In this document: positions 1-63,445 of the stretch, in pieces
Position numbering within the stretch: the stretch's first letter is position 1
Layout of the letters: each line of letters begins with the position of its first letter
Assembly (NCBI GenBank): GCA_964652315.1
Contig: CAZZBU010000006.1
Span: 1 to 63,445, forward strand
Direction of reading: 5' to 3'
Source of the DNA: an uncultured Bacteroidales bacterium
Lineage (GTDB): Bacteria; Bacteroidota; Bacteroidia; Bacteroidales; JAAAOM01
Length of the DNA stretch: 63,445 nt
Position numbers and translations under genes: made by a program
The notes under the pieces: model-generated
Databases searched by the model: none
What the model saw: the letters and a program-made list of their open reading frames with translations, nothing else
What the model was told of the DNA's origin: nothing

Positions 1-87
1 GGGTGCTTTCAAACCTAAGTATTACCTAATTAAATAAACCTATACCTATATGTAAGAGAAGGGTATACTTTATTTATGAAAAAAGTA
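1..87 (-). ncRNA. Candidate sigma54-dependent sRNA with four UAGGU repeats (3' end outside the window)
   Basis: ACCTA on the plus strand at 13-17, 24-28, 38-42 and 44-48. No usable ORF in the window. Ends in GAAAGCACCC, possibly the first arm of a terminator. Confidence 0.4.
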
Positions 88-95
88 ACATTTTA

Positions 96-116
96 AATAC
101 ATATCCCGTGCCAAAA
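96..116 (-). promoter_or_regulatory. Candidate sigma54 (-24/-12) promoter firing leftwards
   Basis: Minus strand reads TTGGCACGGGATATGTAT: TGGCACG, then GT at the exact -13/-12 spacing (GG at 112/111, GT at 100/99). The canonical -12 is GC, so this is a variant. Predicted TSS about 87. Confidence 0.6.
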
Positions 117-200
117 AATGTAAAAACATAAATAACAGCTTATTACTATAATTTTGCATAACCGCCACTGAAAAAAAATGTCCGGTAACAATACACACCC

Positions 201-216
201 TGTTCGTTTTCGAACA
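201..216. promoter_or_regulatory. Palindromic TGT-N10-ACA enhancer-like site
   Basis: TGTTCG-TTTT-CGAACA is a perfect inverted repeat about 90-105 nt upstream of the -24 element, a typical position for a sigma54 activator site. Confidence 0.55.
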
Positions 217-320
217 CTTTTGGGTAAAAATGAACATATACTAACAAAAAATTGATTTTATCTTAAGGTTACTTCGTAATACATATTCGAAAAAAATTGT
301 TTTACCTCAACGGATAATCT

Positions 321-328
321 TATTTTTG
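321..328 (+). promoter_or_regulatory. Bacteroidota sigmaA -7 element upstream of gpsA
   Basis: TATTTTTG matches TAnnTTTG; TTG at 297-299 lies about 21 nt upstream. Confidence 0.45.
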
Positions 329-355
329 TATTCCTTTAGAACGAACAAACACATA

Positions 356-1354
356 ATGATTGATAATAATTCAAGAATTGCAGTAATAGGTGGTGGAAGC
401 TGGGGCACAGCATTATCAAAAATAATCCTACAATCTGCTGACCATCTAAACTGGTATCTCAGAGACGTTGAGCAAATTGAATACCTTAAAAAACACCGCC
501 ACAACCGCCGGTACTTGAGCTCTGTAGCATTTGATCCTGCCCGCATTTCTTTTTATTCTGATCTACAAAAAGTCATTTCCGACTCAGATATTCTGGTATT
601 TGCCATACCAGCCCCCTTTTTAAAAGAATCATTACAGGATGTTAGTATTGAATACGAAAATAAATTCATCGTATCAGCCATCAAAGGAATTGTTCCTGAC
701 GAAAATCTTACGGTTACCGAATTTTTTAATGCAATATATAATGTGCCTTATGATAATCTGGGAATCATTTCAGGCCCCTGTCATGCTGAGGAAGTAGCAC
801 TTGAACGTCTTTCATACCTCACTATCGCAGCAAAAAAGCTTGAGGTGGCAGAGGTTATTGCCTCAAAGCTATCGTGCCACTACATAAAAACCAATGTAAT
901 TAAAGACATTTATGGAACAGAATATGCTGCTATTTTGAAAAACATTGTTGCTGTTGCAGCCGGAATCTGTCATGGCATTGGATATGGCGATAATTTCCAG
1001 GCAGTACTTGTATCAAATGCCATCAGGGAGATTAAAAGATTCCTGGACAAAACCTATAGCAATAAGCGTAAAATAAGCAGTTCGCCCTATCTTGGTGATT
1101 TACTGGTAACCACCTACTCACAATTTAGCCGCAACCGGTTATTTGGTAACATGATTGGTAAAGGTTATTCTGTAAAATCAGCGCATCTTGAAATGAACAT
1201 GGTTGCAGAAGGATATTATGCCGTGAAGTGCATTCATGAGATTAACAAAAAGCATGGGGTGAAAATGCCGATTACAACTGCAGTTTACAATATTCTATAT
1301 GAGAAGATATCTCCTGTCATTGAAATCCGTTTATTAGCTGAAAATTTAAAATAA
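356..1354 (+). CDS. gpsA: NAD(P)H-dependent glycerol-3-phosphate dehydrogenase
   Basis: GGGSWGTAL nucleotide-binding motif, [30 protein letters not shown] at 356 preferred over TTG at 326. Confidence 0.95.
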
Positions 1355-1379
1355 TAATAACTCTTTAAACAGAACTACT

Positions 1380-2729
1380 ATGAAAAATGTAGCACTTGAT
1401 ATTTCGAAAGTGTATGATTTTGTCAGTAAAGATAAGGTTTATGCTTATGCTAATGATGTTACCAGATATCAGGAAGCCCTTGAATCAAAGACTGGAAAAG
1501 GCAGTGATTTTTTGGGTTGGTTGCACCTTCCATCCTCGATCTCAGATCAAATAATCACTGATATTGAAACAACCGCTAAATCACTTCAGGAGAAAGTAGA
1601 TGTTGTTGTAGTTATAGGCATTGGTGGTTCGTATCTTGGTGCCAAGTCGGTTATTGAAGCTATGTCGCATAGCTTTTCGCATTTGATACCACCCAACGGT
1701 ACCCCTCATGTATTTTTTGCCGGACAAAATATTGGAGAAGACTATTTGGCTGAAATGCTTGAGGTATTGGGAAATAAAAAATATGGCATTATCGTTATCT
1801 CAAAATCAGGTACTACTACTGAACCTGCTATTGCATTTCGCATTCTTAAGGATCATCTCGAAAGTAAAGTTGGCCCCGAAACTGCTAAAGAATTAATCGT
1901 GGCCATAACTGATGCCAATAAAGGAGCCTTACGGACCCTGGCTGATCAGAAAGGGTATAAAACTTTCTCAATTCCTGATGATGTGGGCGGGCGGTTTTCA
2001 GTGCTTACCCCAGTAGGTTTATTGCCAATAGCTGTGTCCGGATTTAGCATTCGGAAGTTCATCAACGGAGCAGTCTCCATGGAAAAGATAACCGGCAAAA
2101 ACACCCCCTTTGAAGAAAATCCGGCTGCACTATACGCTGCCGCCAGAAATGCATTATACGAAACCGGAAAAAAAATTGAAATCCTTGCCAACTATAATCC
2201 AAAGCTTTCATACATTGCCGAATGGTGGAAACAACTATACGGCGAAAGCGAAGGTAAGGAAGGTAAAGGCATTTATCCGGCAAGCGTTAATCTTACGGCT
2301 GATCTACATTCCATGGGACAGTATATTCAGGAAGGTGAACGCCTGCTCATGGAGACAGTCATTTCTGTTGAAAATCCTGATAAGGAGTTACATGTGCCCT
2401 CGGATGAAGATAACCTGGACAAGCTCAATTATCTCGCAGGTAAAAACATTGACTATGTAAATAAAATGGCCGAGCTTGGTACCATGCTGGCCCATGTGGA
2501 TGGTGGAGTACCAAATATTAAGATAAGCATGCCGGAAATTAATGAATTCTACATTGGGCAGTTGATTTACTTCTTTGAACGGGCATGTGCCATAAGTGGG
2601 TATATTCTGGGAGTTAACCCCTTTGATCAGCCTGGTGTAGAAGCTTATAAGAAAAATATGTTTGCCTTGCTGGAAAAACCAGGATTTGAAGACGAAACAA
2701 AAAAAATCAAAAATAAGCTAAACGCTTAA
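1380..2729 (+). CDS. pgi: Glucose-6-phosphate isomerase
   Basis: [35 protein letters not shown] and [12 protein letters not shown] motifs. Confidence 0.97.
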
Positions 2730-2755
2730 AAAGAAACATTCTTTATCACTTTTTT

Positions 2756-2804
2756 AAAGGTTATCGGCTGGAATGAACCATTCATTCAGGGATAACCTTT
2801 TTTT
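2756..2804 (+). terminator. Intrinsic terminator after pgi
   Basis: AAAGGTTATC...GATAACCTTT outer stem, GAATGAA/TTCATTC inner stem, then a T-tract. Confidence 0.8.
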
Positions 2805-3011
2805 GTCAAAATTTAGCATGATTGTGCTACAGAACAGATTATTTTTTAAAACAAAAAAGATTAAATTCAGTTATTTAATAAAGGAGCCGTTGTTCCACCA
2901 TTTTGGAACTAAAAACAGTCGCATACAAAATTGTGAATTATCTTACCAATAACACCAATTTGGTATTGATTTAAGGCTCGATAAAACAAAATGTCAATGA
3001 TTTATAATATT

Positions 3012-3027
3012 CGGCATGGAATTTGAT
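3012..3027 (+). promoter_or_regulatory. Possible sigma54-type promoter for acpH
   Basis: CGGCATG-GAAT-TTGA has correct -24/-12 spacing; GTTCCA-N6-TGGAAC inverted repeat at 2892-2909 upstream. Confidence 0.35.
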
Positions 3028-3049
3028 TAATTACAATAAAAACACAACA

Positions 3050-3685
3050 ATGAATTTTTTGGCCCATACATATCTTTCAGGAAACTCGGATGAAATTTTA
3101 GTTGGAAATTTCATCGGTGATTTTGTTAAGGGCCGTCATTTTAATAATTTTTCAAAAAACATACAGAAGGGCATTGTATTGCACCGCAATATAGATAAAT
3201 ACACAGACACCCATCCTACCGTTAAAGAAACAAAATCGTTGTTTGCCCCAACTTATGCAAAATATGCGGGCATTGTGGTTGATATTATTTACGATCATTT
3301 TTTGGCCTTATTCTGGGAAGATTATATCATGATATCCCTGGAGGAATATATTAAATCAGTTCATTCACGCCTGGCTGCTTATTATCACACATTTCCTGAC
3401 GATGTAAAAGAGTTTTTCCCGAAATTTGTAAAAAATAACTGGATACGATCGTATGCTTCCATTGATGGCATAGAGAAAGTTCTGTTTGGCATGTCGCGAT
3501 GTACATCGCTACCGCAAAAAACCGAAAAGGCCATGGAAATTTTATCGGTCAATTATGAACGGATCGGAGAGGAATTTAATATCTTTTTTCCTGAGATTAT
3601 TAATTATGTCGAAAGTGAACACGACATAACTTTTGATAAGCCTTTTCGTCCACTAACTTCCTCTTCATATGCCATACCGGCATAA
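3050..3685 (+). CDS. acpH: ACP phosphodiesterase (DUF479/AcpH family)
   Basis: MNFLAH start, GNFIGDFVKG, HRNIDKYTD, DIIYDHFLA. Confidence 0.85.
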   Translation: MNFLAHTYLSGNSDEILVGNFIGDFVKGRHFNNFSKNIQKGIVLHRNIDKYTDTHPTVKETKSLFAPTYAKYAGIVVDIIYDHFLALFWEDYIMISLEEYIKSVHSRLAAYYHTFPDDVKEFFPKFVKNNWIRSYASIDGIEKVLFGMSRCTSLPQKTEKAMEILSVNYERIGEEFNIFFPEIINYVESEHDITFDKPFRPLTSSSYAIPA

Positions 3686-3728
3686 CAAATGAGCAGATTT
3701 GCAATTTAGAATTTGTCACAGCTATTGA

Positions 3729-5153
3729 TTAACGCATGGTGTATATTCTGCCTGCATCCAATCGCAGGAAAATAAACAACAATGCTGTAAACGACCAAAG
3801 AGAGCTTCCTCCATAGCTAAAGAAAGGTAATGGAATGCCTATAACCGGGAACAACCCGATAGTCATTCCGATATTAATAAGAATGTGAAACAGGAATATG
3901 GATAATACTCCGTAGCCAAAAACACGGTTGAAGGTTGATTTTTGTCTTTCAGCAAGGTAAATTAATCGCAGGAGAAACAACATAAACAACAATATCACCA
4001 GGGAAGTGCCCATAAATCCCCATTCTTCACCCACGGTACAGAAGATAAAGTCCGTACTTTGTTCCGGTACAAATTTATATTTTGTCTGCGTTCCCTGTAA
4101 AAACCCTTTACCACTGAACCCTCCGGAGCCAATGGCAATTTTTGACTGCCGTACATTATAACCCGCTCCTTGTGGATCTTCTTCAATCCCTAACAACACG
4201 TTAATACGCATTTGTTGATGAGGCTCCAGCACTTTGTTAAATACCACATCAACTGAATAAGTGATGCCCAATGACACCACAAATAAACCAAGAATTAAGA
4301 GCCCGTGCCTGATTTTTTTTCGAAGGGAAAGAATAAAAAAGACCAATAAAGCCAGGGCTAAAGTAATCATTAAAATTATATAGGCTGAATAGCCAGCATT
4401 TAGCTTGGTATTTAAATATTTGGCTCCAAAGAAAAATGCTGCAAAGAATAAGCCGGCAAGGATGATTTGGGTATAACGTTTGTTTGTAACTGCAAGAATC
4501 AAAACCGCTCCAACAATAAGAATCAGGGTTACGGTAAAACTATCCAGGACCAAAGCCAGAATAGACAATATGGCAAGGTAAATTCCCACAATGGGTATAA
4601 CCGGAGACATTCCTTCGCGAAAGAGGACAACTATAAAAGCAAAATAAATAAGTACCGAACCCATATCAGGCTGAAGTGCGATTAACATGGCCGGCAGTGC
4701 AATAATCACCAGCATACGGAAAAACCATTCTCTTTTATACAGCTTAAAGTTGTAAGTACTCATTAAACGGGCCAGGGCCAGTGCAGTGGCAATTTTTGCG
4801 AATTCAGACGGTTGAATCTGTACGCTGCCAAAGGAAAACCAGGATTTTGCTCCGTTAATTTCTTTGCCAATGATTAAAACCAGGATAAGGCTCAGAATGA
4901 AAAATGCGTAGATAACATAAGCAAAAAATGAATAAAACTTTTCATCAATAATTAGCATAATTACGGCAATCGCTATAGCTGCTGTAATCCAGATAAGTTG
5001 TTTACCGTAGCGCTGGCTAACATCCAGGATGCTTTGATGCTCAACGTTGTATACTGCTGCATAAATATTTAACCATCCCAGGAAAACCAATACCAAGTAA
5101 AGCCCTACGGTTAACCAGTCAATATGTGCTAATATGTTACCTCGTTTTATCAA
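3729..5153 (-). CDS. rodA: Rod shape-determining protein RodA (SEDS family)
   Basis: IQPSEFAK, QPDMGS, GYNVRQSKIAIGSGG, PEQSTDFIF, SYGGSSL; directly downstream of mrdA. Confidence 0.95.
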   Translation of the reverse strand: MIKRGNILAHIDWLTVGLYLVLVFLGWLNIYAAVYNVEHQSILDVSQRYGKQLIWITAAIAIAVIMLIIDEKFYSFFAYVIYAFFILSLILVLIIGKEINGAKSWFSFGSVQIQPSEFAKIATALALARLMSTYNFKLYKREWFFRMLVIIALPAMLIALQPDMGSVLIYFAFIVVLFREGMSPVIPIVGIYLAILSILALVLDSFTVTLILIVGAVLILAVTNKRYTQIILAGLFFAAFFFGAKYLNTKLNAGYSAYIILMITLALALLVFFILSLRKKIRHGLLILGLFVVSLGITYSVDVVFNKVLEPHQQMRINVLLGIEEDPQGAGYNVRQSKIAIGSGGFSGKGFLQGTQTKYKFVPEQSTDFIFCTVGEEWGFMGTSLVILLFMLFLLRLIYLAERQKSTFNRVFGYGVLSIFLFHILINIGMTIGLFPVIGIPLPFFSYGGSSLWSFTALLFIFLRLDAGRIYTMR

Positions 5154-6965
5154 TTAATAGTCTATTGTGGCATTTAACATTAAATTTTCAACCCATTTCC
5201 TTGACACTGTGTCGGTCAGGTATTTTTCAATCATCAGACTGGCTATGGGTGCAGCATAAGTAGAACCCCACTTGCCATGTTCAACATAAACCGCTATCGC
5301 AATCTGCGGATTTTCCCTTGGAGCAAAAGCCGAAAATACCGAATGGTCTTCTCCATGTGGATTTTCAGCAGTTCCGGTTTTACCGCAAACAACAATATCA
5401 TTAATTTTTGCAATGCGTGAAGTGCTTCCTTCCCCTCCATTAACTGCCATTTCCATTCCATCCAAAACTACCGGAAAATGCGAAGAATCAATTGTAGTAA
5501 AATGGGGGGTTGTAAACTTCCGGCTAAGCGTATCAATCCCTTCGATTTTTTTAACTACATGAGGGGTGTAATAATACCCTTTGTTTGCCAGGGCTGCAGT
5601 CATATTAGCCAGTTGAAGCGGAGTAATGCCCAACTCTCCCTGCCCGATGGCCAGCGATATGATGGTGAGGGCTTTCCAGCGGCCTTCGCCATAATATCTG
5701 TCATAATAAGAGGTATTGGGTACATAACCGCTTAATTCATTTGGGAAGTCGCTACCCAATGGTCTGCCAAAGCCAAAAGAGAGAAGGTGATCACGCCAGT
5801 TGTTGAATGCCATAGGTACTGAAGGATAATCCCGGTCTTCGATGATGTTCCGGAAAATGTGACAGAAATAGGCATTGGATGATTTTTGAATGCCGCTTAC
5901 CATATCAACATACCCGTATACATGATCCTTCACTGTTACACCTCTGGCATAATAAGCCCCATCAACATAATATGTTGCTTTCGGATTTACCACGTTTTCC
6001 TGAAGGCCTATCAGGGCATTTATCATTTTAAAAGTAGAGCCGGGCGGATATTGCGCCATTAAAGCGCGGTTGAAAATCGGCTTTAGTGTATCGCTTTGCA
6101 GTTTTCGGTAGTTCTTGGTCCGTTCCCGGCCAACCAGAAGCGAGGGGTCATAATTTGGTGCTGTTACCATGGCCAGAATCTCTCCGGTTTGAGGTTCAAT
6201 AGCCACGATGCTGCCACGGAAGTCTTCCATCAGCTTTTCACCATAAGTCTGTAAGTCGGCATCAATCGTAAGGGTGAGGTTTTTCCCAACCACTGCCGGC
6301 TCATTATACCTGCCGCCTTCATATACTCCCTGCACCCTTCCGTGTACATCCACATTATAAATTTCACGTCCTTTTTCGCCGCGAAGGTATTCTTCATAGG
6401 TTTTTTCAATACCACTGATTCCAATATAGTCGCCCATGCTGTAATAATCATTTTCCTCTATGATTTTATCATCTACTTCACCTACATATCCGATGAGGTG
6501 GGCAGCAATGTCGCTCGAGTATTTTCGTAATGTCCTTGGTTGAACATAAAAGCCCGGAAAACGGTAAAGTTTTTCCTGAAGTTCGGCATAGGTTTCAGCA
6601 GACACCTGTTTGATAAACGGTTCTCTCCGGTAGCGCGGCATAAACGAGCGTTCGATGCCGTTAACCAGAAATTCCCTGTCGATATTTAAAATGGTACAAA
6701 GTTCGGCTGTATCAAATTCCTGCAATTGATAAGGAGCAATCACTAAATCATAGGCAGCCTGATTGTATACCAGCAATTCACCATCGCGGTCAAAAAATAA
6801 GCCGCGGGCCGGAAAAAGTGTAACCACCCGCCTGGAATTGTTTTCAGCTGAAAGGCGATAGGATTCATCGATCACCTGAAGGTAAAATAACTTCAGAATG
6901 AATACCAGGGCGATCATAATTACGATTCCTGCAATAGTATATTTTCTTACCGAGAATTGCTCCAT
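5154..6965 (-). CDS. mrdA: Penicillin-binding protein 2
   Basis: PPGSTFK (SxxK), SSN (SxN) and GKTGTAE (KTG); operon context. Confidence 0.95.
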   Translation of the reverse strand: MEQFSVRKYTIAGIVIMIALVFILKLFYLQVIDESYRLSAENNSRRVVTLFPARGLFFDRDGELLVYNQAAYDLVIAPYQLQEFDTAELCTILNIDREFLVNGIERSFMPRYRREPFIKQVSAETYAELQEKLYRFPGFYVQPRTLRKYSSDIAAHLIGYVGEVDDKIIEENDYYSMGDYIGISGIEKTYEEYLRGEKGREIYNVDVHGRVQGVYEGGRYNEPAVVGKNLTLTIDADLQTYGEKLMEDFRGSIVAIEPQTGEILAMVTAPNYDPSLLVGRERTKNYRKLQSDTLKPIFNRALMAQYPPGSTFKMINALIGLQENVVNPKATYYVDGAYYARGVTVKDHVYGYVDMVSGIQKSSNAYFCHIFRNIIEDRDYPSVPMAFNNWRDHLLSFGFGRPLGSDFPNELSGYVPNTSYYDRYYGEGRWKALTIISLAIGQGELGITPLQLANMTAALANKGYYYTPHVVKKIEGIDTLSRKFTTPHFTTIDSSHFPVVLDGMEMAVNGGEGSTSRIAKINDIVVCGKTGTAENPHGEDHSVFSAFAPRENPQIAIAVYVEHGKWGSTYAAPIASLMIEKYLTDTVSRKWVENLMLNATIDY

Positions 6966-7472
6966 TTATTTTCTTGCAACGAGTAATTGACTGATGGTAA
7001 TAATTAATAACGTAAAGATTGAGCTGAAAATTACACGGCCCAGTGTATTAAAAAAGTGACTAAAACCAAATACTTCTACGTAAAACAGGATTAAATGATG
7101 CAAAAATGTCATAATTCCTGCATATTTTATAAACCAGTTTGTACCATAATCAATAATCTGGGGCTTTGTGGAGCTGGTGTATCCTTCGCGGGGTGCAAAA
7201 AGACTTAATACCAGCGGTCTGACAAAGCCGATAAAAACACAGGCAGCTGTATGCATACCCGGCGTGTGGGTGAACAAATCAATAACAATTCCAATGAAGA
7301 ATGAAAGGGACAAAAGCATCCATTTGGGTATGCTAAATGGCAACAGGATGATAAATAAAATATAAATATATGGGTTCAGGTAGCCGTTTAGCTGAATGTT
7401 GTTAAAGATAAATACCTGAATTAAAACCAGGACGATAAACCGAATAACGTTACGGGGTAGTGATTCAATCAT
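6966..7472 (-). CDS. mreD: Rod shape-determining protein MreD
   Basis: Hydrophobic 168-aa protein between mreC and mrdA; GIVIDLF motif. Confidence 0.88.
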   Translation of the reverse strand: MIESLPRNVIRFIVLVLIQVFIFNNIQLNGYLNPYIYILFIILLPFSIPKWMLLSLSFFIGIVIDLFTHTPGMHTAACVFIGFVRPLVLSLFAPREGYTSSTKPQIIDYGTNWFIKYAGIMTFLHHLILFYVEVFGFSHFFNTLGRVIFSSIFTLLIITISQLLVARK

Positions 7473-7511
7473 AGCTTTTAACCTGTCCTCTGATATAAAA
7501 ATTCTGTTTTA

Positions 7512-8339
7512 TTAACGATTTTGTGTAACTTCAAGTGCATTTTCCTGCTCTTCCTTTAACAGATTCTTAACGATATAAACATTTGATAATTGCTTGAAAT
7601 CATTTGAAAGCTTTACAATGATTTCATAAAAATTACCTCCCTTTACATTAAAACTCTCAATGGTTCCTATCCGGATGCCTTCGGGGAAGACGGAAGAAAA
7701 GCCACTTGTGACAATGGTATCATGCTCACTGATATTTACATGGTAGGGAATTTCTCTTAATAGTGCCCGTTGGTAGTCCTTCCCGTCCCAAATCAATGAT
7801 CCGAAATAATCGTTTTTCTTAATTTTGGCGCTGATTCGTGTATCCACATTCAACAGGGATATTACCGTGGAAAAGTTGGGCGAAGTGGCGGTTACAATGC
7901 CAACCAGTCCGTTTGGAGAAACTACCCCCATTTCCACTTCCACATCATGACGTTCGCCCCGGTTAAGAATCAGATAATTGTGCTGTTTATTCACACTGTT
8001 GTTGATTACCTTGGCTTCGGTGTATTTAAAATGTTGATTATACAATGAATCATCAATTTCAATAAACTCAGTCAGGCTGGTTTCGTAATTTTGTTTCAGA
8101 AGATTTTTCAACTCGCGATTTTCACGCTGGAGCGCCCGGTTTGTTTCCCTTAGGTTAAGATATTGCTTGAAAAAATTAAGATTATCATACACCCTGCCCA
8201 TGGCAGCCCGAGTGCCCGAACTAAATGTGCTGCGCTGGAACGCATTTTGGTTTACCAGCATTGAAAAGGCAATAATTTCAAAAATGATAAAGAGTATAAA
8301 AAAATGGTTCCTGATTATAAAACGGATCAGATTCCTCAT
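7512..8339 (-). CDS. mreC: Rod shape-determining protein MreC
   Basis: N-terminal TM plus coiled coil, GLVGIV, GDTIVTSG-like motif, FPEGIRIG. Confidence 0.92.
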   Translation of the reverse strand: MRNLIRFIIRNHFFILFIIFEIIAFSMLVNQNAFQRSTFSSGTRAAMGRVYDNLNFFKQYLNLRETNRALQRENRELKNLLKQNYETSLTEFIEIDDSLYNQHFKYTEAKVINNSVNKQHNYLILNRGERHDVEVEMGVVSPNGLVGIVTATSPNFSTVISLLNVDTRISAKIKKNDYFGSLIWDGKDYQRALLREIPYHVNISEHDTIVTSGFSSVFPEGIRIGTIESFNVKGGNFYEIIVKLSNDFKQLSNVYIVKNLLKEEQENALEVTQNR

Positions 8340-8359
8340 AATGCTTTATCCTCATGTTA

Positions 8360-9382
8360 TCATCGCAGCAGGAATGAAAACTTATCTGTATTCTTTAAAG
8401 CAATTCCCGTACCCCTAGCCACAGCATGTAACGGATCTTCAGCCACATGAAACGGAATGGAGATTTTATCGGTAAGGCGGGTATCAAGGCCACGCAATAA
8501 TGCACCACCACCAGCCAGATAAATACCACGGGTTACAATATCAGCATACAGCTCCGGTGGTGTTTGCTCCAGTACAGATAAAATCGCTGTTTCAATTTTT
8601 GAAAGGGATTTATCCAGGCAATGGGCTATTTCCTGGTACGAAACCGGAATTTCTGTTGGCATGGCAGTCATAAGGTTGGGGCCGCGCACGCTGAAATCAG
8701 CCGGCGATTCATCTATATCCGGTAGGGCTGACCCAACAGACAATTTAATGTCTTCTGCTGTTCGTTCACCTATTTTTATGTTATGTTGGTGCCTCATATA
8801 AGCCTGAATATCACTGGTAAAACCATCACCTGCAATACGGATGGACTGATTGCACACAATTCCACCCAGGGCAATCACAGCGATTTCTGTGGTACCACCT
8901 CCAATATCTACAACCATACTACCTTCCGGGGCTTCTACATCAATTCCAATACCAATGGCAGCAGCCATGGGTTCGTAAATCATGTATACATCACGCCCAC
9001 CAGCATGTTCGGAGGAGTCGCGTACAGCACGGATTTCAACCTCGGTACTTCCTGAAGGGATACATACCACCATTTTCAGGGATGGGGTAAACATCCGTTG
9101 CTTGGGATTGATCATTTTTATCATTCCCCGGATCATTTTCTCGGCAGCATCAAAATTGGCAATAACACCATCGCGCAGGGGGCGGATAGTCTTGATATGT
9201 TCATGCGTCTTTCCATGCATTTGCCTGGCTTTGTGACCAATGGCTATTAACTCACCTGTATGCTGATCCACAGCCACAATGGATGGCTCATCAACTACTA
9301 TCTTATCATTATGGATGATGATGGTATTGGCTGTACCCAGATCAATTGCCAGTTCTTGAGATAAAAATGAAAACAACCCCAT
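8360..9382 (-). CDS. mreB: Rod shape-determining protein MreB
   Basis: AIDLGTANT, EPMAAAIG, VDIGGGTTEIA, LAGGGALL. Confidence 0.97.
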   Translation of the reverse strand: MGLFSFLSQELAIDLGTANTIIIHNDKIVVDEPSIVAVDQHTGELIAIGHKARQMHGKTHEHIKTIRPLRDGVIANFDAAEKMIRGMIKMINPKQRMFTPSLKMVVCIPSGSTEVEIRAVRDSSEHAGGRDVYMIYEPMAAAIGIGIDVEAPEGSMVVDIGGGTTEIAVIALGGIVCNQSIRIAGDGFTSDIQAYMRHQHNIKIGERTAEDIKLSVGSALPDIDESPADFSVRGPNLMTAMPTEIPVSYQEIAHCLDKSLSKIETAILSVLEQTPPELYADIVTRGIYLAGGGALLRGLDTRLTDKISIPFHVAEDPLHAVARGTGIALKNTDKFSFLLR

Positions 9383-9409
9383 ATACTTCTTTTTCTTTCC
9401 GTTTAACTA

Positions 9410-10936
9410 TCAATGTTTAAAATGTCTGATACCTGTAGTTACCATTGCCAGTCCATGCTTATCACAATAATCGATAGACTCTTTATCGCGAATGGAACCT
9501 CCGGGCTGAATAACGGCTTTTATGCCTGCCTTGTCTGCAATTTCCACCACATCAGGGAAGGGAAAAAATGCATCGGAAGCCATAACTGCACCTTCCAAAT
9601 CAAAATCAAAAGACCGTGCCTTGTCAATAGCCTGACGGAGTGCATCCACACGCGAAGTCTGTCCAACACCGCTGGCACAGAGCTGTTTGTTTTTAGCCAG
9701 CACAATCGTATTCGATTTTGTATGTTTCACAACTTTATTAGCAAATTCAAGATCAATTATTTGTTCAGCAGTTGGAGATACCTTTGTTACGGTTTTCATG
9801 TCAGAAGGTTTCTCAATTTTTGTATCTCTGTCTTGAACAAGCACTCCGTTTAGCATTGAACGGAATTGCTGCATAGGAAATACGGTTTCTTTCTGAACTA
9901 GGATAATACGGTTTTTTTTCGTTTTTAGTATAGCCAAAGCAGAATCATTATAAGAAGGAGCAATGACCACTTCAAAAAACAGTTTATCCATCTCATTGGC
10001 AGTTTCTTCATCAATTTCACGGTTGGTTATGAGTATGCCGCCAAAAGCTGAAACAGGGTCACCTGCAAGAGCAGCTCTCCAGGCATCAACCAATACCTCG
10101 CGGCTGGCAATACCACATGCATTATTGTGCTTCATGATGGCCATGGTGGTTTCCCCGAACTCTGAAATGAGGTACACAGCAGCTTCAATATCAAGCAGGT
10201 TGTTATAGGAAATTTCTTTTCCGTGAAGCTGATCAAATACCGCTTCGAATTTTCCATAAAAAGTCCCATGCTGATGTGGGTTTTCACCGTAACGCAACAC
10301 TTTAGCCTCAAGGTTGCTTTGGCGAAAAGCTTTTATTTCATTTTCGTTGTTGAAATAATTGAAAATAGCTGTATCGTAATGCGATGAGACATTAAAAGCA
10401 TGAGCAGCAAAATATTTTCTTTGTTCAATGCTGGTCTGGCATTCCTGCTTTTCTATGATATCGGATAACTCCTTATATTGAGCCTGTGAAGGTACAATAA
10501 CCACATCGCTATAATTCTTTGCTGCTGCCCGGATCAATGAAATTCCACCGATATCAATTTTTTCAATGATGTCCTGATGTGTAGCTCCTGAACGAAGCGT
10601 ATCTTCGAAGGGATAAAGATCAACAATGATCAGGTCCAGGGAAGGAATCTCAAACTGTTGTACCTGTTCCATGTCTGTAGGATTATCGCGACGGGCCAGT
10701 ATTCCACCAAATATTTTCGGATGCAGGGTTTTTACTCTTCCTCCAAGAATAGAAGGGTACGTGGTAACATCTTCAACAGGTGTTACTTTGGCACCCAGGC
10801 TTTCGATGAAATCTTTGGTCCCTCCTGTAGAATAAATGCTGACATCATGCTGTGAGAGGGTTTCAACTATTTTTTCCAGATTGGTTTTGTGGTAAACAGA
10901 AATCAACGCAGATTTAATCTTTTTTAACTCACTCAT
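9410..10936 (-). CDS. purH: Bifunctional AICAR transformylase/IMP cyclohydrolase
   Basis: STGGT, GGRVKTLHP, IDIGGISLIRAAAKN, LRYGENPHQ, ASDAFFPF, RHFKH. Confidence 0.97.
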   Translation of the reverse strand: MSELKKIKSALISVYHKTNLEKIVETLSQHDVSIYSTGGTKDFIESLGAKVTPVEDVTTYPSILGGRVKTLHPKIFGGILARRDNPTDMEQVQQFEIPSLDLIIVDLYPFEDTLRSGATHQDIIEKIDIGGISLIRAAAKNYSDVVIVPSQAQYKELSDIIEKQECQTSIEQRKYFAAHAFNVSSHYDTAIFNYFNNENEIKAFRQSNLEAKVLRYGENPHQHGTFYGKFEAVFDQLHGKEISYNNLLDIEAAVYLISEFGETTMAIMKHNNACGIASREVLVDAWRAALAGDPVSAFGGILITNREIDEETANEMDKLFFEVVIAPSYNDSALAILKTKKNRIILVQKETVFPMQQFRSMLNGVLVQDRDTKIEKPSDMKTVTKVSPTAEQIIDLEFANKVVKHTKSNTIVLAKNKQLCASGVGQTSRVDALRQAIDKARSFDFDLEGAVMASDAFFPFPDVVEIADKAGIKAVIQPGGSIRDKESIDYCDKHGLAMVTTGIRHFKH

Positions 10937-11021
10937 TTATTATGATTTATCTTTAATTATTTAATTTGTAAACTGACACTAAATATAATAATTTTAATTA
11001 TTTCTATTGATAGTTAAGCAA

Positions 11022-12383
11022 CTATAAAAATACTGCATACATAATCCGCCCTAAAACAAAATAAATGAACAACCCCAGTATATCGTTAAATGTCGTTATA
11101 AACGGCCCGGTGGCAAGTGCAGGATCAATTTTGAACCTGTTCAGAGCAAGGGGGATAAAAGTGCCAAAAAGGGAGGCACAAATTATCACAGCCAACAGGG
11201 ACGAGCTAACGGTAAGTGTAAGCGGCAACGAATCGGTGGCAAAGTAGCTGTATAACAAAATTAACGCAGCCATAATAAACCCGTTTATCAGGGATACGCC
11301 CAGTTCCTTTAGTAATTTCTGGAAGGTGCTTTCAAGTCCAAGGGAGTTACTTGCCAGGCTTTGTACAATAATAGACGATGATTGCACACCGGCATTACCC
11401 CCCATGGCAGCAACAAGGGGAACAAAAAAAGCCATCTGGGGGTATAATTCCAGCTCGAGCTCATAATTGGCAATGACCAGGGAACCAAAAACACCCCCTA
11501 CCAGTCCAACCAAAAGCCAGGGAAGCCTAGCCCTCGTGAGCAGCCATACTTTATCTGTTGATTCTACGTCTTCTGTGATACCCGAAATCATCTGGTAATC
11601 TTTCTCAGCTTCTTCACGGATAACATCCACCACATCATCAATGGTGATTCGTCCCAGCAAACGCCCAATGGCATCAACCACTGGCAGAGATACCAGGTCA
11701 TACTTTTCCATAATCTGGGCCACTTCTTCTGATGGTGTATCCGTCTTTACATAAATGATGTCCGAGTTTTGAATGTTTTTGATCTTGGCTGATGTTTTGG
11801 TAAGTAACATGCGTTTAAGCGATAATGTCCCCTTTAAAATACCATCATCATCTATAACATAAACATAATACAGTTCATCTATTTCCTCAGCTTGTTTCCG
11901 CATTTCCCGGATGCAGGTTACAATGTCCCAGTTTTCATTCACGGTGATGACCTCTTTTGCCATAAGACCACCTGCTGTATTCTCCTTATAATGCAAGAGG
12001 TCAACAATATCACCTGCATGTTCAAGGTCAGCAATATTTTGCAGTACTTCTTCCTGCTTCTCTTCTGAAAGCTCACCAAGTACATCGGCAGCATCGTCCG
12101 AATCCATTTCGCCAATAATCTGCCTGGCAATGATTTCCCCCGGAAGTGCATTTAAAAGTTTTTCCCTGTCGTTGTCTTCCAGCTCAAGAAGCATATCAGC
12201 TGCCTTCTCATGGTCGAGCAACAGGTATAAAAATTTTGATTCCTGTTCATCCAGGTTTTTATATATCTCTGCCAGGTCGGCCGGATGCAAATCCCTGACC
12301 AACTGAAAGACTTTAACTTCGTCTTTGTCAGCAATTTTTGTTTTCAGTTCCTCCAGGAACTCTTTGGTTAATTCGAAATGCAT
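11022..12383 (-). CDS. mgtE: Magnesium transporter MgtE
   Basis: LHPADLAE N-domain, CBS pair (TAGGLM), TIDDVVDV, MGGNAGVQSS, IDPALATGPFITT. Confidence 0.95.
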   Translation of the reverse strand: MHFELTKEFLEELKTKIADKDEVKVFQLVRDLHPADLAEIYKNLDEQESKFLYLLLDHEKAADMLLELEDNDREKLLNALPGEIIARQIIGEMDSDDAADVLGELSEEKQEEVLQNIADLEHAGDIVDLLHYKENTAGGLMAKEVITVNENWDIVTCIREMRKQAEEIDELYYVYVIDDDGILKGTLSLKRMLLTKTSAKIKNIQNSDIIYVKTDTPSEEVAQIMEKYDLVSLPVVDAIGRLLGRITIDDVVDVIREEAEKDYQMISGITEDVESTDKVWLLTRARLPWLLVGLVGGVFGSLVIANYELELELYPQMAFFVPLVAAMGGNAGVQSSSIIVQSLASNSLGLESTFQKLLKELGVSLINGFIMAALILLYSYFATDSLPLTLTVSSSLLAVIICASLFGTFIPLALNRFKIDPALATGPFITTFNDILGLFIYFVLGRIMYAVFL

Positions 12384-12394
12384 GTTTCAAAATA

Positions 12395-13159
12395 TTAACT
12401 ATTGTAAGCTTCAATGGCCTGAGCAAGCGCCACAAAGTTAACCACTTCTAATTGTTCTGCCCGTTTATTTAAAAGAGAATGTGAAAATCCCTCAGGCAAA
12501 TGGTTTTTAATGGCATTTCTCAGGGTTTTTCTGCGATGGTTGAATCCCGATTTTACCAAAGCAAAAAAAAGGCTTTCATCACAGGGATATTGAGTAACCT
12601 TATTGCGCTTAAGGCGCATCACAGCGGATTTTACTTTTGGTGGCGGGTGAAAAACTCCAGGACTTACGGTAAAAAGATATTTTACTTCGAAATATGCCTG
12701 CATTAATACACTGAGAATGCCATAGGTTTTGTTTCCTGCCGGTGAACAAATCCTGTCGGCTACCTCTTTTTGAACCATGAAAACACATTCATCTACAAAT
12801 TCCCTGTTATCCAGTACTTTAAAAAAAATCTGACTGGAAATGTTATATGGCAGATTGCCGATGAGGGCCATGTTCTCCCCTGCAATTTCGGACAGGTTAA
12901 TTTTTAAAATATCCTTATGGATTATTTTTAGTTCGGGAAGGGCGTTTTTCAGGTATTCAACTGAATCGTCATCAACCTCAATCACTTGGAAGTTTTTATA
13001 TTTTTCATTCAGGTAAGTGGTAAGAACACCGGTCCCCGGACCAATTTCAATGACTTCGCCAGATATTTCCTGCTGAAGGGATTGGACTATTTTGAGGGCA
13101 ATATTCCTGTCTTTAAGAAAATGTTGTCCAAAGCTCTTTTTTGGCCTTACCTGCTGCAT
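12395..13159 (-). CDS. rsmA: 16S rRNA dimethyladenosine transferase
   Basis: KKSFGQHFL, EIGPGTG, GNLPYNISS, FHPPPKVKS. Confidence 0.96.
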   Translation of the reverse strand: MQQVRPKKSFGQHFLKDRNIALKIVQSLQQEISGEVIEIGPGTGVLTTYLNEKYKNFQVIEVDDDSVEYLKNALPELKIIHKDILKINLSEIAGENMALIGNLPYNISSQIFFKVLDNREFVDECVFMVQKEVADRICSPAGNKTYGILSVLMQAYFEVKYLFTVSPGVFHPPPKVKSAVMRLKRNKVTQYPCDESLFFALVKSGFNHRRKTLRNAIKNHLPEGFSHSLLNKRAEQLEVVNFVALAQAIEAYNS

Positions 13160-13343
13160 GTATTATTTTATTATGCTTATGATGAAAATTTCACTTGAAG
13201 CAATTAAACTTTGTCTTTTTGCTTTTGTTAACGAATCTAATTCTAATTATCAAGAATTAAATGTTATTCAACAAAAAAATATCTGGTGACGTAACCAATC
13301 CAATTATTTTTCGTGTAGTAGTTACTACCTGCCGGAAAATGGA

Positions 13344-13351
13344 TAGGTTTG
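13344..13351 (+). promoter_or_regulatory. sigmaA -7 element upstream of patB
   Basis: TAGGTTTG matches TAnnTTTG, 17 nt before the ATG. Confidence 0.45.
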
Positions 13352-13367
13352 AGCAAAAATTCATTTT

Positions 13368-14543
13368 ATGTACGATTTTGATAAGATTATTCCCAGAGAA
13401 AATACCGACGCAATCAAATATGAGGTGAGAAAGGAATATTTTGGGAATCCTGATTTAATTCCCATGTGGGTTGCCGACATGGATATTGAAACACCTTCCT
13501 TCATTGTGGATGCCATGCAACAGCGCTTAAATCATCGTATTTATGGTTATACGCTCAGGGGTAAGGATTTTAATGATAGCATCTGTAAATGGAACCTCAA
13601 ACGGAATCAGTGGGAAATTAAACCAGAATGGATTTCGTTTTCTCCTGGTATTGTGCCTGCAGTAAACATGCTTGTAATGGCATTTACGGAACCCGGTGAT
13701 AAAATTCTGGTTCAGACGCCGGTTTATTTTCCTTTTTTTTCAGCAGTAAAAAACCATCGTCGTGAATTGGTTACTAATTCACTGCATGTTAACGGGAAAG
13801 AATATACCATTGACTTCGAAACACTGGAAAAACAATTGGCTTCGGGAGTGAAAATGGCTATCCTTTGCAGCCCCCATAATCCTGTCGCACGAGTCTGGAA
13901 AAAAGAAGAACTCGAAGCTTTTGCAGCCTTGTGCCTGAAATATAATGTGCTTATTATTTCTGACGAAATCCACAGTGATTTGATTTTTCCGGGGCATAAA
14001 CACATTCCATTAAGTACGCTTTCCGAGGAAATTGCCCAACAAACCATAACGTGTATGGCCCCGAGCAAAACATTTAATTTAGCCGGGTTGTCAACATCCT
14101 TCCTTGTTATGCCCAACAAAGTACATAGAAGAAAATATGAAAAAATCCTTGATGACGTGCACGTAGGAGCAGGAAATATATTCGGGAATGTGGCATTAAC
14201 GGCAGCATATACCCACGGAGGTACCTGGGTGGATGAGCTGATGCTGTATTTGGATGGCACAGTAAACATGATGCAGGAATTCTTCGAAAATGAATTGCCC
14301 CAGGTTAAAATGGTACATCCTGAAGGAACTTATCTTGTCTGGCTTGACTTCAGAAGCCTTAATCTTGCGCCCAAAGAGTTAACGAAATTCCTGATCCACG
14401 AGGCTGGAGTAGGCTTTAGTGACGGTGTGATTTTTGGTGAGGAGGGTGCAGGATTTCAACGTATAAATATCGGTTGCCCCCGCGAAGTGGTCAAAAAGGC
14501 ATTAAAAAGAATTAGTATTGCATTGAAAAATCGAAATTTTTAG
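13368..14543 (+). CDS. patB: PLP-dependent C-S lyase, MalY/PatB family
   Basis: PMWVADMD, CSPHNPVARVW, SDEIHSD, APSKTFNLAG, EGTYLVWLD. Confidence 0.88.
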   Translation: MYDFDKIIPRENTDAIKYEVRKEYFGNPDLIPMWVADMDIETPSFIVDAMQQRLNHRIYGYTLRGKDFNDSICKWNLKRNQWEIKPEWISFSPGIVPAVNMLVMAFTEPGDKILVQTPVYFPFFSAVKNHRRELVTNSLHVNGKEYTIDFETLEKQLASGVKMAILCSPHNPVARVWKKEELEAFAALCLKYNVLIISDEIHSDLIFPGHKHIPLSTLSEEIAQQTITCMAPSKTFNLAGLSTSFLVMPNKVHRRKYEKILDDVHVGAGNIFGNVALTAAYTHGGTWVDELMLYLDGTVNMMQEFFENELPQVKMVHPEGTYLVWLDFRSLNLAPKELTKFLIHEAGVGFSDGVIFGEEGAGFQRINIGCPREVVKKALKRISIALKNRNF

Positions 14544-14648
14544 TAAATTCATCGTTAAAAATGAAAGGTATGTAGTGCTGGTTTACAGCAAATAATTGTT
14601 ATCTTGGCAAGTTACATACGCTTTGTTTGTTGAAAAAAATTAAACAGA

Positions 14649-16310
14649 ATGAAGATAAAACTATCTATTGCTGCAAAAATCGGGTTAGGTTTCGGAATAA
14701 TAATTCTGGCACTCCTTGCAAATGCTGCATTTACATGGCGGACTCTTAACAAGAGTGAAGATGTGAATGAACGGATAAAGAATATCTATAACCCATCTAC
14801 TGAGAATTTAAATCAGATGATTCGCCTTGTGGATAATTCCAGGATGCTTATCCGAAGTTGGGTTTTTATCGATAAAAAACCTGAAACAGCAGATAAAAGA
14901 GCATTGGTAGATATTCATGAAGTAGAATTTCCGGAAGTTGACAGCGCATTAACTGCCCTGACCCAATACTGGGAAGATCCGGAAGAAAGGCAGATGTATA
15001 CTGATTTATCAAAAACCATTCGTGATACTTTATTTCCCAAGCATCAATACATTATGGGATTACTGAACACTTTTGACAGCTATGATGATCCCCTTACCAT
15101 TTTTGAGGTAGTCCCCATGGTTGAAGAAGGTGGTGAGGTTATGGTACTTACCGATACTATTATCAATCAGCTTGAAAGGATAACCGTTAATCATGAAAAC
15201 ATCATTCAGGAGGCAAGGCAGGAAATGGATTCCCTCTTTGCTCGTTTTGGACGGTTTATTGTTGTTGCAGGTATCATCCTTATCCTGTTTAGCATAATTT
15301 CTGCTGTATTAACTACACGAACATTAACCAGGCCTATCAATGAAATTAAAAACGTATTGCTTCGCATGGCAAAAGGGATTATGCCTAAAAAGCGCATTGA
15401 AGAAGGCAGAGATGAGATTGGGCAAATGTCAATTGCCCTGAACCAGTTGGTAGGCAGCCTTAAAGATGTCACAAATTTTGCTGATGAAATTGGAAAAGGA
15501 AACTTCAAAACCGATTTTAAACCCCTGAGCGAAGAGGATGATTTAGGTAATTCGCTCATCAGGATGCGGGATGAATTACAAAACGCTGCTGAAGAAGAAG
15601 AAAAACGCAGGAAAGAGGATGCTCAACGAAACTGGGCAACCCAGGGACAGGCCAAATTTGCTGAAATTCTGCGTCAAAACAATGATAATACAGAAGAGCT
15701 TTCATACAACATTATCAGCAACCTGGTAAAATATCTGGATGCAAACCAGGGCGGTGTTTTTCTTATCAACAATTCCGAAAAATCAGATGTGCATATTGAG
15801 TTGAGTGCATGTTATGCTTATGACAGGCGAAAATACATGCATAAACGGCTCGAAATGAATGAAGGGCTAATTGGCAGATGTATCCTTGAAAAAGCCTCGA
15901 TTTATATGACTGATATTCCAAATGATTATATTAGGATTACCTCTGGATTGGGTGGTGATAATCCAAGGTCCTTATTGTTGGTGCCGCTGATTTTGAATGA
16001 TGAAATATTTGGGGTGATTGAAATTGCTTCGTTCAAACAAATAGAAACGTATCAGATTGAATTTGTTGAACGTATAGCTGAAAGCATTGCATCCACCATT
16101 GCAACGGTACGCACAAATATACAAACTACTTTGTTGCTTGAGCAATCGCAGCAACAGGCCGAAGAAATGTCGGCCCAGGAAGAAGAGATGCGACAAAACA
16201 TGGAGGAGCTACGTGCTACCCAGGAACAATCGGCCCGACGTGAGAAAGAGCTGCAACGTGAACTGGAAAAAGCAAAAGTCAAGCTAAAAGAATTCGGTTC
16301 TGAAATCTAG
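14649..16310 (+). CDS. Membrane sensor: four-helix periplasmic domain, HAMP, GAF and C-terminal coiled coil; no catalytic output
   Basis: Two TM segments, HAMP (RDEIGQMSIALNQL...EDDLGNSL), GAF (ANQGGVF...GLIGRC...FGVIEIAS), then a Q/E-rich coil. Confidence 0.75.
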   Translation: MKIKLSIAAKIGLGFGIIILALLANAAFTWRTLNKSEDVNERIKNIYNPSTENLNQMIRLVDNSRMLIRSWVFIDKKPETADKRALVDIHEVEFPEVDSALTALTQYWEDPEERQMYTDLSKTIRDTLFPKHQYIMGLLNTFDSYDDPLTIFEVVPMVEEGGEVMVLTDTIINQLERITVNHENIIQEARQEMDSLFARFGRFIVVAGIILILFSIISAVLTTRTLTRPINEIKNVLLRMAKGIMPKKRIEEGRDEIGQMSIALNQLVGSLKDVTNFADEIGKGNFKTDFKPLSEEDDLGNSLIRMRDELQNAAEEEEKRRKEDAQRNWATQGQAKFAEILRQNNDNTEELSYNIISNLVKYLDANQGGVFLINNSEKSDVHIELSACYAYDRRKYMHKRLEMNEGLIGRCILEKASIYMTDIPNDYIRITSGLGGDNPRSLLLVPLILNDEIFGVIEIASFKQIETYQIEFVERIAESIASTIATVRTNIQTTLLLEQSQQQAEEMSAQEEEMRQNMEELRATQEQSARREKELQRELEKAKVKLKEFGSEI

Positions 16311-16375
16311 TACCAGGGTTTACAACAAAATGGTTGATGCCTTGCATTGGCTCGTGCCAAAGCCAGCAAATATCC

Positions 16376-16840
16376 TTAAATTTTCACGGGGTTTACCTGA
16401 TTGATATCACAGTTATGTGTAGTCTTATCAATGTTTGCGCCCATTTTTTTGTACAGATTTATGGCATTTTTGTTCCATGAAGATACCTGCCAACGCAGCC
16501 GCCGGCAATTTTCCCTTTGTGCTGTTTTTTTGATTTCTTCCAACAGGGCTGTCCCTATTCCGTTATTTCGGTATGCTTTCTTAACAACCAAATCATCCAG
16601 ATAGAGGGATTTACCTACCCAGGTATAATAAGCAACGAAATAAACAGCAATACCAATGATTTCCTTATTATCCTTTTCTGCTACAAGGCACTTAAAGAAT
16701 TCCTGCTCTTTTTTCATTTGCCGGGGAGAGTTTAATACATGGTTGGCAATTCCCTGAAAGTCAGCCAGTTCATGTATTAAACCCATAATATTTTCAAAAT
16801 CGGCTTCAACAGCCATCCGGATAATGTACTGCATTTTCAA
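16376..16840 (-). CDS. GNAT N-acetyltransferase (SSAT-like)
   Basis: YYTWVGKSLYLDDLVV, YRNNGIGTAL, WQVSSWN. Confidence 0.85.
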   Translation of the reverse strand: MKMQYIIRMAVEADFENIMGLIHELADFQGIANHVLNSPRQMKKEQEFFKCLVAEKDNKEIIGIAVYFVAYYTWVGKSLYLDDLVVKKAYRNNGIGTALLEEIKKTAQRENCRRLRWQVSSWNKNAINLYKKMGANIDKTTHNCDINQVNPVKI

Positions 16841-16849
16841 AGCAGAATT

Positions 16850-18298
16850 TTAATTAATGGTTTGTGTTGGAATAAACATATCACTAACAGTCAAATCACA
16901 TTCTTCAATCATCTCCAGGCAGTACTCCAGTCTGTTTAAATCATTATAGGATGTGTTGTTCGTACCAAAACTGAATTTAACCCCTTTTGCCTTAGCACGT
17001 TTGATAAATTCTTTATTGGGAATCTTATACCTGTCGTTAATTTCAAAAGCAACTCCTGATGAAACCAGGGCATCAATAACTTTATCCATTCGTTCCGGGG
17101 TCCATAAGGCATCATATTCCCCGGCAATTGAATCCGGCAAATAGGTGGCATTGACATAAATATCGATGGGCTCGGTGGTTACAATGTTTACAATATGCCT
17201 GACATACATATCCATAAATGCTTGTTTGTCATCAATATGCACTTCTTCGGGTATCCATAGGTGTACTCTGTTTCCATCTGCCTCGGTGTAGGTCATGGCA
17301 TCGGTAAAAACATAATCAAAATGATTGATGGCCTCTTCTGAAAAAATATCCACCCATTCACGGCCTTCGGCCTGCATGGCTTTAAAAATAGGCAAAGCTT
17401 CAAGGTTTTGGTTAATGTAATTTTTAAGTTTTTCGTCGGTGTTAATTTCAAAATCAAGTCCGCAATTTACGGCTATACCATAATTTATTCCATCAATCAT
17501 GGATTTAGTCAGGGCTTGTTCCATGGTCATCCCGTCTTTAAGATGAACATGTGCATCAATCAGTGGAAAGCCGTCCAAATGTAAACGTGTAATCATTGCA
17601 TTATATGCAGGATCGACAGGATCGCGCACATCGTCAAACTCTGCATCATCCGGAAGGGGTTTAATCATAATGTTTTTAAAATATACCGGTATATCCGGAT
17701 CATGTGCCTGAATAGCCATGGTGCCTTCATCCAGTAAACGCCCTGAAAAGCCTTCATTACGAACCGGATCCGTGGGTTCAATATAATCCACCACCTGAAT
17801 TTCATTGACAAAAACCTTAATGCGTTTTCCCTTTACCTGAATGTGAATATTAAACCATTCATTATCCGGCACAAATTGCATATATAAGTTACGGATTCCA
17901 TAGAGGCTTCCGGTTTTTTTTCGCTCGATGTAGCCATCCGGATTTCCCTCATGGGTATTGCTGATTTGAACCTCATATCCCTTTGACGGCCAGCCTTCTT
18001 CCTGATATTCCGTATGGAAATAAATACCTGAATTTCCATTGGGCGAAGTTTTTACATCAGCTTTAAATTCGAAATTTCTAAAAGTTGCGTTATTTACATC
18101 ACCTTCATAAAACAAGTGCGAGCGTTCACCTTCAGAAACAAGAATGTCATTTTCGATGTAAAATGAACCCTTATTTTCGGAAGCACGCCAGCCCTCAAGT
18201 GATGTTCCGTCAAAAATAGTTATCCATTCCGGTTCTGTTGCTGATTTACAACCTGCCAGAAGAATCAATCCGAGCAAGGGTAAAAGAGATTTTTTCAT
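16850..18298 (-). CDS. Lipoprotein: DUF1080 (3-keto-disaccharide hydrolase-like) domain fused to a PHP/amidohydrolase-like domain
   Basis: LAGC lipobox; IFDGTSLEGW, NSGIYFH, GYEVQI, IQAHD; C-terminal DAHVH, FEIN and FSFGTN. Confidence 0.72.
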   Translation of the reverse strand: MKKSLLPLLGLILLAGCKSATEPEWITIFDGTSLEGWRASENKGSFYIENDILVSEGERSHLFYEGDVNNATFRNFEFKADVKTSPNGNSGIYFHTEYQEEGWPSKGYEVQISNTHEGNPDGYIERKKTGSLYGIRNLYMQFVPDNEWFNIHIQVKGKRIKVFVNEIQVVDYIEPTDPVRNEGFSGRLLDEGTMAIQAHDPDIPVYFKNIMIKPLPDDAEFDDVRDPVDPAYNAMITRLHLDGFPLIDAHVHLKDGMTMEQALTKSMIDGINYGIAVNCGLDFEINTDEKLKNYINQNLEALPIFKAMQAEGREWVDIFSEEAINHFDYVFTDAMTYTEADGNRVHLWIPEEVHIDDKQAFMDMYVRHIVNIVTTEPIDIYVNATYLPDSIAGEYDALWTPERMDKVIDALVSSGVAFEINDRYKIPNKEFIKRAKAKGVKFSFGTNNTSYNDLNRLEYCLEMIEECDLTVSDMFIPTQTIN

Positions 18299-18440
18299 CT
18301 TTTTTGTTTTAATTAAGTTTACAAACCGTTTAGTATATTTAACTGATAAAAAAAACGATGTGTGTATTCAACTTTTTTTTTTAACTTCATTTCAGGATAA
18401 TTAGAACCTAAAATTTATTTACTAATTACTTAACTTTATA

Positions 18441-19622
18441 ATGAATTCTAAAGAAATCATACTTATTGTTGATGATTTTGATACGAATATACAAATCCTG
18501 ATTGAAATACTTGGTGAGGATAACTATCAATTTCTTACTGCCGAAGATGGTGAGAAAGCCATAGATATTCTAAAAATTCACCATGTTGATCTTGTGTTGC
18601 TGGATATCTTTATGCCACACGTGTCAGGATATGAAGTTTGTGAGTTTATAAAATCCGATCCTTCTTTGAAAGAAATTCCTGTGATATTTATTACCACCCT
18701 GCATGGAGAAGAAGGTGTAATCAAGGGATTTGAACTGGGAGCACAAGATTATATAACAAAACCTTTTAAAAACGGAGAACTTATTGCCCGCGTTAAAACT
18801 CAAATAGAGTTGAAACGAAACCGTGAAATCCTGAAAAATACAAATGAAGAACTTGAATTAAAAGTACGGGAAAAAACAGCCGAGTTGAACGAAGCAGTCG
18901 ATAATTTAAAGTTAACGCTTAGGCAGCTTGAAAAAGCACATGAAGAACTCGTTGAACTGGATCGGACTAAGATGCAATTCCTCAAAATAATCAGCCACGA
19001 AATGAAAACGCCTTTGAACGGAATATTGGGTTTTTCAAAGCTTTTGGCTGATAGCGATATGGAACATAAGTATAAGGCATCAATTCACCTGATCAATGAA
19101 TCGGCCATCAGACTGGAGGAATTTTCAAATGATGCCCTTTTGATTTCACAGTTGTCGCTTGGAAATTATAGCCTTAATCCGGAAGAGTTTAATATCCATG
19201 AGGTGGTGAATGAAATAGAATTAAGTTTTCATTCAGAACCTTATCAAAGATTTACTTTAATAAATGAAATTTCCTCGGATTTGTACCTCAATTTCGATAA
19301 GCATCTTTTTGAACAATGTTTGCGTCATATTATTGACAATGCCATTGCTCATGGAGGTGAGAATGTGAAAATCCGCGTTTCCGGAATCCTCACAGCTGAT
19401 GATACTCTTCAGTTGACCATCAGTGATAACGGCAGGGGTTTCTCCGAAAAGCTGATTAAGCAAGGAATAAAACTCTTCATGTCTGAACGGCATGTGGATA
19501 AAAATCCGGGATTGGGACTTGCGCTGACCGAATTAATCATGAAGCAAAATGGAGGCAGCCTGCATTTGAAAAACGGTGCCGATGGCGGCGCCATGGTCTT
19601 TCTCAGTTTTCCTTTGACCTGA
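18441..19622 (+). CDS. Hybrid REC-histidine kinase
   Basis: VDD/LLDIFMP/KPF receiver, SHEMKTPLN H-box, DNAIAH, SDNGRGF, GLGLAL. Confidence 0.9.
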   Translation: MNSKEIILIVDDFDTNIQILIEILGEDNYQFLTAEDGEKAIDILKIHHVDLVLLDIFMPHVSGYEVCEFIKSDPSLKEIPVIFITTLHGEEGVIKGFELGAQDYITKPFKNGELIARVKTQIELKRNREILKNTNEELELKVREKTAELNEAVDNLKLTLRQLEKAHEELVELDRTKMQFLKIISHEMKTPLNGILGFSKLLADSDMEHKYKASIHLINESAIRLEEFSNDALLISQLSLGNYSLNPEEFNIHEVVNEIELSFHSEPYQRFTLINEISSDLYLNFDKHLFEQCLRHIIDNAIAHGGENVKIRVSGILTADDTLQLTISDNGRGFSEKLIKQGIKLFMSERHVDKNPGLGLALTELIMKQNGGSLHLKNGADGGAMVFLSFPLT

Positions 19623-19751
19623 CCACTTCTTATGCCATATCGCTGAACAACAGACGAATGCACAACCCGACCTTTTTTTAAAAAATAGTATCTTTATTAA
19701 ACGATTTACGTAGAACAGTTTACACCATTAGATTTACAAAACAGATAATAG

Positions 19752-22382
19752 TTGAGATATATGTTTTTAAAAGATAAGATGATTAGAAGTGGATTGGTTG
19801 TGTTATTGATTTTTTCCACACTCAATATATCAGCGCACAAAGGTTTTGATAAGAATATTTCTCCTGAAACCAGGCTATTGTTTTCAATGAATGATACCGA
19901 GCAGGACGATGAGCAGCTTAAACAAGCTCAATATGAAAAGCTTATTAAACGAGGAGACAGCCTAATGAACATTGAAGAAAATGTGAAAGCCCTTCTTGAA
20001 TTTCAAAAAGCGGTTGAATTGATGCCGTATGAAGAGTATCCCCGCCTGAAAATTCAAGTAATAGAGACCTCCCTGGATTTAAAACAACGTGAAGAACTAC
20101 GAAAACTCGAAGAAGCCAGAAAAAAGGAGGAAGAAAAGGTTCTTGAACAACCAAAGGAACAACCGGATGAACAACCTGTAAGTGAACCGGAACCAGAGAA
20201 ACCCCAACCTGAAGTAAGGAAGGAAGATAAACCTGAACAAGCTGATGTGCAGGTTATACCACCTGATAAGCCTACCATTCAGTCTATTTTGGCTCAATAT
20301 GAAGACACTCTTAGTAAGCTTGATGATGTCAAACACAGGGTTGAGAAATCAATCCTTTATACAGAAATTGCCAGTGAACTGAAACAGGCAGGCTTTCATT
20401 CCAAAGCCATTGAATATTTTCAGAAATCATTGATGGTTCAGGAAGAGACCGGCGAAAACCCAGACCAGGTTGCCACCATTTATGATGGAATGGCCGAAGT
20501 ATACCTTGATTCGGGTGCTTTTGAAACATCCATTGAAACCCTTGAAAAATCTATGGCAATCAAAGAAGAATCAGGAGATACCAAAGGCGTCTCAGAAAAT
20601 CTGAACAAAATAGGCAACGTGTATGAAAACATATATGATTATACCAAAGCCATCGATTTTTATGAAAAATCTGCAGAGGTAAAAACCACCATTGATGATA
20701 AAGCCGGATTATCACAGGTAATGGATAATATGGGTAATCTTTACTACAAACAACAAATCCTTGAAAAATCCATTGAATCCTATGAACGTTCGGTAGCAAT
20801 AAATGAGCAACTGGATAATAAGGAAGTACTTGGTAAAACATATAACAAACTCGGAGTATCTCATTTCGAACTCGGACAGTATGATCAGGCTGAAGAATAT
20901 TATAAAAAATCGATTTCCAACGCCGAAGCTATCAATGAGAACCTTGTAAAATCAAGGGCTTTAAACAATCTTGGTAATTTGAATTTTATTCAAAACAGGT
21001 ATAACAAAGCCATTAATTATTATGAGAATGCTATTGCTATTAAATCAGAAATTGATGATCACAAGGGTCGGGCAATTTCATATTATAATATTGGCAATGC
21101 TTACAGGTTATCCAACCAACCGGACAAAGCCATTCCTTATTTTGAACAAAGCCGGGTACTGGCTGAGGAGCATGAAGAAGAGGATCTCCTGGCAAGAAAC
21201 TTACAGGTACTTGCTCAATTATATCACGAAGAAAACAATCCTGAAAAAGCCAGCGAATTTGAAGCACTGGCACAGCAGATTGGCAATCCATCCGTGGATA
21301 TTGATGATAATATTGCCGAGGGTGAGATGACAATTGCCGCAGTGTCGGAGGATCAGGATATGATAACTATGCTAACCGAGGAAATTATCCGTCAAAAACA
21401 TCTGGTAGAAGCCGAAGCTGAGCGCCGGGCAAAAGAAAACAAAATAAACAGGCTGAAACTGGAATCCCAAAACGAGCAGATTAAAAGACAACGAATATTT
21501 CTTGCCTCCCTTACCATTGTTATTGTTTTGGTATTGGTTGTGACACTCTTACTTCGAATGCAAATTCTTCAGAAGAAAAAAGCCAATAAGGAATTACGGG
21601 AAAAGAATGAGCTTATCTCCACACAGAAAAGACTTATCACCGATAATATCCTTTCAGCAAGAGTCATTCAAAAAGCGGCCATGCCACCCGAAGATTATGT
21701 CAAAGCAGAGTTGCCCGAACATTTTATTCTTAACATGCCCAAAGACATTGTAAGTGGCGATTTTTACTGGCTCGAAAAACGCGATGGAGCCTTGTTCGTT
21801 GCCGTTGCAGATTGCACCGGTCACGGAGTACAGGGTGCTGTAGTAAGCATGTTGGGAATTGCAGCTCTGAACGAAATTGTTAATAAAAGCTTTGATTCCC
21901 GGCCAAGTGATATCCTGAACCAGTTGAGTGAAAGAATAAAAACCACCCTGCACAGTGAAAATGGGGAATCAGCAGCCCGGGAAGGCATGGACATGGCTTT
22001 ACTTAAAATCAATAAAGACGGGCAGGAAATAGAATTTTCCGGCGCCAAAAATCCGCTTTACCTGGTGCGCGATGGAGAAGTTATTGTGTATAAAGGCAAC
22101 CGTTCTCCTATTGGCTATTACACCAAGGACATTCCTTTTACCACACAAAAAATAAAAACCCGGAAAGGCGATTCATTGTACATATTCTCCGATGGATATA
22201 TTGACCAGTTGGGTGGCAAAGAACTCAAAAAGTTCATGGCCCGCCGGTTTCAAAAAATTCTCGTTGATATTAATGATAAACCCATGGAAACACGCCGTGA
22301 AATCCTTGTAGAAAAATTCAATAAATGGAAGGGTGAATACGCCCAGGTTGATGATATTATGGTTATGGGCATCTCCTTGTAG
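19752..22382 (+). CDS. TPR-repeat membrane sensor with SpoIIE/PP2C phosphatase domain
   Basis: Signal-like N-terminus, P/E-rich linker, multiple TPRs, one TM, then VSGDFYW, ADCTGHG, SDGYIDQ and QVDDI. Confidence 0.87.
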   Translation: MRYMFLKDKMIRSGLVVLLIFSTLNISAHKGFDKNISPETRLLFSMNDTEQDDEQLKQAQYEKLIKRGDSLMNIEENVKALLEFQKAVELMPYEEYPRLKIQVIETSLDLKQREELRKLEEARKKEEEKVLEQPKEQPDEQPVSEPEPEKPQPEVRKEDKPEQADVQVIPPDKPTIQSILAQYEDTLSKLDDVKHRVEKSILYTEIASELKQAGFHSKAIEYFQKSLMVQEETGENPDQVATIYDGMAEVYLDSGAFETSIETLEKSMAIKEESGDTKGVSENLNKIGNVYENIYDYTKAIDFYEKSAEVKTTIDDKAGLSQVMDNMGNLYYKQQILEKSIESYERSVAINEQLDNKEVLGKTYNKLGVSHFELGQYDQAEEYYKKSISNAEAINENLVKSRALNNLGNLNFIQNRYNKAINYYENAIAIKSEIDDHKGRAISYYNIGNAYRLSNQPDKAIPYFEQSRVLAEEHEEEDLLARNLQVLAQLYHEENNPEKASEFEALAQQIGNPSVDIDDNIAEGEMTIAAVSEDQDMITMLTEEIIRQKHLVEAEAERRAKENKINRLKLESQNEQIKRQRIFLASLTIVIVLVLVVTLLLRMQILQKKKANKELREKNELISTQKRLITDNILSARVIQKAAMPPEDYVKAELPEHFILNMPKDIVSGDFYWLEKRDGALFVAVADCTGHGVQGAVVSMLGIAALNEIVNKSFDSRPSDILNQLSERIKTTLHSENGESAAREGMDMALLKINKDGQEIEFSGAKNPLYLVRDGEVIVYKGNRSPIGYYTKDIPFTTQKIKTRKGDSLYIFSDGYIDQLGGKELKKFMARRFQKILVDINDKPMETRREILVEKFNKWKGEYAQVDDIMVMGISL

Positions 22383-22402
22383 TTGACCATTCTAAATATG
22401 AG

Positions 22403-22473
22403 GCTTTAATGAACATCAATACAAATTGTGTGTTTTCTTATTAAGAATAATTGATGTTCATTAAAGCTTTTTG
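22403..22473 (+). terminator. 18-bp inverted repeat with 29-nt loop followed by T5; terminator/attenuator-like
   Basis: GCTTTAATGAACATCAAT (22403-22420) and ATTGATGTTCATTAAAGC (22450-22467), then TTTTTG. Confidence 0.55.
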
Positions 22474-22475
22474 TT

Positions 22476-23345
22476 ATGAACCGTCGGAATTTTTTACGTG
22501 GTAGCGCCCTTGTCGGAGGTGCTTTATTGCTTGAATCGTTTCCTTATCATGCTTATGCTTCCACTCAAAAAAAATTTGCTCAGGATACGGTAGTCCTGGG
22601 AGATACCGGAATTGAAGTTTCGCGATTAGCCATGGGCACAGGTACCAGTGGCTATAACAACAGCTCCGTTCAAAAACGTAAACTGGGTTTGCAAGGCCTT
22701 GCCAATATGCTCAGGGGCGGCTATGATGAGGGAGTTAATTTCTGGGAATCGGCTGACCAGTATGGAACGCATCCACACCTGAAAGAAGCCCTGAAAGGTG
22801 TTCCCAGAGAGAAAGTAGTACTTCTTACAAAAACACATGCCCGGACAGAAAAAGAAATGAGGAATGACTTAGACCGGTACAGGCGTGAAATAGGAACCGA
22901 CTATATTGACATTATTTTGTTGCATGCGCTTACTAATCCGCAATGGAATGAAAACAGAAAGGGTGCCATGGAATACTTATCCAGAGCGCGTGAAGATGGA
23001 ATTATCCGGGCTCACGGGGTATCCTGCCATTCAATAGGAGCACTTCGAACTGCGGCAAAAGAACCATGGGTGCAGGTTGACCTTGCCCGCATTAACCCTG
23101 CCGGCCTGAGTATGGATGATGATATACCCATAGTGGCAAATGTGCTCAAAGAAATGAAATCCAAAGGCAAAGGAATTATTGGAATGAAAATACTGGGTGC
23201 CGGAGGACTGAGAAACAAGGTGGATGAAGCATTACAATATGCACTGGCCCAAAATTATATGGATTCCTTCACTATTGGAGCTGAGAATCCTGATGAATTC
23301 CGCGACCTGTTAAAGCGGATTCCTGCGGCAAGCACCCGGGGGTAA
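22476..23345 (+). CDS. Aldo/keto reductase with twin-arginine (Tat) signal
   Basis: MNRRNFL signal; VSRLAMGT, ESADQYG, LTK, DYIDIILLH, GVSCH. Confidence 0.85.
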   Translation: MNRRNFLRGSALVGGALLLESFPYHAYASTQKKFAQDTVVLGDTGIEVSRLAMGTGTSGYNNSSVQKRKLGLQGLANMLRGGYDEGVNFWESADQYGTHPHLKEALKGVPREKVVLLTKTHARTEKEMRNDLDRYRREIGTDYIDIILLHALTNPQWNENRKGAMEYLSRAREDGIIRAHGVSCHSIGALRTAAKEPWVQVDLARINPAGLSMDDDIPIVANVLKEMKSKGKGIIGMKILGAGGLRNKVDEALQYALAQNYMDSFTIGAENPDEFRDLLKRIPAASTRG

Positions 23346-23347
23346 TG

Positions 23348-24391
23348 CTAATACTGATGCCCTGGTTCATCAAGCTTTACCTTACCACGGAAGGTATTAT
23401 AAACAAATACGGTGTATCCAACAGCCAGAGGTATACCAATGGCTACAATGGTGAGCATTATTCTGAGGGAGCGGTCCGATGAAGCAGCATTATAGATATC
23501 AATATTATGAGCCTGATCAATGGTTGACAGGAGTATCTCCGGATAAAGCTCAACAGCCACCAATATTAAAAGTAAGCTGATGGTAATGGATGAAAAAATA
23601 AATGCCTGTTCATATTTTCTTTTTGATGCCAGACGGGGCACATTGGCTATGCTTAAAAAGGTAAGCAAGGGTATGGCAAACAAAACAGGATTATTCTGAA
23701 ATTTATCCGACAGATGAGGAAGGTAAATAAGGGTGTACATGGTGATAATTCCAAAACAGACCATAAAGAAAATCATGCCGCTTTTGAGCAGATACGTAAG
23801 TTTGGCATACATCCTTCCCTCGGTTTTTAAAAGCAGGTAAATTGCACCGTGGGTCATCATCAGTGCCAGGGTTGTTACGCCTGTCATGATAGCATACGGA
23901 TTCAGAAATTCCCAGAAACCCCGTCCCTGATAATAGTAATTTTCACCAATAGCGATGCCCCCAAGCACATTACCCAGTACTACACCCAATAAAAATGCAA
24001 GCATAATACTACTGAAGCTATAGCTGATATCCCATACGCGGCGCCACCATTTCATCTCTTCCTTGCTGCGAAATTCAATGGAAACGGCCCTGAAAATTAT
24101 GAAAACTAAAAACAGCATAAAAGGAACATACATGGCTGAAAGCATCGTGGCATACATTACCGGAAAACCAGCAAACAGGGCTCCACCACCTATGACCAGC
24201 CATACTTCGTTACCGTCCCATACAGGTCCGACTGCATTAAGGGCAATTCTTCTGCTCTCTTCTTTTCTAAAAAACAAATGCCATGCTCCAGCCCCGAAAT
24301 CAAAGCCATCAAGAATAGCATACCCAGAAAACAAGGCACCAACGATTAAAAACCACCATGTTGGATAATCAAGTCCTAAAAATGTTTCCAT
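23348..24391 (-). CDS. cydB: Cytochrome bd ubiquinol oxidase subunit II
   Basis: LDGFDFGAG, GPVWDGNEVWL, LIFRAVSIEF-like segment; follows cydA. Confidence 0.95.
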   Translation of the reverse strand: METFLGLDYPTWWFLIVGALFSGYAILDGFDFGAGAWHLFFRKEESRRIALNAVGPVWDGNEVWLVIGGGALFAGFPVMYATMLSAMYVPFMLFLVFIIFRAVSIEFRSKEEMKWWRRVWDISYSFSSIMLAFLLGVVLGNVLGGIAIGENYYYQGRGFWEFLNPYAIMTGVTTLALMMTHGAIYLLLKTEGRMYAKLTYLLKSGMIFFMVCFGIITMYTLIYLPHLSDKFQNNPVLFAIPLLTFLSIANVPRLASKRKYEQAFIFSSITISLLLILVAVELYPEILLSTIDQAHNIDIYNAASSDRSLRIMLTIVAIGIPLAVGYTVFVYNTFRGKVKLDEPGHQY

Positions 24392-24395
24392 AATC

Positions 24396-25772
24396 TTATT
24401 TCATTACAACATTAGCAATATCACTTGTGAGTGGACGATCATCCATAAGACTACTGTCGTCCGGTCCCTTCTTGATTTTTTTATCCAGCAGGTAAATAAA
24501 CAATGTAAACAGCAAGGCGTAAATGGACGTGAACAATATCAGTGAAAACCATACCTGATTGGCCCTGACTGACTCTGACAGTGCATCAGAGGTGCGCAGC
24601 AAACCATAGACTACCCAGGGCTGGCGGCCCATTTCAGCTGCATACCATCCCAGTTGATTGGCAATTTGTGGCAATAAAACAGCAAAAATAAAAACCACCA
24701 TCAGCCATTTTTTGGTGAACAAGCTGCGCCGCCACATCAAAAATGTAGCATAAACAGTGATGGCTATGAGGATAAGGCCGATAAAAACCATAAAATGGTA
24801 AAATTGAAATACAGCATTAACAGCAGATGGCCTGTCTTCCTCAGGAAAGGCATTTAACCCTGTTACAGGAGTATTGAAATCGTAATCAACCAGAAAGGAA
24901 AGCCCCCCCGGAATCTTTATGCCGGTAACTTTTTGTTCTTCTTTATCAACCCATCCCATGATATACATGTCGGCCGGGGCCGATGCTTCAAAATGGCCTT
25001 CAAATGCGGCTAACTTGGCCGGTTGGGTTTCTACCAGTGTATCTGCTGAACTGTGACCGGACAATAATTGCAGAACTGCAAACACGGTTGCCACGGATAA
25101 AGCTATGCGAAAAGCTTTTTTCGAAAGCTCCACATGGCGGTTTTTATATAAATAATAGGCATGCACACTCAATACCAGGAATGCCCCGGCTAATAAAGCA
25201 CCCAGCCATACATGAAGTACACGATCGACTGATGAAGGATTGAAGACCATTGTCCAGAAATCGGTAATTTCAGCCCGGGCATTTAACCCTTCTCCAACAA
25301 TATGAAATCCTGCAGGAGTTTGTTGCCAGCTGTTTGCTACCACAATCCAGATAGCTGAAAACATAGACCCCAGGAATACTCCAATAGTTGCTATCAGATG
25401 CACAGCCGGTTTCAGCCGGTTCCAGCCAAAGAGCAATACCCCCAGAAAACCGCTTTCGAGGGCAAAGGCAAAGATGCCCTCAGCAGCCAGGGCGCTGCCA
25501 AAAATATCACCAACGTAACGTGAATATGCAGCCCAGTTGGTGCCAAATTGAAATTCCATTACAATGCCGGTGGCCACTCCAATACCAAATATAAGCGCAA
25601 AAATTTTGGTCCAAAACCTGGCTAATACCTCGTATTCTTTGTTTTTGGTGCGTACATACAGGCTTTCCATAATAACCATGATTAGTCCCAAACCTATACT
25701 AAGTGGGGGAAAAATGTAATGAAAAGCAATAGTGAATGCAAATTGAATCCGTGCCAGTATTTCAACGTCCAT
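24396..25772 (-). CDS. cydA: Cytochrome bd ubiquinol oxidase subunit I
   Basis: ARIQFAFTIAFHYIF, GVATGIVMEFQFGTNW, QPAKLAAFEG, AEMGRQPWVV. Confidence 0.96.
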   Translation of the reverse strand: MDVEILARIQFAFTIAFHYIFPPLSIGLGLIMVIMESLYVRTKNKEYEVLARFWTKIFALIFGIGVATGIVMEFQFGTNWAAYSRYVGDIFGSALAAEGIFAFALESGFLGVLLFGWNRLKPAVHLIATIGVFLGSMFSAIWIVVANSWQQTPAGFHIVGEGLNARAEITDFWTMVFNPSSVDRVLHVWLGALLAGAFLVLSVHAYYLYKNRHVELSKKAFRIALSVATVFAVLQLLSGHSSADTLVETQPAKLAAFEGHFEASAPADMYIMGWVDKEEQKVTGIKIPGGLSFLVDYDFNTPVTGLNAFPEEDRPSAVNAVFQFYHFMVFIGLILIAITVYATFLMWRRSLFTKKWLMVVFIFAVLLPQIANQLGWYAAEMGRQPWVVYGLLRTSDALSESVRANQVWFSLILFTSIYALLFTLFIYLLDKKIKKGPDDSSLMDDRPLTSDIANVVMK

Positions 25773-25849
25773 GATTTGAAATTTCGGTTATGAGTAATTA
25801 GAATTCCTTAAAACATGAAAGTATATTTATAGATAAATTCATGTTATGT

Positions 25850-25857
25850 CAAAAATA
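25850..25857 (-). promoter_or_regulatory. sigmaA -7 element for cydAB
   Basis: TATTTTTG on the minus strand about 78 nt upstream of the cydA ATG. Confidence 0.4.
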
Positions 25858-26049
25858 GTAAATCTGGCGAAAAAAAATTACGGGGTTGGTTATTTTAAAT
25901 AAAACCAAATAGCATTAACACAAGTGTCATGTCATTTTTACTTTTGCGGTTAAACCACAGTCAAGGTTTTCAATTATTGTCAGTGTATGCCCCGTCAATG
26001 GTCAACGACTATGATGGTGGCTAAGCGACATTAGAGTCTTGACACGACA

Positions 26050-26421
26050 CTAGTATTTCTCCAAAACACTGGATAATAGTTCTTTATCAATCTCCTCTTT
26101 AATGATGTATGATCTGGCACCTGCTTCAATCATCTGAATAACATATTTCATATCTGAATGAAAGGACAGGGCGATAATGATTAAATTCCGGTAGGTTTCA
26201 GAGGCAATTTTGGTGGTTTCAATGCCATTCATAACAGGCATGTCAATATCCATAAATACAATGTCTATGACTTTTTTTGAGAGAATATCCAGGCATTCTT
26301 TTCCATTGCAGGCGGTATCGATGCTTTCAACGGTTTCATCAAAAGTATCGGTGATTAAAAATTTCAAGGCACTTAAAAATTGTACATGATCATCTACAAG
26401 TAATATTCGCAATTTTTTCAC
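26050..26421 (-). CDS. Stand-alone response regulator receiver (NarL-like REC)
   Basis: LVDDH, DIVFMDIDMPVMNG, SYIIKE; GTG start; no output domain. Confidence 0.88.
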   Translation of the reverse strand: MKKLRILLVDDHVQFLSALKFLITDTFDETVESIDTACNGKECLDILSKKVIDIVFMDIDMPVMNGIETTKIASETYRNLIIIALSFHSDMKYVIQMIEAGARSYIIKEEIDKELLSSVLEKY

Positions 26422-26537
26422 TATGGCAGGGTTTATGGTAAAATTTAAATCATCATAAATTTAATCATTGTTGTGTAATGAATCAAAGCAAACATCTCAA
26501 AATCACTCATAAAATAATTCTTTTTATAGTGATTAAT

Positions 26538-26545
26538 CAAATGTA
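26538..26545 (-). promoter_or_regulatory. sigmaA -7 element upstream of the receiver gene
   Basis: TACATTTG on the minus strand, downstream of the terminator at 26649-26683. Confidence 0.4.
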
Positions 26546-26648
26546 CGATATGCAAAAAAGAAATGGTTGAGAAGATATACGCATATTGCGATGTACTGTC
26601 ACGAATGTGTTAGTGGGTATTTACCGTCATTTTTAAAAAAAAGCATAC

Positions 26649-26683
26649 AAAAACAGGGTAACGGACAGGCGTCCGTCACCCTG
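26649..26683 (-). terminator. Intrinsic terminator
   Basis: CAGGGTGACGGAC-GCCT-GTCCGTTACCCTG 13-bp stem (one G.U pair) followed by TTTTTG on the minus strand. Confidence 0.85.
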
Positions 26684-26750
26684 CAAACCAAACCACACTA
26701 AAACAACCCTAAATCAAACCTATTAAGTAAACTTAAATATCGAAAAAATG
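26649..26750 (-). ncRNA. Candidate sRNA with GGUUUG repeats ending in a strong terminator
   Basis: Three GGTTTG and one GGGTTG within 26684-26720 on the minus strand; no ORF; own terminator. Confidence 0.5.
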
Positions 26751-26784
26751 TTCAAAAATTTTCTGATATTTTTTATTTTTTTTC

Positions 26785-26832
26785 AAAAAAAGAGGTTTCT
26801 TCTGGAGAGGATTGTCATCTACCCGAAACCTC
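26785..26832 (-). terminator. Intrinsic terminator (switchable)
   Basis: GAGGTTTC...GAAACCTC stem followed by T7 on the minus strand. Confidence 0.7.
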
Positions 26833-27024
26833 ATCAATGTTTTACAGATTAAACTCAACATCTTTTCCTACCACACAAAATCCGTTAATCTGTAAAAGTC
26901 AAATCCCCTCATAAACTAAAACCACGCATTAAATCATTTCAGACATTTATTTTCCCCGCCTAGAAGAAACCTTTTTGTGTTTACAAAATAATTTTGTATA
27001 CTTTCTATCAATTCAAATAACCTG
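26785..27024 (-). ncRNA. Candidate structured RNA/attenuator with two alternative folds
   Basis: TATATTTG -7 element at 27028-27035; helices 26962-72/26793-803 (11 bp), 26902-10/26805-13 (9 bp) and 26885-97/26840-52 (13 bp); terminator at the 3' end. Confidence 0.5.
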
Positions 27025-27181
27025 ATACAAATATACGGGGTAAAATGCCTTGTTTCTTGAGCACTACCACGCAAAATTAGTAAATTTTTACTCAAAATAA
27101 AATGTGTAGAAATAATTAATCATTACGTATCAGATTTTGGGTGTTTTCCGACATGAGGTTGAGTTTATAATATCCAGTTAA

Positions 27182-27817
27182 TCAAACGGATACAAGATTG
27201 TTTTTGATAGCATATACAACCAGGCTAATGGAATTGTTACTTTCTGTTTTCATCAGCAGATTGGATCGGTGGCGTTCTACCGTCCGTTGTGAAATATGCA
27301 GCTCATCCGAAATCTGACTGTTCGAATATCCTTTGCAAATCAGGGCTAGAATTTCCTGTTCGCGCCTTGTTAAAGTAACATTTTGATTTTCTGATTTATG
27401 CTTTATCAGGCTTAGCAATAATTCCTGTGAAAAATATGTGCCCCCTCTGAGAATGTAGCGAATGCCGTTTTTTAATTCTTCGTTATCAGCGTCTTTTAGA
27501 ATAAACCCTTTTACTCCAAGTTCAATCATGGTATTGTAATATGCATCTTCGCCAAACATTGACAGGACAAGGATGTTTAAATCAGGTTTTTTTTCGAGTG
27601 CAATGCGGGTAGCCTCCACCCCATTCATTACAGGCATGCTGATGTCCATCAGAACCAAATCAGGGTGTATGACTTCAAGCAATTCCAGGAATTCTTTTCC
27701 GTTTGATGCTTCAGCCACAACCTCAATATTTTCCATTTCATTGATTATGAATTTCAGCCCGTTACGAAACAGGTTATGATCATCCACAATGACAATTTTA
27801 TGGTTTTCTTTTTCCAT
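27182..27817 (-). CDS. NarL/LuxR-family response regulator
   Basis: VDDHNLFR, DLVLMDISMP, GFILKD, LTRREQEIL...TVERHRSNL HTH. ATG at 27817 preferred over TTG at 27835. Confidence 0.95.
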   Translation of the reverse strand: MEKENHKIVIVDDHNLFRNGLKFIINEMENIEVVAEASNGKEFLELLEVIHPDLVLMDISMPVMNGVEATRIALEKKPDLNILVLSMFGEDAYYNTMIELGVKGFILKDADNEELKNGIRYILRGGTYFSQELLLSLIKHKSENQNVTLTRREQEILALICKGYSNSQISDELHISQRTVERHRSNLLMKTESNNSISLVVYAIKNNLVSV

Positions 27818-27856
27818 ATTATAAAGATAATTCAACTTTTTTGAACCCCCAAATTG

Positions 27857-30800
27857 TTATTCTTCTGACAGCGGAACTGCCGGAGCTTCAATTTCTATTA
27901 AAATGCCCTTCTCCGGGTGTTTAAATGCAAAATTCCCGTTTAATGATTTAATCCGGCTCATGAGATTAAACAATCCCATGCCTTTTTTCTCCACTGCTTC
28001 GAAATCAAATCCTATGCCATTATCCCTGTAGGTAAGGTATAGGTTAGCGCCATCGTACTCAAGGTTTATTTTTATTTCACTGGCATTCGCATGTTTCAGG
28101 GTATTGTTTATGAGTTCTTTAATAATTCGATAGAAGGTTGTTTCCAGCATGTTGTTGAACCGCGTGTCGGCGATGCTGGTATTAAAATCTATCGATATGT
28201 GGTGGGTAAGTTTTTCAATAAAATTATCAATGGCCGATACAATGCCATAATTTGTTAGAATATGCGGACTCAGATCGTTTGAGATTTGTTTTGTGGTTTG
28301 AATGGCTTCCCGTAATATTTCGTTAACCTGCTCGATAATATATTTTTGTTTTTCAGGATTATCGGTATCAACAAATGAATTCATATACATCCGGATGCTG
28401 GATAATAGCGGACCAAGATCATCATGCAGGTTTTTTGCAAAGTTTTCGCGTTCTTTTTCCTCGGTTTTGATGATTGCATCCAACACTTTATGCTCTGTTA
28501 ATTTGCGAAGAGTAATGTCCCTGATTATGGTTAAGATAGCTTTTTTATCTTCATAATTTATGGATTTGCTGTGAAATTCAACAGGACGGTGATGATGTTC
28601 ATCCTTTTTATAGTCAAGTTCAAGGGCAGGAGCAGTGCCTTTTTTTTCAACCTCACTAAAATGTTTTTCAATTTCTTCCTGCTGGTGTTTTTCAAAAAAT
28701 GAATAAATGGAACTTCCGATAATGTCTTTTCGGCTACAATTGAGATATTCCAATAGCCGGTGATTTGCCTCGAAACAAAAGCCTTGAACATCAGATATAA
28801 GAATAGCATCGCTGCTGTTATTAAAAATATTCCGGAATTTTCTTTCGTTTTCAAGAATGGTTTTTTCAGCCTTTTCGCGTTCGGATATGTCTCTGATGGC
28901 TGTAACCCTGGCCTGTTTTCCTTCATAAGGGATATTTCGTGCAAGGACTTCAACCGGAAAAGTTGTTCCATCCTTTCTGCGGGCAAGATGTACATAAGGG
29001 CCCTTAAAGCCTTCCTTTATGGCTTTTTTCACCATATCTTGTGACTCGGGCGCTACCATTTCAATGGCATTTTTACCGATTATCTCATCAACATCGTAAC
29101 CCAACATCCAGGCAATTTGAGAATTCACTGTCAGTATTTTTCCGTCAATTGAGATAACAATTCCTTCAAAAGCTGATTCAGCGAGATTTCTGAAACGTTC
29201 TTCACTTTCTTTTAATGCTTTTTCAGCCTGCTTCCGCTCGGAGATATCTTTTACTGTTCCTTTTATGCTGGTAAGGTTACCCTTTGAATCAAATTCTCCC
29301 CGGCCGATATTTTCCAGGTAAAGCACTTTACCTGCTTGGGTCAGAATCCGGTAATCAAATTTTACAATGTCTTTTGAAACTTGATGTAGTTGAAGTTTTT
29401 CCCGCACAAGAGACTGATCATCGGGGTAAACGATTTTTTTTATGAATTTTTCCAGTCCGATGGGATTTGCGTAGGTTCCATCGCCAAGAATATTAAAGAA
29501 TTCATCTGACCAGTGGATCACATTTTGATGAATATCAATCCACCAGTTGCTTAGTTTAGCAAGTTTTTGTGCCTCTTTGAGGTTTCTCTCGCTCTGTTTT
29601 AGCGCTTTTTCAGATTTTTTACGTTCGGTGATATCGAAAATTGCACCGATTAGGCCAATGATGTTTTCTTCAGCATCAGTATAGGCCGCTTTATGATATA
29701 TCACATCGCGGATCGAACCATCGGCGTACTGAAGTGAGGCCTCCTCTATCCGGTTGCCACCAAATTCTATTAACTGAAGGTCGGATTGAATATCTTTTTC
29801 AAAATCTGTATTTGGAAACAAATCGCGCACAGTTTTTCCATGAATATCCCCCCGTTTGAATCCGGTTGAAGCTTCAAATGCAGAGTTACAACCTACAAAT
29901 TCAGTGTTCACATTTTTGTAATAAACAGGTATAGGGATGGTTTCGAGCAGGGTCATCAGAAAGTCGCGGTGCTCTTTTTCTCTGCGTTCGGCTTTTTTTC
30001 TTTCAGATATGTCACGAACAATGGCCTGAATAAAGATCTCATTATTAAAAATAAGGGAGTTGAGTACAACTTCGGCATCAAAGGGTTTGCCTGATTTGGT
30101 AATATGCTGCCATTCAAATGAATGTGTATTGCCTTGCAAACTGGATTTGATATATTCCACGGCCTTTGTTTTGGATTTTTCACCATTGGGTTGAGTATCC
30201 GGTGAAAAATCAAAGGGTGTTTTACCTATAATATCTTCATAACTGCAATTAAAAATTTCAAGGGTTTTTTTATTGCAACTGATAAATTTATCTTTTTTCA
30301 TCAGGAAAATAGCGTCGTTGGCGTTTTCAAATACAAGCCGGTATTTCTTTTCACTGTCAATCAGGGCCTGTTCGTTCTCTTTCAGTTCGGTGATATCGGT
30401 AATAACCCCTATGGATTTTACCGGAGAGGTATTTTCATCACGTTCAAAGATTTGCTCGCGAATCAATACCCAAAATACCTGATTGTTTTTACCGACCAGA
30501 CGAATCTCGTTTGTTATGATCTGATTTCCTTTTGCTTTCAGTAATTTTTCCTGGTGCTGCTGGCATATAAGCTTGTCTTTATGGAAAACCAACAGGTCTA
30601 TCACATTATTGGCTTTTTCCAGTTCTTTATCTGTGTATCCGGTTAACTCAGTCAGGCGGTTATTGAAAAAGTTGAACCGGTTGGATTCGAGGTCCAGCAC
30701 AAAAATAACATCAGGCGTGGCATTGTTAATGGCTTCCAGAAAGCTGTTTGACCTGACCAGCTCCTGTTCAAATTCTTTTTTATCGGTAATATCCCGGCCA

Positions 30801-33760
30801 ACACCTATAATTTCAATCACTTCGTTTTTTTCATTCAGGATAGCCCTGTCGCTCCAGGCAAGCCATCGCCAACCATTTACTGTAAGTGCCCGTTGCTCAA
30901 CATAAGCCGTGTAGGGAGGTTTGTAAAGCTTCATCATGGCGTCGGCTGTGGGTTTTTGATCATCTACATGAACAAATGGCATAAAGGAACTACCCAGGAG
31001 ATCAGCTTCTGATTTGCCAAATGCCCTGCAATAGGATGGACTTACAAAGAGGTATCGGCCTTCTTTGTCCACTTTAACCACAAGTTCCGACTGCAATTCT
31101 ACAATCAACCGGTATTTCTCCTCACTTTCTTCAAGTTTTTGCTGTGCCTCGCGTTCCTCTGTAATATCACGGAAAAGGGCCTGAAGGCGACCATCAGCCA
31201 GTTGTTTGCTATTCATCTGAATGATGATGGTTTTACCGTCTTTACGATTAAGCCGCCGTTCAGTGGTTACCACCTCACCTCTCAGTACTTTTTTATATTG
31301 AAGGGGCCTGGTACCCAACTCATCTTTGGAGAAAAGCATAGAAATATTACCATTGACCAATTCTTCACGGCTGTATCCGGTAAGGTGGCACATGGTTGTG
31401 TTGGTATCCAGAATTGTTCCGTCCTGCTTTCCAACCAGGATACCTTCGCCAGCCTGTTCAAATAAAGTCCGGAATTGCAATTCACTTTTTTTGATTTTTT
31501 CCTGGTTCGAAAGCCTTTCGGTTATATCCAGGAACAAAACAGTAACGCTTCCCTGTGAGCTTTGGAAAGCATGGACTTCATACGAGCTGTTGAACCGTTT
31601 ATCGGCATAATTAAATTGTTCGGAATGCCATAATCCCCCATCCCTGGCAATGTTGCGATAAATCTCCGGGATTTCGGTCTGCGCAAGGTTGGGAAAAGCT
31701 TTTTCAATGGGCTTCTGTAAAAGAGACCGATGCTTTATGCCTATTATTTCATCTGCAGCATGATTGGTCATTGTAAGGATAAGTTCATTCTCTTCGTTTA
31801 ACTCGTACATGTAAAGTCCCATAGGTGATGAGTCAACAATGCTTTTGAATCTTTCCCTGCTTATGCGCAGAGATTCTTCAGCAAGTTTCAAAGGAGTAAT
31901 GTCGCGGGCAATAGAAAACACCTTTTTTTCCTCCTTAAGTGGATAAGCGTTCCATGACAACCAGTGATAATCACCGTTCTTATGACGGTACCGGTTATGG
32001 AGGTTATGAATGGTTTTTCCACGGGAAAGATCAACCGCAGTTTGCAAAGTAGCTTTTAAATCATCAGGATGAACAATGTCTTGTATTTTTATCGTAACAA
32101 ATTCTTCCGGAGTATACCCTAAGATGGATTCAATAGAAGGACTGACCTGCTTGAAAGGATTATTAAAATCGGAAATCACCAGAATGTCTGCGGAGTGATT
32201 AAAAAACATTTTTCTTTCCAATTCGGCTCTTTTGGGTCCGGTTATATCTATTACCAGGGCATCCCATAATAATGTCTGGTCAGGCTGTCTTTTTGGAAGC
32301 GCTTTGATGCGAAGGTATTTTAATTGATTTTTATCTTTTCTGGTCTTGAGACGCACCTCACAATCCAGTACATTGCCTGTCTCAATGGATTTTTTCCGGA
32401 GGTTTTTAAGATTTTCAATGTCTTTCTGCAGGCAATTGCCATACATATTCCAGGAATTGGTATATACATCTTCTATGGGAACTTCAAATAATTCTTCGAG
32501 CTTAGTACTGGCGTATATAACTTTGTCCTGCCCACTGGAGGTAGTAAGGATTTGCAATACCGCCCCTCCTGGTAAATTATTGCTGAGGTTTTTTATGCGT
32601 TGTTCGCTTGCTTTTAACTCATTGGTTTTAAGCTCAACCAACTCTTCAAGGTGGTTTCGGTATTGGTCTAATTCATTTTCGGTTTTCTTTTTCTCCGTAA
32701 TATCCCTTGAAATGGTACCGGTTAACACCTGTTGGTTAATCTTAATCGGGAAAGAGGTACTCTGGATGGTTTTGGTTTTTCCTGAGGGGGTATTTATGCT
32801 GTGTTCCCATGTATTTACGACAGGTTCTGTTCCTGAAGACCTTGATTTTAGAAAATCAGATTTAAGTTTTGCTGAAAATCCAGTATCCTTTGTTTCTTGA
32901 AAAAGGAGCACAGACTCTAAATCCCATACAAATTTTGTTATCGCCTCTTTACCGGAAATCTCGGTAATGTTTTCTAATGCCGGATTCCATTCAATGATTT
33001 TGCCATCCTGATCAACAATGGAAATACCATCGGCCGACTGCCTGATAAAGTTTAAAAGTTTTGTTTCGCTGGTTTTAAGTGCCAGCTCAACAGTTTTTCG
33101 TTCTTCAATCTCGGCTTTCAATTTTTCAGTAAGTGTAATCAGGTTGGTGTTTTTCTCAAAAAGCTCTTCGTTGGTTGCTTTGAGTTCCTCATTCACCAAT
33201 TGCAATTCGTCCGTTCGCTCCTTTACCAGAATTTCAAGCTGGTTACGGTATTCCTGAAGTTTTTCCTCAGTGCTTTTTCGTATTTCTATTTCGTCGAGCA
33301 GTTTTTTATTTGCTGATTTTAAGGCACTATTTGTTTCTTTCAATTCTTCAACAAGCGCAACATTTTCATGCCTCAGATAATACGCTTCAAAGGCATTGTC
33401 CAGGGCATTTTTGATCTCGTCCCTGTTCCATGGTTTGGTCAGATAACTGTAAACCCTGCCTTTGTTTATGGCATCGATGACGGATTCCATATCGGCATAG
33501 GCTGTAATTATAATTCTTATAATGTTGGGATGTGTCTGTGCAATCTCTGATAAAAACTCTGTACCTGATTTCTCAGGCATGCGTTGATCAGATATAAGCA
33601 CCTGAATATCATGGTTGTCGATAATATCCCTGGCTGTACTAATATCTTTGCTTAGATATATAGTATAATCCTTTCGGAACGTATACAAAAACCCATCAAG
33701 ATTTTCCTGCTCGTCATCAATATAAAGAATGCACTTTTGCTCTTTTGTCAGTTTCCCCAT
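27857..33760 (-). CDS. Cytoplasmic hybrid sensor kinase: REC, about 12 PAS/PAC repeats, HisKA_3 and HATPase
   Basis: N-terminal IDDE/SDQRMP/KPW; repeated SE.R/K-F/Y-R...RDIT PAS-PAC units; AKNLHDDLG H-box; ELINNTLKHA, DNGIGF, GMGL; no TM seen. Confidence 0.92.
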   Translation of the reverse strand: MGKLTKEQKCILYIDDEQENLDGFLYTFRKDYTIYLSKDISTARDIIDNHDIQVLISDQRMPEKSGTEFLSEIAQTHPNIIRIIITAYADMESVIDAINKGRVYSYLTKPWNRDEIKNALDNAFEAYYLRHENVALVEELKETNSALKSANKKLLDEIEIRKSTEEKLQEYRNQLEILVKERTDELQLVNEELKATNEELFEKNTNLITLTEKLKAEIEERKTVELALKTSETKLLNFIRQSADGISIVDQDGKIIEWNPALENITEISGKEAITKFVWDLESVLLFQETKDTGFSAKLKSDFLKSRSSGTEPVVNTWEHSINTPSGKTKTIQSTSFPIKINQQVLTGTISRDITEKKKTENELDQYRNHLEELVELKTNELKASEQRIKNLSNNLPGGAVLQILTTSSGQDKVIYASTKLEELFEVPIEDVYTNSWNMYGNCLQKDIENLKNLRKKSIETGNVLDCEVRLKTRKDKNQLKYLRIKALPKRQPDQTLLWDALVIDITGPKRAELERKMFFNHSADILVISDFNNPFKQVSPSIESILGYTPEEFVTIKIQDIVHPDDLKATLQTAVDLSRGKTIHNLHNRYRHKNGDYHWLSWNAYPLKEEKKVFSIARDITPLKLAEESLRISRERFKSIVDSSPMGLYMYELNEENELILTMTNHAADEIIGIKHRSLLQKPIEKAFPNLAQTEIPEIYRNIARDGGLWHSEQFNYADKRFNSSYEVHAFQSSQGSVTVLFLDITERLSNQEKIKKSELQFRTLFEQAGEGILVGKQDGTILDTNTTMCHLTGYSREELVNGNISMLFSKDELGTRPLQYKKVLRGEVVTTERRLNRKDGKTIIIQMNSKQLADGRLQALFRDITEEREAQQKLEESEEKYRLIVELQSELVVKVDKEGRYLFVSPSYCRAFGKSEADLLGSSFMPFVHVDDQKPTADAMMKLYKPPYTAYVEQRALTVNGWRWLAWSDRAILNEKNEVIEIIGVGRDITDKKEFEQELVRSNSFLEAINNATPDVIFVLDLESNRFNFFNNRLTELTGYTDKELEKANNVIDLLVFHKDKLICQQHQEKLLKAKGNQIITNEIRLVGKNNQVFWVLIREQIFERDENTSPVKSIGVITDITELKENEQALIDSEKKYRLVFENANDAIFLMKKDKFISCNKKTLEIFNCSYEDIIGKTPFDFSPDTQPNGEKSKTKAVEYIKSSLQGNTHSFEWQHITKSGKPFDAEVVLNSLIFNNEIFIQAIVRDISERKKAERREKEHRDFLMTLLETIPIPVYYKNVNTEFVGCNSAFEASTGFKRGDIHGKTVRDLFPNTDFEKDIQSDLQLIEFGGNRIEEASLQYADGSIRDVIYHKAAYTDAEENIIGLIGAIFDITERKKSEKALKQSERNLKEAQKLAKLSNWWIDIHQNVIHWSDEFFNILGDGTYANPIGLEKFIKKIVYPDDQSLVREKLQLHQVSKDIVKFDYRILTQAGKVLYLENIGRGEFDSKGNLTSIKGTVKDISERKQAEKALKESEERFRNLAESAFEGIVISIDGKILTVNSQIAWMLGYDVDEIIGKNAIEMVAPESQDMVKKAIKEGFKGPYVHLARRKDGTTFPVEVLARNIPYEGKQARVTAIRDISEREKAEKTILENERKFRNIFNNSSDAILISDVQGFCFEANHRLLEYLNCSRKDIIGSSIYSFFEKHQQEEIEKHFSEVEKKGTAPALELDYKKDEHHHRPVEFHSKSINYEDKKAILTIIRDITLRKLTEHKVLDAIIKTEEKERENFAKNLHDDLGPLLSSIRMYMNSFVDTDNPEKQKYIIEQVNEILREAIQTTKQISNDLSPHILTNYGIVSAIDNFIEKLTHHISIDFNTSIADTRFNNMLETTFYRIIKELINNTLKHANASEIKINLEYDGANLYLTYRDNGIGFDFEAVEKKGMGLFNLMSRIKSLNGNFAFKHPEKGILIEIEAPAVPLSEE

Positions 33761-34040
33761 GAAAAATCATTTTTTATTTTCACCACACACCATGACGTTG
33801 TTCATTTAATAGGAATATGTTAAAAATAATGATTAGGAAATTGTGATGTGATAAGGATTATTGGGTTATATATGGATATTATCCGCAATAGAAGCATAAG
33901 GTTCCTGTTTAAAAAAATATTCCGGTCATTTTTATAACTGATTTTAAAGATAGTTCAATTATGCCATCCTTAAAAGAAAAAATTCATTTCTTTTAGACCG
34001 GTTACTTCTTTCCGGAAGATAATAATATCATCCGTTCCCG

Positions 34041-34415
34041 CTAGAGCACATCAGCATACTCAATAAAACGAAACTCTATTGTTGGCAGCAGGGATTTATA
34101 GTACTGACCTGAATCGAGCATGTCCTCATCATCTTCGGCATAATACCAGTTTGCCCGCACCTTTTTAATTAAAGGGTTTTCAGTCAAAGTTTTAAACAGA
34201 ATATACATTTGTTTGGTTGACGATGTGTTTAGGTACTCCACTTTTATGTCCAGTACCACTTCTACCACTTCCAACTTTCTGGCATAATCAAATAACGGTT
34301 GATAAAATTTCAGGGAGTCTTCGGGTAAGGAAACACCTTCAATTAAAAAATAACCATTTTGGGTGATTTTAATGAAAGGCGTTGTTTTTGTGCCTTGAAT
34401 TAATATTTCCTGCAT
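34041..34415 (-). CDS. SiaC-family (DUF1987) regulatory phosphoprotein
   Basis: GTKTTPFI, IEGVSLPED, EYLNTSSTK, WYYAEDDEDMLDSG. Start at MQEILI (34415). Confidence 0.85.
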   Translation of the reverse strand: MQEILIQGTKTTPFIKITQNGYFLIEGVSLPEDSLKFYQPLFDYARKLEVVEVVLDIKVEYLNTSSTKQMYILFKTLTENPLIKKVRANWYYAEDDEDMLDSGQYYKSLLPTIEFRFIEYADVL

Positions 34416-34638
34416 GAGTTGAGGTTTAATGACTTGTACAAATATAATCAGGCACGGTTGAACAACCAAACTTTTTTAAAAAAAAATGATATGATACATA
34501 ATAAATTTATTTCGTGTTATTTTGTTAATCAAATTGAATGACTTTATTTCAAAGTCAGAGATAAAGTTTCAGACTATTGTCCAGAAACGAAATTCAAAGG
34601 CTTACGTTAAAAAAAGACTTTATTAATAACATGATTGT

Positions 34639-35220
34639 TTGTACCATATGAATGCTAAAACCGATTTAAGCAAGTATAACAATGCCTGGTATAAGCCAGG
34701 TAGCCTTTTAATGCGAAGTTTGTGGTATGTGACAAATATTTTCTTTATTAAAAATCAACTGGTTACATCATCTTTGTTCAAAGTTTTAATTCTGAGGCTT
34801 TTCGGAGCTAAAATTGGTAAAAATACCGTAATCAAACCGGGAGTGTATGTAAAATATCCATGGTTATTAGAGATTAAGGATTACGTATGGCTTGGTGAAC
34901 ATGCCTGGATAGATAATCTCACAAAGGTTACAATTGGTTCCAATGTTTGCATCTCACAAGGAGCATATATTCTTACAGGCAATCATAACTATACGAAAAG
35001 CACATTTGATCTGATGGTTCAAAGTGTTGTACTTGAAGAGGGGGTCTGGATTGGAGCAAAGGCCACGGTATGCCCGGGAATAACTTGCGAATCGCACAGT
35101 GTGCTGACAGCGGGTTCGGTAGCAACAGGCAATTTAAAACCTTTTGGCATTTACCAGGGAAACCCGGCAACATGGATTCGTGAACGAAACATTGATCCTG
35201 AAAAAAATAGGATGATATGA
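34639..35220 (+). CDS. wcaF: WcaF-like polysaccharide O-acetyltransferase (hexapeptide repeat)
   Basis: LRLFGAKIGK, VKYPWLLEI, WIDNL, CISQGAY, TGNHNY. Confidence 0.8.
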   Translation: MYHMNAKTDLSKYNNAWYKPGSLLMRSLWYVTNIFFIKNQLVTSSLFKVLILRLFGAKIGKNTVIKPGVYVKYPWLLEIKDYVWLGEHAWIDNLTKVTIGSNVCISQGAYILTGNHNYTKSTFDLMVQSVVLEEGVWIGAKATVCPGITCESHSVLTAGSVATGNLKPFGIYQGNPATWIRERNIDPEKNRMI

Positions 35221-35969
35221 AATTCAGCATTATAACAGCAGTGTATAATAACCGGACTTTTGTGGAAACTGCCTTGTTAAGTGTCATCAATCAGAGCCAC
35301 CCGGATATTGAGTATATTGTGATTGATGGTAATTCAAGTGATGGCACTGTTGAAATATTAAAAGACTATTATGGACAGGGCAAAATCACACATTTTGTAT
35401 CGGAACCGGATAATGGAATTTATGATGCACTTAATAAAGGATTAACACGAGCAACAGGAGATGTAGTAGGGTTTTTACATTCCGACGATTTTTATGTAAA
35501 AAACAATATCCTTGCAGACCTGAATGATATTTTTGAAAATAATTTAACAGACGCAGTTTATGGCGATTTAACTTATGTTTCTAAAAAAAATCCTGAAATT
35601 ATTGTCAGGTACTGGAAAAGTTGTATGTTCTCCCCTTCCCTGCTGTCAAAAGGGTGGATGCCACCACATCCAACATTCTTTGTAAAGCGGGAGGTATACC
35701 TTCGTGCAGGTTTTTTTGATACGGGGTTTAGAATTGCTGCCGATTATGAACTCATGTTACGATTTCTGGGGAAATATAAAATATCTGCGAAATACTTCCC
35801 TGAAACTATAGTTGCCATGCGGGTTGGTGGAGCCAGTAACAGGAGCATAAAAAACCTTTTTGTGAAATCTTATGAGGATTTCATTGCAATTAAACGCTAT
35901 AATACAGGAAACTTTTTAACTTTGTTGCTGAAAAACATGTCAAAAGTCAGCCAGTTTTTCAAGCAATAA
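35217..35969 (+). CDS. Glycosyltransferase family 2 (WcaE-like)
   Basis: FSIITAVYN, VIDGNSSDGT, SEPDNGIYDALNKG, LHSDD, PPHPTFF, AADYE. Confidence 0.9.
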   Translation: MKFSIITAVYNNRTFVETALLSVINQSHPDIEYIVIDGNSSDGTVEILKDYYGQGKITHFVSEPDNGIYDALNKGLTRATGDVVGFLHSDDFYVKNNILADLNDIFENNLTDAVYGDLTYVSKKNPEIIVRYWKSCMFSPSLLSKGWMPPHPTFFVKREVYLRAGFFDTGFRIAADYELMLRFLGKYKISAKYFPETIVAMRVGGASNRSIKNLFVKSYEDFIAIKRYNTGNFLTLLLKNMSKVSQFFKQ

Positions 35970-36073
35970 GTACGACTGTCAACCCAAAATGCATTTTTTT
36001 TCAACAAATTCCTAACATGATTGGTTATTATTTGTTAAGTAAATAAGTATATTTAAGAATAAATCGTGTTAAT

Positions 36074-37258
36074 ATGATACTAACCACTGAATGGATGTTG
36101 CTTCTTGCTCTGGTCGGGGCTTTTGTAATTACCTATTTATCTATCCCCACCCTTGTTAAAGTGGCAAAAGCCAAAAATCTTTTTGACATTCCCGGGATTC
36201 GAAAATCACATACTAGCAATATCCCCACTCTTGGCGGAGTAGCCATATTTGCCGGATTACTCATTACGGTGACTTTATTAATCGACACAAATTCGATTCT
36301 TGAATTTAAATATATTATAGCTGCCCTGACCATTGTTTTTTTTATAGGAATTAAGGATGATATCCTGGTTATTGCACCCAATAAAAAACTATTTGGCGAA
36401 ATACTTGCTGCGCTGGTTTTGGTCTTATTAGCCGATCTGCGCATTACAGACCTCCATGGCTTTTTTGGTATCCGTGAGATACCTTATGTGGTAAGTGTAT
36501 TATTGACACTTTTTGTGATTATTGTTATTCTTAATGGATTGAATCTAATCGATGGCATTGACGGGCTTGCATCAGGTGTGGGTATTCTTGCTTCCATAAC
36601 TTTTGGTGTTTGTTTTTATTTGGCCGGCGAATACCAGTATACTATTCTGGCCGTTGGCTTAATTGGTGCCCTGGCCGCCTTTATGCGATTTAATGTGTAC
36701 CAAGGCAATTATAAAATATTTATGGGAGATACAGGGTCATTAATCATTGGCTTATTTTTATCCGTTTTTGCCATAAAGTTCAATCAGATAAATGTATATA
36801 GCAACACTAATGATTTCAGCCTTTATTCCTCACCGGCCGTTTCATTTGGAATCCTTATTGTACCATTGTTTGATACGCTGCGTGTTTTTGTAATTCGCCT
36901 GGCCAGGGGTAACTCCCCTTTCTCTGCCGATAAAAACCATGTACATCACCGCTTATTAAGACTGGGGCATAGCCATTTAGGTGCAACCAGCCGCATCCTT
37001 TTAATTAATACTGCTTTTATCGCTTTTGTGTTTGTTTTTGATGGAATGGGTATCCTCGATTTAATGCTGATCATACTAACTGTAGCCACTGTTCTGTCGT
37101 ATCTGCCATCCATAATCTTAAGAAATACAAAACCAAGACAGATTTATGATCCTGAATCCCTGCCTAAAGTTAAAATTAAATTCGACTACAGCCAACCCGA
37201 AGAGTATCCCCGGGAGCCTGTGGTAAAGGCCAAGGAAAAAGAAAGCATTTCAGTCTGA
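36074..37258 (+). CDS. Undecaprenyl-phosphate alpha-N-acetylglucosaminyl-1-phosphate transferase (MraY/WecA family)
   Basis: PTLGGVAI, GIKDD, NLIDGIDGLA, IFMGDTGS, DKNHVHHRL. Confidence 0.9.
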   Translation: MILTTEWMLLLALVGAFVITYLSIPTLVKVAKAKNLFDIPGIRKSHTSNIPTLGGVAIFAGLLITVTLLIDTNSILEFKYIIAALTIVFFIGIKDDILVIAPNKKLFGEILAALVLVLLADLRITDLHGFFGIREIPYVVSVLLTLFVIIVILNGLNLIDGIDGLASGVGILASITFGVCFYLAGEYQYTILAVGLIGALAAFMRFNVYQGNYKIFMGDTGSLIIGLFLSVFAIKFNQINVYSNTNDFSLYSSPAVSFGILIVPLFDTLRVFVIRLARGNSPFSADKNHVHHRLLRLGHSHLGATSRILLINTAFIAFVFVFDGMGILDLMLIILTVATVLSYLPSIILRNTKPRQIYDPESLPKVKIKFDYSQPEEYPREPVVKAKEKESISV

Positions 37259-37417
37259 TGATTACAAAATACAATATCGTGCTCACTTTTTGAAATATCT
37301 ATGCCGGATGTCGGCAGCAATTAAAATTAGTGGTTGGCAGCAATTCTACCCTATGCATCATGATAGCAAAATGAACGAATTATGTGTTTACAAATCCGGA
37401 AATTGTAAATTTACATC

Positions 37418-38959
37418 ATGAATAAATTGCGTACATGGATTGTATTCTCAGGTTTTTTTTTGTTCATCGTAATCCCCTTTGATGTACCTGCTCAAAAGTA
37501 CTTTGAAACATCTGTAGATTACAGCAGGCCTCATTCGGGTTTCACCTACTCCGATACCAGCATTAGCAACATCATTTATCCGTATCTTACGGACTTTAAT
37601 ACCCATGTTTATAACGATGATTCCTTTTTCAACCAGCCTTTGATTTATTTCAATAAAAACCAGTATGCCCTTATTGTAAATCCTATAATTGGCGGTGAAT
37701 TGTTCTCTTCCAACCAACAAAACAACCTGCATAGTTTTTTAGGATTGGATGCAAAAGGTTATTTCACCTCATATTTGTCAGCAGGAATAAATCTTTATAC
37801 GCACCGGGGTGTGATACCTGATTTTGCCATTGAAAAAACAGATTCTATTGATTACCTGCCGCAGTTTGGTGATTTTTCAACTATTCAGGAGGGATACCAT
37901 ACGAATAATTTTTCATGGTACGTTAATTTTCAACCGGCAGGCTACCTGAGTATCTCAGCCGGAAAGGGCAATCAATTTATTGGCTCGGGCTATCGTTCTT
38001 TGTTCTTATCAGATAATGTTGAACCTTATCCATATTTCAGAACACTGGTGATGTTTGATAGAATCCAGTATTTTTTTCAGGTTTCCTTTTTGGAAAATAA
38101 TCCGGAATTTATCCCAAAAAATAATTTTGCCTCTCAAAAATATAGCAGCACCCATTTCCTGAATTTTAATGTACTCCCTAATCTTGAATTGGGGTTGTTC
38201 GAGACAGTTGTTTGGGCTCCGGACGACTCTACCATTAACCGCGGTTTGGATATTAATTTCCTGAACCCTGTTATTTTTTTCCGGCCCGTTGAATTTTCCA
38301 TTGGCTCACCGGATAATGTATTGTTGGGGTTATCAGCTGATTTAAGCCTGGGTAATTCAATCAATATCTACGGACAGTTCCTGCTTGATGAATTTAACAT
38401 GCATTACGTAACTAACACCTATAAATGGTGGGGAAATAAATACGGTTACCAGGTGGGAAGTTCATTTTATAAACAAATGAATACCATTTCATATTCCGTT
38501 TTTTTGGAATACAATCAGGCGCGCCCGTTTACCTATTCACATCACTATTCTTCAAAATCATACGGGCATCAGCTATTTCCACTGGCTCACCCTCTTGGGG
38601 GGAATTTCAGGGAAACAACAGCAGGCATCCGACTTAAACAGAACAAACTCGTTATCCGCAATACCCTCTACCTTCAACAATATGCCTCAGATTCAACAGG
38701 AACCAATTATGGTAATGATATTTTTAAACCCAATGCCACACGATCGCTGGAAAATGGAAGCTTGTTGCTTCAAGGTATACAGAAAAAGGTATTTTCAAAC
38801 CGCTTTTTGATTGGTTATACGCTGCATCCGGTATGGAAGACAAGCTTTACTGTTGAATATATCCTCCGAAAAGAAACAGGCAGGGGAACAGGGCATTATT
38901 TATTTTTAGGAATAAGAACAGGCCTGACTAAACATGATATTTACGATGCGAGATATTAA
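37418..38959 (+). CDS. Outer-membrane protein, RemB/Wzi-like, copy 1
   Basis: Signal peptide; GSGYRSLFLSDN, YGQFLLDEF, AHPLGGNFRE; aromatic-rich beta-barrel-like sequence. Confidence 0.6.
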   Translation: MNKLRTWIVFSGFFLFIVIPFDVPAQKYFETSVDYSRPHSGFTYSDTSISNIIYPYLTDFNTHVYNDDSFFNQPLIYFNKNQYALIVNPIIGGELFSSNQQNNLHSFLGLDAKGYFTSYLSAGINLYTHRGVIPDFAIEKTDSIDYLPQFGDFSTIQEGYHTNNFSWYVNFQPAGYLSISAGKGNQFIGSGYRSLFLSDNVEPYPYFRTLVMFDRIQYFFQVSFLENNPEFIPKNNFASQKYSSTHFLNFNVLPNLELGLFETVVWAPDDSTINRGLDINFLNPVIFFRPVEFSIGSPDNVLLGLSADLSLGNSINIYGQFLLDEFNMHYVTNTYKWWGNKYGYQVGSSFYKQMNTISYSVFLEYNQARPFTYSHHYSSKSYGHQLFPLAHPLGGNFRETTAGIRLKQNKLVIRNTLYLQQYASDSTGTNYGNDIFKPNATRSLENGSLLLQGIQKKVFSNRFLIGYTLHPVWKTSFTVEYILRKETGRGTGHYLFLGIRTGLTKHDIYDARY

Positions 38960-40553
38960 GTATACGATAAATAATACATGCAATGTATTGCTGCCAATGT
39001 TAATGATGCTGGTATGTCGCCTGTTACCGTTGGAGGCACAACCGTATATTCCGCTTGAACATAATCTGGCCTGGCAGTATGAACATGAAATATTGAAATC
39101 AGAAAAATCCGTGGTGACCTCTTTTAAACCCTTTTACATAACTGGTTATCACCCTGATTCACTGGTTTCTGACAGCCTGCTTATGCATTCACCAAAGGGG
39201 ATGAAACCCTGGTTTCGAAGAAAGCTGTTCAGCGAACATTTTTTTCGAATCAAAGAAGGACCGCTTGCATTTGCAATGGATCCGCTTGCAATACTTTCAT
39301 TCGGCCATGACGATCAGCAGACTGAACCATTGTACAGGAATACCCGGGGCATCAGGCTTGAAGGAATGCTTGGGCCAAATCTGAGTTTTACTTCCTCATT
39401 TTACGAAAACCAAGCCCGTTTCCCCCTTTACCTTACACAGTGGGCTGGGGAAAAACTCGTCATCCCAGGGCAGGGTACGATAAGGGAATTTGGGGTTGGA
39501 GGCTATGATTTTAACTGGGCAGACGGAAGAATCACATTCAATCCGGGAGAAAAATGGTTGTTTGAAATGGGGCATGGGAAAAAATATATCGGAAACGGGT
39601 ACAGGTCGTTGATTCTTTCTGATAATGCATTTAATTATCCTTATCTGCTTGTTGGTTTTAAAAATAAATGGTTCCATTTTTACAAAATGCATGCTTCGCT
39701 GATGCATGATATATTTTTTATAAACCGAAGCAATGTTATGTACAATCGTAAAACAGCAAGCATGCATTATTTTGGATTTCAACCGATTAAGAATTTAGAG
39801 ATTTCCTTTTTTGATGGATTCATCTGGTCTACACCCGACTCAACAGGACAGTTTAATTTTGAAGCAGAAATGCTCAGTCCTGTGCCATTTAAACTGAACG
39901 ATCCGAAAAAAAACATCATTACGGGAATTAATATCAACTACACACTTAACAAAAGCTATCAAATGTATGGTCAGTGGATGTTCGACGATTTTAAATTCAC
40001 AGGCTCTCAGAATTTTCTGAAACAAGGGTTTCAGGCAGGTTTAAAAGCTTTTTCGCCATTCTCCCTCAGTGGATTGTTCCTTCTTGCAGAGGTTAATCAG
40101 GTATGGCCTTATACTTATTCGCAGGCTTCGCCTGAATTTAGCTACACCCATTATAACCAGGCTTTGGCCCATCCCCTGGGTGCAAATTTCAGGGAATGGG
40201 TTGTTATAGCCACTTATGAGTGGAAGCGCCTGAGGTTATATGCAAAAATGAACCTGGCAAGGTATGGTACCGATAATGAAAATGAACATTGGGGGAAAGA
40301 TATCTTCAAGTCAACGGATGATGCTTCCCTTAGTTTAGAGAATTCATTAACACAGCTTTTTCAGGGTAATCAAACATCATCAACCATAATGCATAGCAGA
40401 TTATCAGTTATAGTAAATCCTAACACAAACCTTTTATTATCATTAGGTTTTCAAAAGAGGGTTTTGTCTGGAATCCCGGAAATCAATAGCAACTCAGGTT
40501 ATTTTTATGTTTCTTTGCATTCAAACCTGAATAACTTTTATTACGATTTTTAA
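38934..40553 (+). CDS. Outer-membrane protein, RemB/Wzi-like, copy 2 (start uncertain)
   Basis: GNGYRSLILSDN, YGQWMFDDF, AHPLGANFRE; terminal aromatic residue; paralog of the upstream gene. Confidence 0.6.
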   Translation: MIFTMRDIKYTINNTCNVLLPMLMMLVCRLLPLEAQPYIPLEHNLAWQYEHEILKSEKSVVTSFKPFYITGYHPDSLVSDSLLMHSPKGMKPWFRRKLFSEHFFRIKEGPLAFAMDPLAILSFGHDDQQTEPLYRNTRGIRLEGMLGPNLSFTSSFYENQARFPLYLTQWAGEKLVIPGQGTIREFGVGGYDFNWADGRITFNPGEKWLFEMGHGKKYIGNGYRSLILSDNAFNYPYLLVGFKNKWFHFYKMHASLMHDIFFINRSNVMYNRKTASMHYFGFQPIKNLEISFFDGFIWSTPDSTGQFNFEAEMLSPVPFKLNDPKKNIITGININYTLNKSYQMYGQWMFDDFKFTGSQNFLKQGFQAGLKAFSPFSLSGLFLLAEVNQVWPYTYSQASPEFSYTHYNQALAHPLGANFREWVVIATYEWKRLRLYAKMNLARYGTDNENEHWGKDIFKSTDDASLSLENSLTQLFQGNQTSSTIMHSRLSVIVNPNTNLLLSLGFQKRVLSGIPEINSNSGYFYVSLHSNLNNFYYDF

Positions 40554-41009
40554 ATGAGCTTAAAACCTGTTGATGACCGTATAGTTCGCTTTATTGATAA
40601 GCATCATGTCTTAAACCTTGCCACATGCAAAAATTCGATTCCGTATTGTGCCAACTGTTTTTATGTTTATCTCAGGGAAGAAAATATGTTTGTTTTCTCC
40701 AGTGATATGGATACCAGGCATGCTCAGGAAGCGATACAAAATAATATTGTGGCAGGTTCAGTGGTACTTGAAACAAAAAAACCCGGATTAATACAGGGGT
40801 TACAAATTCAGGGCCGGATGGAGCGGATTAATGAAGAAAACAAGAAAAAAGCCAGAAAAGCGTATTTTAAACGGTTTCCGTATGCCCAGGTAATGGATGT
40901 TGAACTTTGGACCTTGCATGTTGGTTTCTTTAAATTAACGGATAACCGTTTGGGTTTTGGTAAAAAGATAATTTGGCAGGATGAATCATTTATTAAAAGT
41001 GTGACCTGA
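40554..41009 (+). CDS. Pyridoxamine 5'-phosphate oxidase-like FMN-binding protein (YhbP-like)
   Basis: HHVLNLAT, YCANCFY, TRHA, IQGLQIQG, KLTDNRLGFGKK. Confidence 0.75.
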   Translation: MSLKPVDDRIVRFIDKHHVLNLATCKNSIPYCANCFYVYLREENMFVFSSDMDTRHAQEAIQNNIVAGSVVLETKKPGLIQGLQIQGRMERINEENKKKARKAYFKRFPYAQVMDVELWTLHVGFFKLTDNRLGFGKKIIWQDESFIKSVT

Positions 41010-41011
41010 GG

Positions 41012-42025
41012 ATGAATTTAATAACAGGAGGAACAGGGTTGGTTGGTTCGCATCTTCTGCTTGAACTTACAAAAAGAGGCTGGCCTGTGCGGGTTATCGT
41101 CCGTTCAACCAGCAATATACAGCATGTTAAAGCTGTCTTTGAGATGTACGGTACGGAAAATCTGCCTTTGTTTGATAGCATTGAATGGGAAGAAGCCGAT
41201 TTGCTCAACAAAGCTACCCTTGATGCAGCATTTAAAGACGCAGATTATGTATATCATGCAGCAGCCATAGTTTCCTTTAATCCTGCAGACAGGCAGCGCA
41301 TGTTGCACAATAATATTGAAAGCACAGCCAACGTAGTTGATTTATGCCTTGAACATGATGTAAAAAAACTGTGTCATGTCAGTTCAATAGCTTCCCTCGG
41401 CGAGCCCTCAAATGGGGAACTGATACATGAAGACACCCTGTGGAAAAACAGCAAAGGACGTTCAACCTATTCCCTGAGTAAGTTTAAATCAGAAATGGAA
41501 GTATGGAGAGGAATAACAGAAGGATTAAATGCAATCATCGTAAATCCCTCAGTAATACTCGGACCGGGTTTTTGGAACCGGGGTAGCAGTGCGCTTATTT
41601 CAACTGTTGCCAGGGGCCTGCGGTTTTTTCCGGAAGGAGGCACCGGCTTTGTGGATGTAAACGATGTAGTGCATGGCATGATTGGCCTGATGGAAAAAGA
41701 TGTTACAAACGGACGGTATATTCTAAATAGCGAAAATCGGCTTTACAAAGAAGTGTTTGATATGATAGCTTCCTGTTTGAATGTCGAAAAACCAAGCATA
41801 CGTGTTGGCAGAATATTATCTTCCCTGGGCTGGCGGCTGGAGTGGATTCGATCCAAGCTTACGGGTAGCAGCCCAAAACTGACCCGTGAAGTGGCTGAGG
41901 CATCAAAAAATATCAAAGCATATTCAAACCGGAAAGTGAGTGAAGTCCTGGGTTTTTCATTCCAGCCGGTAGGCAATACCATTGAACAGCTTTGCGAAAT
42001 GTATAAAGCAGAAAACAGCCGATGA
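41012..42025 (+). CDS. NAD-dependent epimerase/dehydratase
   Basis: ITGGTGLVGS, YHAAAIVS, HVSSIASLG, YSLSK (YxxxK), VNPSVILGPG. Confidence 0.88.
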   Translation: MNLITGGTGLVGSHLLLELTKRGWPVRVIVRSTSNIQHVKAVFEMYGTENLPLFDSIEWEEADLLNKATLDAAFKDADYVYHAAAIVSFNPADRQRMLHNNIESTANVVDLCLEHDVKKLCHVSSIASLGEPSNGELIHEDTLWKNSKGRSTYSLSKFKSEMEVWRGITEGLNAIIVNPSVILGPGFWNRGSSALISTVARGLRFFPEGGTGFVDVNDVVHGMIGLMEKDVTNGRYILNSENRLYKEVFDMIASCLNVEKPSIRVGRILSSLGWRLEWIRSKLTGSSPKLTREVAEASKNIKAYSNRKVSEVLGFSFQPVGNTIEQLCEMYKAENSR

Positions 42026-42134
42026 TGGTATACAATGAAATCAAATCAGGTAAGCCGGTAAAATATTATTAAGTTTAGTGTGGTAAACCATTGTTGTGAT
42101 TTATTTTTAAAATGATAAAAAAAAATTCCAGGAT

Positions 42135-42833
42135 ATGAAGAAAAAGCTTGTGGTACTGACCGGTTCGGGCATCAGCGCCGAGAGCGGCCTGAAAACCTTC
42201 AGGGATTCCGGCGGATTATGGGAAGAACATGATGTGATGGAGGTTGCAAGCATTGATGGCTGGCATCAAAATCCCGAACTGGTTTTGAGGTTTTATAACG
42301 AAAGAAGAAAGCAACTGGCAACAGCAAAGCCTAATGACGGACATCTCGGACTGGCCGATCTTGAAAAAGATTTTGATGTGCATATCATTACCCAAAATGT
42401 TGATAACTTGCATGAAGCAGCAGGCAGCACCAATGTGCTACACTTGCACGGCGAACTTACCAAGGTGAGAAGCACAGGAGACGAAAGCCTGGTTTATGAT
42501 ATCGGAACCAGAGAAATCAAAATGGGGGATACCTGTGAAAAGGGGTTTCAGCTTCGGCCCCATATTGTGTGGTTTGGTGAGCCTGTACCTGCTATAGAAC
42601 CGGCAGCCATTCTGTGCCAGCAGGCAGATATCATGGTTGTTATCGGTACCAGCCTAAATGTTTATCCGGCTGCCGGCATTATTGATTATGTTGCCCCCCA
42701 TGCCCCGCTTTACCTGATCGATCCGGGAGAGTTTTCAAACGCGATGTTCAGACGGAGAATTGAGTTTATTCGCGAAAAAGCATCAGTGGGAATAGGAATT
42801 CTTAAAGGTCGTCTTAAAACCATAATCAAATGA
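42135..42833 (+). CDS. cobB: NAD-dependent protein deacylase (sirtuin)
   Basis: TGSGISAESGLKTFRD, TQNVDNLHE, HLHGE, RPHIVWFGE, GTSL. Confidence 0.93.
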   Translation: MKKKLVVLTGSGISAESGLKTFRDSGGLWEEHDVMEVASIDGWHQNPELVLRFYNERRKQLATAKPNDGHLGLADLEKDFDVHIITQNVDNLHEAAGSTNVLHLHGELTKVRSTGDESLVYDIGTREIKMGDTCEKGFQLRPHIVWFGEPVPAIEPAAILCQQADIMVVIGTSLNVYPAAGIIDYVAPHAPLYLIDPGEFSNAMFRRRIEFIREKASVGIGILKGRLKTIIK

Positions 42834-43444
42834 TCCGGAAAACACGTTGTCTGGTTTTACTTATCGGAATTTTATTCTTTGGATTTGGTATGGGCCTTCA
42901 CGCTCAAAAATTCAATGGAGGCTTGTTGGCAGGCATCAATACAAGTCAGGTTGATGGTGATAATTACGGAGGCTATTACAAAGCAGGCATTACCGGTGGG
43001 GGTTTTGTAAACTATAAGCTCACAAGATATGCCGGTTTGCAAATGGAACTTTATTACATCCGGAAAGGCGCAGGAAAAAAACCCGATGAAACTAATGCTA
43101 CCTATTACAAAGTAAAGTTGAATTATATTGAGCTACCTGTGGTGTTTTTTTATGAGGCAAGCGATCGGTTGATTTTTGAAGGAGGCCTTGCGTATGGTGT
43201 GCTTGCCACGGGTACAGAAGATATGGGTGCGGGTGACATCATCCCGGAAGACTATCCATTTGACAAGAATGATTACTCAGGCCTGCTTGGGGTAGGCTAT
43301 CGTTTAGGCAACAATGTGATTGTTGATATCCGCTATTCCCATTCATTATTACCCATTAGAAATCATCCGGGAAATAAAACCTGGCTGCTCAACAGGGGGC
43401 AATATAACAACTGCCTGACGTTTACATTAAGATACCAGCTATGA
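42830..43444 (+). CDS. Outer-membrane beta-barrel (porin family / PorT-like)
   Basis: Signal peptide, GINTSQVDGD, LNYIELPV, alternating beta pattern. Confidence 0.7.
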   Translation: MIRKTRCLVLLIGILFFGFGMGLHAQKFNGGLLAGINTSQVDGDNYGGYYKAGITGGGFVNYKLTRYAGLQMELYYIRKGAGKKPDETNATYYKVKLNYIELPVVFFYEASDRLIFEGGLAYGVLATGTEDMGAGDIIPEDYPFDKNDYSGLLGVGYRLGNNVIVDIRYSHSLLPIRNHPGNKTWLLNRGQYNNCLTFTLRYQL

Positions 43445-44013
43445 ATAAGATTAAAAAAGTAGTCGTTGCTGTTACCGGTGCCAGTGGATCAATATATGCC
43501 AAACGTTTGCTTGACAGATTGATGGAATTGAAGGGCCAGTATCAGGAAGTACATCTTGTGTTGTCAGAAACAGCCATGGAAATCTGGAGACACGAGCTAA
43601 ACGGTAATTCTTTTCAAGAATATAATCTGCCCATCCATTCAAAAAAGGATTTTAATGCCCCGTTTGCCTCAGGGTCAGCCGGATTTACACACATGCTGGT
43701 TTGCCCCTGTTCAATGGGCACCCTCGCACGCATAGCCAATGGCATTTCCGATGATTTAATCACCCGGGCTGCAGATGTGATGCTAAAAGAAAAACGAATG
43801 CTCCTGGTTGTTCCGCGTGAAACTCCTTACAGCCTTATTCATATTCAAAACATGGAAAAACTGTCTTTGGCAGGAGGAATTATTCTGCCGGCAACTCCAT
43901 CGTTTTATTCCAGGCCGGCAACCATTTTACAGGTTATTGATACCGTAATTGATCGGATTTTAGCGCACTGTGGATTTGAGTTTGAAGGTTTTCGCTGGGG
44001 AAGTAGTGTTTAA
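43441..44013 (+). CDS. ubiX: Flavin prenyltransferase
   Basis: AVTGASGSIYA, APFASGS, PCSMGTLARIA, RAADV, RETP, PSFY. Confidence 0.93.
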   Translation: MNKIKKVVVAVTGASGSIYAKRLLDRLMELKGQYQEVHLVLSETAMEIWRHELNGNSFQEYNLPIHSKKDFNAPFASGSAGFTHMLVCPCSMGTLARIANGISDDLITRAADVMLKEKRMLLVVPRETPYSLIHIQNMEKLSLAGGIILPATPSFYSRPATILQVIDTVIDRILAHCGFEFEGFRWGSSV

Positions 44014-44708
44014 GCATCTTCTGTAATGGCCAGGGTAGCGATACTGATTTTTACGTCGCCGGCTTTTTGAAGAACAATTGATGCTGCTTCAAGAGTTGCC
44101 CCTGTGGTAACAATATCATCAACCAGCAGAATATGTTTTCCCCTGACAGCCTCAGGATCATTCAGTTTAAAAATTTCTTCCACATTCTTCCATCGTTCAT
44201 AGCGCCTTTTCCTGGTTTGTGTTGTGCTGTGGATGCGTCTTGACAATGCTTCCGTAATTATTGGTTTATTTAGTGCCCGGGCCAGTCCCATGGCAAAAAA
44301 CTCACTTTGATTAAACCCGCGTTTTTCTAATTTTATGGGATGCAGGGGCACAGGTATAATTACATCAACCGAGTTAAAAAACCGTCCTTTGAGGTGACTC
44401 CCATAGAATCGACCAAGAATTTCACCTATTGCCTGTCTGTTTTTATATTTAAACTTGTGAATGACCTTTTGGGTAAGGTTTTTTTTGCTAAAACGAAGAA
44501 ATGAGTGTGCCTGAACTACAGGTATTCTTCCCCAGAATATTTTTTCGGTTTGTGTCTCCTTTGAGTTGTCCGTTGTAAACTTTGGCAATTTATAAATACA
44601 TTTAAGACATATCTCCGATTCATTTGCCAGGAGTGTGTTATCACATCCAGCACAAGTTCGCGGATAGATAAAATCCAATAGGTCCCGGGTTATGGAGGCA
44701 ATATTCAT
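44010..44708 (-). CDS. comF: ComF-family phosphoribosyltransferase-like protein
   Basis: N-terminal CxxC pair, PVPLHP, RGFNQS, LLVDDIVTTGATL. Confidence 0.9.
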   Translation of the reverse strand: MNIASITRDLLDFIYPRTCAGCDNTLLANESEICLKCIYKLPKFTTDNSKETQTEKIFWGRIPVVQAHSFLRFSKKNLTQKVIHKFKYKNRQAIGEILGRFYGSHLKGRFFNSVDVIIPVPLHPIKLEKRGFNQSEFFAMGLARALNKPIITEALSRRIHSTTQTRKRRYERWKNVEEIFKLNDPEAVRGKHILLVDDIVTTGATLEAASIVLQKAGDVKISIATLAITEDA

Positions 44709-44772
44709 GTGGCTTAGAATATAAATATAAACTGCCCTTAAAAATATATTTTTTCGGGCAGTTTACATCCGT

Positions 44773-45192
44773 TTAGCTTTCATTTATTTTAATTTCATAA
44801 AATAAATCCATTACATCTTTGTATGAAGCACTGACTCCACAATAGGTTTCTTCAGATAATTTTATGGCTTTCTTGATTTTATCCAGCGGAAGGTCAGTTC
44901 CTTTAAAAGAATAAATGACTTTCATTTTAACAAACTTTTTGGGATGCTCCTCGGTGAGCTCTCCTTCCACGTTGATATCAAGGCTTTCATATTCGACCCG
45001 CATTTTTTTTAATATGGAAACCACATCCATGCCGGTACATCCTGCCAATGCAACCATCATAAGGGGTTTTGGTTTAGGTCCTTTATCCTGCCCGCCCGCA
45101 TCAGGGGCTGCATCAATGGTAATCTTATGTCCATTTACGTCGGCTTCAAATGACATGCCTCCGGTCCATGAAACAGTTACAGATTCTTTCAT
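44773..45192 (-). CDS. OsmC/YhfA-family protein
   Basis: GPKPKPL, ALAGCTGMDV, YCGVSA. Confidence 0.87.
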   Translation of the reverse strand: MKESVTVSWTGGMSFEADVNGHKITIDAAPDAGGQDKGPKPKPLMMVALAGCTGMDVVSILKKMRVEYESLDINVEGELTEEHPKKFVKMKVIYSFKGTDLPLDKIKKAIKLSEETYCGVSASYKDVMDLFYEIKINES

Positions 45193-45474
45193 AATAATTA
45201 TTTTTGTCTGGTATTACATAATCCTCTACGAAAGTAGCAAACAAAATAGAATTTATTTTTGTTCGCTTAACATGTAATGCACACTTGATCCTATTGTTTT
45301 TTGATAAAAAAGAGCATCCTACCGCCAGAATTTATTTAGAAAAAATCAAAAACAGGGGTTAATACAGGGTAAAAACACATATTTGAAAGAGGTAATACAA
45401 AAATTACCCTGAATTTTGTGTATGGTTTATGTAATATGTTTTAATTTTAAAAAGATTTTAATATCAAGGCATCT

Positions 45475-46182
45475 ATGAAAGCAAAAAAAATGGAACAAGA
45501 GCAACTTGATTGCCTCGACACAACAAATTCAATATTTAAACATCTTTCAGAAGAAGAAAAAGCAACCATGATGGATCAGGGTGGTGCTGATTTTTACAAA
45601 CGCGGGACTGTGATCTACGAAGAGGGCAGCCGCATCAATGGATTTTATTGTGTCCAAAAAGGCATTATAAAAATATTTAAAACAGGCATAGACGGTAAAG
45701 AACAAATTATCCGTTTTGCCAAGAAAGGCGATATCATGGGTTTTCGATCAACCCTGAGCAATGAACTTGCATGCACCACTGCCAAAGTGATTGAAGATGC
45801 TTTTATTTGCTATATTCCGGGTGACCTGGTTATTGATGCAGTAAAATCCAATGGCAACTTTGCCATGGAATTGTTGCAGATTGCCTGTCAGGAACTGGGA
45901 GAAGCCAACGATTATATTACCGATATTGCTCAAAAAACAGTACGTGAAAGGCTTGCCGAAGTATTGATTCATCTTAAATCGACCTTTAATCTTGATGAAG
46001 AAAACTTCCTGAAAGTATCACTTACCCGTGAAGAACTAGCCAATATTGTGGGTACAGCTACTGAGTCAGTTATTCGTCTTTTATCAGAATTCAAACAGGA
46101 TAAGCTAATTGAACTTCATGGAAGGAAGATTAAACTGCTGGATATTTCTAAATTGAAAAAAATAGGCAATGTCCAAGAATAA
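45475..46182 (+). CDS. Crp/Fnr-family transcriptional regulator
   Basis: cNMP-type domain (IYEEG, GKEQIIRF), VRERLA, LTREELANIVGTATESVIR HTH. Confidence 0.92.
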   Translation: MKAKKMEQEQLDCLDTTNSIFKHLSEEEKATMMDQGGADFYKRGTVIYEEGSRINGFYCVQKGIIKIFKTGIDGKEQIIRFAKKGDIMGFRSTLSNELACTTAKVIEDAFICYIPGDLVIDAVKSNGNFAMELLQIACQELGEANDYITDIAQKTVRERLAEVLIHLKSTFNLDEENFLKVSLTREELANIVGTATESVIRLLSEFKQDKLIELHGRKIKLLDISKLKKIGNVQE

Positions 46183-46233
46183 TTAAGCGTCCTTTTTCTG
46201 GATTTTGTAAATCAAAAAAATACAGACTCAATT

Positions 46234-47046
46234 ATGATACTTTCTCCGTTATGGCTGGCATTTGCGTTAACACTTTTCGCCGGCCTGTCGACTGGTATCG
46301 GAAGTGCAATAGCCTTTTTTGCAAAAACTACAAACACGAAATTTTTATCAGTTTCACTGGGATTTTCAGCCGGAGTTATGATCTATGTTTCCTTTGTTGA
46401 GATCTTCAGCAAAGCCCAGGAAGCACTCGAAGCGGCCCAGGGAATACGCATGGGTGCCTGGATAACTGTTATGGCCTTTTTTGGAGGCATGTTTTTTATT
46501 GCCCTCATTGACAACCTGGTGCCTTCTATGGGTAATCCACATGAATTGCGCAAGGTGGAAGACGCCGAACACCCTACCGAACGGATGAAAAAGAAAAAGC
46601 TCCTGCGATTGGGCACGTTCTCTGCCATGGCTATTGCCATTCATAATTTCCCGGAAGGACTGGCTACCTTTACTGCAACCATGTCTGATCCCAGCCTGGG
46701 TATTGCCATTGCCATAGCCATTGCCATACATAATATTCCTGAAGGCATTGCCGTATCAGTACCCATTTATTATGCCACCCGAAACAAGCGAAAAGCATTT
46801 ATGTACTCATTTTTGTCTGGCTTAGCCGAGCCGGTTGGAGCTTTAATCGGATTTGCCATATTGATGCCGTTTTTCAGTGATACTGTTTTTGGGGTACTTT
46901 TCGCCTCTGTGGCCGGCATTATGGTCTTTATTTCCCTCGATGAATTATTACCCGCCGCCCGGGAATACGGACAGGCCCACTTATCTATCTATGGCCTTAT
47001 AGCCGGTATGATGGTAATGGCTGTGAGTTTATTGTTATTTATTTAA
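46234..47046 (+). CDS. zupT: ZIP-family zinc transporter
   Basis: [39 protein letters not shown]. Confidence 0.92.
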
Positions 47047-47969
47047 TGAAAAACGAGAAAAAAATAGCGCATGCTTCCTTAGTCAGTCTGATAGGGAATG
47101 CATTTCTGGCTGTTTCGAAAATTATTATCGGACTGTTATCCGGTAGCCTGGCAGTTGTTGCTGATGGGATTGATTCGACAGGTGATATTCTTTCTTCTGC
47201 CATAGCATTATACTCAGCAAAATTAATGTCCAAACCACCGACTAAGAAATATCCTTATGGTTTTGCCAAAGCAGATACCATTTCTGCCAAGACACTTTCG
47301 TTCATCATGCTTTTTGCAGGGTTGCAATTGGGTATAGCTACAGTTAAAAAAATCATGGATGGTACAACTGCAGGGGTACCCGGAATGGCAGCTATTATTG
47401 TTACAGTAGTATCCATTTTTGCCAAATGGCTTCTGGCCTGGTATCAGCTTAAAATCAGTAAGAAAACAAAAAGTACCATGCTACGCGCTAATGCTAAAAA
47501 CATGCAGGGTGATATTCTTATTTCACTGGGCGTACTGATTGGCTTATTTTTCACCATGCATTACAATAATCCTTTGATTGACAATATCATTGCCTTGCTG
47601 GTAAGTGCCTGGATTATTAAAACGGGGTTGGGGATATTCTTTGAAACAAGCCGGGACCTGATGGATGGCATTCGCGATGAAAGCATTTATAATGATATTT
47701 TTGGAGCCATTGACTCGGTAGAAGGAGTATATAATCCCCATCGGGTAAGAACGCGGAAAATTGGCCCGCGCATCATGGTTGCCATCGATATTGAGGTGAA
47801 GGGGGATATCCCTCTCAAAGAAGCACATAGCCTGGCTCACAAAGTGGAACAAACCATAAAGGAAAAAATTGATGATGTGTTTGACGTGAACATCCATGTT
47901 GAACCTCTTGGAGATGAAACCCGTGAACAACCTTTGGGTTTTTCAAGAGAAAACATTCGGGATGGTTAA
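47046..47969 (+). CDS. Cation diffusion facilitator (FieF-like)
   Basis: SLAVVADGIDS, YPYGFAK, NMQGD, C-terminal HRVRTR and VNIHVEP. Confidence 0.88.
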   Translation: MKNEKKIAHASLVSLIGNAFLAVSKIIIGLLSGSLAVVADGIDSTGDILSSAIALYSAKLMSKPPTKKYPYGFAKADTISAKTLSFIMLFAGLQLGIATVKKIMDGTTAGVPGMAAIIVTVVSIFAKWLLAWYQLKISKKTKSTMLRANAKNMQGDILISLGVLIGLFFTMHYNNPLIDNIIALLVSAWIIKTGLGIFFETSRDLMDGIRDESIYNDIFGAIDSVEGVYNPHRVRTRKIGPRIMVAIDIEVKGDIPLKEAHSLAHKVEQTIKEKIDDVFDVNIHVEPLGDETREQPLGFSRENIRDG

Positions 47970-47970
47970 A

Positions 47971-49848
47971 TCACTCCACTTTAAGGTGGCTGGATATTAT
48001 CCGGAACAATTTAGAACTGTTAAGTGGTTTGGTAACCAGAGCGTCACAGCCAGCAGTTTTTGCTTTTCGCACATCACCCGGATCAGAATAGGCCGTTTGT
48101 ATGATTACCGGCGTATCTGGATTGTATTGTTTGATTTCCTGGCAGGTTTCAAATCCATTCATTTTTGGCATTTGTAAATCAAGTAGCACGAGATCAACAG
48201 GGTTAGATACAATGGTTTTGATGGCCTGTTCGCCATTGTGTGCGCTGATGAAATTCGCTCCGGTTTCCTCAAAAATTTCTTTCATATAGGTATGGATATC
48301 ATCGTTATCATCCACAATCAGAATGGATTGATTCCTCCATGCCTCCTTAAGCTGTAGATTCTTTTTCGCTCCGGGGTTTCCGGCTTGGTTTTTATGAGGA
48401 AGGGTAAAATAGAAATTTGCCCCGCTATTTATCTTTGATTCTACCCAGATATTGCCGCCAAGCAATTCAATAAAGGATTTTGCTATGGCAAGGCCCAGTC
48501 CTGTACCGCCGTATTCGCGGGTTTCAGCTTCCTCAGCTTGTCTAAAACGCTCAAAAATGGCATGTTTGTATTTTTCGTCTATCCCTATTCCGGTGTCCTT
48601 TACAAAAAATTTCAGGTGTTTTTTTTCTGTTTCGTAACCAAATACCACGCTGCCTGCTTCGGTAAATTTTATGGCATTGTCAAGCAGGGAGGTATAAATT
48701 CTTTTTAATAAACCCTCATCTGTTTTAATAAATGCCTCGCTATGTTTAAGGTGTTTTTCGCCTTTTATTTCCAGTTGCTTGGGATTTTTAACCGGGTCTC
48801 TGTAAATCCTTATTAAATCATCAATCATTTCATTTAAGTTGAATAGCCGGGGATGTGGTTTAATCTGATTCGATTCAATTTTGCTCATATCCAGAATATC
48901 TTCAATCACTCCCAGAAGCTGTTTGTAGAGATATACTGTATCGGCTTTGATATGTGAAGCAATAAATTGGAGTATCTCCAGGAATTCAGTTTTTAAGGAT
49001 TCTGGTTTGGCTGCAATTAAATCCTTTGACTTCTTTGAAATAAATTCAATGAACTGTTGCCTTTTTTTTAGTCTTTTTTCCTGGGTGACAAATGGGCTGA
49101 TGTCGCGTACAACTGCAAAATTCAGGTTTTCATATTCCTCCGGCAGTTGATTATGGGTAATCAGAAGCGTTTTCCCGGTGGGTTTGTGCCTGATAACCTG
49201 TTCATCACCGGTTTTACTAAACAGGGATTCATTTTTTGTGGTATCAAAAATTTTTTCATAACAATAAGAACCCGTAATATCTTCGTTGATGAGGTTTTTC
49301 AGGTTGTTATTACAATACGTGATTATGCCTTTCTCGTTGCAAAAAAAAATCCCTTCTGAAAAGTTTTCAAACAACAGATGTATTTTATGTTTATGAACCA
49401 CATCCGGTTCCACATTAAACATATGGCCGCTGGTATCCTTACCGGCCCATGTTTTTACCAAAAATGCTTCCTGCTCATTGTCATAGACCCGGTGACTTTT
49501 TAATAACAGCTTAATTTTTTCGCCCTGCATATTGATCAGTTCAACCTGACAGCTCTGCTCTTCATCGGAGGAAAGGGCCTGATTGATGTGATGGTGAAAT
49601 TTGATCTTATATTCATTGTTGATGAATGATGAGAGGGTGCTGTTTATCAGTGTTTCCTCCGGAGTATGTAAAAGCCGTTGAGCCTGATGACTGGCTTTCA
49701 GGATTTGTGTCCGTCCGTTTAACAGAAATAAGGTACATGAGGTTTCTTTTTTCGTAGGCTGCCGGCTGGCACTTAAATATTCCTGACCCTTCTTCTTTGT
49801 TTGAGCCTTTTCTTTCTGCAGCCTGTTATTTTTTTGTGTTCCAGTCAT
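47971..49848 (-). CDS. PAS-containing hybrid histidine kinase-like protein lacking the phospho-His box (probable in-frame deletion)
   Basis: PAS, start of a GAF, then directly KQLLGVIEDILDMSKIES; intact N/G1/F/G2 boxes and C-terminal REC; no SHE.RTP motif. Confidence 0.75.
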   Translation of the reverse strand: MTGTQKNNRLQKEKAQTKKKGQEYLSASRQPTKKETSCTLFLLNGRTQILKASHQAQRLLHTPEETLINSTLSSFINNEYKIKFHHHINQALSSDEEQSCQVELINMQGEKIKLLLKSHRVYDNEQEAFLVKTWAGKDTSGHMFNVEPDVVHKHKIHLLFENFSEGIFFCNEKGIITYCNNNLKNLINEDITGSYCYEKIFDTTKNESLFSKTGDEQVIRHKPTGKTLLITHNQLPEEYENLNFAVVRDISPFVTQEKRLKKRQQFIEFISKKSKDLIAAKPESLKTEFLEILQFIASHIKADTVYLYKQLLGVIEDILDMSKIESNQIKPHPRLFNLNEMIDDLIRIYRDPVKNPKQLEIKGEKHLKHSEAFIKTDEGLLKRIYTSLLDNAIKFTEAGSVVFGYETEKKHLKFFVKDTGIGIDEKYKHAIFERFRQAEEAETREYGGTGLGLAIAKSFIELLGGNIWVESKINSGANFYFTLPHKNQAGNPGAKKNLQLKEAWRNQSILIVDDNDDIHTYMKEIFEETGANFISAHNGEQAIKTIVSNPVDLVLLDLQMPKMNGFETCQEIKQYNPDTPVIIQTAYSDPGDVRKAKTAGCDALVTKPLNSSKLFRIISSHLKVE

Positions 49849-50109
49849 AGCAATATGTATGTTAGAACGAAAATTTACCAGTAAACACTGGTAATTAATT
49901 ACTCAATTTAATGATTTTTTTTGAGAAATAAAAATAATTGGTTGCTAATAAACGGCTTGAATAACCTTTTTTCAATTTTATCGTAACAACGGGTATATCA
50001 ATTATTAACAATAACCCTTAACGAATGTATTTTTGGTCAAAGAAAACTCACAATTTATCAACCCCTGGAATAATTCATGCCAGAATAATTTTTACTTGTC
50101 ATACATTAT

Positions 50110-50123
50110 TTGATTTTTATCAA
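50110..50123. promoter_or_regulatory. FNR-type box
   Basis: Exact TTGAT-TTTT-ATCAA, about 90 nt upstream of the second SiaC-like gene. Confidence 0.5.
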
Positions 50124-50211
50124 TCAAAGCAATCAAAATAATCTGTACTTCGTATTTAACGGTAGAGAAAAAAATATTATTTGTTAAACCTAATAAACCT
50201 TAAAGAAAAAA

Positions 50212-50586
50212 ATGGAAAATTTATTTATCGACGGTGATGACAGCTTTCCAACGGTATCATTTGATTTAGACGGTCGTTGTAAAATAGAAGGCCGTTTAAT
50301 TCCCGAGGACGTAGCCAAAGCGTTTGCCCCTTTATTGGTCTGGGCTGAAATGACCACTACAAAAAGCCTGACACTGGACATTAACCTTTATTATTTTAAT
50401 ACTGCGGCTTCCAAACGGTTATATGATTTGTTTACAGCCTTTGAGGCAAATGAAAGTATCAAAAACATTGCTATCCGCTGGCATTTCGAAGAAGGTGATG
50501 ATGAAATGATGGAAGCAGGAGAAATGTACGAAGACATGCTGGACCGTACCATTTTTGAATATATCGAATACGCCGAAGTGGTATAG
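50212..50586 (+). CDS. SiaC-family (DUF1987) regulatory phosphoprotein, second copy
   Basis: FPTVSF, IEGRLIPED, YYFNTAASK, WHFEEGDDEMMEAG. Confidence 0.85.
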   Translation: MENLFIDGDDSFPTVSFDLDGRCKIEGRLIPEDVAKAFAPLLVWAEMTTTKSLTLDINLYYFNTAASKRLYDLFTAFEANESIKNIAIRWHFEEGDDEMMEAGEMYEDMLDRTIFEYIEYAEVV

Positions 50587-50653
50587 TTGCAGCTAACTCC
50601 TAATGTATTTTTTGGTGAGTGCTGCCTGTTTTCAGAGAACCGGGCAGGCATTC

Positions 50654-50685
50654 AAAAAAAATACCCCGATAAATCTACCGGGGTA
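50654..50685 (-). terminator. Intrinsic terminator after the glycosyl hydrolase gene
   Basis: TACCCCG...CGGGGTA stem followed by T8 on the minus strand. Confidence 0.7.
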
Positions 50686-50731
50686 CTTCACGAAAATCTT
50701 TCGCATGCTGCGTATTACAACGCATACAAGC

Positions 50732-53700
50732 TTATAATGCAGGTTTGCGTCCTGGAGTCCAGGGAGCATGAAGACCGTCAAGCGATTCTTCAATTTCAGG
50801 TATTTTTTCTTCTGCAATTGATTGTATCCGTTCTAATAAAGGTGGAAACTCGTCCTGCAAAATATTGAAATTATCCCTTTCTGTTTGGGTTGGAGGTGCT
50901 GTTGACGACCACTGCCTGCGCATCAGGTAGCTAAGCCTTGAAGCAATTGACACAGGCTCAGGGGAAACCTCTTCAGCACTAGCCCTGGCCGGGGTTCCAT
51001 ATAATTCCAACTGAATATCATTTATTTGTTTCTGCAAATCATAAATGGCATGTACCAGAGCATTGGATTCAGCGTTCACTTGAAGTGCAGAGGCCTCCAA
51101 AAGTTTCAGTTTTTTCTCAAGGTTTTCAACATACTCATAAGTGCCATAAATGGTATTGCCTAATTTGGCTATCTCTTTCTGAAATGCAACCAATTCAGCA
51201 GGATTTTCATTTTGAAGTGCATTTAATTTCAATACACTGGCTTCGAATTCTGTTGGGCCTACCAGGGGTATTATGTTACGCTGATGAATTATTTCTAATT
51301 TCACTGAATACTTACCAGGCATGGCCATAAAACCGCTACGGTTATTACCAGAACCGTTTTCAACTTTGGTAATGGGCCTGAATGAAGAATACCTTAAATC
51401 CCAGTTCATTCTGTTGATGCCCTTTCTGGGTGGAGTTTTAATCCTCCGTATCACATTGCCCTCTTCATCATATACCGTGAATAAAAGCATGGGTTTTTCT
51501 TCGAACTCTTCACTCCTAAGCGCTTCTTTTGTTGGTTGTGGGATCCGCTCATTTTTCTCAATCAGATCTTCTTCAGACAACCATCTTTCCTGTCGCTGTG
51601 TTTTTGGTACCTCTTTCAGATAATATGTGAAAACAGCTCCGTACTGGGGATTATCTGCTTTAAAGAATGTGGTACCCTGTCCGTATTTTCCTCTGCGAAG
51701 CATGTACATCTTTGCTTCTTCTACCGGGAAAATATGTGCTTCTTTTTCCAGGACTTCATTGGTGAGGTTGCGTAAGGCTGAATAATCATCAAGGATATAA
51801 AATCCACGGCCAAATGTAGCCAGTACTAAATCATTCTCTCTTTCCTGAATTTCAATATCACGCACAGAGATGGTGGGTAATCCGCTTCCCAGTTTTGTCC
51901 ATGATTTACCGCCATTAATGGTAAAATAAACACCAAATTCAGTACCTGCAAACAGTAAATCGGGATGAACATGATCCTGCTGGATGGAATGTACTGTCTC
52001 GTTTTCAGGGAGGTTACCTGCGATGGATTCCCATGATTTTCCTTTATCAGTACTTTTTAAAAGATAGGGAGAAAAATCATCCCGCTTGCGGTTATCAAAA
52101 GCTGCAAAAATAGTTTCGGCATCATGTTTTGAGGTACGTAAATCGCTTACATAGGTATGTTCCGGCACACCGGGGAATTTAGCTATTTTTCTCCAGGTTG
52201 CTGCATCTTCTGTTACCTGAATTACACCGTCATCGGTACCAATATACAGCAGGTTCTCCTGCAGGGGAGATTCATCAATAGAAACAATAGTTCCGTACAG
52301 CGAGGTGGAAACGTCTTTCACCACAGCATCAGTACTCCAATAGCGCCCCATTACCGGCCATGTATTTCTGTCAATTCCGGCAGTCAGGTCATCGCTGATG
52401 CGGGTCCAGGAATCGCCCCGGTCATCACTTCTGAATACTTTATTTGCAGCGATGTAAAGCCTTTTTGAATTATGGGGACTGAGAATGAATGGTGTATTCC
52501 AATTCCAACGGAAGGTGTTTTCTCCTTTAGCAGGCATGGGTTTTATATACTGCTGTTCGCCTGTTACCTTATCAATCCGGTAGATATTACCATACTGATA
52601 TTCGGAATAAAGAATGTTTGGATTATCCGGATCAATTCCAGGCCAGAATCCATCACCACCCAGCGTGGCAAACCAGTCTTCTGAGGTTATCCCGTCACTG
52701 CTCAGTGTCTGGGAAGGTCCACCCAGGGTATTGTTATCCTGTGTGCCACCATATACATTATAGAAAGGGTAATCGTTATCTACCGCTACCCGGTAAAACT
52801 GGGTAACTGGCAGGTTGGTCTTAAAATGAAAGGTATTACCACCGTCCCAGGTTTCATAGATGCCACCATCACCTCCAATAAGGAAGTGTCTGGTATCTTC
52901 CGGATCAATCCAAAGCGCATGATCATCCACATGCCTGTTTTCCAAACTAATTCTCCGGAATGTTTTTCCTCCATCTTCAGTTACATGGGTGTATGTTTCT
53001 ACAGAATATACTTTATCAACATCCTTTGGGTCACAAAAGATTTCATTGTAATACTGTCCACTGCTGTGATGGTCGCTCATCCGGCTCCATGATTCGCCCC
53101 GGTCGGTGGAACGGAAAAATCCACTTTGATTTTTTCCGCTTTCATCAACCTGAGCTTCAATGATGGCATATATTACATCCGGATTTACCGGAGAAACGGC
53201 AATACCAATACCTCCCATATCAACCTGTGGTAATCCTGATTTAAGTTCTTTCCAGGTTTGTCCTCCGTCGGTGGATTTGTGGATGCCCGATTCCGGTCCT
53301 CCGCCAATTTTGGTGTGCACATGGCGACGGCGCTGTTCTGAAGTAGCATAGATGATGTTTGGATATCTGGGATCGAGAATCACATTGTTGATTCCGGTAT
53401 TTTCGCTGATTTCAAGTACCAGGTCCCAGGTTTCACCTCCATTGGTGGTTTTATATAATCCCCGTTGTCCGCCCGGGCCCCAGGCAGATCCCTCGGCTGC
53501 AATGTAAACCACGTCGGTGCTGTCGGGATGAATGGCAATCATACCGATGTGGCGGGAATCTTTCAACCCCATATTTTTCCATGATTTGCCACCGTCCACA
53601 GTTTTGTAGACTCCATCGCCATACCCCAGGGCTCGCTGATGGTTGTTTTCACCGGTACCAGCCCATACTACATTTGGGTTTTTAGGGTCCATGGCCAGGC

Positions 53701-54007
53701 AACCTATGGCATAAGCACCATAGTTGTCAAAAACCGGTTTGTAAGTAGTCCCTGCATTGGAAGTTTTCCAAATATTACCACTGCCCACAGCTACATAATA
53801 TTCGTTATGGTTCTGTGGATTAACGGCAAAATCTGATATCCGCCCCGAAGTCATCGCCGGACCAATGCCACGAAATGAAAGCCCTGAAACTACACTGGCC
53901 GGAATGCTGTCGTGCCCTGTAATATTGCTTTTTTCCTGGGCTGATGTTTTGTTGATTGTGAATAGAAATGCGAATACATTTAAAAAGAGTATGAATTTAT
54001 TCATCAT
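50732..54007 (-). CDS. Secreted VPS10/BNR-repeat beta-propeller glycosyl-hydrolase-like protein
   Basis: Signal peptide, RGIGPAMTSGRI, many SxDxGxTW Asp-box repeats, TFGRGFYILDD. Confidence 0.82.
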   Translation of the reverse strand: MMNKFILFLNVFAFLFTINKTSAQEKSNITGHDSIPASVVSGLSFRGIGPAMTSGRISDFAVNPQNHNEYYVAVGSGNIWKTSNAGTTYKPVFDNYGAYAIGCLAMDPKNPNVVWAGTGENNHQRALGYGDGVYKTVDGGKSWKNMGLKDSRHIGMIAIHPDSTDVVYIAAEGSAWGPGGQRGLYKTTNGGETWDLVLEISENTGINNVILDPRYPNIIYATSEQRRRHVHTKIGGGPESGIHKSTDGGQTWKELKSGLPQVDMGGIGIAVSPVNPDVIYAIIEAQVDESGKNQSGFFRSTDRGESWSRMSDHHSSGQYYNEIFCDPKDVDKVYSVETYTHVTEDGGKTFRRISLENRHVDDHALWIDPEDTRHFLIGGDGGIYETWDGGNTFHFKTNLPVTQFYRVAVDNDYPFYNVYGGTQDNNTLGGPSQTLSSDGITSEDWFATLGGDGFWPGIDPDNPNILYSEYQYGNIYRIDKVTGEQQYIKPMPAKGENTFRWNWNTPFILSPHNSKRLYIAANKVFRSDDRGDSWTRISDDLTAGIDRNTWPVMGRYWSTDAVVKDVSTSLYGTIVSIDESPLQENLLYIGTDDGVIQVTEDAATWRKIAKFPGVPEHTYVSDLRTSKHDAETIFAAFDNRKRDDFSPYLLKSTDKGKSWESIAGNLPENETVHSIQQDHVHPDLLFAGTEFGVYFTINGGKSWTKLGSGLPTISVRDIEIQERENDLVLATFGRGFYILDDYSALRNLTNEVLEKEAHIFPVEEAKMYMLRRGKYGQGTTFFKADNPQYGAVFTYYLKEVPKTQRQERWLSEEDLIEKNERIPQPTKEALRSEEFEEKPMLLFTVYDEEGNVIRRIKTPPRKGINRMNWDLRYSSFRPITKVENGSGNNRSGFMAMPGKYSVKLEIIHQRNIIPLVGPTEFEASVLKLNALQNENPAELVAFQKEIAKLGNTIYGTYEYVENLEKKLKLLEASALQVNAESNALVHAIYDLQKQINDIQLELYGTPARASAEEVSPEPVSIASRLSYLMRRQWSSTAPPTQTERDNFNILQDEFPPLLERIQSIAEEKIPEIEESLDGLHAPWTPGRKPAL

Positions 54008-54259
54008 AATTAGATAAAAGTTATGAATGTTAGACTAAATCCTGCAAATTAAAAGAAATTTCCCAGAAATGAAATGACCAATTTACATCACTGTCTTACA
54101 ATCACTGAAAATCAATATTTTACATAATGATTAAATGCATCGGTAAATATCTTGGTTCACTTCATGGAACCAGTAAGCCTGGTTCCTGTAATTTTTACGA
54201 GATTGATGAAAGCATGCTCACAGACTACTCAACCGGAAAGCGGAATATTTTTTTTGTAT

Positions 54260-55972
54260 TTAATCTTCTTTTATATCACGAATGTTAAGCTGTAGGGTAG
54301 TGTTTCCCATGTATTCATTTTCCACAATGGAATAGGCAATATCGAAGGGAACGCCTTGTTTGAGCATAGGATAATGGTGCGCCTGGTTAAAAGCAATCGC
54401 CGGAAAAGGATTAAACGGATCAGCCTCTTGTATGAGGTTAAGCTTCAGATGTTCCCGGGTATTTCCTACAATACGCCCATCACCGTTATCAACCACATCC
54501 TCTGTGAAAAATACCGGAGTCATATTTTGTGGTCCAAAAGGCTCAAATTGTTGCAGAATGCGGTAAAATTTAGGTGTAATCTCATGCAGCTCGAGTGAAC
54601 CGTCAATCTCAATGCGTGGGATTAACTGTTCGGTTGTAATGCGCTCACTTACGATTGTTTCAAACCGGTCGCGGAATTTTTGTACGTTCTCAATTTTAAT
54701 AGTCATGCCTGCGGCATACATATGCCCACCAAAGCTTTCCAGCAGGTCTTCGCATTCGCTGATGGCAGAGTAAAGGTCGAAACCGTCCACCGAGCGGGCC
54801 GAACCTGTAGCAAATCCGTTTGATTCAGTAAGGATGATGGTAGGGCGATAGTATTGTTCAATAATCCGTGATGCCACAATGCCTACCACCCCTTTGTGCC
54901 ATGATGGATTAAACAGTACCGTAGACCGGCGATTCCGCATTACAGGGTCTGAGGCAATAGACTCCAGTGCCTGTTCGGTAATGGTATGGTCAATGTTTCG
55001 TCGCTGTTTGTTAAAGGCATTAATTTTTTCTCCACGCTCATGAGCCAGGGAATAATCATCGGTAATGAGTAATTCAACTGCTTTTCGTCCGGATTCCATC
55101 CTTCCGGCAGCATTAATGCGGGGTCCTATTTTGAAGACAATATCATCAATTTTAATGTCCTTATGAATGCCTGCAATTTCAATGATGGTTTTAAGGCCCA
55201 GGCGTGGCGAGTGGTTCAGTACTTTTAAACCATAATATGCCATTACCCTGTTTTCGCCAATGATGGGAACGATATCAGAGGCAATACTGACCACTACCAG
55301 GTCAAGCAAGGGAAGCAGATGTTCAAAAGAATCGGTGTTTTTTTGTGCCATGGCCTGAATTAGCTTAAACCCCACCCCGCAGCCCGAAAGCTCCTTAAAA
55401 GGATATGGACAATCGGATTGTTTGGGGTCCAGCACTGCCAGGGCATCCGGAATGAACTCACCTGGTGTGTGATGGTCGCAAATAATAAAATCAATGTTAC
55501 GCTGATTGGCATACTTAACCTTTTCAATGGCTTTAATGCCGCAATCCAGGGCAATGATAAGACTAACATCGTTTTTGTTGGCATAGTCAATGCTTTTATA
55601 CGAAATACCATATCCCTCACTATAGCGATCCGGGATATAATAATCCAGATTTTCATAGCGTGCATGAAGGTAGGAATACATCAATGCCACCGAGGTAGTA
55701 CCATCCACATCATAATCACCATAGATCATGATTTTTTCCTTGTTGCGCATGGCTTTTTCAATACGGGTTACTGCTTTCTCCATATCCTTCATCAGGAAGG
55801 GGTCATGCAATTGGTCAAGGGTAGGACGGAAAAATGCTTTGGCTTCATCAAAGGAATGAACATCCCGTTGAACCAGCAGATTTGCAAGTGAGGGTGTAAT
55901 GCCCAGGTCTGCCGAAAGCTTCCGGATATCGGATTCATTACCACGAGCCTTGATTTTCCAAAGTTTCTCCAT
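54260..55972 (-). CDS. recJ: ssDNA exonuclease RecJ
   Basis: YGDYDVDGTTS, PDRYSEGYG, CDHH, GPRINAAGR, GSARS, GGHMYAAG. Confidence 0.96.
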   Translation of the reverse strand: MEKLWKIKARGNESDIRKLSADLGITPSLANLLVQRDVHSFDEAKAFFRPTLDQLHDPFLMKDMEKAVTRIEKAMRNKEKIMIYGDYDVDGTTSVALMYSYLHARYENLDYYIPDRYSEGYGISYKSIDYANKNDVSLIIALDCGIKAIEKVKYANQRNIDFIICDHHTPGEFIPDALAVLDPKQSDCPYPFKELSGCGVGFKLIQAMAQKNTDSFEHLLPLLDLVVVSIASDIVPIIGENRVMAYYGLKVLNHSPRLGLKTIIEIAGIHKDIKIDDIVFKIGPRINAAGRMESGRKAVELLITDDYSLAHERGEKINAFNKQRRNIDHTITEQALESIASDPVMRNRRSTVLFNPSWHKGVVGIVASRIIEQYYRPTIILTESNGFATGSARSVDGFDLYSAISECEDLLESFGGHMYAAGMTIKIENVQKFRDRFETIVSERITTEQLIPRIEIDGSLELHEITPKFYRILQQFEPFGPQNMTPVFFTEDVVDNGDGRIVGNTREHLKLNLIQEADPFNPFPAIAFNQAHHYPMLKQGVPFDIAYSIVENEYMGNTTLQLNIRDIKED

Positions 55973-56102
55973 GTATGTTTTTCTCCCGGTCAGATTAAAG
56001 TAAGGAATGAGGTAAGAAAATTATTAATTTTTCCGCTGAATTTTCAGGTTTCTTGCGGTTAATTTTCAATTAATTTTTGAGTTTCTGCTAACAGGCTTAT
56101 GG

Positions 56103-56810
56103 CTAAGCGTTAGCAAGGGCATTTAATTTTGACTGGATTGAATGGAATAAAAAATCCTTAATTTTTTGCATATCCGGCTTTTCACCAATCTCTTTTTCAA
56201 TGCTGGTAACTCCTTTGTCAATGAAGCCACAAGGATTTATATGCCGAAAGTATTCCAGGTCTGTAGAAACATTTAACGCAAAACCGTGCATGGAAACATA
56301 GCGTGATATTCTCACTCCAATGGCGCATATTTTACGGGCACGGCCAGGCGTTTGTGCATCAAGCCACACACCTGTTGCCCCATCCATATGCGAGGCTTTG
56401 ATTTCAAAGAAAGCAGCTAACAATTCTATGATGGCATCTTCCAGCAGGTGAATGTAGTTTTTCACGGAAAGCCCATAATGTTCCAAATCGATGATTGGAT
56501 AACCCACCAACTGGCCGGGACCATGGTAAGTAATATCCCCTCCACGGTTTATCTTATAAAAGGTAGCTCCAATGGAACGAAGGTAGTTTTCCTGAATCAA
56601 CAGGTTGTGTGCATCACCGCTCTTGCCAAGGGTATATACATGCGGATGTTCAACAAAAAGCACATAATCTTCAGTGGGTTTCTGCATGGCAGGATCCAAT
56701 TTTTGATTAACCAGTTTTTGTTTTACAATGGCACCATGCAATTCTTCCTGATAATCCCATGTTTCCTTGTAATCTTTTACACCAAGATCACGATATTGTA
56801 TTGAATACAT
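56103..56810 (-). CDS. lipB: Lipoyl(octanoyl) transferase
   Basis: EHPHVYTLG, RGGDITYHGPGQLVGYPI, KICAIG, HGFALN, PCG. Confidence 0.95.
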   Translation of the reverse strand: MYSIQYRDLGVKDYKETWDYQEELHGAIVKQKLVNQKLDPAMQKPTEDYVLFVEHPHVYTLGKSGDAHNLLIQENYLRSIGATFYKINRGGDITYHGPGQLVGYPIIDLEHYGLSVKNYIHLLEDAIIELLAAFFEIKASHMDGATGVWLDAQTPGRARKICAIGVRISRYVSMHGFALNVSTDLEYFRHINPCGFIDKGVTSIEKEIGEKPDMQKIKDFLFHSIQSKLNALANA

Positions 56811-57027
56811 TTGCGAATTTTTTGCTACGCGAAAGTATAAAAAAACATTGAAGTAAATTCAGGTCGTAATCATGTTATTTTATCCCATGTGAATGCCATG
56901 CGCTATATTTTAATTTTTAATCGTTATATTTCGGGTTTTTTACCAGGTAAGGCCTTAAAGAGACTATATCAATACCAGAACGGATCATTCCGGCTATAAA
57001 TAAGTAAACGATTATTTTATAAATATT

Positions 57028-59301
57028 ATGAAAACTTCAAAAACGTTAGTTTTAGCTTTTGCAGCCGTTTTATTGGCTGGATGTGCACAGGAGCAGCAAC
57101 CTAAATCAGCCCTGCTGCAGTACGACCCTCAAATTGATACCATCATTAGTGAAATGACCCTGGAGGAAAAGGTGAACATGCTTCATGGTAAACACATGTT
57201 TGTATCCGCAGGTGTTGAACGCCTCGGGATTGCCGATATCAAATATGCTGATGGCCCATTTGGCATCCGTGAAGAATTGCAGCCCGATAGTTGGGCTCCC
57301 CTGGGCCTTGAAAATGATAAAGCCACGTTTTTCCCCACAGGCTCGGCCCTGGCTGCCACCTGGAGCCCTGAACTGGCTTATGCTAACGGCACTGCTATGG
57401 CAAAAGAGGCGCGTCTGCGGGGAAAAGATATGATACTGGCCCCGGCCATCAACATTCAACGCATACCTACCGGGGGTAGAACATACGAATACCTGAGTGA
57501 AGATCCATTTCTTAGTGGGCAGCTCTCAGCACAATACACCAAAGGGGTACAAGACAATGGTGTGGCCGTTTGCCTCAAACATTATGCCCTGAATAACCAG
57601 GAAAACAATCGCGGAAAAGTCAATGTGATTGTTGATGAACGCACCATGCGGGAGATATATCTGCCTCCTTTTAAAGCTGCCGTAGTAGATGCCGGTGCTT
57701 ATGGCGTGATGGCAGCCTATAACAAAGTGAATGGCTGGTGGTGCGCCGAGAATGAGACACTGCTTACGGATATTTTACGCGAAGATTGGGGATTCGCCGG
57801 CATGGTGGTTTCCGACTGGGGCGGTACACACAGTACCGTGCACTCTGTTGAACATGGCTTGAATGTTGAGATGCCCGGTGATGAATATCTTGGTCAGGCT
57901 TTACTGGATTCGGTAAAAGCAGGCGCAGTGTCAGAAGAAGTGATAAACCAGCGGGTACGTGAAATATTGCGGGTGAGGTTGGCTATCGAACCTATTCCTG
58001 AGGAAGAGGCAAATGTGGAAATAACATCACAACCACCACAACAGCAAACAGCCTATGATATTGCAAGCAAATCCATTGTTCTGCTCAAGAATGAAGATGT
58101 ACTGCCGTTGCAACTGGAAAACAAACCGGTGATAGCGGTCATTGGTGCAAATGCTGTTCAGACTATGGCTACCGGAGGCCTGGGTGCCGGTGTAAAAGCA
58201 TTGTATGAAGTTACCCCGCTTGAAGGGCTAAAAGGTCGCATAGGCGATAAAGCCGAAATTTTATATGCCGAGGGTTACGTACCGGAGGTTTATACATGGG
58301 GGCGGAAAACTCAGGAACAACTTGCCAAAGAAGCTGAAGAAAAAAAGATGGCAGCAAAAAAGTTAACGGAAGAAGCCCTTAAAGTGGCGGCTAAAGCAGA
58401 TATGGTACTGTTTATTGGTGGTAACAACCGTGCTGTGGAAACCGAGGGCAGCGACAGGGAAAATATTTTCCTGCCTTCCGGACAGGATACCCTGATTACG
58501 AAAATCGCAGAGCTAAACCCAAACATTATTACTGTATTAACCAGCGGTGCTCCTAATGATCTGAATGTGGTGAAGCCACTTTCCAAAGCACTGCTTATTT
58601 CATGGTTTAACGGTACCGAAGGTGGTAATGCACTTGCTGACGTACTGGTGGGCAATATATCACCCAGCGGTCGTTTACCTTTTACCCTGCCCGTTAAACT
58701 GGAAGATTCTCCGGCCTATGCCGAGGGAAACTATCCGCAGGGAACAAAAAGTTCGGATATCTTCAGCGATTTGGTGGAAGAAACCGATCCGCACGGAGAG
58801 GCAACCGGACAGGAGCCTGAAGAAATTGATTCAGATGATCCGAATAATGCCTATTATTCAGAACGATTGCTGGTTGGCTACCGGTGGTTCGATACAAAAG
58901 AAGTCCCCGTAATGTATCCTTTTGGTCATGGATTAACCTATACGACCTTCGAATATGCTGATTTAAACACCGATAAGGAAGAATATGGTAAAAATGATGT
59001 TATCACACTAACATTCGAACTAAATAACACAGGCTCCATGGCTGCCGATGAAGTTGTGCAGGCTTATGTGCACCGCATTGATCCATCTCAGGAATGGCCG
59101 GTAAAAGAACTGAAAGCGTTTTCAAGGGTATCAGTTGAACCAGGCGAAAGCAAGTCTGTAACCCTTGAAATCCCTGTTGAGAATCTAAGGTACTGGAATG
59201 CAGAGAAACAGGCATGGGATGATGATCTTTGTAATATTGAACTGCTGGTGGGGGCCTCAGCCGAAGATATTAAACTTAAAAAACAGGTAGCACTCCGGTA
59301 A
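57028..59301 (+). CDS. GH3 beta-glucosidase-like lipoprotein with Fn3-like domain
   Basis: LAGC lipobox, ADGPFG, GRTYEYLSEDP, KHYALN, VVSDW, GRLPFT, PFGHGLTYT. Confidence 0.92.
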   Translation: MKTSKTLVLAFAAVLLAGCAQEQQPKSALLQYDPQIDTIISEMTLEEKVNMLHGKHMFVSAGVERLGIADIKYADGPFGIREELQPDSWAPLGLENDKATFFPTGSALAATWSPELAYANGTAMAKEARLRGKDMILAPAINIQRIPTGGRTYEYLSEDPFLSGQLSAQYTKGVQDNGVAVCLKHYALNNQENNRGKVNVIVDERTMREIYLPPFKAAVVDAGAYGVMAAYNKVNGWWCAENETLLTDILREDWGFAGMVVSDWGGTHSTVHSVEHGLNVEMPGDEYLGQALLDSVKAGAVSEEVINQRVREILRVRLAIEPIPEEEANVEITSQPPQQQTAYDIASKSIVLLKNEDVLPLQLENKPVIAVIGANAVQTMATGGLGAGVKALYEVTPLEGLKGRIGDKAEILYAEGYVPEVYTWGRKTQEQLAKEAEEKKMAAKKLTEEALKVAAKADMVLFIGGNNRAVETEGSDRENIFLPSGQDTLITKIAELNPNIITVLTSGAPNDLNVVKPLSKALLISWFNGTEGGNALADVLVGNISPSGRLPFTLPVKLEDSPAYAEGNYPQGTKSSDIFSDLVEETDPHGEATGQEPEEIDSDDPNNAYYSERLLVGYRWFDTKEVPVMYPFGHGLTYTTFEYADLNTDKEEYGKNDVITLTFELNNTGSMAADEVVQAYVHRIDPSQEWPVKELKAFSRVSVEPGESKSVTLEIPVENLRYWNAEKQAWDDDLCNIELLVGASAEDIKLKKQVALR

Positions 59302-59331
59302 AAACATAAATCAGCGTTATACAACATTAAG

Positions 59332-59382
59332 TCCAAAAAGACAAGATAAGCTTTTTATCTTGTCTTTTTGGATTTTTTTTTT
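59332..59382 (+). terminator. Intrinsic terminator after the GH3 gene
   Basis: 18-bp perfect stem TCCAAAAAGACAAGATAA/TTATCTTGTCTTTTTGGA followed by a long T-tract. Confidence 0.9.
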
Positions 59383-59568
59383 CTCTTCTTAAATCTGGGA
59401 TAAATTTATTGACCTAAAATAATATTATTAAAGCTATGCACAGTCTGCTATGAATAATTAAATGAAGGCCCAGCATCTGTTACCAGCAAAAATATTTACC
59501 TTTTTTTACTTATATATTTTATTTTTTATAATTTTAAACAACTCATTAAAATTAAAAACACAACAGCT

Positions 59569-59982
59569 ATGATAACACAAATGGATGTACCCAAATGGAA
59601 CAACAAATATTTAACCCATATTGAAGAAATAGATTATCAACACAAATATTTTCTGGGACTCATTCGACGGTTTCAACAGAAAATAAACGATTCCATGAGC
59701 GATTATATCATTGAACGCCATTTGAATGAGATCGTAAAATATGCCCAGTTTCATTTTTTCAGCGAAGAAAATTTAATGATGCTTATCAATTATCCGGATG
59801 TAAAACACCATCAGGAATTGCATAATGAAATAATAGAGCGGCTTGCAACTCGTGTGAACACCTGGAAATCAAATGAACAAAGCCTTGAAAAAATTCTACC
59901 TTTTATGATAGACTGGTTTTTTACGCATACTGTTGAGGAGGATAAAAAAATCGCAGATTTTATGTTAAAAAAATGCGATTAA
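59569..59982 (+). CDS. Single-domain bacteriohemerythrin
   Basis: IDYQH, HFFSEE, HQELH and HTVEED di-iron ligand pattern. Confidence 0.9.
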   Translation: MITQMDVPKWNNKYLTHIEEIDYQHKYFLGLIRRFQQKINDSMSDYIIERHLNEIVKYAQFHFFSEENLMMLINYPDVKHHQELHNEIIERLATRVNTWKSNEQSLEKILPFMIDWFFTHTVEEDKKIADFMLKKCD

Positions 59983-60150
59983 TTTTGAGTTTTTCGGAAT
60001 ATAAGTCATCTAACAAGAGTAAAAAAGAACAAAAAACAACCTGACTGTGAGGCAGAACCTGATGTTAAAAGGTGAATTTTTCCAGAATCCTTCCATAGCA
60101 ACATCCCATGTGTTTGGTCATCTAAGATGTTTTATCATTCTTTCCCGGGA

Positions 60151-60714
60151 TTATTCCCGCCAGTATTCCGGTTTGTCCAATGCTACAGCACATTTAACTT
60201 TACCGGTAATCTTTCTGAGATCACCTGAATTGAGTTTCATCATCATCCATGCATCTTTATCTTTTTCCGGGATGGGATAGGGAGCTGGAAAGCCTGAGTG
60301 TGCAGCATCCGGGATAAACCCGTGTTTCGGATAATATTCCGTATGTCCCAGTACAAAAGCGTAGTCAACATTCATGGCCCGTAGCCGCGACAATCCTTCC
60401 CTGATGAGCAAACCACCAATGCCCTGTTTTTGGTAGGAAGGGACAACTGCCAACGGTGCAAGAATATAACTTCTGCATTCAGGGCTGTTTTCTATAAACG
60501 CCCGGGTAAAGAGAATGTGCCCTACGGCTTGTTTTTTGTGCATTGCCAACAAGGAAACTACGGGTCGTGCTGTTTTGTCCTCTAACAGATTTTTAACCAG
60601 TATTGGTTCTTCCTTGCTGTTAAATGCCAATTCTTCTACCTGCAAAATGCTGCTCAAATGTGTTTGATTGGTCTCAATGCACTGAATGTTATCTTTTTTC
60701 ATTTTCTGTATCAT
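60151..60714 (-). CDS. GNAT N-acetyltransferase (YhbS-like)
   Basis: VGHILFT, LAPLAVVPSYQKQGIGG, VLGHTEYYPKHGF. Confidence 0.87.
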   Translation of the reverse strand: MIQKMKKDNIQCIETNQTHLSSILQVEELAFNSKEEPILVKNLLEDKTARPVVSLLAMHKKQAVGHILFTRAFIENSPECRSYILAPLAVVPSYQKQGIGGLLIREGLSRLRAMNVDYAFVLGHTEYYPKHGFIPDAAHSGFPAPYPIPEKDKDAWMMMKLNSGDLRKITGKVKCAVALDKPEYWRE

Positions 60715-61118
60715 TGTTTGTTATTAAAATGGAATTTTTATAGGTATTCCAACCATAACGAATTAATGCATTCATTTTGATTTAATTTTAAGACCGGATT
60801 ATTCAAAAAGAATAAACCAATCCCTGGTCAATACATGAATATTGATTAAAAAAAGGCGGAGGGGTAATTGATATCAGAATTGATATTCAATTACTTAGCC
60901 CACAATTATACATACAGCGTTGCGTTGCATAAAATGAATTTGTGCCCAAATATAGGTTTTTTTTTGTATTTATATATGGCATTTGATGATTTGGTCCAAT
61001 CTGCATGTTACCCGGTAAGGCGGGGTTGGAAAAGATTTGCCATTAAACTTCCATTCCAATTTACGCCCAAATCCCGAATTCAGGTACTAAATTAATCAGC
61101 TTCGTTGTTTCAACAGAT

Positions 61119-61838
61119 TTACGAAACAACCCCGATTTTTTCTTCATCCTTTTGGTAAAGTACATTCATCTGATCCCTGAATCGCCTAAGATCATTTTTC
61201 AGTTTTCGTCTGAATATGGGTGTTAGAAAAGCGGCCACGAAACGACCTAATTCTGTTTTTGCAGGACGATATATCAGCATCAACTTCACTTGTGTTTCCC
61301 CTATTTCCGGAATTTCATTGAATTCGATGCGGCCGTAGTTTTCCACATCCTTTGGGTCAATCGTGCGCCAGCTAATCCGACGGCCTGGCATATCTTCCAT
61401 AACTTGTGCATTCCAGGTGAATTCCTGACCATTGAATACAGCTGTCCATTCGTATGTAGTGTCATCAATTTTCTTCACCTGCTTTAAATGCTTAAAGTAT
61501 TTTGGAAGATCTTCAAAATTCCGCCATACGGAGTATATTTCTTCTGGTGTGGTACTGATGTATACCGATTTTTTTAATCTAAAGGATTCTGTACCTTCAG
61601 TGGTATCCCATCCGAACGAATCGGTAAGCGGACAGTACCCGCTTGCTCCCCGCCACAAGAGGTAGCCACCGGATAAGGTTAACAACAAGCCGCCTTTACC
61701 AATTTTTTTCAGACCCAGCGTACTGAGAAGTGAACCCAGGGTTGTGGAAGCAAACCGTTCAGCGGTTCCAAGATTTCGCTGCTCTGGCGGTACCAGTAAA
61801 CTCTTCTGTATTATTGATGTGAATGCTTTTGTATACAT
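61119..61838 (-). CDS. DUF2892/YgaP-like membrane segment plus SRPBCC domain protein
   Basis: NLGTAER, LWRGASGYCPL, WRNFEDLP, WNAQV, ISWRT. Confidence 0.8.
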   Translation of the reverse strand: MYTKAFTSIIQKSLLVPPEQRNLGTAERFASTTLGSLLSTLGLKKIGKGGLLLTLSGGYLLWRGASGYCPLTDSFGWDTTEGTESFRLKKSVYISTTPEEIYSVWRNFEDLPKYFKHLKQVKKIDDTTYEWTAVFNGQEFTWNAQVMEDMPGRRISWRTIDPKDVENYGRIEFNEIPEIGETQVKLMLIYRPAKTELGRFVAAFLTPIFRRKLKNDLRRFRDQMNVLYQKDEEKIGVVS

Positions 61839-61879
61839 GATTTTATTATTTAGTGATGTTAATCGCTTCTTTTATTACA

Positions 61880-62086
61880 CTATCTGTTATTACATTCCCT
61901 GCAACAAGAAAAACAACCATTGGTGCTGGTATAATAATCCTGTGCATCTTCTATCGCATCATGGCAGTGGGGATAATCCCCAAGATATCTCGCAAATGTA
62001 AGGTCCGGCATGCGCTCGCATCCTTCACGATGAACCTCGTGCACGCCGTCTTCTGCTGCCTGAGTATTTATATAATAGCGATCCAT
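61880..62086 (-). CDS. Small Cys/His-rich hypothetical protein
   Basis: YYIN...HEVH..GC, YLG.Y.HC..A, NGCFSCC.EC pattern; ATG at 62086. Confidence 0.7.
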   Translation of the reverse strand: MDRYYINTQAAEDGVHEVHREGCERMPDLTFARYLGDYPHCHDAIEDAQDYYTSTNGCFSCCRECNNR

Positions 62087-62207
62087 TTGGTGCTCAACCA
62101 ATGTTATCTCTGATTACTTAACCATTATTCAAGGGAATTGTTTCATCTTTGTAATGAAAATATTTCTCAATTAAAAGGTGTAAAAATAGGTTAATGAGGG
62201 CTTATGT

Positions 62208-63098
62208 ATGAAACATGAATGTTTTGACTGTCATATAAAAACGGTAAACAAACTCATAAAAAAGTTTAAACCTGAAAGTGCCGTAGCAAATGAATTTTTA
62301 ACCCGAAGTGAACATATTTTAAACAAAGGCGCAAAGATGGCCAATCCGGTTCTTGCCAGGGAAATACATAAATTGGCAGAGGAGCTGATTTCTGAAACCG
62401 ACATTTACGAGAATGAAAAAATCACTGCCAACGATACCCTGCTGAAGAAGTACGATTATTGGAAAAATATGGTTCTTGAAGATAAAAATCCGTTAAACAT
62501 GGCAGTCAGGCTAGCTGTAGCCGGAAACATTATTGATTATGGGGCGCATACAGCCACTGATGATGTTGATAAGGATATTCAAGCTGTGCTTCATACACCC
62601 TTAACCATTGATGAAACAGATCAAATGCTGGAACGCATCAGGAAAGCAAACATGGTGCTTTATCTGGGTGATAATGCCGGGGAAATTGTGTTCGACAGAT
62701 TATTTATAGAGGTATTGGATCATCCTAATGTGATATATGTTGTCAAAGCGTATCCAATTATTAATGATGTTACAATAAAGGATGCAAGACAAACATCAAT
62801 GGAAGAAGTAGCCCGCGTAATTTCAAATGGATATGATGCACCATCTACCTTGCTTGATCATTGCTCTGATGAGTTTCTTAAGCATTTTAACATGGCCGAT
62901 GTGATAATTTCCAAAGGACAGGGCAATTTTGAAGGCCTGATGCATAGCAGAAGGGCGAACATCTTTTTTCTGCTTATGGCAAAGTGCGATCCGGTGGCCA
63001 ACCTTATCGGAGTGCAAAAAGGAGATATGGTAGTAGCCGGCAGCGAACGTTTAAACATTATGAATTTAAACGGAAATGATCAACAAAAAACATTATGA
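62208..63098 (+). CDS. ARMT1/DUF89 damage-control phosphatase
   Basis: CFDC, AVAGNIIDYG, LGDNAGEIVFD, PIINDVT, ISKGQGNFE, LMAKC. Confidence 0.9.
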   Translation: MKHECFDCHIKTVNKLIKKFKPESAVANEFLTRSEHILNKGAKMANPVLAREIHKLAEELISETDIYENEKITANDTLLKKYDYWKNMVLEDKNPLNMAVRLAVAGNIIDYGAHTATDDVDKDIQAVLHTPLTIDETDQMLERIRKANMVLYLGDNAGEIVFDRLFIEVLDHPNVIYVVKAYPIINDVTIKDARQTSMEEVARVISNGYDAPSTLLDHCSDEFLKHFNMADVIISKGQGNFEGLMHSRRANIFFLLMAKCDPVANLIGVQKGDMVVAGSERLNIMNLNGNDQQKTL

Positions 63099-63445
63099 TA
63101 GCTTTTGGTCTCATTCCTTCAAGAAGACTTGGCTCAAGCCTTGGTATAAATAACATTGTAAAAAGAAAACAATGCAGCTATAACTGTGTATATTGTCAGG
63201 TGGGTAAAACTACGCACAAAACAACAATCAGGGAATCGAATTATGAACCGGAAGTGTTGCTTTGTGAAGTGAAAAATCATTTGTATAAACTTGATGCAAC
63301 ACATCAACCCGATTACCTTACTTTTGTTGCCAATGGAGAACCTACGCTTGATTTAAACCTCGGCGAAGAAATTACCCTGTTGAAGCAATTAACTGGCAGA
63401 TTTTATTGGCCGGTTAAAACCAGATACTGCTTATCTCTCTATTCC
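63095..63445 (+). pseudogene. Radical SAM gene, apparently disrupted by an internal deletion with frameshift; truncated by the window end; absent from the ORF track
   Basis: ATGA overlap with the DUF89 stop; MIAFGLIPSRRLGSSLGINN...CSYNCVYC (CxxxCxxC)...YLTFVANGEPTL...LKQL; the +1 frame from 63393 reads LADFIGRLKPDTAYLSI. Confidence 0.72.

What the first reader, a model, noticed from the sequence alone, without database searches (positions are those of the whole stretch)
1..216. Sigma54-type promoter plus enhancer driving a short non-coding transcript with four UAGGU repeats
Seen: TTGGCACG at -24 with exact spacing to GT at -12 (112-99, minus strand), and a perfect TGTTCG-N4-CGAACA palindrome at enhancer distance (201-216). 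The predicted transcript from about 87 has no ORF but four UAGGU motifs in 36 nt, then a GC-richer arm running off the window. Four copies in 36 nt is conspicuous. Inference: a sigma54/bEBP-activated sRNA. Caveats: the -12 is non-canonical (GT), one TAGGTTTG also fits the sigmaA -7 consensus, and the region could be the 5' UTR of a gene outside the window.
Basis: partly seen in the sequence, partly recalled or inferred. Interest (0 to 1): 0.72.

Follow-up and report, generated by a model that had tools for sequence, protein, structure and literature searches.

The report
Sigma-54 small RNA antisense to SusC leader
The flagged stretch is very probably a real, undescribed small regulatory RNA gene of an uncultured Bacteroidales bacterium, switched on through a sigma-54 promoter and its enhancer, and its UAGGU repeats match in antisense the start of an outer-membrane nutrient-transporter mRNA, which it therefore most likely regulates, probably by repression.

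Summary
TGGCAC-N5-ATGT lies at 113-99 (minus strand), a perfect palindrome at 201-216, and four TAGGT at 48-13. That TAGGT cluster is unique in the genome (0.003 expected).

- All three TGTWCG-N4-CGWACA palindromes in the genome sit 98-99 bp upstream of a TGGCAC.
- The same module occurs in 39 of 401 Bacteroidales genomes and never in the control.
- The G at -13 is invariant in 32 of 32 sites, although it was not part of the search pattern.
- rpoN and an NtrC-type activator, whose own efflux operon carries the module, are present.
- Orthologues in two other genera keep enhancer, promoter, core and terminator, with compensatory stem changes.

New here: the roughly 40-nt UAGGU core is antisense to the first 40 nt or so of a SusC-like transporter mRNA leader in all three genera (-37 to -49 kcal/mol, z about -10). 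It is therefore most likely a base-pairing sRNA, not a protein sponge.

A co-oriented lipoprotein gene always follows, so read-through or a leader role remains possible.

The parts
201..216 (.). Enhancer (UAS) site 1: perfect palindrome TGTTCG-N4-CGAACA, which has the TGT-N10-ACA form
   Evidence: Seen. It is one of only three TGTWCG-N4-CGWACA sites in the genome, and all three lie 98-99 bp upstream of a TGGCAC. The orthologue in G001 has TGTACG-N4-CGTACA at the same 98-bp distance. The module is found in 39 of 401 genomes of the order and 0 times in the control.
179..197 (-). Enhancer site 2: a weaker TGT...CGGACA half-palindrome 3 bp downstream of site 1
   Evidence: In 32 aligned modules, a T-G-T block and a CG(T/A)(T/A)CA block recur about 20-37 nt after the start of site 1.
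99..113 (-). Sigma-54 promoter TGGCAC-GGGAT-ATGT (-24/-12 elements)
   Evidence: Seen. The G at the canonical -13 position is present in 32 of 32 modules although it was not in the search pattern, and the -12 base is mostly T or A. The T-rich run before TGGCAC is also conserved. rpoN is present.
85..88 (-). Predicted transcription start (+1 at about 87). This is an inference, not a measurement.
   Evidence: It lies 12 nt downstream of the -12 position, the standard sigma-54 spacing (established knowledge). No RNA data were available.
1..87 (-). Body of the roughly 110-nt non-coding RNA. The last 22 nt or so lie on contig C199, beyond the window start.
   Evidence: There is no conserved ORF. 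No Rfam family matches. The fold z-score is -4.25. Orthologues exist in G001 and G002.
55..64 (-). Conserved C/U-rich block ACCCUUCUCU
   Evidence: It is identical in G001 and reads ACCCCUUAUCU in G002.
13..52 (-). Antisense core holding the four UAGGU repeats. It is complementary to the 5' end of a SusC-like mRNA leader.
   Evidence: The cluster is unique in the genome. The best non-self match in the genome is C87:247-278, on the strand opposite to susC. The duplex energy is -39.9 kcal/mol with z -9.4. The same relation holds in G001 and G002.
1..10 (-). 5' arm (GAAAGCACCC) of the intrinsic terminator. The loop, the 3' arm and the U-tract lie on contig C199 at 5499-5528.
   Evidence: The orthologous stems differ in sequence but still pair. 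Comparing own with G001, G-C becomes A-U, C-G becomes U-A and A-U becomes G-U. G002 has AAAAAAACCGCU/AGCGGUUUUUUU.

Best explanation
A two-component, NtrC-type enhancer-binding protein binds the tandem TGT-N10-ACA sites at 216-179. The best candidate is the REC-AAA-HTH_8 regulator at C27:27684-29060, with its kinase next to it. It activates sigma-54 RNA polymerase at TGGCAC-N5-ATGT (113-99). Transcription runs leftwards from about 87 and mostly stops at the intrinsic terminator that straddles the window start, which gives a non-coding RNA of about 110 nt.

The conserved core of this RNA (52-13, with the UAGGU repeats) is the antisense image of the first 40 nt or so of the long 5' leader of a SusC-like TonB-dependent transporter mRNA (gene C61:26-3322, leader on C87). 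A shorter match, UAGGUUUAU against AUAAACCUA, lies 16 nt before that gene's start codon.

The RNA therefore most likely acts in trans by base pairing. It would lower synthesis or stability of this outer-membrane transporter when the same regulator turns on a HlyD-ABC-TolC efflux operon and several small exported proteins.

Shown: sequence anatomy, conservation, the regulon-wide promoter and enhancer grammar, and complementarity in three genera.

Inferred: transcription, the TSS, the identity of the activator, the susC TSS, and the direction of regulation (repression).
For: Promoter and enhancer:
- All 3 genomic palindromes are 98-99 bp from a TGGCAC. Chance for this is of the order of 1e-8, given 1828 TGGCAC sites in the genome.
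- The module occurs in 39 of 401 genomes of the order and 0 times in the control.
- The -13 G is invariant in 32 of 32 sites.
- rpoN and 10 full-length enhancer-binding proteins are present.
- In L073-75 a REC-AAA-HTH activator is encoded divergently from the module. Its best homologue here, on C27, sits divergent to a HlyD-ABC-TolC operon that carries an imperfect copy of the module at the same 99-bp spacing.

sRNA:
- The terminator is completed on C199.
- Orthologues in G001 and G002 keep enhancer, promoter, core and terminator, with compensatory stem changes, while the flanks diverge.
- There is no conserved ORF and no Rfam hit.
- In other families the same module drives stand-alone terminated non-coding RNAs followed by convergent genes. 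One genome has three sibling copies.

Target:
- In each of the three genera the best non-self match of the sRNA lies on the strand opposite to a susC-like gene. The E-values are 1e-3 in the own genome, 1.9e-6 in G002 and 2e-6 within the G001 locus.
- That match starts 3-4 nt after the gene's conserved TAGYTTTG -7 box.
- Duplex energies are -39.9, -36.7 and -48.6 kcal/mol, with z -9.4 to -10.9.
- Lineage-specific changes are mirrored on both partners. Examples are UAUAGG/CCUAUA in own and G001 against AUUAGG/CCUAAU in G002, and UUAGGCA/UGCCUAA in G002 only.
- Precedent: FopS sRNAs of B. thetaiotaomicron repress SusC translation under membrane stress (PMC11697453).
Against: - There are no expression data.
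- The -12 element lacks the canonical C.
- Only three orthologues exist, because the family has just four genomes. No formal covariation statistics are therefore possible.
- The mirrored changes between the sRNA and the susC leader could reflect gene conversion between two homologous DNA copies, rather than selection for pairing.
- Cross-genome duplex energies are not uniformly worse than cognate ones. The own sRNA against the G002 leader gives -45.2.
- A genome-wide duplexfold screen of start regions was no better than screens with shuffled sRNAs.
- A co-oriented MORN_2 lipoprotein gene follows the terminator in all three genera, with no perfect sigmaA -7 box in between. The RNA may therefore also, or instead, be a leader.
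- Orthology of the three susC genes is only moderate, at 33-36% identity.
Confidence: 0.7

Rival explanations
1. The RNA is mainly a cis-acting 5' leader of the downstream MORN_2 (YwqK-like) lipoprotein gene. The sigma-54 promoter would be that gene's promoter, and the terminator would be an attenuator whose read-through is controlled, for example by a protein that binds the UAGGU repeats next to the stem.
For: - The order sRNA, terminator, MORN_2 lipoprotein gene is conserved in three genera, although the gene on the other side differs.
- No perfect TAnnTTTG box lies between the terminator and the start codon in any of the three.
- Small exported proteins are the typical cargo of this sigma-54 module in other genomes.
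Against: - Only 33% of genes with long upstream regions have a perfect -7 box, so its absence says little.
- The terminator stems differ in sequence between genera while the core is invariant. No conserved RNA antiterminator pairing exists.
- The 140-240 nt between terminator and gene are not conserved.
- In other families the module drives stand-alone terminated RNAs with a convergent gene downstream.
- This model does not explain the 40-nt antisense match to the susC leader.
Confidence: 0.15
2. The RNA is a protein sponge. Its repeated UAGGU motifs would titrate an RNA-binding protein, such as an RRM-type RbpB-like protein, in the way that CrcZ or RsmY/Z titrate theirs.
For: - Four copies of one pentamer occur in 36 nt, a cluster unique in the genome.
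- G/U-rich repeats (UUGGUUAA) also occur in the unrelated sigma-54 sRNAs of G272.
- RbpB binds FopS and GibS in B. thetaiotaomicron.
Against: - The number of repeats is not conserved: 3 in G001, and 2 perfect plus 2 degenerate in G002.
- What is conserved is a contiguous core whose spacers also match the susC leader in antisense. A sponge model does not predict this.
Confidence: 0.08
3. The repeat block is a DNA-level element and no functional RNA is involved. It could be an operator bound by the same regulator at the susC promoter and here, or the TAGGTTTG at 19-12 could be a sigmaA -7 box for the lipoprotein gene.
For: - The block occurs at exactly two loci per genome.
- TAGGTTTG fits the TAnnTTTG consensus.
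- Parallel changes at the two loci could reflect co-evolution with a protein.
Against: - The TAGGTTTG copy is absent in G001 and altered in G002.
- A start from that box would fall inside the terminator stem.
- At this locus the block always lies between a conserved sigma-54 promoter and a conserved terminator, and it is always antisense to susC (3 of 3).
- This model does not explain the enhancer grammar.
Confidence: 0.05

Closest known systems
Qrr1-5 of Vibrio (LuxO, sigma-54)
   Same: A response-regulator-type enhancer-binding protein and sigma-54 drive short, terminated, trans-acting sRNAs. In one Bacteroidales genome (G272) the analogous sRNAs are also multicopy siblings.
   Different: The phylum differs. 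No Hfq is known in Bacteroidota (general knowledge). There is no sequence relation and no Rfam hit. The target class is an outer-membrane transporter rather than quorum-sensing regulators. The -12 element is WWGW.
FopS family and GibS of Bacteroides thetaiotaomicron (PMC11697453)
   Same: They are Bacteroidales sRNAs built as a single-stranded seed plus a terminator. They repress SusC-like transporter mRNAs by base pairing and are induced by membrane-assaulting stress such as bile. Here the sRNA is co-regulated with an efflux operon.
   Different: FopS uses canonical sigmaABfr promoters, has a 5'-terminal seed of about 21 nt and binds at the start codon. This RNA has a sigma-54/enhancer promoter and an internal core of about 40 nt that pairs with the extreme 5' end of a leader about 260 nt long. 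cmscan found no match to any Rfam family.
GlmY (GlrK/GlrR, sigma-54) and CrcZ (CbrA/CbrB, sigma-54)
   Same: The cascade is the same: two-component system, enhancer-binding protein, sigma-54, sRNA. CrcZ also carries repeated short motifs.
   Different: Both act by sequestering proteins (RapZ; Hfq/Crc). Here the repeats are part of an antisense match to an mRNA.
SigmaE-dependent MicA, RybB and MicL of enterobacteria
   Same: The logic is the same. An envelope-related stress regulon includes an sRNA arm that shuts down synthesis of outer-membrane proteins.
   Different: The sigma factor and the organism group differ, and those sRNAs use short Hfq-dependent seeds. The stress signal here is only inferred from co-regulated efflux and exported-protein genes.
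DonS-type cis-antisense sRNAs of Bacteroides PULs (general knowledge)
   Same: They show long antisense complementarity to the 5' region of a susC-like mRNA.
   Different: Those are encoded opposite their target. This one is encoded elsewhere, with its own sigma-54 promoter.

Membership tests
Sigma-54 (RpoN)-dependent promoter | GG at -24 and GC at -12 with fixed spacing (TGGCAC-N5-TTGC) | tested here: inconclusive
   TGGCAC and the spacing are exact, and the G at -13 is present, but -12 is T rather than C. Across 32 modules the -13 G is 32 of 32, and the -12 base is C in only 2. This is a consistent lineage or regulon variant.
Sigma-54 (RpoN)-dependent promoter | rpoN and enhancer-binding proteins encoded in the genome | tested here: met
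   PF04552 hits C126 at 181 bits. PF00158 gives 10 full-length hits. The C27 protein is REC + Sigma54_activat + HTH_8.
Sigma-54 (RpoN)-dependent promoter | Upstream activator sites about 80-150 bp from the promoter | tested here: met
   The palindrome centre is 98 bp upstream. The same distance, plus or minus 3, is seen in 47 sites of 39 genomes, against 0 in the control.
Sigma-54 (RpoN)-dependent promoter | Transcription abolished without RpoN or the activator | not testable with these tools
Rho-independent (intrinsic) terminator | G+C-rich hairpin followed by a U-tract, kept in relatives | tested here: met
   The terminator has a 10-bp stem, a 4-nt loop and GCUUUUUU. G001 and G002 have different stems that still pair, each followed by U7.
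Trans-acting base-pairing sRNA | Conserved complementarity to a target mRNA in several species | tested here: met
   Cognate duplexes with susC leaders in three genera have z -9.4 to -10.9 and are always antisense. Whether regulation follows is not testable here.
FopS / GibS (Rfam) | Match to the family covariance model | tested here: not met
   cmscan against all 4227 Rfam 15 models at E up to 10 on the intact G001 orthologue, and at E up to 1 on the window, gave only sub-threshold matches to unrelated families.
FopS / GibS (Rfam) | SigmaABfr promoter and a 5'-terminal seed | tested here: not met
   The promoter is of the sigma-54 type. The pairing core starts about 35 nt into the RNA.

The most novel reading that the evidence does not exclude
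Bacteroidales would possess an order-wide sigma-54 regulon of the efflux or envelope type, defined by a TGT-N10-ACA enhancer pair about 99 bp from a TGGCAC-N5-WWGW promoter. Its RNA arm would have been invented repeatedly, with unrelated sRNAs (single, sibling triplets, a 300-nt RNA) plugged into the same module in different families. In this family the sRNA would have been born by inverted duplication of its own target's promoter-proximal leader. That would explain why the similarity runs from the susC -7 box region, now the terminator, through 40-50 nt of leader. This mode of gene birth is known for plant microRNAs.
Probability: 0.3. Interest if true: 0.8.

Novelty: new member of a known kind. 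Interest (0 to 1): 0.62.

Why it matters
RNA-based regulation in Bacteroidota is little explored. The characterised sRNAs (GibS, FopS, MasB, DonS) use the housekeeping sigma factor, and the signals that induce them are mostly unknown.

A sigma-54/enhancer-dependent sRNA would give a defined, genetically tractable input: one two-component system with a recognisable DNA site. It would also give a concrete output, a SusC-like outer-membrane transporter. That links an efflux or envelope-type response to nutrient-uptake capacity.

My paper searches found no report of a sigma-54-dependent sRNA in Bacteroidota.

The enhancer and promoter grammar derived here can be used directly to find further members of the regulon, coding and non-coding, in hundreds of genomes.

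Tried and rejected
- Rfam scans of the window end and of the intact G001 orthologue found no family.
- I tried gpsA as a synteny anchor, with one homologue search and four contig look-ups. Relatives have DoxX or ribosomal protein genes upstream of gpsA, so the sRNA is linked to the lipoprotein gene, not to gpsA.
- The genome contigs pattern scan found only G001 plus two chance hits.
- The metagenome scan was wasted. The pattern also matches TAGGTATAGGTTTAGGTATAGGT coding repeats, which are common in marine contigs.
- A duplexfold screen of 3757 start regions gave best scores no better than shuffled sRNAs. Its one suggestive hit was the 5' UTR of the co-regulated C30:25773 gene, but that complementarity is not conserved in G001, so I dropped it.
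- A closing helix GUUAC/GUAAU seen in the single-sequence folds would lie upstream of the predicted TSS in G001, so I do not claim it.
- A 20-nt match of the L067 sRNA in G018 lies in coding sequence and is probably chance.
- MAFFT misaligned the three short orthologues, so I built no covariance model.

Full report
**Where the window lies**

The window is contig C6 of a 294-contig assembly and starts at the contig end. The last 55 bases of contig C199 are identical to window 1-55, and no other contig shares them. I therefore read the two as adjacent. The same gene order in two other genera later confirmed this: sRNA-like region, terminator, MORN_2 lipoprotein gene. The nearest relative with a record title is 'MAG: Bacteroidales bacterium'. 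The GTDB family holds only four genomes, G000-G003.

**Observation**

On the minus strand TGGCAC is at 113-108 and ATGT at 102-99. This gives the canonical GG-to-G spacing, with T instead of C at -12, and predicts a start at about 87. The palindrome TGTTCGTTTTCGAACA is at 201-216.

TAGGT occurs at 48-44, 42-38, 28-24 and 17-13. No other place in the genome has four copies within 40 nt, and about 0.003 such clusters are expected.

The arm GAAAGCACCC at 10-1 continues on C199 as TACC-GGGTGCTTTC-GCTTTTTT, a textbook intrinsic terminator on the minus strand.

The next start codon, of a MORN_2-repeat lipoprotein, lies 187 nt beyond the terminator.

**Is the promoter real?**

Genome-wide, TGTWCG-N4-CGWACA occurs three times: here and twice on C30. 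Each copy has a TGGCAC-N5-ATG(T/A) with centres 98-99 bp apart. With 1828 TGGCAC sites in 8.5 Mb of both strands, three out of three at that spacing is of the order of 1e-8 by chance.

Searching 401 genomes of the order for palindrome-N84-90-TGGCAC gave 47 sites in 39 genomes. The reversed-pattern control gave none.

I aligned 32 of these sites. The G at the canonical -13 position is present in all 32 although it was not in the pattern. The -12 base is C in only 2 (T in 15, A in 11, G in 4), and a second, weaker TGT...CGWWCA site follows the palindrome. The 'non-canonical GT' is therefore the rule for this regulon, not a defect.

The genome encodes RpoN and ten full-length enhancer-binding proteins.

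In three genomes (L073-75) a REC-AAA-HTH activator gene sits divergent from the module. Its closest homologue here, at 58-59% identity, is C27:27684-29060, which has a kinase gene beside it. It is divergent from a HlyD-ABC-TolC operon whose start region carries TGTCCGATTTCGTACT 99 bp upstream of TGGCACAATAAATGT. This is my candidate activator. Two paralogues, on C2 and C224, cannot be excluded.

**What the module drives elsewhere**

The cargo is mostly small exported proteins and HlyD/ABC efflux operons.
- The two C30 genes have E-x-W-M repeats and no Pfam match.
- A C2 gene has a TonB_C domain.
- This fits published sigma-54 regulons in Bacteroidota, which include ABC-type antimicrobial-peptide transporters, envelope functions and exported proteins of unknown function (PMC12316311, PMC9723704).

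In several families the module drives non-coding, terminated transcripts instead.
- L067 is about 100 nt, and L051/L052 are about 300 nt. Each lies just after an FtsX/MacB permease gene and is followed by a convergent gene.
- L068 is present as three roughly 90%-identical copies in G272, each with its own enhancer pair, TTGGCAC promoter and terminator.

Sigma-54/enhancer-driven sRNAs are therefore a recurrent feature of this regulon.

**Orthologues of this RNA**

G001 keeps TTTTTTGGCAC-N5-ATGT. It keeps a palindrome with a symmetric change (TGTACG-N4-CGTACA) at exactly 98 bp. It also keeps the blocks ACCCTTCTCT, ATATAGGTATAGGTTTATT and TAGGTAATACT, and a terminator whose stem differs but still pairs. 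Two pairs changed on both sides and one on one side.

G002 has TGTTCATTTTCGCACA, TGGCAT-N5-ATGT, the core ACCCCUUAUCU...UUAGGUAUAUUUGUAGGUAAUACUUAGG, and a third, different terminator.

The distance from promoter to core varies by 16 nt, and the flanks do not align. There is no shared ORF, and no Rfam family matches.

In all three genera a MORN_2 lipoprotein gene follows in the same direction. The gene on the other side differs: gpsA in two genera, a T9SS-type protein in G002.

**What the UAGGU core is for**

The best non-self match of the RNA in its own genome is C87:247-278 (88% over 33 nt, E 1e-3). It lies on the strand opposite to a gene that starts at C87:~33 and continues into C61. That gene encodes a 1098-aa SusC-like TonB-dependent transporter (CarbopepD_reg_2 + Plug), followed by a SusD-like gene.

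G001 and G002 each have the equivalent match, again opposite to a susC-like gene.

In all three genera a perfect sigmaA -7 box (TAGCTTTG or TAGTTTTG) lies 3-4 nt before the complementary stretch. Taking the usual Bacteroides spacing, the susC mRNA would begin with the sequence the sRNA can pair with. This susC start site is an inference.

Predicted duplexes span 36-46 nt, at -39.9, -36.7 and -48.6 kcal/mol. Shuffled sRNAs average -8.5 to -12.8, giving z -9.4 to -10.9.

Lineage-specific differences are mirrored on both partners.
- UAUAGG/CCUAUA in own and G001 becomes AUUAGG/CCUAAU in G002.
- G002 alone extends the pairing with UUAGGCA/UGCCUAA and pairs its UUUG spacer with CAAA.

A second short site, AUAAACCUA(AAA), sits 15-16 nt before the susC start codon in all three genera and pairs with UAGGUUUAU. 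The second susC of the same locus (C61:5904) has UUUACCUUUAAACCUAAAU in its start region.

**Mechanism I commit to**

The RNA is a trans-acting antisense-type sRNA that represses this SusC-like transporter. It would do so by occluding the start region, by creating a long duplex at the mRNA 5' end that invites RNase III, or both. It is produced when the efflux-linked two-component system is active.

This parallels FopS in B. thetaiotaomicron, which is induced by bile and represses SusC translation (PMC11697453). The wiring differs (sigma-54 plus enhancer), and so do the RNA family and the pairing geometry.

The mirrored changes could also come from gene conversion between two homologous DNA copies. 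The similarity even extends from the susC -7 box region into the terminator arm, which suggests the sRNA gene arose by inverted duplication of the target's leader.

**Open points**

- No expression evidence could be obtained.
- The conserved downstream lipoprotein gene has no perfect -7 box of its own in any of the three genera. Only a third of comparable genes have one. Read-through expression, or a leader role, therefore remains a live rival.
- The protein-sponge reading is weakened because the copy number of the repeat is not conserved, while the contiguous antisense core is.

**Earlier notes of this scan**

Other agents independently recorded sigma-54-type sRNAs in uncultured Bacteroidales. 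One is an ~87-nt sibling family with its own two-component regulator, probably the G272 family I met. These notes are unchecked AI leads. They suggest the class is widespread but do not count as evidence for this locus.

**Verdict**

This is a new sRNA family of a known kind (sigma-54/enhancer-dependent sRNA), in a phylum where my searches found none published. It comes with a specific, testable target prediction.

Noticed in passing
G272 loci L233, L234, L235 (C295:10328-10414, C265:7322-7408, C55:2643-2729): Three roughly 90%-identical copies of an ~87-nt sRNA. Each has its own TGT..ACA enhancer pair, TTGGCAC-N5-TTGG promoter and terminator. The body carries UUGGUUAA repeats and UAGGUAGGUU. 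This is a Qrr-like sibling family in another Bacteroidales family.
   Followed up: partly
L051 and L052 (G303:C61, G194:C2), about 1600-1930 in locus coordinates: The same enhancer/sigma-54 module drives a conserved non-coding RNA of about 300 nt with a strong terminator. It lies directly after an FtsX/MacB-type permease gene and before a convergent gene.
   Followed up: partly
Own genome C30:24821-26249 (outside the window): Two tandem paralogous secreted proteins (157 and 159 aa) carry 4-5 E-x-W-M repeats and have no Pfam family. Each has its own palindrome and TGGCAC promoter. Homologues in G001 and G002 keep the module.
   Followed up: partly
Own genome C27:26345-32714 (outside the window): A histidine kinase and an NtrC-type activator lie divergent from a HlyD-ABC-TolC efflux operon. 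An imperfect palindrome, TGTCCGATTTCGTACT, sits 99 bp upstream of TGGCACAATAAATGT. This is the likely master locus of the regulon.
   Followed up: partly
Own genome C61:26-13069 (outside the window): The predicted target locus holds two SusC/SusD-like pairs followed by a C10-like peptidase gene. This may indicate peptide or protein uptake rather than glycan uptake. The second susC also has ACCU motifs in its start region.
   Followed up: no
window 201-216 plus CTTTTGGG, + strand: The consensus scan lists the palindrome as a terminator-like site on the + strand. Given its conservation as an enhancer at fixed distance from TGGCAC, this is most likely a coincidence of the palindrome.
   Followed up: yes
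window 1 / contig C199:5529-5583: The assembly breaks inside the terminator region. The two contigs overlap by exactly 55 bases, which looks like a k-mer overlap. C199 carries, downstream on the minus strand, the MORN_2 lipoprotein gene and then HlyD-like and TolC-like genes.
   Followed up: partly
metagenome loci L086-L165: TAGGTATAGGTTTAGGTATAGGT is a common coding repeat in many marine and freshwater metagenome contigs. It is unrelated to this sRNA.
   Followed up: no

Follow-up and report, generated by a model that had tools for sequence, protein, structure and literature searches.

The gap between the gene for a NarL-type response regulator and that for a stand-alone receiver (REC-only) protein in an uncultured Bacteroidales bacterium probably constitutes the noncoding output of a NarL-type two-component module, in which a trans-acting small RNA of ~66 nt is co-regulated with the receiver and acts in the manner of FopS and GibS. 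The RNA is encoded by the second of two units in the gap (unit 2), which, on the evidence of its sequence and conservation, is a real small-RNA gene of a previously undescribed family. A preliminary description of the window (the whole 63 445-nt stretch of DNA analyzed here) had ordered the locus as kinase, NarL-type regulator, 760-nt gap, REC-only gene and cydAB, and Pfam searches agreed with this layout, which is on the minus strand throughout (Table 1). HisKA_3 is the DHp type that partners NarL/LuxR regulators, and the Pfam assignments, a HisKA_3 kinase beside a REC plus GerE regulator, are those of a NarX/NarL-type pair. The same order of kinase and regulator genes recurs in genomes G001 and G003.

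Table 1. Genes, noncoding units and candidate control elements in the window.
Feature	Position	Strand	Description
Sensor kinase	27857..33760	-	1967 aa; N-terminal REC, ~12 PAS, HisKA_3, HATPase_c (Pfam)
NarL/LuxR-type response regulator	27182..27835	-	217 aa; REC + GerE HTH (Pfam)
Gap between regulator and REC-only gene	26422-27181		760 nt
Distal element GTCGGAAAACACCCA	27138..27152	-	G[AT]CGG-N5-ACCCA, NarL-heptamer-like; upstream of unit 1 promoter
Candidate tandem operator, unit 1 promoter	27057..27095	-	Distal TTGAGTA 27095-27089, proximal TGCGTGGTAGTGCTCAA 27073-27057
-7 box TATATTTG of unit 1	27028..27035	-	Exactly 21 nt past operator
Unit 1	26785..27022	-	C-poor noncoding stretch; weak hairpin + U7
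Unit 1 hairpin stem	26832-26825 / 26799-26792	-	Irregular 8 bp, 24-nt interior, -14.6 kcal/mol
-7 promoter box TAGGTTTG of sRNA	26715..26722	-	TAnnTTTG type
Small RNA (unit 2)	26649..26714	-	~66 nt: head, terminator hairpin, U-run
C-free head AUUUAGGGUUGUUUUAGUGUGGUUUGGUUU	within 26714-26649	-	Single-stranded, G/U-rich; precedes hairpin
Invariant core GGUUGUUUUAGUGUGGUU	26708-26691	-	Cytosine-free; 18 nt exact in three genome copies
Terminator hairpin of unit 2	26684-26653	-	14 bp, GC-rich, then U-run
Second distal element GACGGTAAATACCCA	26614..26628	-	Directly past sRNA terminator, upstream of REC promoter
REC-gene promoter	26538..26583	-	Candidate operator TGCGTATATCTTCTCAA 26583-26567, N21, -7 box TACATTTG 26545-26538
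Stand-alone receiver (REC-only)	26050..26421	-	123 aa (Pfam)
cydA	24396-25772	-	Co-oriented, downstream of REC-only gene (Pfam)
cydB	23348-24391	-	Co-oriented, downstream of cydA (Pfam)
Unit 3	1..113	-	Different conserved sRNA; body with four UAGGU
Sigma54-type promoter TGGCACGGGATATGTA of unit 3	113-98	-

Anatomy, conservation and expression of the small RNA family

The unit 2 hairpin with its U-run was the sole terminator called by the scanner in the region, and the unit had a folding z-score of -4.75. The 32 nt on the 5' side of the hairpin are 91% G+T and contain three GGT; among the 5745 hairpin-plus-T-run sites of the genome, the three copies of the family were among the top outliers for a G+T head, and this head was unpaired in the minimum free energy fold of each copy. 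A TAnnTTTG box lies 3-9 nt upstream of the aligned RNA start in four of the six copies found first, and also in G002_b; the consensus is that of the sigma-ABfr promoter literature cited in PMC11697453. The string TAGGTTTG had been regarded as a motif of the RNA, a reading that was rejected, as it is the TAnnTTTG -7 box and falls outside the transcript. Unit 2 has the features of an independent sRNA, namely its own promoter, no conserved ORF and a covarying hairpin followed by a U-run, and in relatives the RNA is kept and the flanks are not.

A covariance model built from unit 2 recovered exactly three copies in the genome, identical in the 18-nt core and unrelated in terminator sequence, and found the RNA in 12 of 401 genomes of the order at E ≤ 1e-4. 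Members are present in all four genera of the host's family and in families f8 and f46, and the invariant stretch comprises at least 18 contiguous nucleotides across paralogues and three genera. Between families the head varies, from UAGGGUU..GGUUUGGUUU in f1 to UAGGGUUUGGUUGGAUUUAGGUAGG in f8 and UAGGUUAG..UAGGGUUGGUAGGUUU in f46. All nine modelled terminator pairs show compensatory changes, with 100% of cells paired vs 33-56% for slid partners. A cmscan of the gap against Rfam 15 gave no match to an already described family, even at E ≤ 10, and the three genome copies and those of relatives upheld the claim of a dispersed and conserved family of sRNA-like elements that includes unit 2.

Of the 15 f1 and f8 copies listed, ten are followed at 70-230 nt, in the same orientation, by an orthologue of one particular REC-only gene; such an orthologue is downstream of most sRNA copies (E down to 1e-58). 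Copies in G001 and four f8 genomes are also downstream of a LuxR-type regulator gene, the DNA upstream of the f8 loci reading as the 3' end of a LuxR-type HTH gene. In two GTDB families, then, the RNA is flanked by a LuxR/NarL regulator gene and a REC-only gene, the second family having a diverged version of it at the same place. Two copies lie outside signalling modules, one before dnaK and one before a HicB-like gene.

Contigs from seven RNA-seq runs cover the f8-type sRNA, and in five of the seven the match is confined to the 73-nt sRNA (~93% identity) with unlike flanks, bearing in mind that Logan contigs carry no transcript ends and that metatranscriptomes may include DNA carry-over. One metatranscriptome contig of 754 nt (X19) starts at the sRNA 5' end and continues downstream. 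For the source organism, the only run not labelled as DNA is X7, which is of low depth.

The unit at the left edge of the window (unit 3) had been described as sharing a TTTTTTC(G)ATA head and TAGGTTTG with unit 2. Both strings are literally there, but they are promoter-like and of low information (145 and 128 occurrences in the genome, respectively), and the G001 orthologue of unit 3 has retained neither. The covariance model, which retrieved the copies of unit 2 in relatives, matched neither unit 1 nor unit 3. A single family of units 1, 2 and 3 was rejected: unit 1 is unconserved in sequence and unit 3 is a separate sigma54-type sRNA. Of the proposed family under signalling control, the embedding of the unit 2 RNA in signalling modules stands and the grouping of the three units falls. 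The sigma54-like promoter suggested for unit 3 is of sigma54 type in sequence and is kept, together with the body, in orthologues in G001 and G002, where the terminator stems differ. Unit 3 (z = -2.9) is cut by the contig end, and contig C199, which overlaps the window by 55 nt, completes its terminator.

Paired operators and the upstream unit

An operator of the form TGCGT-N7-CTCAA-N21-TAnnTTTG is common to the promoters of unit 1 and the REC gene. The pattern TG[AC]GT-N7-CTCAA-N21-TAnnTTTG has two sites in 4.2 Mb, both in the gap, even with one mismatch allowed, and the regulon of the operator appears to be just these two promoters. The same geometry is found at the orthologous promoters in G001 and G372; the REC promoter of G001 carries a perfect palindrome, ATTGAGTATTTTTTCTCAAT, at the same place, and the G372 site is similar. 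In G003, the operator comes immediately behind the kinase and NarL genes, and two sRNA copies in tandem follow it at a distance of ~60 nt. That the operator is shared, conserved and restricted to two sites supports control of the sRNA by the kinase and regulator, and supports the idea that the noncoding transcript and the REC gene would answer to a single regulator, in the simplest case the NarL-type protein encoded next to them.

The distal element G[AT]CGG-N5-ACCCA has seven matches in the genome, two of which are in the gap, one before each promoter. It is also present before the sRNA and REC genes in f8 loci and in distant RR-REC loci, and the string GACGGTAAATACCCA follows the sRNA in G001, G155 and metatranscriptome contigs. 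The generic NarL heptamer TACYYMT showed no enrichment in the gap. Heptamer-like sequences are conserved, TACCCAC/CACCCAA as part of the distal element and TACTCAA/TTCTCAA as part of the palindrome, and the putative assignment of the operators to the regulator derives from this resemblance to NarL heptamers and from gene adjacency.

The operator sits at the unit 1 promoter and the sRNA's own -7 box is without one, so that regulator control of unit 2 would depend on read-through of the weak unit 1 hairpin. Unit 1 is probably the leader or long form of a regulated transcript running into unit 2. Its hairpin has a z-score of -1.0 and the whole unit one of -1.9, and it carries one degenerate core-like segment, TTTTGTGTGGTAGG. 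In G001, TATTTTTG occupies the position matching the unit 1 -7 box; the unit 1 body gave no alignment with G001, and no further copy was found in the genome. Of the two tandem terminated units originally proposed for the gap, unit 2 can be retained as such, whereas unit 1 shows little conservation and weak termination.

Proposed mechanism and alternative explanations

In the trans-acting mechanism that we infer, the sRNA would be made from its own sigma-A-type -7 box and would probably also form the 3' portion of a longer RNA that begins at the unit 1 promoter with its operator. Occupying both operators, the product of the regulator gene just upstream would turn two promoters of the same blueprint on (or off), one for a noncoding RNA and one for the REC-only protein, which could serve as a phosphate sink or connector. 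The sRNA would act in trans through its invariant head, as FopS and GibS of Bacteroides do, the head pairing with mRNAs and/or being bound by small RRM-1 proteins. In crude target scans, RNAduplex energies on ~6500 start regions were no better than those of shuffled heads, and perfect 9-10-mer complements near starts were fewer than for shuffles; no conserved pairing of the sRNA with the REC start region was found. The genome encodes two RRM_1 proteins. CsrA (PF02599) gave no hit over the cut-off, with controls responding, in keeping with the absence anticipated for Bacteroidota, and no Hfq was found.

A different reading, that of the preliminary description, is that the RNA, especially as the long unit 1+2 transcript or the tandem copies of G003, would titrate RRM-1 (Rbp) proteins through UAGG(G)U/GGUU motifs, as in Gac/Rsm but without CsrA. 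The motif type persists between families while its order and spacing change, the heads are C-free and unpaired, and a tiny operator regulon directed at RNA recalls GacA; the protein complement, with two RRM_1 genes and neither CsrA nor Hfq, fits as well. Only four places in the genome have at least three TAGG(G)T in a 45-nt span, a very rare arrangement, and two of the four are intergenic and followed by a terminator. RbpB of B. thetaiotaomicron binds three GUAGGAUA repeats, and not a C/U-rich motif, in vitro (bioRxiv 10.1101/2021.04.27.441718), as well as the 5' part of FopS, although its affinities are micromolar. However, an invariant run of at least 18 contiguous nucleotides exceeds the need of a 4-8-nt RRM site. 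The RNA, moreover, presents two to four motifs on 66 nt, against 5-22 GGA sites in Rsm/Csr RNAs, and holds them in a linear, single-stranded head, not in hairpin loops, so that it looks structurally nearer to base-pairing FopS than to RsmZ or CsrB. Titration of this kind is considered unlikely. More doubtful still is the fuller scheme, a convergent Gac/Rsm-like switch in which a NarL-type system would drive C-free UAGG(G)U/GGUU RNAs that titrate RRM-1 proteins of RbpA/B/C type, with the REC-only protein as feedback partner and the sigma54-driven unit 3 feeding the same hub.

It was also considered that promoter, G/U-rich segment and terminator form a cis-acting leader, an attenuator gating the downstream REC-only gene (or dnaK, for the third copy). 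Most copies do lie 70-230 nt upstream of a co-oriented gene (ten REC orthologues, one dnaK), and contig X19 extends downstream from the sRNA 5' end. Such a leader is nonetheless highly improbable: in G000, G001 and G372 a separate promoter with an operator of its own precedes the REC start codon on the far side of the terminator, copies precede unrelated genes, and in G003 the next gene past the copies is on the other strand. No alternative anti-terminator pairing is apparent. The C-free head offers no partner for the G-rich 5' arm of the hairpin, and the stems are entirely different from copy to copy. The least credible explanation is that the RNA is nonfunctional and the conserved string a DNA-level site or a small intergenic repeat beside terminators, which low copy number and narrow distribution might suggest. 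Promoter box, core, hairpin and U-run occur, however, in fixed order and orientation in every copy, and the hairpin covaries; inverted repeats and target-site duplications are absent, the candidate sites of the regulator lie elsewhere, and homologues are found in many RNA libraries with unlike flanks.

To our knowledge, Bacteroidota are without Hfq, ProQ and CsrA, their post-transcriptional control is poorly charted, and the phylum has no described cascade in which a two-component system leads to an sRNA. The few Bacteroidota sRNAs with known functions (GibS, FopS, MasB and the like) are all from gut Bacteroides. Read as a regulated trans-acting sRNA with a co-produced receiver, the locus would be a compact conserved circuit of kinase, NarL-type regulator, paired operators, sRNA and receiver-only protein. 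Should the RNA bind RRM-1 proteins, it would tie signal transduction to the RNA-binding proteins that are candidates for a global role in the phylum; should it pair with mRNAs, a new seed family would be added. The practical limit is that the carrier lineages are mostly uncultured.

Comparison with known systems

The closest known analogue is FopS/GibS with RbpB of B. thetaiotaomicron. FopS is a multicopy RNA of 65-70 nt with a single-stranded 5' seed and a terminator, is bound by RbpB in its 5' part, and is reported as deposited in Rfam (PMC11697453). The likeness of the present RNA to FopS and GibS extends to the bacterial order, the TAnnTTTG promoter, a size of 65-70 nt, a conserved 5' region that is single-stranded and has nothing but a Rho-independent terminator after it, the presence of several paralogues in a genome, and hosts without Hfq or CsrA and with small RRM-1 proteins. 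The architecture is that of FopS/GibS, and no similarity to their conserved R1/R1' 5' region was seen. A further mark of that family, next to RbpB binding, is pairing with susC-type translation start regions. The sequences are not alignable: the 5' end of FopS, derived from a Northern probe, is GUAUUAGAUUUAAGGUUAACAAA, and has only GAUUUA.GGUU in common with some copies. No Bacteroides sRNA family was matched in the gap by cmscan at E ≤ 10 with a copy of Rfam 15 that may lack the FopS model. The present RNA differs further in its three copies vs 12-15, its C-free, G/U-rich head, its location between NarL-type regulator and REC-only genes, and its apparent link to a dedicated operator.

The Gac/Rsm and BarA/UvrY-CsrB/C systems resemble the circuit proposed here in having a NarL/FixJ-family regulator with a very small RNA-aimed regulon, an upstream palindrome of ~18 bp and repeated short RNA motifs. 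The GacA box is TGTAAG-N6-CTTACA. In contrast to those systems, the genome studied here is without CsrA/RsmA, and no Rfam match to the Rsm/Csr models (CsrB, RsmX/Y/Z) was obtained; the GGUU/UAGG motifs are far fewer, on a much shorter RNA, and lie in a linear head, whereas the GGA motifs of Rsm/Csr RNAs are in loops; and a REC-only protein would be produced alongside. An sRNA serving as the direct output of a signalling system, as proposed for the present locus, is known from OmpR-OmrA/B, PhoP-MgrR and LuxO/sigma54-Qrr, which belong to another phylum and have no sequence relation to the RNA described here, where there is no Hfq. The Qrr RNAs are likewise multicopy sRNAs with an invariant stretch, and the sigma54-type promoter of unit 3 resembles the Qrr arrangement.

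Gene order and the unit 2 RNA gene

The gene order given in the preliminary description was largely right, and the kinase, the NarL-type regulator, the 760-nt gap, the REC-only gene and cydAB were all confirmed. The window covers the first part of contig C6, which belongs to a 4.2-Mb MAG of 294 contigs found in microbial-mat metagenomes. SiaC/DUF1987 genes flank the modules, at their heads, both on C6 (window 34041-34469, minus strand) and on C42 (16585-16998), another contig of this genome, and a 123-aa gene that is putatively similar to them lies upstream of the kinase in G001, a genome from another genus of the same GTDB family.

Positions of the genes, RNA units and regulatory elements at the locus (window coordinates unless a contig is named)
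Feature	Position	Strand	Remarks
Kinase, 1967 aa	27857-33760	-	N-terminal REC, about a dozen PAS, HisKA_3, HATPase_c
Regulator (REC+GerE), 217 aa	27182-27835	-	next after the kinase
Gap, 760 nt	26422-27181		between regulator and REC-only gene
G[AT]CGG-N5-ACCCA element	27152-27138 and 26628-26614	-	before both promoters
Operator site	27073		unit 1 promoter
Operator site	26583		REC promoter
Unit 2 -7 box, TAGGTTTG	26722-26715	-	matches TAnnTTTG
REC-only gene, 123 aa	26050-26421	-	followed by cydA/cydB
Unit 3	1-113, and contig C199 5529-5583	-	sigma54-type promoter TGGCACGGGATATGTA at 113-98

On the minus strand, unit 2 reads TAGGTTTG, then AUUUAGGGUUGUUUUAGUGUGGUUUGGUUU, then a 14-bp GC-rich hairpin with a U-run that ends at about 26649. 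This hairpin was the only terminator called in the region by the terminator scanner, and the predicted fold is an unpaired head plus the hairpin (z = -4.75). Two further copies were located in the same genome, at C42:16152 (minus strand) and C60:13495 (plus strand), and in both the 18-nt core GGTTGTTTTAGTGTGGTT is identical to that of unit 2 while the hairpin sequences are completely different. Among 5745 hairpin-plus-T-run sites, the three copies were extreme G+T-rich outliers (0.84-0.91; mean 0.50, sd 0.10). The Bacteroidota sigma-A -7 box, TAnnTTTG, lies 3-9 nt 5' of the aligned RNA start in most copies, and the TAGGTTTG 'motif' of unit 2 is therefore a promoter that stands outside the RNA. 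The adjoining TACTTAA was considered as a NarL site and rejected, as it is not conserved in G001 or in G002, a further genome of the family.

The exact core together with the terminator is present in G001 and G002, and a diverged form is found in G003, from yet another genus of the family. Across 185,579 species genomes and the JGI metagenomes, the exact core in its unit 2 form occurred only in the family MAGs; the exact-core matches outside these three, in genome, metagenome and viral contigs, all had no terminator and look like chance. In the own genome, covariance model R1 found these three copies and no others. A second model, R2, built from 12 members, located the unit 2 family in relatives: of 401 genomes sampled from the order, 12 had matches at E <= 1e-4, and these span all four genera of the family, the families f8 and f46 and a few weak ones. 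Compensatory changes are seen at each of the nine hairpin pairs, and 100% of cells were paired in the model-guided alignment, a figure flattered by the fitting of that alignment to the model; the value was 33-56% when the 3' partners were slid as a control. Searches of Rfam with the whole window at gathering thresholds and with the gap at E <= 10 gave chance matches only. Unit 2 is a real sRNA-like gene. The f8-type core AGGGTTTGGTTGGATTTAGGT also has a single occurrence in a contig of 675 kb that is filed as viral (IMGVR_UViG_3300035208_009193) and could come from a giant phage or be bacterial and wrongly filed.

The receiver gene and the shared operator

The conserved partner of the copies is the downstream gene, an orthologue of the REC-only gene. 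At ten loci the copies lie 70-230 nt upstream of such an orthologue and in the same orientation (C6 and C42 in the own genome; C1:1024841 and C1:1417159 in G001; C348 and C62 in G002; and G010, G271, G372 and G155 in f8). In f8 the head is a diverged one, AGGGUUUGGUUGGAUUUAGGUAGG, and the site is the same, with a LuxR-type regulator gene on one side and the REC gene on the other. More distant REC orthologues directly follow the regulator gene with no sRNA element between, and the sRNA has therefore been inserted into a regulator-receiver module that is older. Not all copies belong to such modules: the one on C60 precedes dnaK, one in G001 precedes a HicB-like gene, and in f46 a 491-aa ORF lies 26 nt after the copy.

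The pattern TG[AC]GT-N7-CTCAA-N21-TAnnTTTG has exactly two sites in the whole 4.2-Mb genome, with or without one mismatch, and these are the unit 1 and REC promoters; a scan with other spacers of 15 to 27 nt gave two matches in total. The same operator geometry is found in G001 at both orthologous promoters, the REC site being a perfect palindrome ATTGAGTATTTTTTCTCAAT, and in G372 at the REC promoter. In G003 the operator directly follows genes for a HisKA_3 kinase and a NarL-type regulator and lies about 60 nt 5' of a tandem sRNA pair. In this duplicate (contig C22, extracted locus L072, 1377-1565) the first copy has the hairpin and lacks the U-run, and both copies would therefore form one transcript from the operator-bearing promoter.

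The second element, G[AT]CGG-N5-ACCCA, holds a TACCCAY string like the NarL heptamer. In f8 it lies 5' of both the sRNA and the REC gene, and distant modules that have no sRNA also contain it. The generic NarL heptamer was not enriched and was discarded as a clue. There are seven G[AT]CGG-N5-ACCCA elements in the own genome, and the one at C114:5302, whose surroundings are not coding-like, might mark a further regulon member.

These arrangements of sites suggest that the adjacent regulator governs a pair of promoters, from which a non-coding transcript and the mRNA for the REC-only protein would be made. The -7 box of the sRNA itself has no such operator, and the same is true of the C42 and C60 copies; in this genome the regulated transcript would start at unit 1 and reach the sRNA by reading through the weak hairpin of unit 1. 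The cascade from a two-component system to an RNA that had been put forward is thus supported, as an architecture, by synteny and by the unique shared operator. To our knowledge, no two-component-driven sRNA cascade has been described in Bacteroidota.

Units 1 and 3 and transcript evidence

The proposal that the three units form one family proved wrong: BLAST and model R1 exclude units 1 and 3, and the shared strings are not conserved. The strings cited for units 2 and 3, TAGGTTTG and TTTTTTCATA, are absent from the G001 orthologue of unit 3 and occur 128 and 145 times, respectively, in the genome, and the likeness is therefore no evidence of kinship. Unit 1 is C-poor, does not align with G001 and has no paralogues, one degenerate core-like segment and a hairpin of -14.6 kcal/mol (z = -1.0).

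Unit 3 is genuine too, but it is a different sRNA. Its terminator is completed by contig C199, which shares 55 nt with the left edge of the window. Orthologues in G001 (C1:1834826) and G002 (C63:1387) conserve the TGGCA(C/T)-N9-ATGT promoter and keep the UAGGU-rich body, CCCTTCTCT..ATATAGGTATAGGTTTATT..AGGTAATACT, with unrelated terminator stems; the own genome also has a partial copy at C87:247-278. What the RNAs have in common is that part of each is poor in C and rich in UAGG(G)U. The genome has only four clusters of three or more TAGG(G)T in a 45-nt span, two of them with a terminator behind (unit 3 and C62:18165). The latter, on the plus strand outside the window, reads TAGGTTTTAGGTTAGTAGATAGGTT and then a terminator, AAAACCCGG..CCGGGTTTT, and may be a further small RNA in which UAGGU motifs are clustered.

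This organism was not found in any RNA run. Sequencing run X7 was set aside as expression evidence, its library type being unspecified and its scattered low-depth contigs lying also on coding DNA. Its 230-nt contig (93% identity, window 26743-26974) spans unit 1 and the hairpin, and two of its changes (26832 and 26829) would break the unit-1 terminator stem. For the f8 homologue, near-identical contigs across the locus were present in two activated-sludge RNA-seq runs, and contigs from five metatranscriptomes (sediment, soil, bioreactors) matched only the sRNA (extracted locus L105, 1231-1304) at about 93% identity, with unlike flanks. These contigs, which do not give transcript ends, show that the RNA is strongly conserved relative to its surroundings and present in RNA libraries.

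Mode of action

Neither CsrA nor Hfq was found in the genome. It does encode two small proteins of the Bacteroides RbpA/B/C type with RRM_1 as the single domain, on C98 (83 aa) and C262 (101 aa), neither near an sRNA copy. The FopS sRNAs of B. thetaiotaomicron are bound in their 5' part by RbpB, which lifts the repression that they exert on susC mRNAs (PMC11697453), and in vitro RbpB binds three repeats of GUAGGAUA and not a C/U-rich motif (bioRxiv 10.1101/2021.04.27.441718). By analogy with these precedents, the sRNA heads are plausible Rbp ligands.

Target scans were crude: genome-wide, neither RNAduplex on crude gene starts nor complement k-mer counts gave anything above shuffled controls, which were biased by A-runs. 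The start region of the REC mRNA was rejected as a target: at nine loci, no duplex with it was either consistent or significant.

The preliminary description had suggested that RNAs with repeated GGU motifs may titrate an RNA-binding protein, as in Gac/Rsm but with no CsrA. For this RNA a pure sponge is a live minority reading, one in keeping with a motif type that persists while its order and spacing vary between families. Note, however, that the RNA is small and its motifs few, and that at least 18 contiguous nt are invariant, a pattern typical of seeds. Unit 2, a terminator-ended small RNA that is apparently two-component-driven, represents a new sRNA family of known kind; the favoured reading is an RNA that acts in trans like FopS, with its head engaging mRNAs and/or Rbp proteins.

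Follow-up and report, generated by a model that had tools for sequence, protein, structure and literature searches.

A candidate small RNA family with a G/U-rich strand and a covarying terminator at a two-component locus of uncultured Bacteroidales

RNA-based regulation in the Bacteroidota is, to our knowledge, described almost only from Bacteroides thetaiotaomicron, and we know of no Hfq, ProQ or CsrA in the phylum. The closest described systems are the FopS and GibS small RNAs, which repress, in the case of FopS, susC-type mRNAs at the start codon. These RNAs consist of a conserved, single-stranded 5' seed and a Rho-independent terminator, are about 65-70 nt long and occur as several paralogues (PMC11697453). 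The single-stranded 5' part of the FopS RNAs is bound by the protein RbpB (PMC11697453). RbpB of B. thetaiotaomicron also binds a 3x GUAGGAUA probe with a KD of 5.1 uM, and CsrA is reported to be absent from Bacteroidetes (10.1101/2021.04.27.441718). FopS and GibS promoters are of the sigma-ABfr type, with the canonical -7 consensus TAnnTTTG (PMC7366714).

We analysed a 63,445-nt stretch of an uncultured Bacteroidales genome (contig CAZZBU010000006.1), hereafter the window. Its minus strand carries a SiaC-like gene (34469-34041), a gene for a 1967-aa kinase with receiver, multiple PAS and HisKA_3 domains (33760-27857), a NarL/LuxR-type response regulator gene (27835-27182), a 760-nt gap, a gene for a 123-aa stand-alone receiver (26421-26050; REC only, Pfam Response_reg, 1.3e-23) and, beyond it, cydAB. 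The gap between the NarL-type regulator and the receiver gene holds a terminator-ended unit. On balance, we favour the reading that this unit forms the functional 3' part of a small non-coding RNA whose family is undescribed and which would act in trans in the manner of GibS and FopS, by pairing that an RRM-type protein assists.

Anatomy and conservation of the unit

Read on the minus strand, the unit spans 26722-26649 and consists of TAGGTTTG, ATTTAGGGTTGTTTTAGTGTGGTTTGGTTTG, a 13-14-bp hairpin and T5. The first-pass annotation had described it as GGUUUG repeats followed by a GC-rich hairpin and T5, and reading of the sequence confirms this layout. The A/T-rich stretch with CATTTTTTCGATA that it called the head (26750-26738) is not conserved in relatives. 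The first of the supposed repeats, TAGGTTTG (26722-26715), matches TAnnTTTG perfectly, as a -7 box of the sigma-ABfr type. Next comes the G/U-rich strand ATTTAGGGTTGTTTTAGTGTGGTTTGGTTTG (26714-26684), which opens with ATTTAG (26714-26709) and contains TAGGGTTG (26711-26704), GTGTGGTTTGGTTTG (26698-26684) and a 24-nt conserved core, GGTTGTTTTAGTGTGGTTTGGTTT (26708-26685). Core and ATTTAG together form a C-free G/U-rich strand that is unpaired in the predicted fold, with no C in 41 nt; across the units, these strands contain 0-1 C in 31-54 nt. Because the strand is C-free, it can fold on itself only by weak pairs.

The hairpin is made of the 5' arm CAGGGTGACGGAC (26683-26671), the loop GCCT and the 3' arm GTCCGTTACCCTG (26666-26654). 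It has 13 pairs, including one G-U, or 14 if G26684-U26653 is counted, and with this outermost pair it extends over 26684-26653. Eight of the 14 pairs are G-C, the loop is 4 nt and TTTTTGTATGC follows. The T5 (U5) tract at 26653-26649 is the predicted RNA 3' end; GUAUGC and U8 come next. The G+C-rich stem, short loop and U tract are those of an intrinsic (Rho-independent) terminator, and a consensus terminator scan of 25500-28500 reports this hairpin as the only terminator-like site. Compared with shuffled sequences, the fold is unusually stable (z = -4.66 for 121 nt and z = -4.75 for 70 nt), in keeping with the strong terminator first proposed. In the 70-nt fold (26714-26645), 30 unpaired nucleotides precede the 14-bp hairpin and the U tract. 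The annotation had also placed a first terminator upstream of this one. That hairpin, T1 (GAGGTTTC, a 25-nt loop, GAAACCTC and T7; 26832-26785, minus strand), is weak, goes unreported by the scan and is specific to the window, with no counterpart in the related genomes G001 and G002; in their gaps, the unit hairpin is the only terminator.

The absence of protein-coding capacity stands as well, since the ORFs touching the unit are short and unconserved, with at most 42 aa. A toxin or antisense ORF on the opposite strand was rejected, as the plus-strand ATG at 26748 (34 aa, MFKNFLIFF...) has no corresponding frame in G001 or G002. A 63-aa frame at the paralogous locus C42 (MKNLFKIIFF...) resembles this 34-aa plus-strand frame; in the other units such frames have only 2-21 aa.

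GGTTTG is not enriched over the whole window (43 found, 46.6 expected), and by a rough Poisson estimate the three copies within 36 nt would make a borderline cluster. Such a local cluster alone is weak evidence, and the actual support comes from conservation. A BLAST search of the 760-nt gap against 41 relatives returned one well-conserved piece, 46 nt long and 96% identical in two other genera, which coincides with the G/U strand; the remainder of the gap is not kept. Two paralogues in the unit's own genome were also recovered, and nhmmer finds exactly three copies there, on contigs C6 (the window), C42 and C60. Homologous loci share the same 24-nt core, GGTTGTTTTAGTGTGGTT(T)GGTTT, followed by a hairpin of differing sequence and a T run. 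The core is identical at C60 and at G001:C1, and differs by 2-3 letters at C42, G002:C62 and G002:C348. It is not the GGUUUG repeats that are conserved: within the family it is this contiguous 24-nt block and, across families, UAGGGUU together with GGUU(U)GG. Although the cores of the two families are otherwise different, 10 of 12 units have UAGGGUU, and UAGG occurs one to three times in every unit.

A pattern search of the order (301 genomes) confined the core to one family, in three of its four genera, and a covariance model found it in all four, with two tandem copies in G003. Two or more copies are also present in G001 and G002. Outside the family, the exact core was absent among 301 to 401 genomes of the order, and an exact-pattern scan of 185,579 species genomes returned only two already known MAGs, both named 'Bacteroidales bacterium'. 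For orientation, the order includes at least 148 families, and the title Bacteroidales of the related MAGs matches GTDB Bacteroidales. A single metagenome contig that matched the core pattern was discarded as a chance match; it carries a tRNA and an argininosuccinate-lyase-like gene, with no terminator behind the match. All homologues come from MAGs, and the whole argument rests on about a dozen sequences.

In contrast to the core, the hairpin varies in sequence while keeping its pairing. MAFFT with RNAalifold failed on the variable hairpins, and a covariance model was made from four sequences and used for re-alignment; E-values of the home-made models are rough. Among eight family members, in an alignment that is fitted to the model and in which the hairpins are nonetheless plain by eye, standard pairs occupy all 87 cells of an 11-bp helix, and nine of the 11 pairs are changed on both sides. 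Shuffled and slid controls scored far lower. Judging from the sequences, the base of the stem, CAGGR...YCCUG, is kept. The suggestion that the segment is an RNA unit in its own right thus gains a conserved single-stranded block, a covarying terminator, multiple copies and, as described below, a free-standing copy with a -7 box, while its transcription and both RNA ends are predicted.

The unit also belongs to a wider class. A unit of parallel layout had been noticed at the left edge of the window, and contig C199, which overlaps the window's first 55 nt, completes it with four UAGGU, then GAAAGCACCC-TACC-GGGTGCTTTC, then a T run. Of 1681 terminator-like hairpins in this genome, 14, the left-edge unit among them, are preceded within 45 nt by at least six words of the UUAG/UAGG/GGUU type. 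With reverse-complement, reversed or complement word sets, 0-1 windows reach a score of 6, and 15 of 21,692 random intergenic 45-mers reach it. The window unit ranks first by G+T content (0.88). For most of the 14, the nearest ORF is 200-550 nt away; several of the units start with UUUCAUAG, as FopS does. At least 14 further units of this genome lie between genes, are rich in G/U and UAG and end in a terminator, some of them after a UUUCAUAG start, which suggests that the class is widespread.

Promoters, the upstream motif and the receiver gene

We counted 13 units in two families, and in nine cases an orthologous receiver gene follows 80-230 nt downstream. Besides the window, receiver orthologues or paralogues lie downstream of the unit at C42, in G001 (two loci), G002 (two loci), G155, G010 and G372; in the window, at C42, in G001 and at both G002 loci, the gene is a receiver-only paralogue of 122-129 aa on the same strand. 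Further units were sought upstream of receiver orthologues, located by a protein search of the order. In a second family, f8, the sister unit consists of UAGGGUUUGGUUGGAUUUAGGU and a hairpin and shows no difference over 22 nt among three genera (G155, G010 and G372); its own -7 box lies 65-100 nt upstream and a TGnCGG motif further up. The unit ahead of the second receiver copy in G001 is shorter, G101 and G014 have weaker versions, and the unit is missing ahead of the receiver gene of G179, G042, G074 and G231. In G003, the NarL-type gene precedes the RNA, and the receiver gene is found elsewhere, on another contig. The copy at C60 is flanked by a divergent panB gene and by dnaK, and TATATTTG stands 4 nt ahead of its core. 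This adjoining box and the location make C60 a free-standing unit of promoter, core and terminator. Two other copies (C42 and G002:C348, type B) have no -7 box adjoining the core, and there the unit can therefore be only the end of a longer RNA.

Promoter calls were made as matches to the sigma-ABfr consensus. In the window, a putative promoter P1 has its -7 box, TATATTTG, at 27035-27028 on the minus strand, kept as TATATTTGTATCAG or TATTTTTG in G001, G002 and G101. In copies of the window's kind (type A), this regulated promoter lies about 375 nt upstream of the terminator. The receiver gene has a presumed promoter of its own, with the -7 box TACATTTG at 26545-26538 (minus strand) and equivalents in G001 and G372. 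A third box is the one at the head of the unit. TA(G/A)GTTTG is kept at the same spacing in the type A loci of G001 and G002:C62, exactly 6 nt before the conserved block; type A conservation begins at this -7 box, and the sequence just upstream diverges. A perfect -7 box placed 6 nt ahead of the conserved RNA block, TAGGTTTG probably belongs to a promoter and is not part of the RNA, contrary to the repeat reading. With this fixed spacing and the box at C60, both a short form (about 62-65 nt) and a long form of the RNA are to be expected. In f8 and at C42, 65-125 nt separate the regulated -7 box from the G/U strand behind it, and the RNAs there would be about 115-150 nt long, judging by these distances.

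Upstream of these boxes lies a DNA motif, TGnCGG-N6-AC, at roughly 65-115 nt, with exact motif-to-box spacings measured for the window only. The window has one copy, TGTCGGAAAACAC, a presumed regulator site, at 27153-27141 (minus strand), 106 nt upstream of the P1 -7 box, and a second, TGACGGTAAATAC, at 26629-26617 (minus strand), just past the unit terminator, with the receiver box following 72 nt downstream. In the window, at C42 and in G372, RNA and receiver promoters alike have the motif upstream; in G010 and G155 it precedes the promoter of the RNA, and in G001 that of the receiver gene. In G155, at both G001 loci and elsewhere, it lies directly behind the unit terminator. In G372 it forms a perfect palindrome, TGGCGGTTTTTAC-N13-GTAAAAACCGCCA, and before the receiver genes of G179, G042 and G074 it stands in reverse orientation. 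A motif that is palindromic in one genome and oppositely oriented in other families is therefore a DNA site. As a genome-wide regular expression TGnCGG is too loose, with 56 matches against 62 for the reversed control, and it is meaningful only as intergenic matches at RNA and receiver promoters. At loci where both promoters can be seen, RNA and receiver gene thus form separate units that are probably co-regulated.

Proposed mode of action and its alternatives

We propose the following model. The RNA module would consist of the C-free, unpaired G/U-rich strand AUUUAGGGUUGUUUUAGUGUGGUUUGGUUUG and, directly behind it, the strong intrinsic terminator. A short transcript of about 62-65 nt would start from the TAGGTTTG -7 box at 26722-26715. 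A long one of about 375 nt would start from the regulated promoter at 27035-27028, read through the weak hairpin at 26832-26785 and end at the same terminator. In this locus, the order is PAS hybrid kinase, NarL-type regulator, RNA and stand-alone receiver. Since the RNA and receiver promoters carry the same motif, both are probably switched by one DNA-binding regulator, and the adjacent NarL-type protein would be the obvious candidate to bind it. Acting in trans, the accessible G/U strand may pair with C/A-rich stretches of mRNAs, as do the GibS and FopS RNAs of Bacteroides, probably with help from one of the two RRM_1 RNA-binding proteins that the genome encodes (C98:14166-14378 and C262:1048-1257). 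Paralogues whose flanks are unrelated still keep the whole 24-nt block, as one would sooner expect of a pairing seed.

Three target searches were negative. RNAduplex energies of the strand against 3323 start regions were no better than those of reversed or shuffled seeds, exact complementary words of at least 10 nt were not in excess and were fewer than in controls, and no enrichment of complementary words was found in the 5' regions upstream of start codons. These searches are crude: start positions were guesses based on ORFs, and a G/U strand of any kind is promiscuous because of G-U pairing.

An unlikely alternative, though the one that fares best among those considered, is that the unit is a cis-acting leader of the receiver gene. 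The receiver transcript would then start upstream of the G/U strand, the hairpin would serve as an attenuator or insulator, a factor on the strand would choose between termination and read-through, and the short RNA would be a by-product. The unit is indeed co-oriented with the orthologous receiver gene at the nine linked loci in two families, and at G002:C62 only 83 nt separate the terminator from the receiver start codon, with no TAnnTTTG box between them; the lack of a visible separate promoter at this locus fits a leader better. Judging from the sequences, UAGGGU of the strand could also pair with ACCCUG of the 3' arm as a weak alternative structure, and the stem base is kept. However, past the terminator a separate motif and -7 box precede the receiver gene in the window, G001 and G372, the C60 copy lies before dnaK instead of a receiver gene, and RNA and receiver gene are split between contigs in G003. 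Folding predicts no stable antiterminator, the strand being unpaired and the 13-14-bp hairpin dominating, and since the stems are variable, there is no conserved strand-to-stem alternative beyond about 6 bp. Rfam cis-regulatory families gave no match in the whole window at gathering scores or in the gap at E<=10.

It is also conceivable, at a rather low probability, that the RNA titrates or recruits a protein. Its UAGG(G/U) and GGUU words, about 11 nt apart, would bind an RRM-type protein related to RbpB, and the kinase and regulator pair would drive the RNA as GacS and GacA drive RsmY and RsmZ. The recurrence of UAGGGUU in most units of two families with otherwise differing cores is consistent with this, as are the two RRM_1 proteins of the genome, the three negative searches for pairing targets, and the conserved DNA motif upstream of the RNA promoters near a NarL-type regulator gene. 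So is the binding of RbpB to the 3x GUAGGAUA probe and to the 5' part of FopS, whose consensus has GAUUUAAGGUUAA where the unit has GAUUUAGGGUUGU. The eukaryotic hnRNP A1 prefers UAGGG, which offers a lead. On the other hand, the 24-nt block is kept with its spacers, even in paralogues, and so resembles a pairing seed more than a motif array; there are two to three motifs per RNA against many in known sponges; and the affinity of RbpB for such motifs is merely micromolar, its counterpart here being only a candidate. The trans-acting, pairing RNA remains our preferred reading of the unit.

Very improbable, finally, is a purely DNA-level element, in which TAGnnTnG words spaced by 11 bp would be overlapping -7 boxes or regulator sites and the hairpin an ordinary terminator of upstream transcription: TAGGTTTG is a perfect TAnnTTTG box, G/U-rich words often mimic the box (for example TAGTTTTG at C42) and the 11-nt repeat period is close to one helical turn, but the association with terminators is strand-specific in this genome (14 windows for the sense words), TAGGGTTG and TAGTGTGG are not -7 boxes, the core is fixed directly before a covarying hairpin in every copy, and the C60 copy has no upstream co-oriented gene that needs termination.

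Comparison with known systems

Like attenuators built on intrinsic terminators, the locus combines a promoter, a short untranslated RNA, a strong terminator and a co-oriented gene. It differs from them in that no conserved antiterminator pairing is predicted for the unit, the downstream gene mostly has a putative promoter of its own and one copy is unlinked to the receiver gene.

A second comparison is with RsmY, RsmZ and CsrB under GacS-GacA (BarA-UvrY). Here, too, two-component genes lie beside putative sRNAs in which short G-rich words recur; the RNA exists in several copies, and its promoter is preceded by a conserved DNA motif. The words themselves are different, however: UAGG and GGUU on an open strand instead of GGA in hairpin loops, with two to three per RNA where Csr/Rsm sponges have many GGA in loops. 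Because CsrA is reported absent from Bacteroidetes, an Rsm-like partner would have to be an RRM protein. We can therefore only speculate about a Bacteroidota counterpart of Gac/Rsm, in which the PAS-rich kinase and NarL-type regulator would, via TGnCGG-N6-AC, induce sRNAs that capture RRM proteins, with the receiver as a feedback phosphate sink; we consider this doubtful. If it were true, RRM-type proteins would be the phylum's stand-in for CsrA or Hfq in a Gac/Rsm-like circuit.

The closest resemblance is to FopS and GibS. Rfam has no family for the unit, whether the whole window is searched at gathering scores, the gap at E<=10 or eleven related loci at E<=1; weak snoRNA and PK-HAV matches were set aside as chance in A/T-rich sequence. 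Membership in FopS itself (RF04319, BTncRNA_FopS; gathering score 56 bits) was rejected, as its covariance model has no match at E<=10 on 26000-27600. In the unit's own genome, the best match to the model reaches 21.9 bits and lies at other places, with none of the three copies listed, and seven related loci were likewise without a match at E<=1. The model does pick up a related unit from another family (G127), at 40.8 bits, which is below the cut-off. The unit is without the FopS/GibS R1 seed GUGUUUUUCAUGG, and the R1/R1' seed that FopS has at its very 5' end (consensus GUGUUUUUCAUgGUAUUAGAU) is missing; the longer C42 RNA contains UUUUUCAUAG. FopS has the consensus GUGUUUUUCAUgGUAUUAGAUUUAAGGUUAA..., followed by the terminator, and shares with the unit only GAUUUA(A/G)GGUU, which lies further 3'.

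In contrast to FopS, the strand is G/U-rich and C-free, the unit is linked with both a two-component locus and a stand-alone receiver gene, a regulated long form is predicted, and the unit is restricted to uncultured families other than Bacteroidaceae. As in FopS, a single-stranded conserved segment stands directly before a Rho-independent terminator, paralogues are multicopy (three in this genome, 14 in B. thetaiotaomicron) and, as for GibS too, the promoters are of the canonical TAnnTTTG type. Together with the wider class of G/U-rich units, this suggests that the FopS/GibS layout is widespread in the order and not a speciality of the Bacteroidaceae. Taken together, the sequence comparisons point to a real new sRNA family of a known kind. 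A seed-plus-terminator family in uncultured Bacteroidales, linked to a two-component system and sharing its promoter motif with a stand-alone receiver gene, would make it possible to test, on a concrete case, how small RNAs are connected to signal transduction beyond the gut model.

Related units at the contig edge and in a fourth genus

The left edge of the window carries a minus-strand unit (1-60) that continues onto contig C199 of the same genome. The end of C199 overlaps the first 55 nt of the window, and joining the two contigs gives the whole unit, which reads UAUAGGUAUAGGUUUAUUUAAUUAGGUAAUACUUAGGUU, then the hairpin GAAAGCACCC-TACC-GGGTGCTTTC, then GCTTTTTT. Its layout is that of the putative small-RNA unit at 26722-26649. 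In G003, a fourth genus, the counterpart of the 26722-26649 unit, GTGTGATTGCAGTTTAGGGTTGATnATTAAGGTTGGGTTTT with a hairpin, occurs as two copies in tandem on the plus strand (locus L113, contig C22, ~880-1070), placed after a gene for a NarL-type regulator. The first hairpin of the pair has no T run, and the stand-alone receiver gene of this genome lies on a different contig.

Promoter motif and neighboring genes

Several Bacteroidales families have a DNA motif, TGnCGG-N6-AC, upstream of RNA promoters and of stand-alone receiver genes, and it occurs in both orientations. The window has it on the minus strand at 27141-27153 and 26617-26629. In G372, of family f8, it forms a perfect palindrome, TGGCGGTTTTTAC-N13-GTAAAAACCGCCA (L115, contig C8, ~1405-1445, minus strand). 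A second element, TGnGTA-N6-CTCAA, lies between this motif and the -7 box. Taken together, the two elements look like the operator of some regulator.

Chaperone genes adjoin two family members. The C60 copy (L014, 1489-1568, plus strand) is 234 nt upstream of dnaK, and the short unit of G001 (L077, C1:1417161-1417226) immediately follows a groES-like gene and precedes a second receiver copy, raising the possibility of a stress link for these members. Both loci of the window's own genome that combine RNA and receiver have a SiaC/DUF1987-like gene, in the window upstream of a PAS kinase (34041-34469, minus strand) and in C42 directly upstream of the RNA (L012, 1990-2403, minus strand).

Opposite the RNA, short plus-strand ORFs of the window (26748-26852, 34 aa, MFKNFLIFFIFF...) and of L012 (1604-1795, 63 aa, MKNLFKIIFFRF...) have hydrophobic starts that are alike. 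Because no counterpart is present in G001 or G002, these ORFs have probably arisen by chance in a sequence rich in A and T.

Other small-RNA-like units

A second paralogous small-RNA-like family has four copies in this genome outside the window (C21:~9830-9900, plus; C21:~22000-22070, plus; C21:~30550-30480, minus; C50:~3830-3910, plus). All read (C)AGTTAGGGTTTAGTTGATAGTTGGTTGACAGGAA, followed by a terminator hairpin that differs from copy to copy. Separately, C163 carries a telomere-like repeat, CCAAAACCCCAAAACCCCAAAACCCCATAACCCTGTAACCC (~3985-4041, plus), which immediately precedes an asparagine-synthase-like ORF of 614 aa.

Intergenic units built from UUAG/UAGG/GGUU words and followed by a terminator occur at eight named sites of the genome: C21:~10060-10140, C7:~16440-16520, C175:~6020-6105, C129:~4880-4950 and C25:~26230-26300 on the plus strand, and C9:~37770-37690, C26:~14615-14530 and C205:~75-1 on the minus strand. 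Similar units are present in other families (G184:C68:23814-23880; G048:C3:25652-25718; G127:C196:24297-24360), and that of G127 matches the Rfam model of FopS, a Bacteroides sRNA family, at 40.8 bits, below the cut-off. Many of the own-genome units start with (U)UUCAUAG, which resembles the FopS seed, GUGUUUUUCAUGG.

What the first reader, a model, noticed from the sequence alone, without database searches (positions are those of the whole stretch)
26785..27035. About 190-240-nt RNA with mutually exclusive terminator and three-helix folds
Seen on the minus strand, downstream of a TATATTTG -7 element. Fold A: terminator GAGGTTTC (26832-25) pairs with GAAACCTC (26799-92), then U7. Fold B: P1 AGGTTTCTTCT (26972-62) with AGAAGAAACCT (26803-793), 11 bp perfect; P2 GAGGGGATT (26910-02) with AATCCTCTC (26813-05), 9 bp with one G.U; P3 TTTTACAGATTAA/TTAATCTGTAAAA, 13 bp perfect with a 32-nt loop. 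P1 and P2 consume the terminator's 3' arm and loop. GGU motifs (GUGGUU, GUGUGGUAGG, GAGGUUU, GGGUAG) fall in the unpaired parts of fold B. Inference: an attenuator or riboswitch-like element controlling read-through into the repeat unit, or a structured sRNA. A site resembling the 201-216 palindrome (TGTCGGAAAACACCCA, 11/16 identical, 27138-27153) lies about 110 nt upstream of the promoter.
Basis: partly seen in the sequence, partly recalled or inferred. Interest (0 to 1): 0.78.

Follow-up and report, generated by a model that had tools for sequence, protein, structure and literature searches.

The report
Stem-closed domain of regulator-linked RNA
This stretch is most likely the folded front half of an undescribed non-coding RNA that sits beside a signalling-protein gene in an uncultured Bacteroidales family; one long closing helix is kept in relatives, but the proposed two-fold "switch" is not.

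Summary
Only P1 (11 bp) and P3 (13 bp) exceed chance. The 8-bp "terminator" stem (fold A) is the length that shuffled sequence gives more than half the time.

Fold A is about 9 kcal/mol worse than the P1 fold and has no weight in the ensemble. Two of its G-C pairs are lost in a ~93%-identical relative. It uses the same 3' arm beside the U7 run as P1, so neither fold is an anti-terminator.

Related loci in three other lineages share an almost gaplessly alignable promoter: a regulator site and a TAnnTTTG box. They also share a closing helix of 18-23 bp with partly different sequence, a fast-changing interior, then a 96%-conserved G/U-rich unit with a terminator, and an orphan receiver gene. Only this lineage has a U-run after P1.

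No Rfam family matches, the genome has no CsrA, and no RNA-seq data could be found.

Verdict: probably a real, new, family-restricted structured RNA domain, not a riboswitch-like switch. Moderate interest.

The parts
27120..27153 (-). Upstream regulator site TGTCGGAAAACACCCAAAATCTGATACGTAATG. Probably bound by a NarL/LuxR-type response regulator (inferred).
   Evidence: Invariant G-CGG..AC..A...T..GT columns in the promoter alignment of 6 loci. The same kind of site stands before the receiver gene in five loci and in G003.
27029..27036 (-). Bacteroidota -7 promoter box TATATTTG. Predicted transcription start near 27022.
   Evidence: TA..TTTGTA is invariant at the same column in all four lineages. 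No RNA data were available.
26973..27022 (-). 5' leader of about 50 nt, A/U-rich with small local hairpins.
   Evidence: Folds. In full-length folds it can pair with the G/U-rich unit; this is a prediction only.
26953..26972 (-).
   Evidence: Pair probabilities 0.9-1.0. Homologous arms in lineages A, B and C.
26899..26912 (-). Interior motif AUGAGGGGAUUUGA. It is the only interior block with counterparts in the other lineages (RRGGNUUUGA).
   Evidence: Motif listing. P2 forms only transiently in growing-chain folds and has probability 0 at equilibrium.
26840..26897 (-). P3: a perfect 13-bp hairpin with a 32-nt loop, specific to this lineage.
   Evidence: pair I21. A stem this long occurred in 2 of 500 shuffles. 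It is kept in X7 through A-U to G-U at 26893. No counterpart in lineages A, B or C.
26825..26832 (-). GAGGUUUC, the 5' arm of the proposed local terminator (fold A). Judged a chance duplicate of the P1 arm.
   Evidence: 8-bp stems are common in shuffles. Probability 0 and 8.8 kcal/mol worse. G26832 and G26829 are A in X7.
26793..26811 (-). 3' arm of the closing helix, UCCUCUCCAGAAGAAACCU. It is the only C-rich patch of the RNA.
   Evidence: In X7, 26801 A>G gives U-G and the pair is kept. In X6, 26802 G>A gives C.A, one inner pair lost.
26785..26791 (-). U7 run one base after the closing helix. Possible intrinsic termination point, present only in this lineage.
   Evidence: The other lineages have AAAAAAAG, AAAUAUG or UAUACAAAA at this place. 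The simple terminator scan did not call it because the loop is too long.
26649..26724 (-). Downstream G/U-rich unit (UAGGUUUGAUUUAGGGUUGUUUUAGUGUGGUUUGGUUUG) with a 14-bp GC-rich terminator. In relatives it is part of the same RNA locus.
   Evidence: 96% identical in G001 and G002. Found in five loci of family f1 only, out of 401 genomes sampled from the order. Terminator.
26590..26629 (-). Second copy of the regulator site (TGACGGTAAATACCCAC...). It is followed by the -7 box TACATTTG (26538-26545) of the receiver gene.
26050..26421 (-). Orphan single-domain receiver gene (123 aa) that follows the RNA in every locus.
   Evidence: Pfam Response_reg, 1.3e-23. Synteny.
27182..27835 (-). NarL/LuxR-type response regulator directly upstream. 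Candidate regulator of the RNA promoter (inferred).
   Evidence: Pfam Response_reg plus GerE. The same order, kinase then regulator then RNA then receiver, is seen in G001.

Best explanation
The stretch is the 5' structured domain of an undescribed non-coding RNA, which may also serve as a long leader.

Transcription would start at a conserved, regulator-controlled Bacteroidota promoter: the -7 box at 27029-27036, with TGTCGG...TACGTA sites upstream. In sister lineages the transcript runs about 400 nt, through a G/U-rich unit and its strong terminator, and ends just before an orphan receiver gene.

The one conserved structural feature here is a composite closing helix. It pairs 26953-26972 with 26793-26811 as 11 + 2 + 5 bp, that is P1 plus an extension. 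It shuts a fast-evolving interior of about 140 nt into a separate domain; that interior includes the lineage-specific hairpin P3 and one conserved RRGGNUUUGA block.

Only in this lineage does a U7 run follow the 3' arm. The closing helix therefore doubles as a terminator-like hairpin. It would release an RNA of about 235 nt, or lower transcription into the unit. There is no ligand- or factor-driven choice between two folds, and fold A is a chance 8-bp match.

Shown: the helices, their excess over chance, promoter orthology, a closing helix in every lineage, and the loss of fold A in a near relative. Inferred: that the RNA is made, that the neighbouring NarL-type regulator drives it, that U7 terminates, and what the domain is for. 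My guess for the last is a stabilising or protein-binding module of a two-component-system-induced RNA.
For: - **Helices beyond chance.** P1 and P3 exceed chance. P1 has pair probabilities 0.9-1.0, and the minimum-energy fold is -52.9 kcal/mol.
- **Promoter orthology.** 149 columns from the regulator site to the -7 box align almost without gaps in lineages W, A, B and C, with 32 invariant columns.
- **Closing helix in every lineage.** W: AAGGUUUCUUCUAGGCGGGGA / UCCUCUCCAGAAGAAACCUC. A: UAUUUUCUUCGUGGAG..GAAGUUAA / UUAACUUCUUCCACGAAAGAAAAU. B: GGUUUCUAUAGCAGAGAGGAAGAU / AUCUUCCUCCGCUUAGAAACU. C: GAGGAGAGCAUGGCCUUG / CAAGGCC..GCUCCCUC. UUUCU...AGAAA is shared, with GG/CC in W against UU/AA in A.
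- **Duplex strength.** The 5'-3' duplex is stronger than shuffles in 7 of 7 RNAs, z from -1.7 to -5.8.
- **Strand.** The sense strand folds better than the antisense strand in 10 of 10 RNAs, because of G.U pairs.
- **Pair counts in lineage B.** 20 pairs, 94% of cells paired, 2 double changes and 6 one-sided changes.
- **Near relatives.** The X7 contig keeps P1 (U-A to U-G) and P3 (A-U to G-U), and loses fold A.
- **Context.** The RNA is single copy in its genome. Synteny with the receiver gene holds in all loci.
Against: - No transcript data exist.
- Covariation is thin. Within lineage B the shuffle control is not significant: 56-102 of 500 shuffles reach the observed values.
- The between-lineage comparison rests on anchoring by short shared words, not on a column alignment.
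- RNAalifold on lineage B predicts only the inner part of P1. It pairs the outer 5' arm with the G/U-rich unit instead.
- One population variant (X6, 26802) breaks a P1 pair.
- Five of the 16 differences in the X7 contig lie near its ends, including the P1 5' arm, and were not shown.
- A helix enclosing 158 nt is an unusual terminator, and the terminator scan did not call it.
- The interior evolves almost like a spacer, so the domain may have little function of its own.
Confidence: 0.55

Rival explanations
1. First reader's model. This is a riboswitch-like or attenuator element. The local hairpin fold A (26832-26825 with 26799-26792, plus U7) terminates. The three-helix fold B (P1, P2, P3) prevents termination and allows read-through into the G/U-rich unit.
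For: The two folds cannot coexist, because they share the 3' arm. P2 does form transiently in growing-chain folds at chain ends 26805-26800. In lineages B and C there is no recognisable promoter between the unit's terminator and the receiver gene. Read-through control somewhere in the locus is therefore plausible.
Against: Both folds place a helix directly before U7, so fold B is not an anti-terminator. Fold A is 8.8 kcal/mol worse, has probability 0, and is never the best fold of the growing chain. An 8-bp stem is at chance level. Two of its G-C pairs are lost in X7. U7 is absent in lineages A, B and C. There is no conserved aptamer-like core and no Rfam match.
Confidence: 0.07
2. There is no functional RNA structure. 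This is a fast-evolving AT-rich spacer between a conserved promoter and the conserved G/U-rich unit. The helices are by-products of composition: purine-rich at the 5' side, with one pyrimidine patch at the 3' side.
For: The interior cannot be aligned between lineages. It is the least conserved part within lineage B: 88-92% identity against 92-97% in the flanks. The overall fold z-score is only -2.1. The covariation statistics are not significant.
Against: Two perfect stems of 11 and 13 bp never occurred together in 500 shuffles. A closing helix of -25 to -31 kcal/mol recurs at the same relative place in four lineages, with different sequences and G.U-type changes.
Confidence: 0.15
3. The region is, or was, a small-protein gene or a dual-function RNA. 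Lineage B keeps an open frame of 57-69 codons (VKEGFEI...KEGFEIK) inside the P1-closed domain. The window would hold a decayed or shortened version, for example MRGFDFYRLTDFVW or the 42-codon frame 26736-26861.
For: The frame stays open in three diverged lineage B sequences despite indels. Gene callers call it. Third codon positions change somewhat more often: 6 of 13, 10 of 20 and 33 of 69 substitutions. The GGNUUUGA block translates to GF(E/D) in several lineages.
Against: Synonymous to non-synonymous codon changes are 4:8 and 4:11, about what neutral change gives. Only 4 near-identical protein clusters exist among 5.8 billion. There is no Pfam match. The window's frame does not match the lineage B protein (E = 0.2) and runs through U7/A8 low-complexity sequence. 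Lineages A and C have no such frame.
Confidence: 0.08
4. The inverted repeats act at the DNA level, as a protein-binding palindrome, an invertible segment, or a miniature mobile element flanked by the P1 arms.
For: The 11-bp and 13-bp repeats are perfect in this genome. A segment of about 160 bp flanked by inverted repeats downstream of a promoter resembles Bacteroidales invertons (from general knowledge).
Against: It is single copy in the genome. No inversion joints appear in six metagenome runs. The changes seen in relatives are G.U-type, which keep pairing only in the sense RNA and would be mismatches in DNA. The same position is occupied in four lineages by different sequences.
Confidence: 0.05
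5. The whole RNA, P1 domain plus G/U-rich unit, is a long regulatory leader of the receiver gene. An RNA-binding protein would control termination by recognising the periodic UAG/GUUUG tract. The P1 domain would be an accessory platform.
For: In lineages B and C the receiver gene starts 46-90 nt after the unit's terminator, with no TAnnTTTG box in between. The unit carries UAG-N7/8-UAG-N7/8-UAG and 5-nt-periodic GUUUG words directly before the terminator. The genome encodes two RRM_1 proteins.
Against: In the window and in lineage A a second regulator site and a -7 box stand between the terminator and the receiver gene. No candidate protein is linked to the locus. The genome has no CsrA.
Confidence: 0.1

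Closest known systems
Bacteroides seed-plus-terminator sRNAs (GibS and the FopS family; PMC11697453)
   Same: It is transcribed from a TAnnTTTG-type promoter, lies between genes, ends in a Rho-independent terminator, and belongs to a lineage-restricted multicopy family. [quoted passage not shown] The neighbouring G/U-rich unit has that layout, and the genome has two RRM_1 proteins.
   Different: The stretch under study is a stem-closed domain of about 180 nt placed in front of the seed-like unit. GibS and FopS have no such domain. No Rfam model matches, FopS and GibS included. Here the RNA is always followed by an orphan receiver gene.
Terminator/anti-terminator riboswitches and attenuators (e.g. 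T-box, the TRAP-controlled trp leader)
   Same: It is a long structured RNA upstream of a gene, with U-runs after helices and alternative pairings available for the same 3' segment.
   Different: There is no conserved sensor core. The alternative fold uses the same 3' arm, so it does not remove the terminator hairpin. Neither the local hairpin nor the U-run is conserved.
Csr/Rsm-type sponge RNAs (CsrB, RsmY/Z) under GacS/GacA-type two-component control
   Same: A two-component system sits next to a non-coding RNA with repeated short motifs, and a conserved upstream activating site lies far from the promoter core.
   Different: The genome has no CsrA gene. There is no repeated GGA-in-loop motif. 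GGU is not enriched in this stretch. The interior differs in composition between lineages.
Stem-closed variable or expansion domains of larger structured RNAs (general architecture)
   Same: A conserved closing helix surrounds an interior that changes quickly in length and sequence between lineages: 140-230 nt. The paralogous loci (G000 C42, G002 C348) have the leader and the unit without this domain.
   Different: Those cases are parts of RNAs with known catalytic or scaffold cores. Here no such core is known.

Membership tests
Riboswitch / transcription attenuator | Sensor (aptamer or binding) core conserved in sequence and structure among orthologues | tested here: not met
   The interior cannot be aligned between lineages; only the P1 arms and one block of about 10 nt recur. 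No blastn match to 26785-27035 in 60 relatives.
Riboswitch / transcription attenuator | An anti-terminator that sequesters part of the terminator, so that no hairpin abuts the U-run | tested here: not met
   Fold A and fold B both pair 26793-26799 directly before U7. Fold B leaves an 18-bp helix one base from the U-run.
Riboswitch / transcription attenuator | Terminator hairpin and U-run conserved in orthologues | tested here: not met
   U7 is present only in this lineage. Fold A loses two G-C pairs in the 93%-identical X7 contig.
Riboswitch / transcription attenuator | Match to a curated RNA family | tested here: not met
   No Rfam hit at gathering score in the window or in 7 orthologous loci. 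Only chance-level hits at E of 1.5 or more.
Riboswitch / transcription attenuator | Ligand- or factor-dependent change in termination | not testable with these tools
   Needs in vitro or in vivo transcription assays.
Intrinsic (Rho-independent) terminator | Stable G+C-containing stem ending 0-2 nt before a run of at least 5 U | tested here: met
   P1 plus its extension, 18 bp, ends at 26793; then C, then U7 at 26791-26785.
Intrinsic (Rho-independent) terminator | Compact hairpin (short loop) able to form in the exit channel | tested here: not met
   P1 encloses 158 nt, so the consensus scan did not call it. The compact alternative, fold A with a 25-nt loop, is weak, at chance level and not conserved.
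Intrinsic (Rho-independent) terminator | Observed 3' ends at the U-run | not testable with these tools
   No RNA runs hold the stretch.
Csr/Rsm-type sponge RNA | The partner protein CsrA/RsmA is encoded in the genome | tested here: not met
   PF02599 found nothing in the 99%-complete genome; the controls were positive.
Csr/Rsm-type sponge RNA | Many copies of one short motif in single-stranded loops | tested here: not met
   GGU 6 observed against 4.3 expected (P = 0.24). There is a single RRGGNUUUGA block in the interior.
Bacteroidota sRNA of GibS/FopS type | TAnnTTTG (-7) promoter | tested here: met
   TATATTTG at 27029-27036; TA..TTTGTA is invariant in 6 loci.
Bacteroidota sRNA of GibS/FopS type | Single-stranded 5' seed followed directly by a terminator hairpin; sequence match to the family | tested here: not met
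   The stretch is a closed multi-helix domain. No Rfam match. Only the neighbouring unit has the seed-plus-terminator layout.
Small protein-coding gene | Open frame conserved among orthologues, with purifying selection | tested here: not met
   A frame is present only in lineage B, with roughly neutral substitution ratios. The window's frames are 5-42 codons and unrelated to it (E = 0.2). No Pfam match.
Inverton / miniature mobile element | Multiple copies, or both orientations, present in DNA | tested here: not met
   Single copy. No joints in the contigs of four metagenome runs, though contigs can miss rare variants.

The most novel reading that the evidence does not exclude
The P1-closed domain and the G/U-rich unit together form a new class of two-component-system-controlled regulatory RNA in Bacteroidales. 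A NarL-type regulator would switch on a leader/sRNA of about 400 nt. Its periodic UAG/GUUUG tract next to a terminator would be read by an oligomeric or RRM-type RNA-binding protein, setting expression of the orphan receiver. That would be a feedback loop built from RNA, functionally parallel to Gac/Rsm or TRAP systems but unrelated to them. In the window's lineage the added U7 would split the RNA into two products.
Probability: 0.1. Interest if true: 0.7.

Novelty: new member of a known kind. Interest (0 to 1): 0.38.

Why it matters
Post-transcriptional control in Bacteroidota is poorly mapped. These bacteria lack Hfq and CsrA, and only a few sRNA families are known, all from gut Bacteroides.

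This locus would add an RNA that is not in Rfam, restricted to one family, and tied to a two-component system. It comes with a conserved multi-site promoter, a clear domain structure and a fixed gene partner, an orphan receiver. That gives concrete, testable parts: a regulator site, a closing helix, and a seed-like unit.

For the scan, the main value is a correction. A pair of mutually exclusive helices is not evidence of a switch when both use the same arm next to the U-run.

Tried and rejected
- **Rfam.** Searched at gathering score and at a permissive E-value on the window, and at gathering score on 7 orthologous loci. Nothing found.
- **blastn of 26640-27180 against 60 relatives.** The stretch itself finds nothing. 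Hits to 26741-26791 are AT-rich low-complexity noise.
- **Pattern scans of genome and metagenome collections with the unit's core.** Most hits are an unrelated conserved Pseudomonas element. Two are GGTTTAG-type tandem arrays in a Paludibacteraceae MAG. All metagenome hits were Pseudomonas.
- **RNA evidence.** No RNA runs hold the stretch.
- **More sequences of the window's own lineage.** Receiver homologues at 89-90% identity sit on contigs too short to reach the stretch. Regulator homologues at 83-85% have no RNA or receiver downstream. Only the X7 contig helped.
- **Loose genome scan for the TGTCGG...AC site.** Not enriched over a reversed-pattern control (103 against 182). Only the copies at the two paralogous loci and one other regulator locus look real.
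- **CsrA sponge idea.** Rejected, because the genome has no CsrA.
- **TRAP, HutP and RRM family searches in the genome.** RRM proteins were found with a regular-expression scan plus Pfam instead.
- **Homology between the window's 42-codon frame and the lineage B small ORF.** Not significant.
- **Cross-lineage column alignment for formal covariation.** MAFFT aligns only the unit and roughly the 3' arms, so no R-scape-like test was possible.

Full report
**Setting**

The window is a whole 63-kb contig of a 99%-complete MAG from microbial-mat metagenomes. The stretch lies on the minus strand in a 760-nt gap. Upstream are a 1967-aa multi-PAS histidine kinase (27857-33760) and a NarL/LuxR-type response regulator (27182-27835). 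Downstream are a 123-aa single-domain receiver (26050-26421) and cydAB.

**Check of the observation**

In 500 dinucleotide shuffles of 26785-27035:
- a perfect stem of 11 bp or more appeared 7 times;
- a perfect stem of 13 bp or more appeared twice;
- two stems of 11 bp or more never appeared together;
- a perfect 8-bp stem appeared in more than half.

So P1 (11 bp) and P3 (13 bp) exceed chance. The fold A stem (8 bp) does not.

The 243-nt RNA folds at -55.1 kcal/mol, z = -2.1.

**Energetics of the two folds**

For the 238-nt RNA running from 27022 to 26785:

| Structure | Energy (kcal/mol) |
|---|---|
| Minimum-energy fold (contains P1 and P3) | -52.9 |
| Fold A enforced | -44.1 |

Pair probabilities are 0.9-1.0 for P1, about 1 for the P3 core, and 0 for both P2 and fold A.

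P2 loses because its 3' arm (AAUCCUCUC) pairs better with GG.GGGGA, which lies directly next to the P1 5' arm. This extends P1 to 11 + 2 + 5 bp.

In folds of the growing chain, P3 forms first. P2 appears only while the chain ends between 26805 and 26800. P1 plus its extension replaces it once 26793 is made. Fold A is never the best fold.

Both fold A and fold B place a helix directly before U7, because both use 26793-26799. Fold B therefore cannot act as an anti-terminator.

**Near relatives**

Contigs from run X7 include a 230-nt piece covering 26743-26974 at about 93% identity. Mapped on the RNA:

| Position (RNA change) | Element | Effect |
|---|---|---|
| 26801 A>G | P1 | U-A becomes U-G; pair kept |
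| 26893 A>G | P3 | A-U becomes G-U; pair kept |
| 26813 A>U | P2 (end pair) | pair broken; the P1 extension is untouched |
| 26832 and 26829, both G>A | fold A | two G-C pairs become A.C |

With these changes the local hairpin no longer forms.

An inner helix of the minimum-energy fold (26936 with 26829) is also lost. A population variant in X6 (26802 G>A) breaks one inner P1 pair.

Five of the 16 differences in X7 lie near the contig ends and were not listed. The P1 5' arm of X7 is therefore unknown.

**Orthologous loci**

blastn finds no relative of 26785-27035. The G/U-rich unit 60 nt downstream (26677-26724) is 96% identical in two other genera of the same family. In a sample of 401 genomes of the order, it occurs only in that family.

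Using the unit and the receiver protein as handles, I collected related loci:
- **Lineage A:** G001 and L079.
- **Lineage B:** G002, L087, L089, L090, L082 and L083.
- **Lineage C:** L085.
- **Shorter paralogous loci:** G000 C42 and G002 C348.

The 149 columns from the upstream TGTCGG...TACGTA site to the -7 box align almost without gaps across W, A, B and C, where W is the window's own RNA. There are 32 invariant columns, including TA..TTTGTA. This is the best available evidence that a regulated transcript starts near 27022.

From that start, every lineage has the same layout:
1. a leader of 45-70 nt;
2. a purine-rich 5' arm;
3. an interior of 140-230 nt that cannot be aligned between lineages;
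4. a pyrimidine-rich 3' arm, the only C-rich patch in an RNA with 7-12% C;
5. a spacer of 75-95 nt;
6. the unit;
7. a strong terminator.

The arms pair at -25 to -31 kcal/mol in all ten RNAs. W, A and B share UUUCU...AGAAA, with GG/CC in W against UU/AA in A.

Within lineage B there is one A-U to G-C change and several U-A to U-G changes. 94% of cells are paired, against 43-50% when the partner columns are slid.

The 5'-3' duplex beats shuffles in 7 of 7 RNAs, z from -1.7 to -5.8. The sense strand always folds better than the antisense strand, which argues for RNA-level pairing rather than DNA-level pairing.

Two weaknesses remain:
- The within-lineage shuffle control is not significant.
- RNAalifold supports only the inner half of P1 in lineage B. 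It pairs the outer 5' arm with the unit instead.

The U-run after the 3' arm exists only in the window's lineage. P3 has no counterpart elsewhere. The paralogous loci have the leader and the unit without the closed domain. The domain therefore behaves like an insertion into a simpler RNA.

**Coding potential**

Lineage B keeps an open frame of 57-69 codons inside the domain, VKEGFEI...KEGFEIK.
- Substitutions lean only slightly towards third positions.
- Synonymous to non-synonymous codon changes are 4:8 and 4:11.
- The frame region is less conserved than its non-coding flanks.
- Only four near-identical clusters exist in the protein collection.
- Neither this frame nor the window's 42-codon frame has a Pfam match.
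- The two frames are not significantly alike (E = 0.2).

I treat the window's stretch as non-coding. The lineage B frame stays an open question.

**Other readings tested**

- No Rfam family matches in the window or in the orthologues.
- The genome has no CsrA.
- GGU is not enriched in the stretch.
- The stretch is single copy, and no inversion joints appear in the metagenome contigs.
- The genome has two RRM_1 proteins. This is the protein family that binds GibS and FopS sRNAs in Bacteroides (PMC11697453). A link to this locus is speculation.

**Conclusion**

The stretch is best read as the stem-closed 5' domain of a new, family-restricted, regulator-linked non-coding RNA or leader. P1, with its extension, is the real conserved helix. 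P3 is real but specific to this lineage. P2 is transient at most. Fold A is chance.

In this lineage the added U7 probably makes P1 a partial terminator. That step is inferred.

The riboswitch-like switch is not supported.

Noticed in passing
window 27120-27153 and 26590-26629; also G000 C42 near 16336 and 16035; L092 (G003) about 1960-2000: A conserved site, TGTCGG-N4-(T/C)AC(G/C)..-N8-10-T(A/G)CGTA, stands both upstream of the RNA promoter and upstream of the receiver gene. In G003 it is a clear palindrome, TACGCAT-N6-ATGCGTA. It looks like the operator of a NarL/LuxR-type regulator. Further TGNGTA blocks are conserved between it and the -7 box.
   Followed up: partly
window 26649-26724; L035, L042, L055, L059, L079, L082, L083, L085: The G/U-rich unit is always followed by a paralogue of the same orphan receiver gene. 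It carries UAG-N7/8-UAG-N7/8-UAG and 5-nt-periodic GUUUG words directly before a covarying terminator. In lineages B and C there is no TAnnTTTG box between that terminator and the receiver start codon (46-90 nt), so the receiver may depend on read-through.
   Followed up: partly
L087 1639-1812; L083 2060-2230; L082 about 2090-2280; L089 790-993; L090 218-391: An open frame of 57-69 codons lies inside the stem-closed domain of lineage B, with KEGFEI at both ends and a variable charged middle. It stays open despite indels, but its substitution ratios are near neutral.
   Followed up: partly
window 25945-26010 (minus strand), and at least 12 other contigs of the genome (e.g. C1, C3, C12, C17, C21, C38, C62, C92, C123, C194, C231): A multicopy element of about 60 nt, TTGACCACTGACGGGGCCTACCCTGCCAATGGTTGAAAACCTTGGCAGTGGTTCAACCGCAA, with an internal hairpin (REP- or MITE-like). 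One copy lies between the receiver gene and cydA.
   Followed up: no
window 1-90 (minus strand): The UAGGU-repeat RNA at the contig edge ends with CUUAGGUUUGAAAGCACCC. It shares the word UAGGUUUGA with the start of the G/U-rich unit at 26716-26724. The two may belong to one motif family.
   Followed up: no
L036-L041, L045, L047-L054, L056-L058, L060-L077: A conserved Pseudomonas intergenic element (…GACTTTAGGGTTGTTTCAGTGTGGCGGGCTAACCGTTATACTTGCGCCCGCC…) shares a 20-mer with the unit by chance. It appears unrelated.
   Followed up: no
L044 about 4900-5050; L046 about 6000-6150 (Paludibacteraceae reindeer MAG): Long tandem arrays of GGTTTAG/GTTGTTTAG-like 7-9-mers resemble the unit's words and also the plant-type telomere repeat. 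Their origin is unclear.
   Followed up: no
L086 2315-2501; L097-L100: Some relatives have kinase, regulator and receiver with only a 186-nt gap, a regulator site and no RNA (L086). The closest regulator homologues, at 83-85% identity, have neither the RNA nor the receiver downstream. The RNA module therefore seems to be a late addition within one family.
   Followed up: partly
G000 contigs C98 (about 783, minus) and C262 (about 1631, minus): Two small RRM_1 proteins (83 and 101 aa) are encoded in the genome. There is no CsrA.
   Followed up: yes
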